A stretch of DNA of 63,443 bases, filler included, from Octopus bimaculoides (Eukaryota): assembly GCF_001194135.2 (NCBI RefSeq). It is 5 parts of 4 records of this genome, joined end to end, with 100 filler letters (N's around TTAATTAATTAA, not from the genome) between each part and the next. Parts side by side here need not be neighbours in the genome. Positions count along the whole stretch, not along the records: positions 1 to 8,122 come from NC_068983.1; positions 8,223 to 16,225 come from NC_068986.1; positions 16,326 to 27,163 come from NC_068981.1; 2 more parts are not named here. The stretch is one strand, 5' to 3'. Positions 1-63,443 of this stretch are shown one piece after another (the stretch's first letter is position 1; each line of letters starts with the position of its first letter). A model generated the notes under the pieces. It was not told the origin of the DNA. It saw only the letters and a program-made list of their open reading frames with translations, and did not search any database. A program made the translations under genes and the position numbers.

Positions 1-10
1 TTATTATTAC

Positions 11-51
<41 letters not shown>

Positions 52-54
52 TTA

Positions 55-120
<66 letters not shown>

Positions 121-335
121 GGCGGCGAGCTAGCAGAATCGTTAGCACGCCGGGGAAAATGCGTAGCGACATTTCTTCCGCCCTTACGGTTTGGGTTCAA
201 ATTCTGCCGAGGGAGACTTTGTCTTTCATCCTTTCGCGATCGATAAATTAAGTACCAGCACAGTACTGGGATCAATGTAATCTACTTCACCCCTCCCCAA
301 AAATTTCAGGCCTTGTGCTTCTAGTAGAAACGATT
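121..335 (+). mobile_element. tRNA-derived SINE family 1 (ggcggcgagctggcagaa head)
   Basis: B-box GGTTCAAATTC, core ctttcatcctttcg..gtcgataaattaagtaccag. Confidence 0.85.
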
Positions 336-1098
336 ATTATTATTATTTTACTTCTCAGACGATTAGCTCTAAAATCATACGTGAGCAGTAATTACGTGTT
401 GCTTATCAACGATGACATTTCTCATCCCTTTTGTGAGACACTACGAATTCGGTTCAATTTTCACCACTTTTCCAGAAATCCTGTCTTGTTCTTCCTCAAG
501 TTTTTCTCACTTTGAGTTCGCGACAATTTTGCGCATTTGCCCTTCTCCATATCCGTACAAACGTTGCCTTTCTCTTGCTCACTGCATCTAATTCTTATTT
601 TACATATACAATTATCCCTCGACAATCGCGGGTGTTACGTTCTAAAAGCCCGCGCGATAGGCGAAAATCTGCGAAGGAGAAACAGTACTGAACATGATAT
701 ATTTTGTTTTTATTTCTATAATTTGTATATATTTATTTTATTATAAATGCAAAACAACACCACAGAGGAATCAATGTAAGCTTAAATAATAAACCACGAT
801 AGGTGAACCGCAATATGGCGAGGGATTACTGTATATGCGTAATTGTGTGTTTACATTTAAAACATAACTACAGAAGCATCGACAATTATGTAAACAAGCC
901 TTCTCTAAATATTGTATATCGAATGCGAATCCAGCTATATGCATGGTTCAGGAACAGATCTTCCCACACTTTAGTTTCAAATGTTTCAGAAGCAAGCAAA
1001 CGGTGTGCACCGGTCCAAACTGTGATAGTAACTGGAAAAAGAAACACTACGGTAGCCCTTAGCTACATAAAGACACCGTTACTACCTGCCTAACTTCA

Positions 1099-1320
1099 AT
1101 TTCTTTATTGCCCACAAAGGGCTAAACATAGAGGGGACAAACACAGAGGTTAAGTCGATTAGATCGACTCCAGTGCGTAACTGGTACTTAATTTATCGAC
1201 TTCAAAAGGATGAAAGGCAAAGTCGACCTAGGCGGAATTTGAACTCAGAACGTAACGGCAGACGAAATACCGCTAAGCATTTCGCCCGTTATGCTAACGT
1301 TTCTGCCAGCTCGCCACCTT
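1099..1320 (-). mobile_element. SINE family 1, near full length
   Basis: Reverse complement of head, core and gcccacaa..ggctaaacatagaggggacaaac tail. Confidence 0.88.
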
Positions 1321-1624
1321 CCTATCCACCTAACTTCATTAGCTAATACGTACCGAAATAACAAGAGAGGAAGGTTTTTCTGTTACACCCTGTATAATAT
1401 TTCACAATACATAGAATTAAAATCCCTTTCGACGAGTAAAAACAGAAAACCCTCAGGGTTTACTGTAACCCTAGTAGGATTGATACCATTACACCAGCAA
1501 AACTTTCTGACTTTCAGTCGTTCAGATTGTGTGTATCTGGATCCGCATTTCAAATATCTCGTTTACGGTAGACATACTCATTCACACGTGCTTACACACA
1601 TACATACATACATACATACATACA

Positions 1625-1660
<36 letters not shown>

Positions 1661-2199
1661 TATTCAGAGTGGCCAAACTTGATTAATCTAAGAGTCATAT
1701 GCGTTAAACATAGAGCTTTTGAAAGACGCTATTCATGAACAAAATTTACAGAAATTTGTGTTATATCAACATTTTGTTACAAAACTTTTATAAAGCTTTT
1801 ATATGGATTCATGAATGCAGTTTTTAAAGCTGCTAATTTATATTAGTTTCAATAATCAGAAAGTACACAATTGTAGCTAATGTCTTGAAAATATTGATTG
1901 TAACTTGTTTTAAATGTACCGAGCATATTTAACTATAGCAATATCAAAGAAAAATATGACAATCTACATTTCAGTAATATAAAATTAGACAGTGAAAAGT
2001 GAAAATAAGATGCGATAAACTTAATTGTAGCTTTCTGTCTTATTAATTATCTTATCTAAACATGGAGAAAAATATCTTATTAAAAAAGCAAATCAATAAA
2101 ATTAGCGATTTTATTTCCATAGGAGCTTACAAAATTACAGTCTTGTCGCAAAATATATTAAAGGCGTTATTTACTGCTAGCAGACAGCTTGTAGGTTTC

Positions 2200-3030
2200 C
2201 TCCTTCGTTGGCTGAATGTTGTTAAAAATCTGGTCGATAAACTGTGAAGGCTGTACGAATTAGCTCCATCTGACGCTTGCTGTTATTTTGTAGGGTGTCT
2301 GTGATATTTATCAGAAGAATGGATGTAATGGTCGGCTTGGCAGCAATGGGGGCCATCATGGGTCTATTATTTGTGGTGGTCTTATGTGTGGGTGTGCACG
2401 GCTTAGTTTTGTTTGCAACCATGTCAGACGCTGCCATATCTTTTGTGCCACACTAAAAAAATTTGCTGTTCTATTGTTGTAGTTCGCACTGCACCTGCAT
2501 ACAGGTTTTTAGTGGACTTCTTTATTGCAGTCTCCATTGAGATCCGAGTCGCTCTGGGCAAGGTTTTATTCCATCTTGTAGGCTAAGTGGAGAGTAGTTT
2601 TTGTTATGGTTTCCTTCCTGCCTCAGCTTTGGATGCGCAAAACGGCAGTTCGTCTCCATCTCTTTATGCTAGTAGACACCTTTTACATAAAATTTACAGA
2701 TAGTATATACTTCACGTACCATTTTGTTTCTTTTACTGTCTTTCTGTGGTTTTCTTTCTATCATTGAATTGTTTCATCAGTCTTTTGGTTGATTACTTTT
2801 TCTGCTGCTTTTACATGTGGTATTGGTGCCGCTTTTTTAAGGAATTTCATTTTCTTCTCTCTTTCATTTTTCCATCTCCATTAACATGAATATTCCTGTT
2901 GATGGTTACCTTATTGTTGGCTTCCTCATTGAGCTGTCTACATAGAGTTTCAACATAGGTACTATTCTCTGTGACAGGTGTTTCTCTTGGAGAATCACTA
3001 TTTTTAAAAATGGTATCCAGTTTGTCCAAG
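2200..3030 (-). mobile_element. Decayed LINE 5' region: CCCH-type zinc-finger ORF1 and start of an AP-endonuclease
   Basis: ICKFYVKGVY*HKEMETNCRFAHPKL at 2701-2624; SILLINI and TVYRP further downstream. Confidence 0.45.
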
Positions 3031-3124
3031 TGTGTCCTAATGCGTACATAGTGTAGTGAAACTACCTATCGCCATTAGATACAAAACTACTATCGCCATT
3101 ACATACAATCTTCTCATTTAAATA

Positions 3125-3290
3125 TAAACAAGCGCGGGCGTAGCGGAAAACCATTCCTTGTCATCACGTGACTGATTATTATTCGAAGCGGCAACTTCTT
3201 CGAACCGTTCCCGCCAGAACGCAAACTGACCAATCACGGCCCCTAATAAGGTCACGTGATAGAGTATTTTTCTGATGTCTGGTGAGCCTA
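3125..3290. promoter_or_regulatory. CpG-rich promoter-like cluster
   Basis: TCACGTGAC 3164-72 and GTCACGTGAT 3251-60 (E-box/CLEAR), TTCCCGCC 3208-15 (E2F-like), CCAATCA 3230-36; local CpG excess in an AT-rich background. Confidence 0.55.
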
Positions 3291-5791
3291 CCATTAACTA
3301 TAAAATGCTTCNNNNNNNNNNNNNNNNNNNNNNNNNNNNNNNNNNNNNNNNNNNNNNNNNNNNNNNNNNNNNNNNNNNNNNNNNNNNNNNNNNNNNNNNN
3401 NNNNNNNNNNNNNNNNNNNNNNNNNNNNNNNNNNNNNNNNNNNNNNNNNNNNNNNNNNNNNNNNNNNNNNNNNNNNNNNNNNNNNNNNNNNNNNNNNNNN
3501 NNNNNNNNNNNNNNNNNNNNNNNNNNNNNNNNNNNNNNNNNNNNNNNNNNNNNNNNNNNNNNNNNNNNNNNNNNNNNNNNNNNNNNNNNNNNNNNNNNNN
3601 NNNNNNNNNNNNNNNNNNNNNNNNNNNNNNNNNNNNNNNNNNNNNNNNNNNNNNNNNNNNNNNNNNNNNNNNNNNNNNNNNNNNNNNNNNNNNNNNNNNN
3701 NNNNNNNNNNNNNNNNNNNNNNNNNNNNNNNNNNNNNNNNNNNNNNNNNNNNNNNNNNNNNNNNNNNNNNNNNNNNNNNNNNNNNNNNNNNNNNNNNNNN
3801 NNNNNNNNNNNNNNNNNNNNNNNNNNNNNNNNNNNNNNNNNNNNNNNNNNNNNNNNNNNNNNNNNNNNNNNNNNNNNNTATCACTCACACACACTCTTTT
3901 CTTTGTACGACGGCCTGTCTTTTATTATGTTTTTATATGTCGCATTCACACTCACACACAGACATACATCTTTAACGTCACAATAAATATCTCTGTTATT
4001 CATTTCATACGGTTGCCTTCTATCGTTTCTTCATTACTGGTATTTACGAATTCACATATGTTATCGTAGTATAACATATTTTGTATATCATCATTGATAT
4101 ATCATTTTGTGTTCGACCGTGTGACGCGTTTAAAATAAAAGGAGTTCTCCTGTTTTTCCATTCGTCACCATTTCTCCTTTTATGAGTTCGCACGGTCGTT
4201 CTTACAATAGGAATGGATAAATTCACTCTTTTTCTGCTTTATTTGCGCCACAGACCTGGTAAATCCGTTGCTTCTCAGGGCTGCCTCAATAAGGTTGTTG
4301 GGTGAATCATTTCGGCTATGTTCCAAACTCTTAGGAACAATTCTATCGCGATAGTCTTCCAGTTTCTCGACATCTTCGCCGCGCTGTTTACCTCTATTTT
4401 ATTGTTGTGGATGCATGTGTGATTTGTTTGTGAGTACAGAGAGAGATGGTGAGAGAAAGAAAGAGAGAGAGAAGAAGAAAGAACGAAGAAATGATGGGAC
4501 ATAACAGGAAAGAGAGAAAAGTAAATTGAGACAGGGAGTGGAGCAAGAAGAGGGGAAGAGAGAAGAGCAAGCGGAAGAGAGAAGAACAAGCGGAAGAGAT
4601 AGAGGAAAGAGTTCGTGAATACACAAAGGGCGAAGAAACGATGGAGATGTTAAAGGAAGGAGAGGAGACAGTAAATTGAAACAAAGAAGGAAGCAGGAAT
4701 AAGTTGAAACAGAGAAGGAAGGAGGCAGAACAACCTGAGGAGAGAATCAGGAGGAGGAGGAGGAGAGAAGGAAGATGGTAAATATGGGACAATGAACTTT
4801 TAGTGAATATATCAGGAATGGTAGCAATAAATCCCGCTAATTTTACACCAATGAGCCCTACCACATACTTACAGCCAACAACCAAATTCTGAATCGAAAC
4901 TCCGAATTATTATCTTTATGCACACACAAAATCTTCAAAACACTAAATCATTTCAAACCAATAGTTTCCCTAACAGCTAAACAGAAAAAATACCTCACCA
5001 CCTTATTTCTCCCATCTTCACCTTCACCATAAACTACTCCCATAATACACATTAAAATAGATATTACAGCACCATATTAGCCAAGTGATGCAGAAATTAT
5101 CTAAAAGTTACTAAATTTTCAACAAAATTTCCCAAAAGATTAAGTCCACACGCCAAGAAATACACAGATATATGCAAGGAGGGTAGAGGACTAACCTGGT
5201 TTAGAATTTCTTGCCTATTTTTATAATGTCCACTTTTTGCATATTTTAATAAATCCAAATAATATATTATAAAACAACCACACTTGAAACCGAATAGAAG
5301 AGATATTTACGTTTTTTTTTTAGCCTACATACTTCACCTCTCAAAACACAAAGATTAAAATTTCTCGATAACAGTCAAATAATTTCAAGAACAATGACCC
5401 CCTAAAGATAAATACCAACAACATTTACGTTTTCACTTGTAAACATTAAAACGTGGAGGCGCGTGGCTTAGTGGTTAGGGTGTCAGCATCATGATCGTAA
5501 GATTGTGGTTTCGATTCCTGGACCAGGAATATCATCAGTGTCGATATTCCGTTATATAAATGTACAAGTTCCTACACATACCTATACTAGCAGAGCCGTC
5601 GCACAGCAATATGTATACATACTTGAAAAATATACAGTAAAAGTAGAATTTACATCTTTCTCTTCAACCACAAAAACGTCAGTATTTTTAGAGTTTTTAA
5701 GGTGGCTTTTAGCGCCATTTGGCGTCTATTTTCAGCGCGTGGAGAGGCGTTTTTGCCAATCCCTTGTTACAATTATGTATATAATTATTAT

Positions 5792-5860
<69 letters not shown>

Positions 5861-5881
5861 ATATGTATGTATGTATATATA

Positions 5882-5913
<32 letters not shown>

Positions 5914-6460
5914 CGTACGTATGTATCTTTTCATTACTTAAAGTAAGATAAGTTTTCATTTCAACATCCTAATGTTTTTATTTTCTTTCTTTATAGTATA
6001 GTGGTTTAAATCGTATGTATTTTACCCTTTGAAAATGAGTTTAGATCAGACCCCACATCATGAATTTAAAATGGCATTTTCAGCATGAAATTTTTTACTC
6101 CGGATCAATGTTCATTCATTGAAAAATGAAGCTTGTAATGTCCGGATATACCACCGACGGTTGGATTTTTTTTTATTGCAGTAACCATCGGTGAATGTGT
6201 GTTTTTGTTTTTTTTTACAACATTATTCTTAAAAGAAAATATTTCTATTGATTAAGAAGTGCTTTAGACATTGGCTGTGTCTTACTGAATTTGTTCAAAC
6301 TAATTGATTAGTTGGCTTTTATTACTATTTCAATGTTAGAATATTTCTTAATGCTCAAATCTGAATTCATGATTAAAAAGTTAGTGAATTTTAATTGAGA
6401 TGGAGCTTCAGTTTTCGCTTCTATAAATAATTTCAATTCGACTTCCCTCCACTGTTTTAA

Positions 6461-6676
6461 CCCTTTCGGCCCGGCTGGTACATATTTGTACCAGTCAAAA
6501 ATTTTACAACCTGTGTGATGCAGTATAGTACCGCTCCGATTTTTCTGGTAAGCATATAGCGGCAGATCGGTGTGTATGACACTATAATGACAGCCCAAAA
6601 GGCTCGCATGTGTACAAACCCCACGTCATTACTGACTTGAGAAAAAATTCTGGAGAAAAATTCCGGGTTGAAAGGG
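6461..6676. mobile_element. piggyBac-type MITE
   Basis: TTAA-CCCTTTC ... GAAAGGG-TTAA. Confidence 0.7.
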
Positions 6677-7446
6677 TTAAGGAAATAACTTATTTTATGA
6701 ATTTAAAACAATCATATTAAAAAATATGTCAAAATGCTTCTGAAGCAAAAACTTCAACGTTAATGATGGGTAAACTGAGTTAACATTAAATGGAGAATCT
6801 TGAAAATTTCAAAAAAAGGAAGAGTTGGTGTTTGAAGATAAGAAATAGATAGAAATACTTACAGGCGAAAACAATGATTATGGTTGCAGCTATTAACGTT
6901 CCAAATAAACAGGGTACAGAACATTTTATATTTTTAGTTGATGATATTAACATTTTCCTGAAAATAATTGAATAGAATAATAATAACAAGCAGAACTTGT
7001 GGAAACTCCATAGTGTAAGTCAGTATATTTGGAAACATTGTTATTATAGTACACATAAGCAAGGAATTTCAAAAAATTCTTTTGAAATTCAGCCATTTAA
7101 TTAAAACTACTTTCAAATATAAACCAAGTGAAGTTAGAAAGCATTGCTTATTTTCCTTCTTTTAATATGTTTGGCAGATATGATGTGCTTTATACTTTGA
7201 GAGAAAAGAAAATGAATTGAAATAATAAAATATATTCGCATATATATATATATATGTATATANNNNNNNNNNNNNNNNNNNNNNNNNNNNNNNNNNNNNN
7301 NNNNNNNNNNNNNNNNNNNNNNNNNNNNNNNNNNNNNNNNNNNNNNNNNNNNNNNNNNNNNNNNNNNNNNNNNNNNNNNNNNNNNNNNNNNNNNNNNNNN
7401 NNNNNNNNNNNNNNNNNNNNNNNNNNNNNNNNTATATATATATATA

Positions 7447-7916
7447 TTAAAGGAAGTGGAAAACAAAACTAAGGCATGACAAGCTTATCAGATCATTTAA
7501 AAATATTTTGATTAATGTAAAGGTAAATCTAAAGAAGGAAAACTAAAAGTAAATAATGTCTTACAACTGTTTCAGGGATATCTCAGGTAATGAATCAATG
7601 TGTAACTTCACGGAAATACGTATAAACCTCCATACCCTCCGGAACAAGATGAACTATGAACCTTATACATCTATCTACTTTAAATTTTCTGTCTAGAACT
7701 TTCCTGCACATACATCTTGTCTCTGATGATGGAATACCCAATGTATGGACATGTTGATCTACACGTTTATCCATTACCTGGGATATTCCAGAAACAGCTG
7801 TAGGACATTATTTACTTTTACTTTCCCTTATTTAGATTTACCTTTACATTAGTTAAAATATTTTAAATGATCTGATAAGCTTGTCCTGCTTTAGTTTTGT
7901 TTTCCTTTTCCTTTAA
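7447..7916. mobile_element. Fold-back element (about 145-bp inverted arms) carrying a hammerhead; probably derived from inverted pseudo-LTRs of a Penelope-like element
   Basis: 7447-7590 is the imperfect reverse complement of 7770-7916 (ttaaaggaa...gacaagcttatcagatcatttaaa...gtaaaggtaaatctaaa...); the hammerhead overlaps the right arm. Confidence 0.7.
7718..7807 (+). ncRNA. Type I hammerhead ribozyme with extended stem II
   Basis: Stem I TGTCT(7718-22)/GGACA(7803-07); core CTGATGA 7723-29; stem II TGGAATA-CCCA.../...TGGG-A-TATTCCA 7730-7790; GAAAC 7791-95; palindromic ACAGCTGT; GTA triplet 7800-02, predicted cut 3' of 7802. Confidence 0.75.
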
Positions 7917-8069
7917 TTTATAACCGCTGACTCAGAAGCTTGCTACGGATCTCTGGCTCCAGCCTCCGAAGTGAACTTGGATCCTAACGGATTACCAGCT
8001 ACAGCACTTACGCAACGTACCTATTTGTTTAGATCATCAGTGACCTAAAACCTTCCTATTCTCTCTCTC

Positions 8070-8122
<53 letters not shown>

Positions 8123-8222
8123 NNNNNNNNNNNNNNNNNNNNNNNNNNNNNNNNNNNNNNNNNNNNTTAATTAATTAANNNNNNNNNNNNNNNNNNNNNN
8201 NNNNNNNNNNNNNNNNNNNNNN
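8123..8222. other. Assembly gap placeholder: 44 N + TTAATTAATTAA + 44 N; same word also at 16270-16281, 27208-27219, 59303-59314
   Basis: Identical 12-mer isolated within Ns four times; palindromic, with TAA in all six frames. Confidence 0.9.
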
Positions 8223-8433
8223 TAGATAAACTTATAACCGACTTATTCTCTAGTGTGATGTTTTTTCTCGGGCATGTGGTTTTCAGAGTCTTTTTCGCAC
8301 TAGATTCTTGACTACTTTTTGGGCTTTGCTCGAAATCTTCACTTAAAATGCGGAACCTATTGGGTAATAAAATTTGTTCTGAATGTTCAGAGCATTTCGT
8401 CTAGCGCTAACGATTCTGCCTGCTCGCCGCCTT

Positions 8434-8514
<81 letters not shown>

Positions 8515-9441
8515 CATAATTATAATTATAATAATAAAAATATTCTAAGACTTTTATATATATGTTCAATTTGTTTCTCTCAGGCTTCAATTATTTGTCT
8601 CAGGCATCTAGCATTAGATTATGAGATTTGACAGCAATATGCGACATGTAGTCTGAAAGTGATGACCAAAGCAACCTTAATTCAGACTCAAAATTGAAAT
8701 TATGATATTAAAAAGTCTTGTAACAAGAATAATTATTCTCCTTCAAAAGTCAATGTATCAGGGAACTGTTCAATATATTTTTGAAATTTATAGAATACAT
8801 AAACACAGTTTGGACTAGAATTTCTATTGATTCTTATGTTTAAATTTGATGTTAATATTAAAAAAAAAGTCATTAAATCAAAATAAAAAGAAAATAGTAC
8901 AGCGAAAAATTACAAAATCTTTTTTTACTTCAACAATCCATTTCCTAGCTTTTGAAGTAAGATTTCATTCTAAAATTGAAAAGAATCTTTGTGCTAACAG
9001 GAAAGGATTTCTACTAGAATTTAGCAATTAAACACGCTCTACCTGTTTTACAAGTTTTCTGTATTCTATGTTTTAACAGGAATATTGTTAGAAACAGCAA
9101 GAAGTTACATTAAAATGATTCAAGTTATTAACTAATATTGCGGATGAAATTCAATCATTGTTATATCCGGTTCCGGTCGTTTAGCAAAAGGAAGTTGTTG
9201 ATGAGAGAATGATAAGGAAAAATATTCACTGGAGCGTGATAGAAAATTGTCTATCACCAAGAGGAAATAGACTCTGAATTTATCTCTCAGGTAATTTAAG
9301 AGTTGTGTGAACTTCTGTTGTGCGTATTTTGTAATTGTTCATATGAACACGGCAAGCAGCATTCCGTTTTTTTTTCGTCTACAACAGTAGTTTTCATTGT
9401 TAACGCTCGTCTGATTTATCAGAATAATTGTCTGCTTTCCT

Positions 9442-9473
<32 letters not shown>

Positions 9474-9517
9474 AATCGTCATCGTCGTCATCGTCGTCGT
9501 CGTTGTCGTCGTCGTCG

Positions 9518-9549
<32 letters not shown>

Positions 9550-10133
9550 CTCCTCCTCTTCCGCCTCTTCTTCCTCATTCACCCTTCTCCCCCCCTTTCT
9601 CTTCATTGTTATTGTTATCGATTTGTATGTTTTTTTTTCATGGTTATGGCTCGGACATAATAGACTGGAATTTATTTTCTTTTGAATTCACTGAATATTT
9701 TGGTCTGGTTGCGTTTACATGAGATATGATAGTTTCAACATGTTTCCCATCGTTTTCTAATACCTCGAGTACGTTTCAATCGATTTGATCTCCAGGCACT
9801 CTTCAGCAGTACTTCCGTTCCCATAGCAAGAACAGCAAACACTTATCACATTGTCTCTCTGATATGAAGTTAGGTTACCCTGAGGTCAGTTATAGTCTGT
9901 AGAATTTGCTTATTCGGTCCATTCGGTTTCAGATCTTTGTTGCTCGTTTGTTTTATCCCTTATCCAATTTTAACTATGTAATACATTTTAAAAGACGGCA
10001 AGCATCGATTATGATTGGTATATTGTGATTGGTACGGTGTAATAAATATATAAATATTGACATAATGAATATATTATATTTATTTACATTATTTACATTT
10101 GACGGATATTTTGTCCTCATCTTGTTTGTCGTT

Positions 10134-10179
10134 AACACAACGTTTCGGCTGATATACCCTCCAGCCTTCATCAGGTGTC
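10134..10179 (-). ncRNA. Minimal type I hammerhead ribozyme (Penelope-like)
   Basis: Minus strand: GACAC-CTGATGA-A-GGCTG-gagggtatat-CAGCC-GAAAC-GTT^GTGTT; 5-bp stems I and II, palindromic AACGTT at stem III. Confidence 0.8.
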
Positions 10180-10450
10180 TTGAGGAAATTTCGAAGCTGG
10201 GTTCTCATTCCTAAGGTATTTTTCGATGTTGTTGTTGTTGTTATTATTATTATTGTTCAGTAGTTTTATTTTTATAACGTGCTTTCACTTCACTACCGAG
10301 CGCAGCTCTGTGCGCCTTGGGTATGTGCTGTGGTTTGCTGTGGTGCTCTTATGTTTACTGTATTGAAAGTGTTTTGCGTAGAATGTGTGCAGTACCCAGT
10401 AGTGCAATTTTCTGTATGTTATATATATTTATATATATTTGTTATATATA

Positions 10451-10514
<64 letters not shown>

Positions 10515-11156
10515 NNNNNNNNNNNNNNNNNNNNNNNNNNNNNNNNNNNNNNNNNNNNNNNNNNNNNNNNNNNNNNNNNNNNNNNNNNNNNNNNNNNNNN
10601 NNNNNNNNNNNNNNNNNNNNNNNNNNNNNNNNNNNNNNNNNNNNNNNNNNNNNNNNNNNNNNNNNNNNNNNNNNNNNNNNNNNNNNNNNNNNNNNNNNNN
10701 NNNNNNNNNNNNNNNNNNNNNNNNNNNNNNNNNNNNNNNNNNNNNNNNNNNNNNNNNNNNNNNNNNNNNNNNNNNNNNNNNNNNNNNNNNNNNNNNNNNN
10801 NNNNNNNNNNNNNNNNNNNNNNNNNNNNNNNNNNNNNNNNNNNNNNNNNNNNNNNNNNNNNNNNNNNNNNNNNNNNNNNNNNNNNNNNNNNNNNNNNNNN
10901 NNNNNNNNNNNNNNNNNNNNNNNNNNNNNNNNNNNNNNNNNNNNNNNNNNNNNNNNNNNNNNNNNNNNNNNNNNNNNNNNNNNNNNNNNNNNNNNNNNNN
11001 NNNNNNNNNNNNNNNNNNCGCCTTGGGTATGTGCTGTGGTTTGCTGTGGTGCTCTTATGTTTACTGTATTGAAAGTGTTTTGCGTAGAATGTGTGCAGTA
11101 CCCAGTAGTGCAATTTTCTGTATGTTATATATATTTATATATATTTGTTATATATA

Positions 11157-11228
<72 letters not shown>

Positions 11229-11316
11229 CTTGGGGTTAGTAGCCAATCAATCAACTGGTTCTTTTCTGGCTGCGGTCCAAGATGTCTGTGTATATACAAT
11301 AATTTATATATCAATA

Positions 11317-11700
11317 TGGCAGAATCGTTAGCACACTGGGCAAGATGCTTAGCGGCATTTCGTCCGTCGTTACATACTGAGTTCAAATTCCGTCGGGGTC
11401 TCTAAAATAAGTACCAGTTGAGCACTGGGGGTCAATCTTACCGACTTAACCCCTTCTCAAAACTGCTGGCCTTGTGCCAAAATTTGAAACCAATACAAGC
11501 CGGCGGACCGGCAGAATTACTTTCGCACCAGGAAAAATGCTGAGTAGCATTTCATTTGTTTTTGTTGTAAGTTCAAATTCCACTGAGCTTGACTTTGCCG
11601 TTTATCTTTTCGGAGTCGATAAAATAAGAACCAAAATGTGGTCGATGTAATCGACTTAACTACTCGGTCGAAATTGCTGTCTTTGTACCAAAATTTAAAA
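11317..11700 (+). mobile_element. Two tandem SINE family 1 copies
   Basis: Two heads with GAGTTCAAATTCC B-boxes, each followed by core and tail. Confidence 0.8.
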
Positions 11701-12218
11701 CCAATATTAATATGCTATATTTGAAACATGTCTTTAATATAATCATAAATGATATATTTTAATTAGTATATTAATACTGATAAATTATAAAAATATCATT
11801 TTTTCTAAATCTCTCTAAAAGTGACTACGTCAGCAGTTCTGGGTATTAATAGTTACCGGCAGGCTAACATGGCAATCCGGAAAAATAGGACGAATGCTAC
11901 CGTTGATTATCTCCAAGAGGTCATCGCCTTCAGCTAGCTATGTGACAAACACACCCGTGTCCATTACAACCTTCGAACAGAGGAAGTCATCAGCTTCCCC
12001 ATGTTGGTTCAAACATCCACAGACTAGTTCCGGGCTATTTGCTCCTTATCAATGTGGAATAGCCGAACCCAGCAGGCGTCGCTGTTGACTCTCTATTCGA
12101 AGGTTTATATATATTCAGTGAAACACCCACAATTTTCAAAATTAGAAATATTATTCAAATTACGATAAACGTAAACAAACAAACGAAGTTTGCTTTTAGA
12201 AGCGTTGAGATGTCTATG

Positions 12219-12431
12219 AAAGTTAAAGAAGTGATTTTAAATTCCCAAACGCAGAATAATGCTAATACTATAGCCTGATCAGGATAAACTACCCCTATTT
12301 TGCAGAAAAAAGTGTAGGCGGCCAAGGCGGCCAGGCTGGCTGCCTACACTTTTTTCTGCAAAATAGGGGTAGTTTATCCTGTTCAGGCTATATTACTAGC
12401 ATTATCACTTTAAAATCACTTCTTTAACTTT
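12219..12431. repeat. Long palindrome with a perfect 40-bp inner stem (MITE-like)
   Basis: 12280-12319 is the exact reverse complement of 12342-12381; outer arms extend to aaagttaaagaagtgattttaaa / tttaaaatcacttctttaacttt. Confidence 0.9.
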
Positions 12432-14255
12432 CTCAGAAATATTATTATTTCTAAATCGCTCTAAAGGAAACTACGCCCGCAGTACTGGGTATTAATAATT
12501 ATCGCCAAGCTAACATGGTGGTCCAGAAAAATAATTGATATAATAACATGGTGTTGAGCGGGTAATTCTGTGCTGTGGGAGGATGTACTACAAGGCTAAA
12601 ATACCAATTCAACATTATGCAAGCGGGTTTCTATTGTCTCTGGTTCCTTGTCCGGCTACAATGCCTTGCCAAACCCATCTAAACTCCATATCTAGAGCAA
12701 GAGCGGACCGCCTTTCTGCTCGTCCTACTAAGAAGCTACTCAAGACCCTTAGAGAAGGCAGCAATCGTTGGTGACATAGCAAGAAGCTCAAAATGGTGAG
12801 CATAGCAAACGCTGATGGTATATGTGCTGTGAGAAATGTTTCTGTGTCATGAACACATTCTTCAACTCATCGTGACCATTATGCTCTCATATTATATATT
12901 ATAGTCAACTTTTTTAAAGTACTGGGTATGACTTGAAACGACATCCAGAATTAGGGCCCTGGTTCGGGAGTTCTAGCGTTTCGAGGAGTGTAGGACCAAC
13001 TCTTAGCCATTATTGGTCTCAGGTCTACTCTGATCCTGTGTACTACCTGTCAGGGCCCCAGATATGGGTTAAATAGCATGTAACCACCCAAACCAGAGTA
13101 CATTGAAATCATGGGATGCAGCATGATGGATGCAAACGATTTCGGCAGATGAATTTATTGAATCAATGGTGGATAACACTAGATGCTGAGCAGATGAAAC
13201 TGACAGTAAACTATCAATGGCCAGGATCAACCAGCTCAGCTAGCAAACTACAGCTATCATCTGTAGTCGTGGTGTGCGCAGATGAGATATTTCAGTTAGA
13301 GAAAGACCAATTTAAGTAAAATACAGGCCAAATAATCAAGCCTCATCGCTCGTACAGGATATCTAGTGTGGAAAAGTTGCATTAGCCCGGGCATGTCACC
13401 CGACGAGAGAAAAAAAATCCTCTTCAATTTTAGTTTAACTAATATATTTAACTACTTTTAAGACGTTAGATTAGTATTTGAGGATTACTTGGTTGCAATT
13501 TCTTACAGTTCGATCGTTTGCGTAGAGGCTTCCTTGCTATCTTATGTGGTAGTGATTGGTCGATTAGGTAGAGCAGCCGACAAAATGTTTTGCTTTCTGA
13601 TTTCAATTTCAGTCAGAGTCATCTTTGTCTTTCATTCTTACTACTTTGTTAAAATGTAGCATTAGTCAAGTATCTAATTTTATCAACCCCGAATAAAAAA
13701 ATCGACTGCTCCACCTACTTCCTTTGTGGTCATGTGATCAATATTAGAAGCTTTATTAACACTCACAGAAATATTGGTTTTTGATTCGTTTGTTCTTCAT
13801 TCCAACCTGTTTATTTCCTTCTCACAAAGTATTTCTTTATTTAATAAGATAACAATCTACTTAAATATGAAGAAGAGGGTACGCGTGTGAGGTTCAAAAT
13901 TTAACATAACAAAAATAATTAATTCACGACTTTTTAGTATGTCAACAAATAAATGATATTCGTTTATTGCAATATATAACTGCAAACTTGAGATTCAAAA
14001 TTTAAGCTTACAAAACTGGTATTCACTTCGAATTATATACATTCTCAAAGATCATCTTCCTTTTTTATTTTTTCTATGTCACTATATTTAAAAATCACCT
14101 TTATTATAGTTGTTACTCAAGAAAACACTTTATAATAATTTTTGTTTATTAGCATTAACCCAAGTTATTAATGACTTATAGGGACACCGTATTTCGTTAT
14201 GCAACCATAATATACGGCGTATACGACACGGCATTTCGTTATGCAACCATAATAT

Positions 14256-14380
14256 GGCGACGAGCTTGCAGAAACGTTAGCGTTCCGGGCGAAATGCTTA
14301 GCGGTATTTCGTCTATATTTACGTTCTGAGTTCAAATTCCGCCGAGGTCAACTTTGCCTTTCATCCTTTCGGAATCGATG
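14256..14380 (+). mobile_element. SINE family 1, 5' half
   Basis: Head, B-box and start of core. Confidence 0.85.
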
Positions 14381-15903
14381 AACGTTTTAATAAGTCATTA
14401 CCTCGTTCAACTGTATTAGCAGTGCTAATCACATCACTTGTTAAGGTTATCTCTACAGATTTTCTATAGAAATTATAGCCAGCACTAATTTTGTTACGAC
14501 GTTTCGTGACCGAGACGCACGATGTAAAAAAACAACGAAATCGAAGATGAAAAATGGGTACTGGACGTAAATGCCATATTTCAGTTTTTGTTTCTTTTAC
14601 AGCACCCATCCTACTCATTAATTATCCACGAACACATTGCTTAAAAAGCTACTAAATATAACAGTGTAACACTATTGGATATACCAATCTTACATATGAA
14701 ACACATTCCTGTAAGCTGATACGTAAATGTTAAAGAGCTGTAGGGTCACGGCATTTCGTTATGCAACCATTATATACCACAAACTATATTACTCAAGCTG
14801 AACACACCTATTACCACTCTTACTATAACAATAATACCGAATATTATGTTTACCCTTTCTTATATCGCCACATACTAAAAAGGATGCGCCGGGGATCATT
14901 AGACCTGTTAGAAATAGCAACCAAATCTCCCTTAAACCATACCGTCTTAAAAAATGATACGTTGGATAGAATTGACCAGTATATACTGCATCCGAATTAA
15001 AGTCGGAATGGTCATGGCTGGAATACTTTTAATAAAGGTCTGCTTGTTTAGGACCGACCTGAAAAAAAAAATCAAAGCAACAAAACAACAACAGCAACAC
15101 CAACTCTCTTCAATCACTCGATTTGTTCGAATTGACATCCAAATGTCTTTCAAAGTCTTTCATTGGCAGAAATTCCTGTCCCCGATTCAATGAAATATAC
15201 ATGAAGAGGAAAAAATCGAACGTTTCGAGCGGAGCCTTTTTGGAATATCTTGTATTTTACAAATTTTATTGACTAGTTTTATTTTCACCAACTTTTTATC
15301 ACCAATTTTCATCACAGACAACTGGATTGTTTTTTAACCAATGCCTCGGATCGATCAAAACTTCGTGAAGTTTGTTAGATTGAAATTGTGAAAATCTGCA
15401 AGGGAGACCGTTACCTATTCTTGGGTGGTTGACTTAAAACTGTCAGCCGGATCAAAACACTGAGTGACCCAACGCTTTCCTTGAATCTATTTTGTTTCAG
15501 TCATTTGAGCCAGGTTTTCAGACCGAGAACTTTCTTCATTCCTTTATCGTGGAGACCTTAAAAATGTCCATAAGCGCCACCATTCCTACTCCCGCTAAAC
15601 CGTTTGATTTTTTTCCCTTTTAAATATTAATTTCCTTGGATTAGATTTCTCGGGTTGTACTTTCCTCCTGATACATTAGTATTTTACTCTTTTACTGTTT
15701 TCAGTCACTGGACTACGGCCATACTGGGGCAACCAGGGTTTTAGTCGATCATATCGACCTCGGTAAATATTTTAGTCTGGTACTTATTTTGTCGGCATCT
15801 ATTTGTTGAGATATAACATGATGAACAATAACAATAATTCTGAGACTTGTTGTTACCAAACATTAAAATAAAATACCTACCAACTAAATTTGCACGAACC
15901 AGC

Positions 15904-15949
<46 letters not shown>

Positions 15950-15952
<3 letters not shown>

Positions 15953-16225
15953 CAGAGCTCAATGCTAAAACAAGATAATGGGTATCAACACTTTAGCTGT
16001 CCCAGTTATAAGCTACAGCTACAACATCCTTAACTGGACACTAAACGAACTATGTAAAATAGACAGGAAAACAAGAAAAATAATGACAGGATATAGGATG
16101 CACCACCCAAAATCTGACATAGAAAGGCTGTATATACAACGCACAGAAGGTGGCAGGGGTCTTATACAGCTAGAAAACTATTATAAAATAACCACCATAG
16201 GACTGCAAAAATACCTACTCCAGAA
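15950..16225 (+). mobile_element. R4/Dong-clade (RLE) LINE fragment, RT C-terminal part
   Basis: INTLAVPVISYS..LNW....IDRKTRKIM...HHPKSDIERLY..R.EGGRGL; starts directly after (TAA)n, ends at a gap. Confidence 0.8.
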
Positions 16226-16325
16226 NNNNNNNNNNNNNNNNNNNNNNNNNNNNNNNNNNNNNNNNNNNNTTAATTAATTAANNNNNNNNNNNNNNNNNNN
16301 NNNNNNNNNNNNNNNNNNNNNNNNN

Positions 16326-16370
<45 letters not shown>

Positions 16371-16849
16371 TTTTATTCTATTATTTATTTCAGTCATTGG
16401 ACTACGGCCTTGCTGGAGCACTACCTTGAACGGTTTAGTCGAACGAATCGACCCACAGTACTTCTCTTTTTCTTTTCTAACGGCCACTTTGGCCGAACCG
16501 CAAAGTTGGGGGGGACGTAAACAAACCAGCACAAGTTTGTCCCAAACCACCGCTTGACAACCGACGTTCGTTTTGTTTGTGTCCTCGTAAAATAGCAGTT
16601 CGACAAACGTCGTTGATAGAATAAGTGCCAGGCTTTTAGAAAATTTGAGTGCTGAGATCGATTCGTTCAACTAAAACCCTTTAAAGCGGTACCTCAGTAA
16701 GGCCGCTGTCCAATGACTGGGACAAGTAAAAGATAAAAGAGATATGTGTATGTGTTTGTGTGTGTGTGTGTGTCTGTGTGTCTGTGTGCTTACATATATA
16801 AAAGTATACATGTAAAAATATTTATGTATATATAGATATGCATTCGCAC

Positions 16850-16893
<44 letters not shown>

Positions 16894-16975
16894 ACAGTCA
16901 GACTGGCAGATAGATGCATGCGTGTGCGTGTGTATTATGGGATAAATTCAAACAGAGAGAGAGAGAGAGGGAGAC

Positions 16976-17041
<66 letters not shown>

Positions 17042-17502
17042 AGAAAGATAGTTAGAAGGCTGAATGACAAGAGACAGGTGAAGAAAATGAATGAATGAGG
17101 GGATTAATTAATGAATGAATGTGTGAGAAAATGCAGAAAATTGGAGTAAAGGGAAGTAATAAGTAAATATTCGCTTGTCATTAGTAAATATACAGTGAAC
17201 AGCGAATTGTGGTAAAAATAAAAACCAACGTCCATATTCATTGCTCTTCGATAAAACACGCGCTCTCTCTCTTTTTCACTATTCCTCTCTTCGCCTTCCT
17301 CTTGTTGTTTCCTTTCTCTCTCACTTTCTATATTCTTCATCTGTATCTTTTGTTATATATCAAAATGATCGTTATAAATCGATACAATATGTAATTCAAA
17401 TTCATCATCCCTGTCGTATTTGTGCTGAGAACAGGGCGTTATGGATTGCGTGCCTATGTATATACGTGTATCTGTGTGTGTGGTGTGTTTATGTATGTTT
17501 GT

Positions 17503-17559
<57 letters not shown>

Positions 17560-18801
17560 CAATTAAACCTTGGGAGAGGCATTATGCCGGTAATAAACAC
17601 ACGCACTGGTTCAGTCCTTTATTAATTTATATAGTTTTTTGTTAAATTATTTCATTGCACTCTTGCAATCTCTTCAGTAACTTGTCTCTCCACTTCCATT
17701 TATTTTGAATATATGATCTGGCGTTGTTTTGGCGTTGTTTCGAAACTGTTTGGTATGAGCATGTGAGTGTGTGCAAGCTCGTATGTGTGCACGCTCATAT
17801 GTGTGCACGCACTTATGTGTTCGTGCTNNNNNNNNNNNNNNNNNNNNNNNNNNNNNNNNNNNNNNNNNNNNNNNNNNNNNNNNNNNNNNNNNNNNNNNNN
17901 NNNNNNNNNNNNNNNNNNNNNNNNNNNNNNNNNNNNNNNNNNNNNNNNNNNNNNNNNNNNNNNNNNNNNNNNNNNNNNNNNNNNNNNNNNNNNNNNNNNN
18001 NNNNNNNNNNNNNNNNNNNNNNNNNNNNNNNNNNNNNNNNNNNNNNNNNNNNNNNNNNNNNNNNNNNNNNNNNNNNNNNNNNNNNNNNNNNNNNNNNNNN
18101 NNNNNNNNNNNNNNNNNNNNNNNNNNNNNNNNNNNNNNNNNNNNNNNNNNNNNNNNNNNNNNNNNNNNNNNNNNNNNNNNNNNNNNNNNNNNNNNNNNNN
18201 NNNNNNNNNNNNNNNNNNNNNNNNNNNNNNNNNNNNNNNNNNNNNNNNNNNNNNNNNNNNNNNNNNNNNNNNNNNNNNNNNNNNNNNNNNNNNNNNNNNN
18301 NNNNNNNNNNNNNNNNNNNNNNNNNNNNNNNNNNNNNNNNNNNNNNNNNNNNNNNNNNNNNNNNNNNNNNNNNNNNNNNNNNNNNNNNNNNNNNNNNNNN
18401 NNNNNNNNNNNNNNNNNNNNNNNNNNNNNNNNNNNNNNNNNNNNNNNNNNNNNNNNNNNNNNNNNNNNNNNNNNNNNNNNNNNNNNNNNNNNNNNNNNNN
18501 NNNNNNNNNNNNNNNNNNNNNNNNNNNNNNNNNNNNNNNNNNNNNNNNNNNNNNNNNNNNNNNNNNNNNNNNNNNNNNNNNNNNNNNNNNNNNNNNNNNN
18601 NNNNNNNNNNNNNNNNNNNNNNNNNNNNNNNNNNNNNNNNNNNNNNNNNNNNNNNNNNNNNNNNNNNNNNNNNNNNNNNNNNNNNNNNNNNNNNNNNNNN
18701 NNNNNNNNNNNNNNNNNNNNNNNNNNNNNNNNNNNNNNNNNNNNNNNNNNNNNNNNNNNNNNNNNNNNNNNNNNNNNNNNNNNNNNNNNNNNNNNNNNNN
18801 N

Positions 18802-18838
<37 letters not shown>

Positions 18839-19139
18839 GGCGCGTGGCCAAGAGGTTAGAATCCTGCGCTCACGATAGCTAGATCGTGGAGCCTGCTCGT
18901 GGACTGAGCGGTGTGTTGGGTTCTCGAACAAAGCACTTCATTTCACGTCGCTCCACTCCATTCAGCTGTAAATGGATAACCCTACAACGAACTCGCCTTC
19001 CGATCCGAAGGAATGTTGCCTTACTAGCCAAGCCAGTGGAGTGGCATCATTCCAAGGCTAAAATAATGCAAAGCGCACTGTATTCAGCGATGTATAACAA
19101 CAGCTGACAGGCTGGTCGATCATTAGATTACTTGATTTA

Positions 19140-19286
19140 GTGTGTGTTTGTGTGCGTGTGAGTATGTGTGTGTATGTGCTTGTGTGTGTGTGAGTGTGTA
19201 TGTGTGCGCGTGTACGTGTATGTATGTGTGTGTGTTTGTGTGTGTTTGTTTGTGTTTGTGTGTGTGTGTTTGTGTGTGTTTGTGTT

Positions 19287-19318
<32 letters not shown>

Positions 19319-19440
19319 CGTGTGTGTGTGTGCGTGTGTGTGTGTGTGCGCGTGTATGTGTGTAAGTGTGTGTGTGTGTTTGCGTGTGTTTGCGTGTGTG
19401 TGTGTGTGCGTGTATGCGTGTGTGTGTGCGTGTGTGTTTG
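19140..19440. repeat. Long interrupted (GT)n microsatellite, one of many simple repeats in the window
   Basis: Others: (TTA)n 1-118, (TACA)n 1600-1650, (TAA)n 8435-8535, (GA)n 16955-17040, (TAA/CAA/CAG)n 22955-23075, (CA)n 58451-58534. Confidence 0.95.
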
Positions 19441-19683
19441 TTTTGGTAGAGAAAACAAGATAACCAGAACTTGAAACATGGGTAAATATATTATATTTTT
19501 AATCTCCAGAATTTACAAATTGACTCAAGGGCTGATAGTTTCGTTCCTGCTGCTTATCAGTCATATCAAGTGTATGTATGTAGTCAAATCGAACATTAAA
19601 AATAACAAATAACAAAACAAGAAACGAACGTACATATGGAATTATTAACTTGGCGCTCAGTAAAGGCAGAAAAAAGAGCGGGT

Positions 19684-19720
19684 TCTTCTACGTTTCGAGC
19701 ATAGCTCTTCGTCAGAAAGA
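19684..19720 (-). ncRNA. Minimal type I hammerhead ribozyme (Penelope-like)
   Basis: Minus strand: TCTTT-CTGACGA-A-GAGC-tat-GCTC-GAAAC-GTA^GAAGA; 5-bp stem I, 4-bp stem II, palindromic ACGT at stem III. Confidence 0.72.
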
Positions 19721-20043
19721 TGAGAAAGGAAAGGTCCAGAGAAGGAAGTCCAGGAAAAGCATATGTCTGGTGGTTACATGGTTGCAGGATACATGGATTG
19801 ATGGATATATAAATATACAAAAAGGAAAAACGGTCGGAGAAGCTGACATCGTTTTTCTAGGCCACGTGATCCTTTCGGAAGGAAAGTAGTATTCTGCTTG
19901 TTTAAACTCTTTTCAGAGCCGGTCGAAAATGTAGGTGAAAATTAATATTACTAAAACCTTTTCACGCACCCACTAATCGTGCAATTACGATGAACGTAAA
20001 CAAACAAACGAAGTTTGCTTTTAGAGGTGTTGAGATGTCTTAG

Positions 20044-20208
20044 AAAGTTAAAGAAGTGGTTTTAAATTCTCAAACGCAGGATAATGCTAATAATAATGCT
20101 AATAATAGCCTGAACAGGATAAACTACCCCTATTTTGCAGAAAAAAGTGTAGGCTATATTATTAGCATTATCCTGCGTTTGAGAATTTAAAATCACTTCT
20201 TTAACTTT
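20044..20208. repeat. Second copy of the 12.2 kb palindrome with its centre deleted
   Basis: Same left arm and same upstream flank (acgtaaacaaacaaacgaagtttgcttttaga); left arm fused to the outer right arm at an AGGC microhomology. Confidence 0.85.
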
Positions 20209-20699
20209 ATTAGATTTTATATTTATAAAAAACACAAATTCTATAGACATTATCGAAACAAAACCATTTTCTTTTTGTGTATTCGTTTCTGTTTTCGTTT
20301 TTCTCAAAAATCATGCGAATCTTTGAGTTGTAATATACTGAAAATGATTTTCCATCCAAAAAGCAGAAACTTCACAAACTTGCATTCTCTGGAGTTGTCC
20401 TTATCAAACCTTGCAGGAAAGCAATCGTGGCTTACCTGAGAAAAAGTAGATTAGTAAAATAATCCTAAATATCTCAACCAGGAAAATAATGCAGCTTTTC
20501 TATACAAAAAAATAATGACATCGGTAAGGCATATCCTCCTTTCAAGCATTCAGATATTAACAGCAAGTAACCAAATGTTTACTTTCTTTCTTCTTTAGCA
20601 GTAATTACTTTTCTTACCTTATAGCAAATGCTTAAAACGTGTGTAAGATATGGTTAATATTCTCTTCAGTCTTTCTTTTTGTGGCATCAATATTGATAT

Positions 20700-22220
20700 T
20701 TTGAAATTTACCAAGTTTCCAAAACATTCTAGTCAGATTCAGTGCTGAGTAGCTGATATAGAAGTTTCGTGAACTGTCTAGAATTTCCTAAAATTTTCAA
20801 GATTCTTCTAGAATTTTCCTGTAATCTAAATAGTAATATAAGTACAGAGGCCTTAAACTCATCAGTTCAGTTTAGTTCTGAATGCATAAATGGATAGGTC
20901 CATCTGCATTTGTCAAAAATGGCATCAAGTAGCTGCAAACCTCTTAGAGGTGCATTTAACTGTGTCAATAATTAATTTATCAAGACAGGAGCGAGAAAGT
21001 ACACTATGATAGCATCTGCCAAAATGTGTGACACATCTTAGTATGCTTGTCGGAGATCAAGACAAACTCTGGGCACTTCATTTTCCCAACGAGCACTGCA
21101 AAAATATAAAAATAATTTCTAGGAATTTTACTTCTCCCAAACATCTAGATGCAAGAATGCATCAACTATCATGTAATTAGACGGTCAGATCATCCATTAT
21201 CCATCGCCTCGATGCCACACTAGCCTTAGCTCCGCATATCCATTCTTACAGTGAGAGACGAACCATCATGAAGGGAGAGCAGTCAGAATGGGGGAAGTCG
21301 TTGTACATACAAGTTACAATTTCTGAAGTACAGTTAAAAAGAAAATGTCATACTCAACGACTTAACCAAAGTCTTGATCTTACAAATCTTGGTCTTACAA
21401 GATCTAATGCTGAGCTTTTGATGTCCAGGTTCAAGCAGTAGACTCATTAAATGAAATTGTGAAAATTACATATCCATGAAAATAACATCTGAGATTTTCA
21501 AGGTTCTTCATTTACCATGATGTGTTCTGCTTCTTCCAAAATGCGACCAGTCTGTTCGAAGTCAATGGTATTACTTGTAACTCGAATTAGTGACACTTCT
21601 TCATTGACATCTCATCCAGGATCCTCAAAGCTATGCTGCTCCGTAATAGAAGATATCCGTGACTTATTCAGTACATTTCAAAGAATAATACAGCAGCATC
21701 AACGCCTTGGTAGATTTCTTGAATTCTGATAAGTATGGCTGGTAGATTAATAGAGATTTCAAAATTGTAACGTTTCTGCGGGGGTCTTCAAAGTGGGCTT
21801 CACTATGTTCCCTAGCTACCTTTGCGTTTGGAACTGCAGACACACGACACACTATCCAAGGCAGCAATTTCCTCAACGGAGTAAGTTCTCTTTGAAACAA
21901 AACAACATCAACTGTGAACCATTAGTGGACGCCTGGAATGTGTTGTTCCCAACATTGTGCATAAAATCGGATTTTATAAAACAATTTGTTTCAGTACTTC
22001 ATAAGGAGCCTTTAGCCTTTAAATACCTTCATGAATTCTTCCCTAAGTTACTTGAGACAAAGATGTCTGACAAAGACACTTTTGTCCATGACAACAGGTA
22101 AAGAATATTCCAGAGTACATGAAATTCTTCAAGGTGCGCAGCGCGAAGAAGAAAGTAGCTAATGATGTCTTTGTCACAGTGATTCAACGATTTTTTGGGT
22201 TGTCGCAAAGCAGAAATTTG
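20700..22220 (+). mobile_element. Fossil CMC-superfamily (Chapaev3-like) DNA transposon
   Basis: Stop/frameshift-ridden translation retains GDQDKLWALH..EHC (21052+), LGLTRSNAELLMSRFKQ, FFIDISSRILKAMLL, DFKIV..L..GFTMFPSYLCVW and PLVD..VLFPTLCIK..FIKQFV, which I recognise as degenerate GDQDKxWAPH, FIDSS, CFLC and PPLHIKLG motifs. Family name from memory. Confidence 0.65.
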
Positions 22221-22299
22221 TGGGGGATTGATTGTGAAGAATTATAGCAAGATTCCCTGCTGGATGCTATAGGGGATTTTGTATGATAATCCGGCTGTT

Positions 22300-22953
22300 C
22301 TATAGATCGAGTGTGCTTTATAATAATCCTTTCTACTAAGGGCACAAAGCCTGGCATTTGGGTGGAGGGGACTAGTCGATTATGTCGACACCGGTGTTTC
22401 ACTGGTACGTAATATATCGACCCCGAAAGGATGAAAGGCACAGTGGACATCGGCGGAATTTGAATTCAGAACGTAAAGACGGACAAAATACCGCTAAGCA
22501 TTTTGCCCAGTGTGCTAACGATTCTGCCAGATCGCCAGGTATAAAGCCTACAATTTTAGCTGAGGGGGCTAATCAATTATATCGACCCCAGTGCTCAACT
22601 GGTACTTATTTCTTCGACCCTGAAAGGGATGATATGTAAAGTCTACCTCGGCAGAATTTGAACTCAGAAAGTTCAGACGGACGAAAGACCGCTTAGTATT
22701 TTACCCAGCATGCTAACGATTTTTATTTCTTTATTGCTCACAAGGGGCTAAATATAGAGGGGACAAACAAGGACAGACAAAGGGATTAAGTCGACTACAT
22801 CGACTCCAGTGCGTAACTGGTACTTAATTTATCGACCTCTGAAAGGATGAAAGGCAAAGTGGACCTCGGTGGAATTTGAACTCAGAACGTAACAGCAGAC
22901 GAAATGCCGCTAAGCATTTCTCTCGGCATGGTAACAATTCTGCCAGACCTCCA
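22300..22953 (-). mobile_element. Three tandem SINE family 1 copies
   Basis: Three gaaaggatgaaaggc...aatttgaactcagaacg units in the same orientation. Confidence 0.85.
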
Positions 22954-23058
<105 letters not shown>

Positions 23059-23191
23059 GCAGCAGCAGCAGCAACAATAACGTTGGTATTATTATTGTCT
23101 CCCTCATCTATGCCTCTGTGGCTTATAAAAGGAATTATTATTATTTATATTATTATTATTATCATTATTATTATTATTATCATTATCATCA

Positions 23192-23267
<76 letters not shown>

Positions 23268-23439
23268 CATTATTATTATCAACATCATCGACATCATTAC
23301 TATTATTTATTTTTTTGTCACTAAGTCGACACTAAGAATGAGAAGTACTATACAGACAGACGTGTGTGGGAGATTACAAAGAATCGAATGATAGAAAAAA
23401 TATTTCATGAGATATAGTATACATGATATATAGCAGTAC

Positions 23440-63443: not shown

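What the first reader, a model, noticed from the sequence alone, without database searches (positions are those of the whole stretch)
7718..19720. Three different intact hammerhead ribozymes in 12 kb, all with palindromic stem III (dimer-type)
Seen: three unrelated repeat contexts each contain the full catalytic core (CUGANGA, GAAA, GUH) with correctly placed stems I and II. The stem sequences differ completely between copies, yet pairing holds. In all three, stem III is reduced to a self-complementary word (ACAGCTGT, AACGTT, ACGT). Established: minimal type I hammerheads of this kind are carried by Penelope-like elements and non-LTR retrozymes, and cleave as dimers through that palindrome. 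Inference: this genome hosts several independent ribozyme-bearing retroelement families. Any transcript crossing these sites in the right orientation could be cut, or processed into small circular RNAs.
Basis: partly seen in the sequence, partly recalled or inferred. Interest (0 to 1): 0.78.

Follow-up and report, generated by a model that had tools for sequence, protein, structure and literature searches.

The report
Octopus Penelope-type hammerhead ribozyme stubs
Three real self-cutting-RNA (hammerhead) motifs sit here as lone copies, likely left-over end-pieces of three different Penelope-type jumping genes in an octopus-like genome, a kind already described in many animals and probably inert at this spot.

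Summary
Three type I hammerheads with palindromic helix III lie at 7718-7807 (+), 10134-10179 (-) and 19684-19720 (-); 1 of 200 shuffles gave even one. The host looks like an octopod (best dynein match Argonauta, 75%). H2 and H3 fit the published consensus of minimal hammerheads in Penelope-like element (PLE) pseudo-LTRs exactly. H1 is a variant with an 8-nt palindrome and a 61-nt helix II. H1 has the PLE hallmark of an adjacent inverted, truncated copy. No PLE coding remnant was found, so the PLE link is architectural. The functional inference is weak: each motif is solo, H2/H3 cross-dimers mismatch, and H1's inverted arm is predicted to mask its cut site. Three RNA runs showed no read 99% or more alike, no cut-site ends and no back-joints. 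Verdict: new members of a known kind, likely dead stubs.

The parts
7441..7604 (-). Inverted, 5'-truncated copy of the H1 element (matches 7760-7922). It holds only the 3' half of the hammerhead, with the palindrome broken, and abuts a (TA)n tract
   Evidence: 145 of 163 aligned bases identical. The junction to the direct copy is spanned by a 224-nt contig with 0 differences in DNA runs X1 and X3
7606..7717 (+). Upstream part of the direct H1 copy, truncated at about 7606
   Evidence: Other genomic copies and RNA reads continue with different letters before 7606 (loose ends)
7718..7807 (+). H1: type I hammerhead, 61-nt helix II domain, helix III palindrome ACAGCTGT; predicted cut between 7802 and 7803
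   Evidence: family depth peaks on both halves of the core
7808..8050 (+). Downstream part of the H1 element (family similarity runs to at least 8049), followed by (CT)n/(TA)n
   Evidence: depth table and loose ends at 8049
10134..10179 (-). H2: minimal type I hammerhead, extra A after the core, G10.1-C11.1, palindrome ACGT; predicted cut between 10139 and 10138
   Evidence: Family copy number not tested
10180..10227 (-). 48 nt upstream of H2, starting directly after an (AAT)n(AAC)n tract; likely the 5' truncation point of the stub
   Evidence: Sequence; boundary inferred
10257..10420 (-). 3' end of a separate LINE-like stub (peptide QKIALLGTAHILRKTLSIQ-stop) whose (AAT)n tail precedes the H2 stub
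   Evidence: Translation. The R4/Dong/Hero-type label is recalled from the motif and comes from no call
19684..19720 (-). H3: minimal type I hammerhead, extra A, 4-bp helix II, palindrome ACGT; predicted cut between 19689 and 19688
   Evidence: depth 8514 on the core against 8.9 on the unique flank in X1
19575..19760 (-). Approximate extent of the H3 repeat stub (about 185 nt)
   Evidence: Depth profile and contig pieces
28879..58782 (+). Context: exons of an axonemal dynein heavy chain (DNAH7-like) gene, 9-21 kb downstream of the motifs; its 5' end was not mapped

Best explanation
The three motifs are sequence-intact type I hammerheads that likely are solo, 5'-truncated pseudo-LTR stubs of three different Penelope-like retroelement families, and are probably inactive at this locus. 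In the parent element the ribozyme would sit just after the reverse transcriptase/GIY-YIG gene. Two copies in a tandem transcript would pair through the palindrome, swap stem I strands and cut out a unit-length element RNA (inferred from published work). Reverse transcription into AT-rich or microsatellite DNA often stops early and leaves only the 100-450 nt end, sometimes with an inverted partial copy, as at H1. Shown here: motifs, multi-copy families (H1, H3), inverted arm, microsatellite flanks, no coding remnant detected, no partner copy in 63 kb. Inferred: PLE origin, dimer cleavage, inactivity.
For: H2 and H3 match the published consensus CUGANGAH-G..C-GAAAN-palindrome-NUH (supplement of PMC4209133). 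The same table has AGCU-loop and 8-10-nt-palindrome variants like H1. DNA runs laid 488, 636 and 489 contigs on the H1 stretch and 344 and 410 on the H3 stretch, with depth peaking on the ribozyme. H3 variants at 10% or more fall mostly on N7, loop II and the stem I side (40 of 45 rows shown). In both families the window's U.G pair next to the cut site is U-A in 94-97% of depth. H1 has the head-to-head inverted truncated copy described for PLE insertions (PMC8557442 passages). The H2/H3 architecture occurs in at least 122 metagenome loci. In 7 of 68 such hammerheads with 400 nt or more upstream (two rows are one contig fetched twice), a GIY-YIG remnant lies 170-240 nt upstream on the same strand. 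In L086 an RT+GIY-YIG ORF ends about 165 nt before the motif. Across 27 outside representatives plus H2 and H3, 89.7% of stem cells pair against 69.5% in shuffles (0 of 500) and 22-45% when slid. Arms differ by 11%, so the H1 copy is old.
Against: No RT or GIY-YIG remnant was found anywhere in the window (best HMM score 5.3 bits, no tblastn hit at E<0.05 with 120 PLE-type proteins), and no whole genome was available, so no autonomous partner is tied to any of the three families. 61 of 68 outside hammerheads also lacked an upstream remnant, and 4 had one on the opposite strand. H2 was never laid, so its family status rests on architecture alone. The covariation is between families picked by a pattern that fixes the core and partly constrains helix II. 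Within-family compensatory pairs are only hinted at (19698/19706 in equal read counts in X22 and X23; 208 H1 variant rows were not shown). Conservation of the core in laid contigs is partly circular. U4 of the H3 core is C in 38% of depth. All three motifs are still intact, which is also what selection would give.
Confidence: 0.82

Rival explanations
1. One or more families are non-autonomous retrozyme-like elements that exist elsewhere in the genome as short tandem repeats and give small circular RNAs; the window holds solo monomers.
For: One DNA contig in each of X1 and X3 goes back 171 nt from 19747 to 19577, i.e. a tandem-like junction of the H3 unit. The abstract of 10.64898/2026.07.22.740005 argues that animal retrozymes derive from PLE pseudo-LTRs, so this is compatible with the best explanation.
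Against: No tandem copy in the window. Described retrozymes carry canonical hammerheads in 150-450 bp tandems, whereas minimal ones are assigned to PLEs and Terminons (PMC7229834 passages). No back-joint in X21, X22 or X23 (about 6% of each run read). The letters between the two sides of the 171-nt joint are not known.
Confidence: 0.1
2. The host has kept one or more of the motifs, for example H1 (sense to the dynein gene), to cut or regulate an upstream or first-intron transcript.
For: H1 is intact although its arms differ by 11% and the arm's own palindrome is broken. H1's double-hammerhead fold is predicted 4.9 kcal/mol below two monomers. The dynein 5' end is unmapped, so H1 could lie in a long first intron.
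Against: With the inverted arm present, all stem I, II and III pairs of H1 have probability 0.0 and 7791-7807 pair with 7557-7573. At about 5.5% drift per arm, 17 core bases stay intact by chance about 4 times in 10 (my arithmetic). 0 of 341 RNA reads were 99% or more alike and 3 were 95-99% alike. H2 and H3 are antisense to the dynein gene.
Confidence: 0.05
3. H2 is the normal 3' end of the adjacent LINE-like element, i.e. a LINE family that carries a hammerhead.
For: H2 lies on the same strand 48 nt after the LINE stub's microsatellite tail.
Against: An (AAT)n(AAC)n tract separates them, and PLEs favour microsatellites and AT-rich targets. The motif is the PLE type. Not tested on other copies.
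Confidence: 0.03

Closest known systems
Minimal hammerheads (min-HHR) in pseudo-LTRs of metazoan Penelope-like elements (Cervera and de la Pena 2014, PMC4209133; parts 1-2 of 4 of the text and part 2 of 3 of one supplement read)
   Same: Type I topology, extra nucleotide after CUGANGA, G10.1-C11.1, short helix I, palindromic helix III, many families per genome, mostly solo copies, some in opposite-strand pairs. Mollusc examples (Lottia, Crassostrea) are listed.
   Different: No octopus entry in the searched supplement files (file 1 could not be searched). H1 has a far longer helix II domain (61 nt) than any row I saw in that table, and an A between C11.1 and GAAA.
PLE insertions with an inverted 5'-truncated copy (Craig et al. 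2021, PMC8557442; Arkhipova et al. 2013, PMC3846280; passages only)
   Same: Head-to-head inverted arm next to the direct copy, a one-sided extension, microsatellite neighbours.
   Different: No ORF here, and the one-sided extension of H1 is about 130 nt rather than 30-40 bp.
Poseidon PAc hammerhead of Anolis (PMC11167929; passages only)
   Same: PLE pseudo-LTR hammerhead; no RNA-seq ends at the cut site; AT-rich targets.
   Different: PAc was assayed and needs its protein to cleave; nothing was assayed here.
Non-LTR retrozymes (Cervera and de la Pena 2020, PMC7229834; passages only)
   Same: Type I hammerheads in non-coding animal repeats, some acting as dimers.
   Different: Retrozymes are tandem arrays with canonical hammerheads and abundant circular RNA; these are solo minimal motifs.

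Membership tests
PLE-type minimal type I hammerhead | Core CUGANGA ... GAAA ... UH with helix I closing both ends | tested here: met
   All three; 5-bp helix I in each
PLE-type minimal type I hammerhead | Extra nucleotide (H) between positions 9 and 10.1 | tested here: met
   A in H2 and H3; U in H1, C in about half of family depth
PLE-type minimal type I hammerhead | G10.1-C11.1 pair directly before GAAA | tested here: inconclusive
   Met in H2 and H3. H1 has G7731-C7789 but an A at 7790 before GAAA (or a U-A closing pair); one AGAAA row exists in the published table
PLE-type minimal type I hammerhead | Palindromic helix III | tested here: met
   ACAGCTGT, ACGT, ACGT; homodimer cross pairs 18 of 18, 14 of 14, 14 of 14
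PLE-type minimal type I hammerhead | Multi-copy family with variable stems and conserved core | tested here: inconclusive
PLE-type minimal type I hammerhead | Self-cleavage as a dimer | not testable with these tools
   Needs in vitro assay; RNA runs showed no ends at the cut sites
Penelope-like element | RT plus GIY-YIG ORF linked to the pseudo-LTR | tested here: not met
   No remnant in the window; family-wide linkage could not be tested without a genome
Penelope-like element | Inverted 5'-truncated copy or partial tandem | tested here: met
   H1 only; H2 and H3 are single stubs
Penelope-like element | Insertion at microsatellite or AT-rich DNA | tested here: met
   H1 between (TA)n and (CT)n/(TA)n; H2 after (AAT)n(AAC)n. 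Weak, since such tracts are common in this window
Non-LTR retrozyme | Head-to-tail tandem repeats with a hammerhead in each unit | tested here: not met
   None in the window; one 171-nt go-back contig for the H3 family elsewhere
Non-LTR retrozyme | Abundant circular RNA | tested here: inconclusive
   No back-joint in 3 RNA runs at about 6% depth; the libraries are not designed for small circles
Rfam hammerhead families | Score against Rfam 15 models | tested here: not met
   No hammerhead family at E<=1 (window) or E<=10 (local stretches)

The most novel reading that the evidence does not exclude
The H1 family is a hammerhead-bearing fold-back mini-element with a built-in off switch. Its long, length-variable helix II, a downstream stretch (7882-7903) that can pair over the cut site, and an inverted arm that makes a 163-bp RNA duplex would let it cleave only in its own tandem transcript and stay silent, or be A-to-I edited, in host read-through RNA. 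The H3 family may in addition form 171-nt tandem, circle-producing units.
Probability: 0.08. Interest if true: 0.55.

Novelty: new member of a known kind. Interest (0 to 1): 0.2.

Why it matters
It extends a known association (PLE pseudo-LTR hammerheads) to an octopod genome and shows that Rfam misses these motifs, so they can serve as markers for PLE families in cephalopod repeat annotation. Two literature searches (hammerhead ribozyme + octopus; hammerhead + cephalopod + ribozyme) listed no paper devoted to octopus PLE hammerheads. The giant squid genome paper reports 235 Rfam hammerhead-1 hits, and an Octopus vulgaris repeat paper lists 31 recently active Penelope-like families with no occurrence of 'hammerhead' or 'ribozyme' in its main text. 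H1's long helix II is a usable natural variant for testing what these ribozymes tolerate. It would matter more only if host transcripts were really cut or the fold-back switch were real.

Tried and rejected
Whole genome: none held. Family-specific patterns found nothing in metagenome contigs (H1) or prokaryote genomes (H2; H1). A generic pattern gave 12 viral loci, read by eye only and not used. PLE coding remnants: none by a 91-sequence GIY-YIG profile, tblastn or Pfam on 71 of 117 upstream ORFs. The ORF starting inside H2 has no homolog at E<=1. Cross-family dimers: H2 x H3 share ACGT and a strand but form only 3 of 10 stem I cross pairs; H1 x H3 form 7 of 10 but lie on opposite strands with unequal palindromes. 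A general downstream anti-ribozyme element was not supported in 35 outside families: no effect for helix II (83 of 200 permutations as low), and for the cut site the own-upstream control was as strong as downstream (-8.0 vs -7.8). For H1 alone 1.3% of shuffles matched, one of five window tests. My first idea that H1's left arm holds a whole second hammerhead was dropped. Clustering in 12 kb (P 0.10) and absence from the dynein exon span (P 0.13) are not significant. L069 was left out of the alignment as a likely chance hit. Lunse et al. (dimer cleavage) is not held and is known only through a review passage. The LINE stub could not be classified because the representative search never ran. One search was uninformative.
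Full report
Observation. A descriptor scan of both strands found four type I hammerhead candidates in 60,118 non-N bases, three with a palindromic helix III: H1 (+ 7718-7807), H2 (- 10134-10179) and H3 (- 19684-19720). In 200 local dinucleotide shuffles one palindromic hit appeared once. The bare core pattern gave 3 matches against 0.02 expected. The three share no flank similarity. Helices I and II appear in the predicted folds. Rfam 15 has no hammerhead hit. The clustering itself is not significant (P 0.10).

Host and context. No genome was held. Exons of a DNAH7-like dynein heavy chain run from 28879 to 58782 on the + strand; the best match is Argonauta hians at 75%, so the host is most likely an octopod. 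The first 55 residues of that protein could not be mapped, so the motifs lie 9-21 kb upstream of the first mapped exon and may or may not be in a 5' intron. H1 is sense to the gene; H2 and H3 are antisense. 71 of 117 upstream ORFs were scanned with Pfam and none reached a curated cut-off.

H1. 7441-7604 is an inverted copy of 7760-7922 (145 of 163 identical). A 224-nt contig with no difference spans the junction in DNA runs X1 and X3; X1 may be the source sample. 488, 636 and 489 contigs were laid on the 606-nt stretch, the last from a run with another species label. Depth in X1 peaks at 2563 and 3710 on the two core halves, against about 30-1350 elsewhere. The family has A at 7803 in 97% of depth (U-A; U.G in this copy), C at 7787 in 94% and C at 7730 in about half. 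Several joints show relatives with a shorter helix II. 208 variant rows were not shown, so compensatory pairs could not be read. Family similarity continues to at least 8049. This is the head-to-head 'inverted 5'-truncated copy' layout described for PLE insertions (PMC8557442 and PMC3846280, passages). In a read-through RNA the arm is predicted to take 7791-7807 and to reduce every hammerhead pair to probability 0.0. Without the arm, helix II forms but the cut site pairs with 7882-7903.

H3. Depth is 8514 (X1) and 65748 (X3) on the core, against 8.9 and 46 on the unique flank; the tool warns that this is not a copy number. The stub spans about 19575-19760. Variants at 10% or more (40 of 45 rows shown) fall mainly on N7, loop II and the stem I side. 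19688 gives U-A in 94% of depth. U4 is C in 38% of depth. 19698 and 19706, a helix II pair, change in equal read counts in both RNA runs. One contig per DNA run goes back 171 nt.

H2. It starts 48 nt after an (AAT)n(AAC)n tract that ends a LINE-like 3' stub. Its family status is inferred from architecture.

Comparison set. A pattern covering H2 and H3 found at least 122 metagenome loci, apparently mostly animal DNA, in about 35 families. Several carry PLE-type ORFs. 7 of 68 hammerheads with enough upstream DNA have a same-strand GIY-YIG remnant 170-240 nt upstream (two rows are one contig), 4 have one on the opposite strand, and L049 and L073 show head-to-head pairs. On 27 representatives plus H2 and H3, 89.7% of stem cells pair (shuffles 69.5%, 0 of 500; slid controls 22-45%), and 6 of 8 pairs change on both sides. 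The pattern fixes the core, so only the stems are informative. The same profile finds nothing in the window (best 5.3 bits).

Expression. X21: 341 reads on H1, none 99% or more alike, 3 at 95-99%. Most come from a diverged relative whose 34-nt insertion also exists in DNA. The only end pile-up is at 7567, not at the cut site. X22 and X23: 37 and 16 reads on H3, none at 95% or more, no end pile-up, no joint. Only about 6% of each run was read and the libraries are ordinary paired-end RNA-seq, so this is a weak negative.

Mechanism. Shown: motif, families, inverted arm, solo state. Inferred from published work: the parent PLE transcript carries two pseudo-LTRs whose palindromes pair and whose stem I strands swap, releasing unit RNA. 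Homodimers form all cross pairs; H2 x H3 forms only 3 of 10 stem I cross pairs. Only H1's double-hammerhead fold is predicted below two monomers (-58.1 vs -53.2; H2 -22.3 vs -25.2; H3 -11.1 vs -17.8; tertiary contacts ignored). Published minimal hammerheads showed no monomer cleavage and low dimer cleavage (PMC4209133). The Anolis PAc ribozyme needed its protein and left no RNA-seq ends (PMC11167929). Lone stubs are therefore probably inert.

Known and new. H2 and H3 fit the published consensus, and H1 resembles the listed variants with longer palindromes. PLEs are abundant in Octopus vulgaris. Two searches listed no paper devoted to octopus PLE hammerheads. Two earlier scan reports on other genomes reached the same reading; they are not independent evidence. 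One supplementary file of PMC4209133 and the bioRxiv supplements could not be seen and may list cephalopod cases. Verdict: real, ordinary, new members of a known kind; H1's long helix II and fold-back are the only points of mild interest.

Noticed in passing
window 9770-9806 (-): Correctly spaced hammerhead core (CTGAAGA ... GAAACGTA) 330 nt downstream of H2, but helices I and II do not pair; possibly a decayed fourth family.
   Followed up: partly
window 17641-17681 (-): Fourth descriptor hit: 4-bp helix I and 6-bp helix II, non-palindromic ATAAT; a decayed motif or chance (shuffle mean 0.085).
   Followed up: no
window about 15215-15250 (-): 3' half of an H3-like motif (GCTCGAAACGTT) without a CTGANGA box; its flanks do not align to H3 better than shuffles.
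   Followed up: partly
window 7882-7903 (+): Stretch downstream of H1 predicted to pair over its cut site (-15.3 kcal/mol, 1.3% of shuffles); no such general effect in 35 outside families.
   Followed up: partly
window 19714: 38% of family depth has C instead of U at core position 4 of the H3-type motif: a common natural core variant of unknown activity.
   Followed up: no
window 19577-19747: One contig in each of two DNA runs goes back 171 nt, hinting at a tandem H3-family unit elsewhere in the genome.
   Followed up: no
window 7780-7789: With the family's C at 7787 this strand of H1 helix II is itself a 10-nt palindrome.
   Followed up: no
window 12158-12455 and 19983-20229: Two related fold-back (MITE-like) elements, 88% alike over 172 nt.
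   Followed up: no
window 54983-55167 (+): The Rfam lncRNA model RMST_9 scores 53 bits (E 9e-6, below its cut-off of 65) on a dynein heavy chain coding exon.
   Followed up: no
window 15969-16220 (+), 60731-61111 (+), 35349-36418 (-), 57189-58135 (-): Fragments that look like LINE (first two) and mariner transposase (last two) relics; labels recalled from motifs, and Pfam found nothing for the first two.
   Followed up: partly
window 116-347, 11302-11633, 14251-14451, 26893-27163 and others: Many dispersed copies of a SINE-like repeat, and a roughly 26-nt degenerate tandem array at 24.5-25.4 kb.
   Followed up: no
window 10313-10420 and 11019-11126: Identical 108-nt stretch on both sides of an N gap, probably an assembly duplication.
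   Followed up: no
L049:3401-4197, L073:4001-4278, L036:588-693: Outside loci with head-to-head hammerhead pairs (L049, L073) and a same-strand pair 76 nt apart (L036).
   Followed up: no
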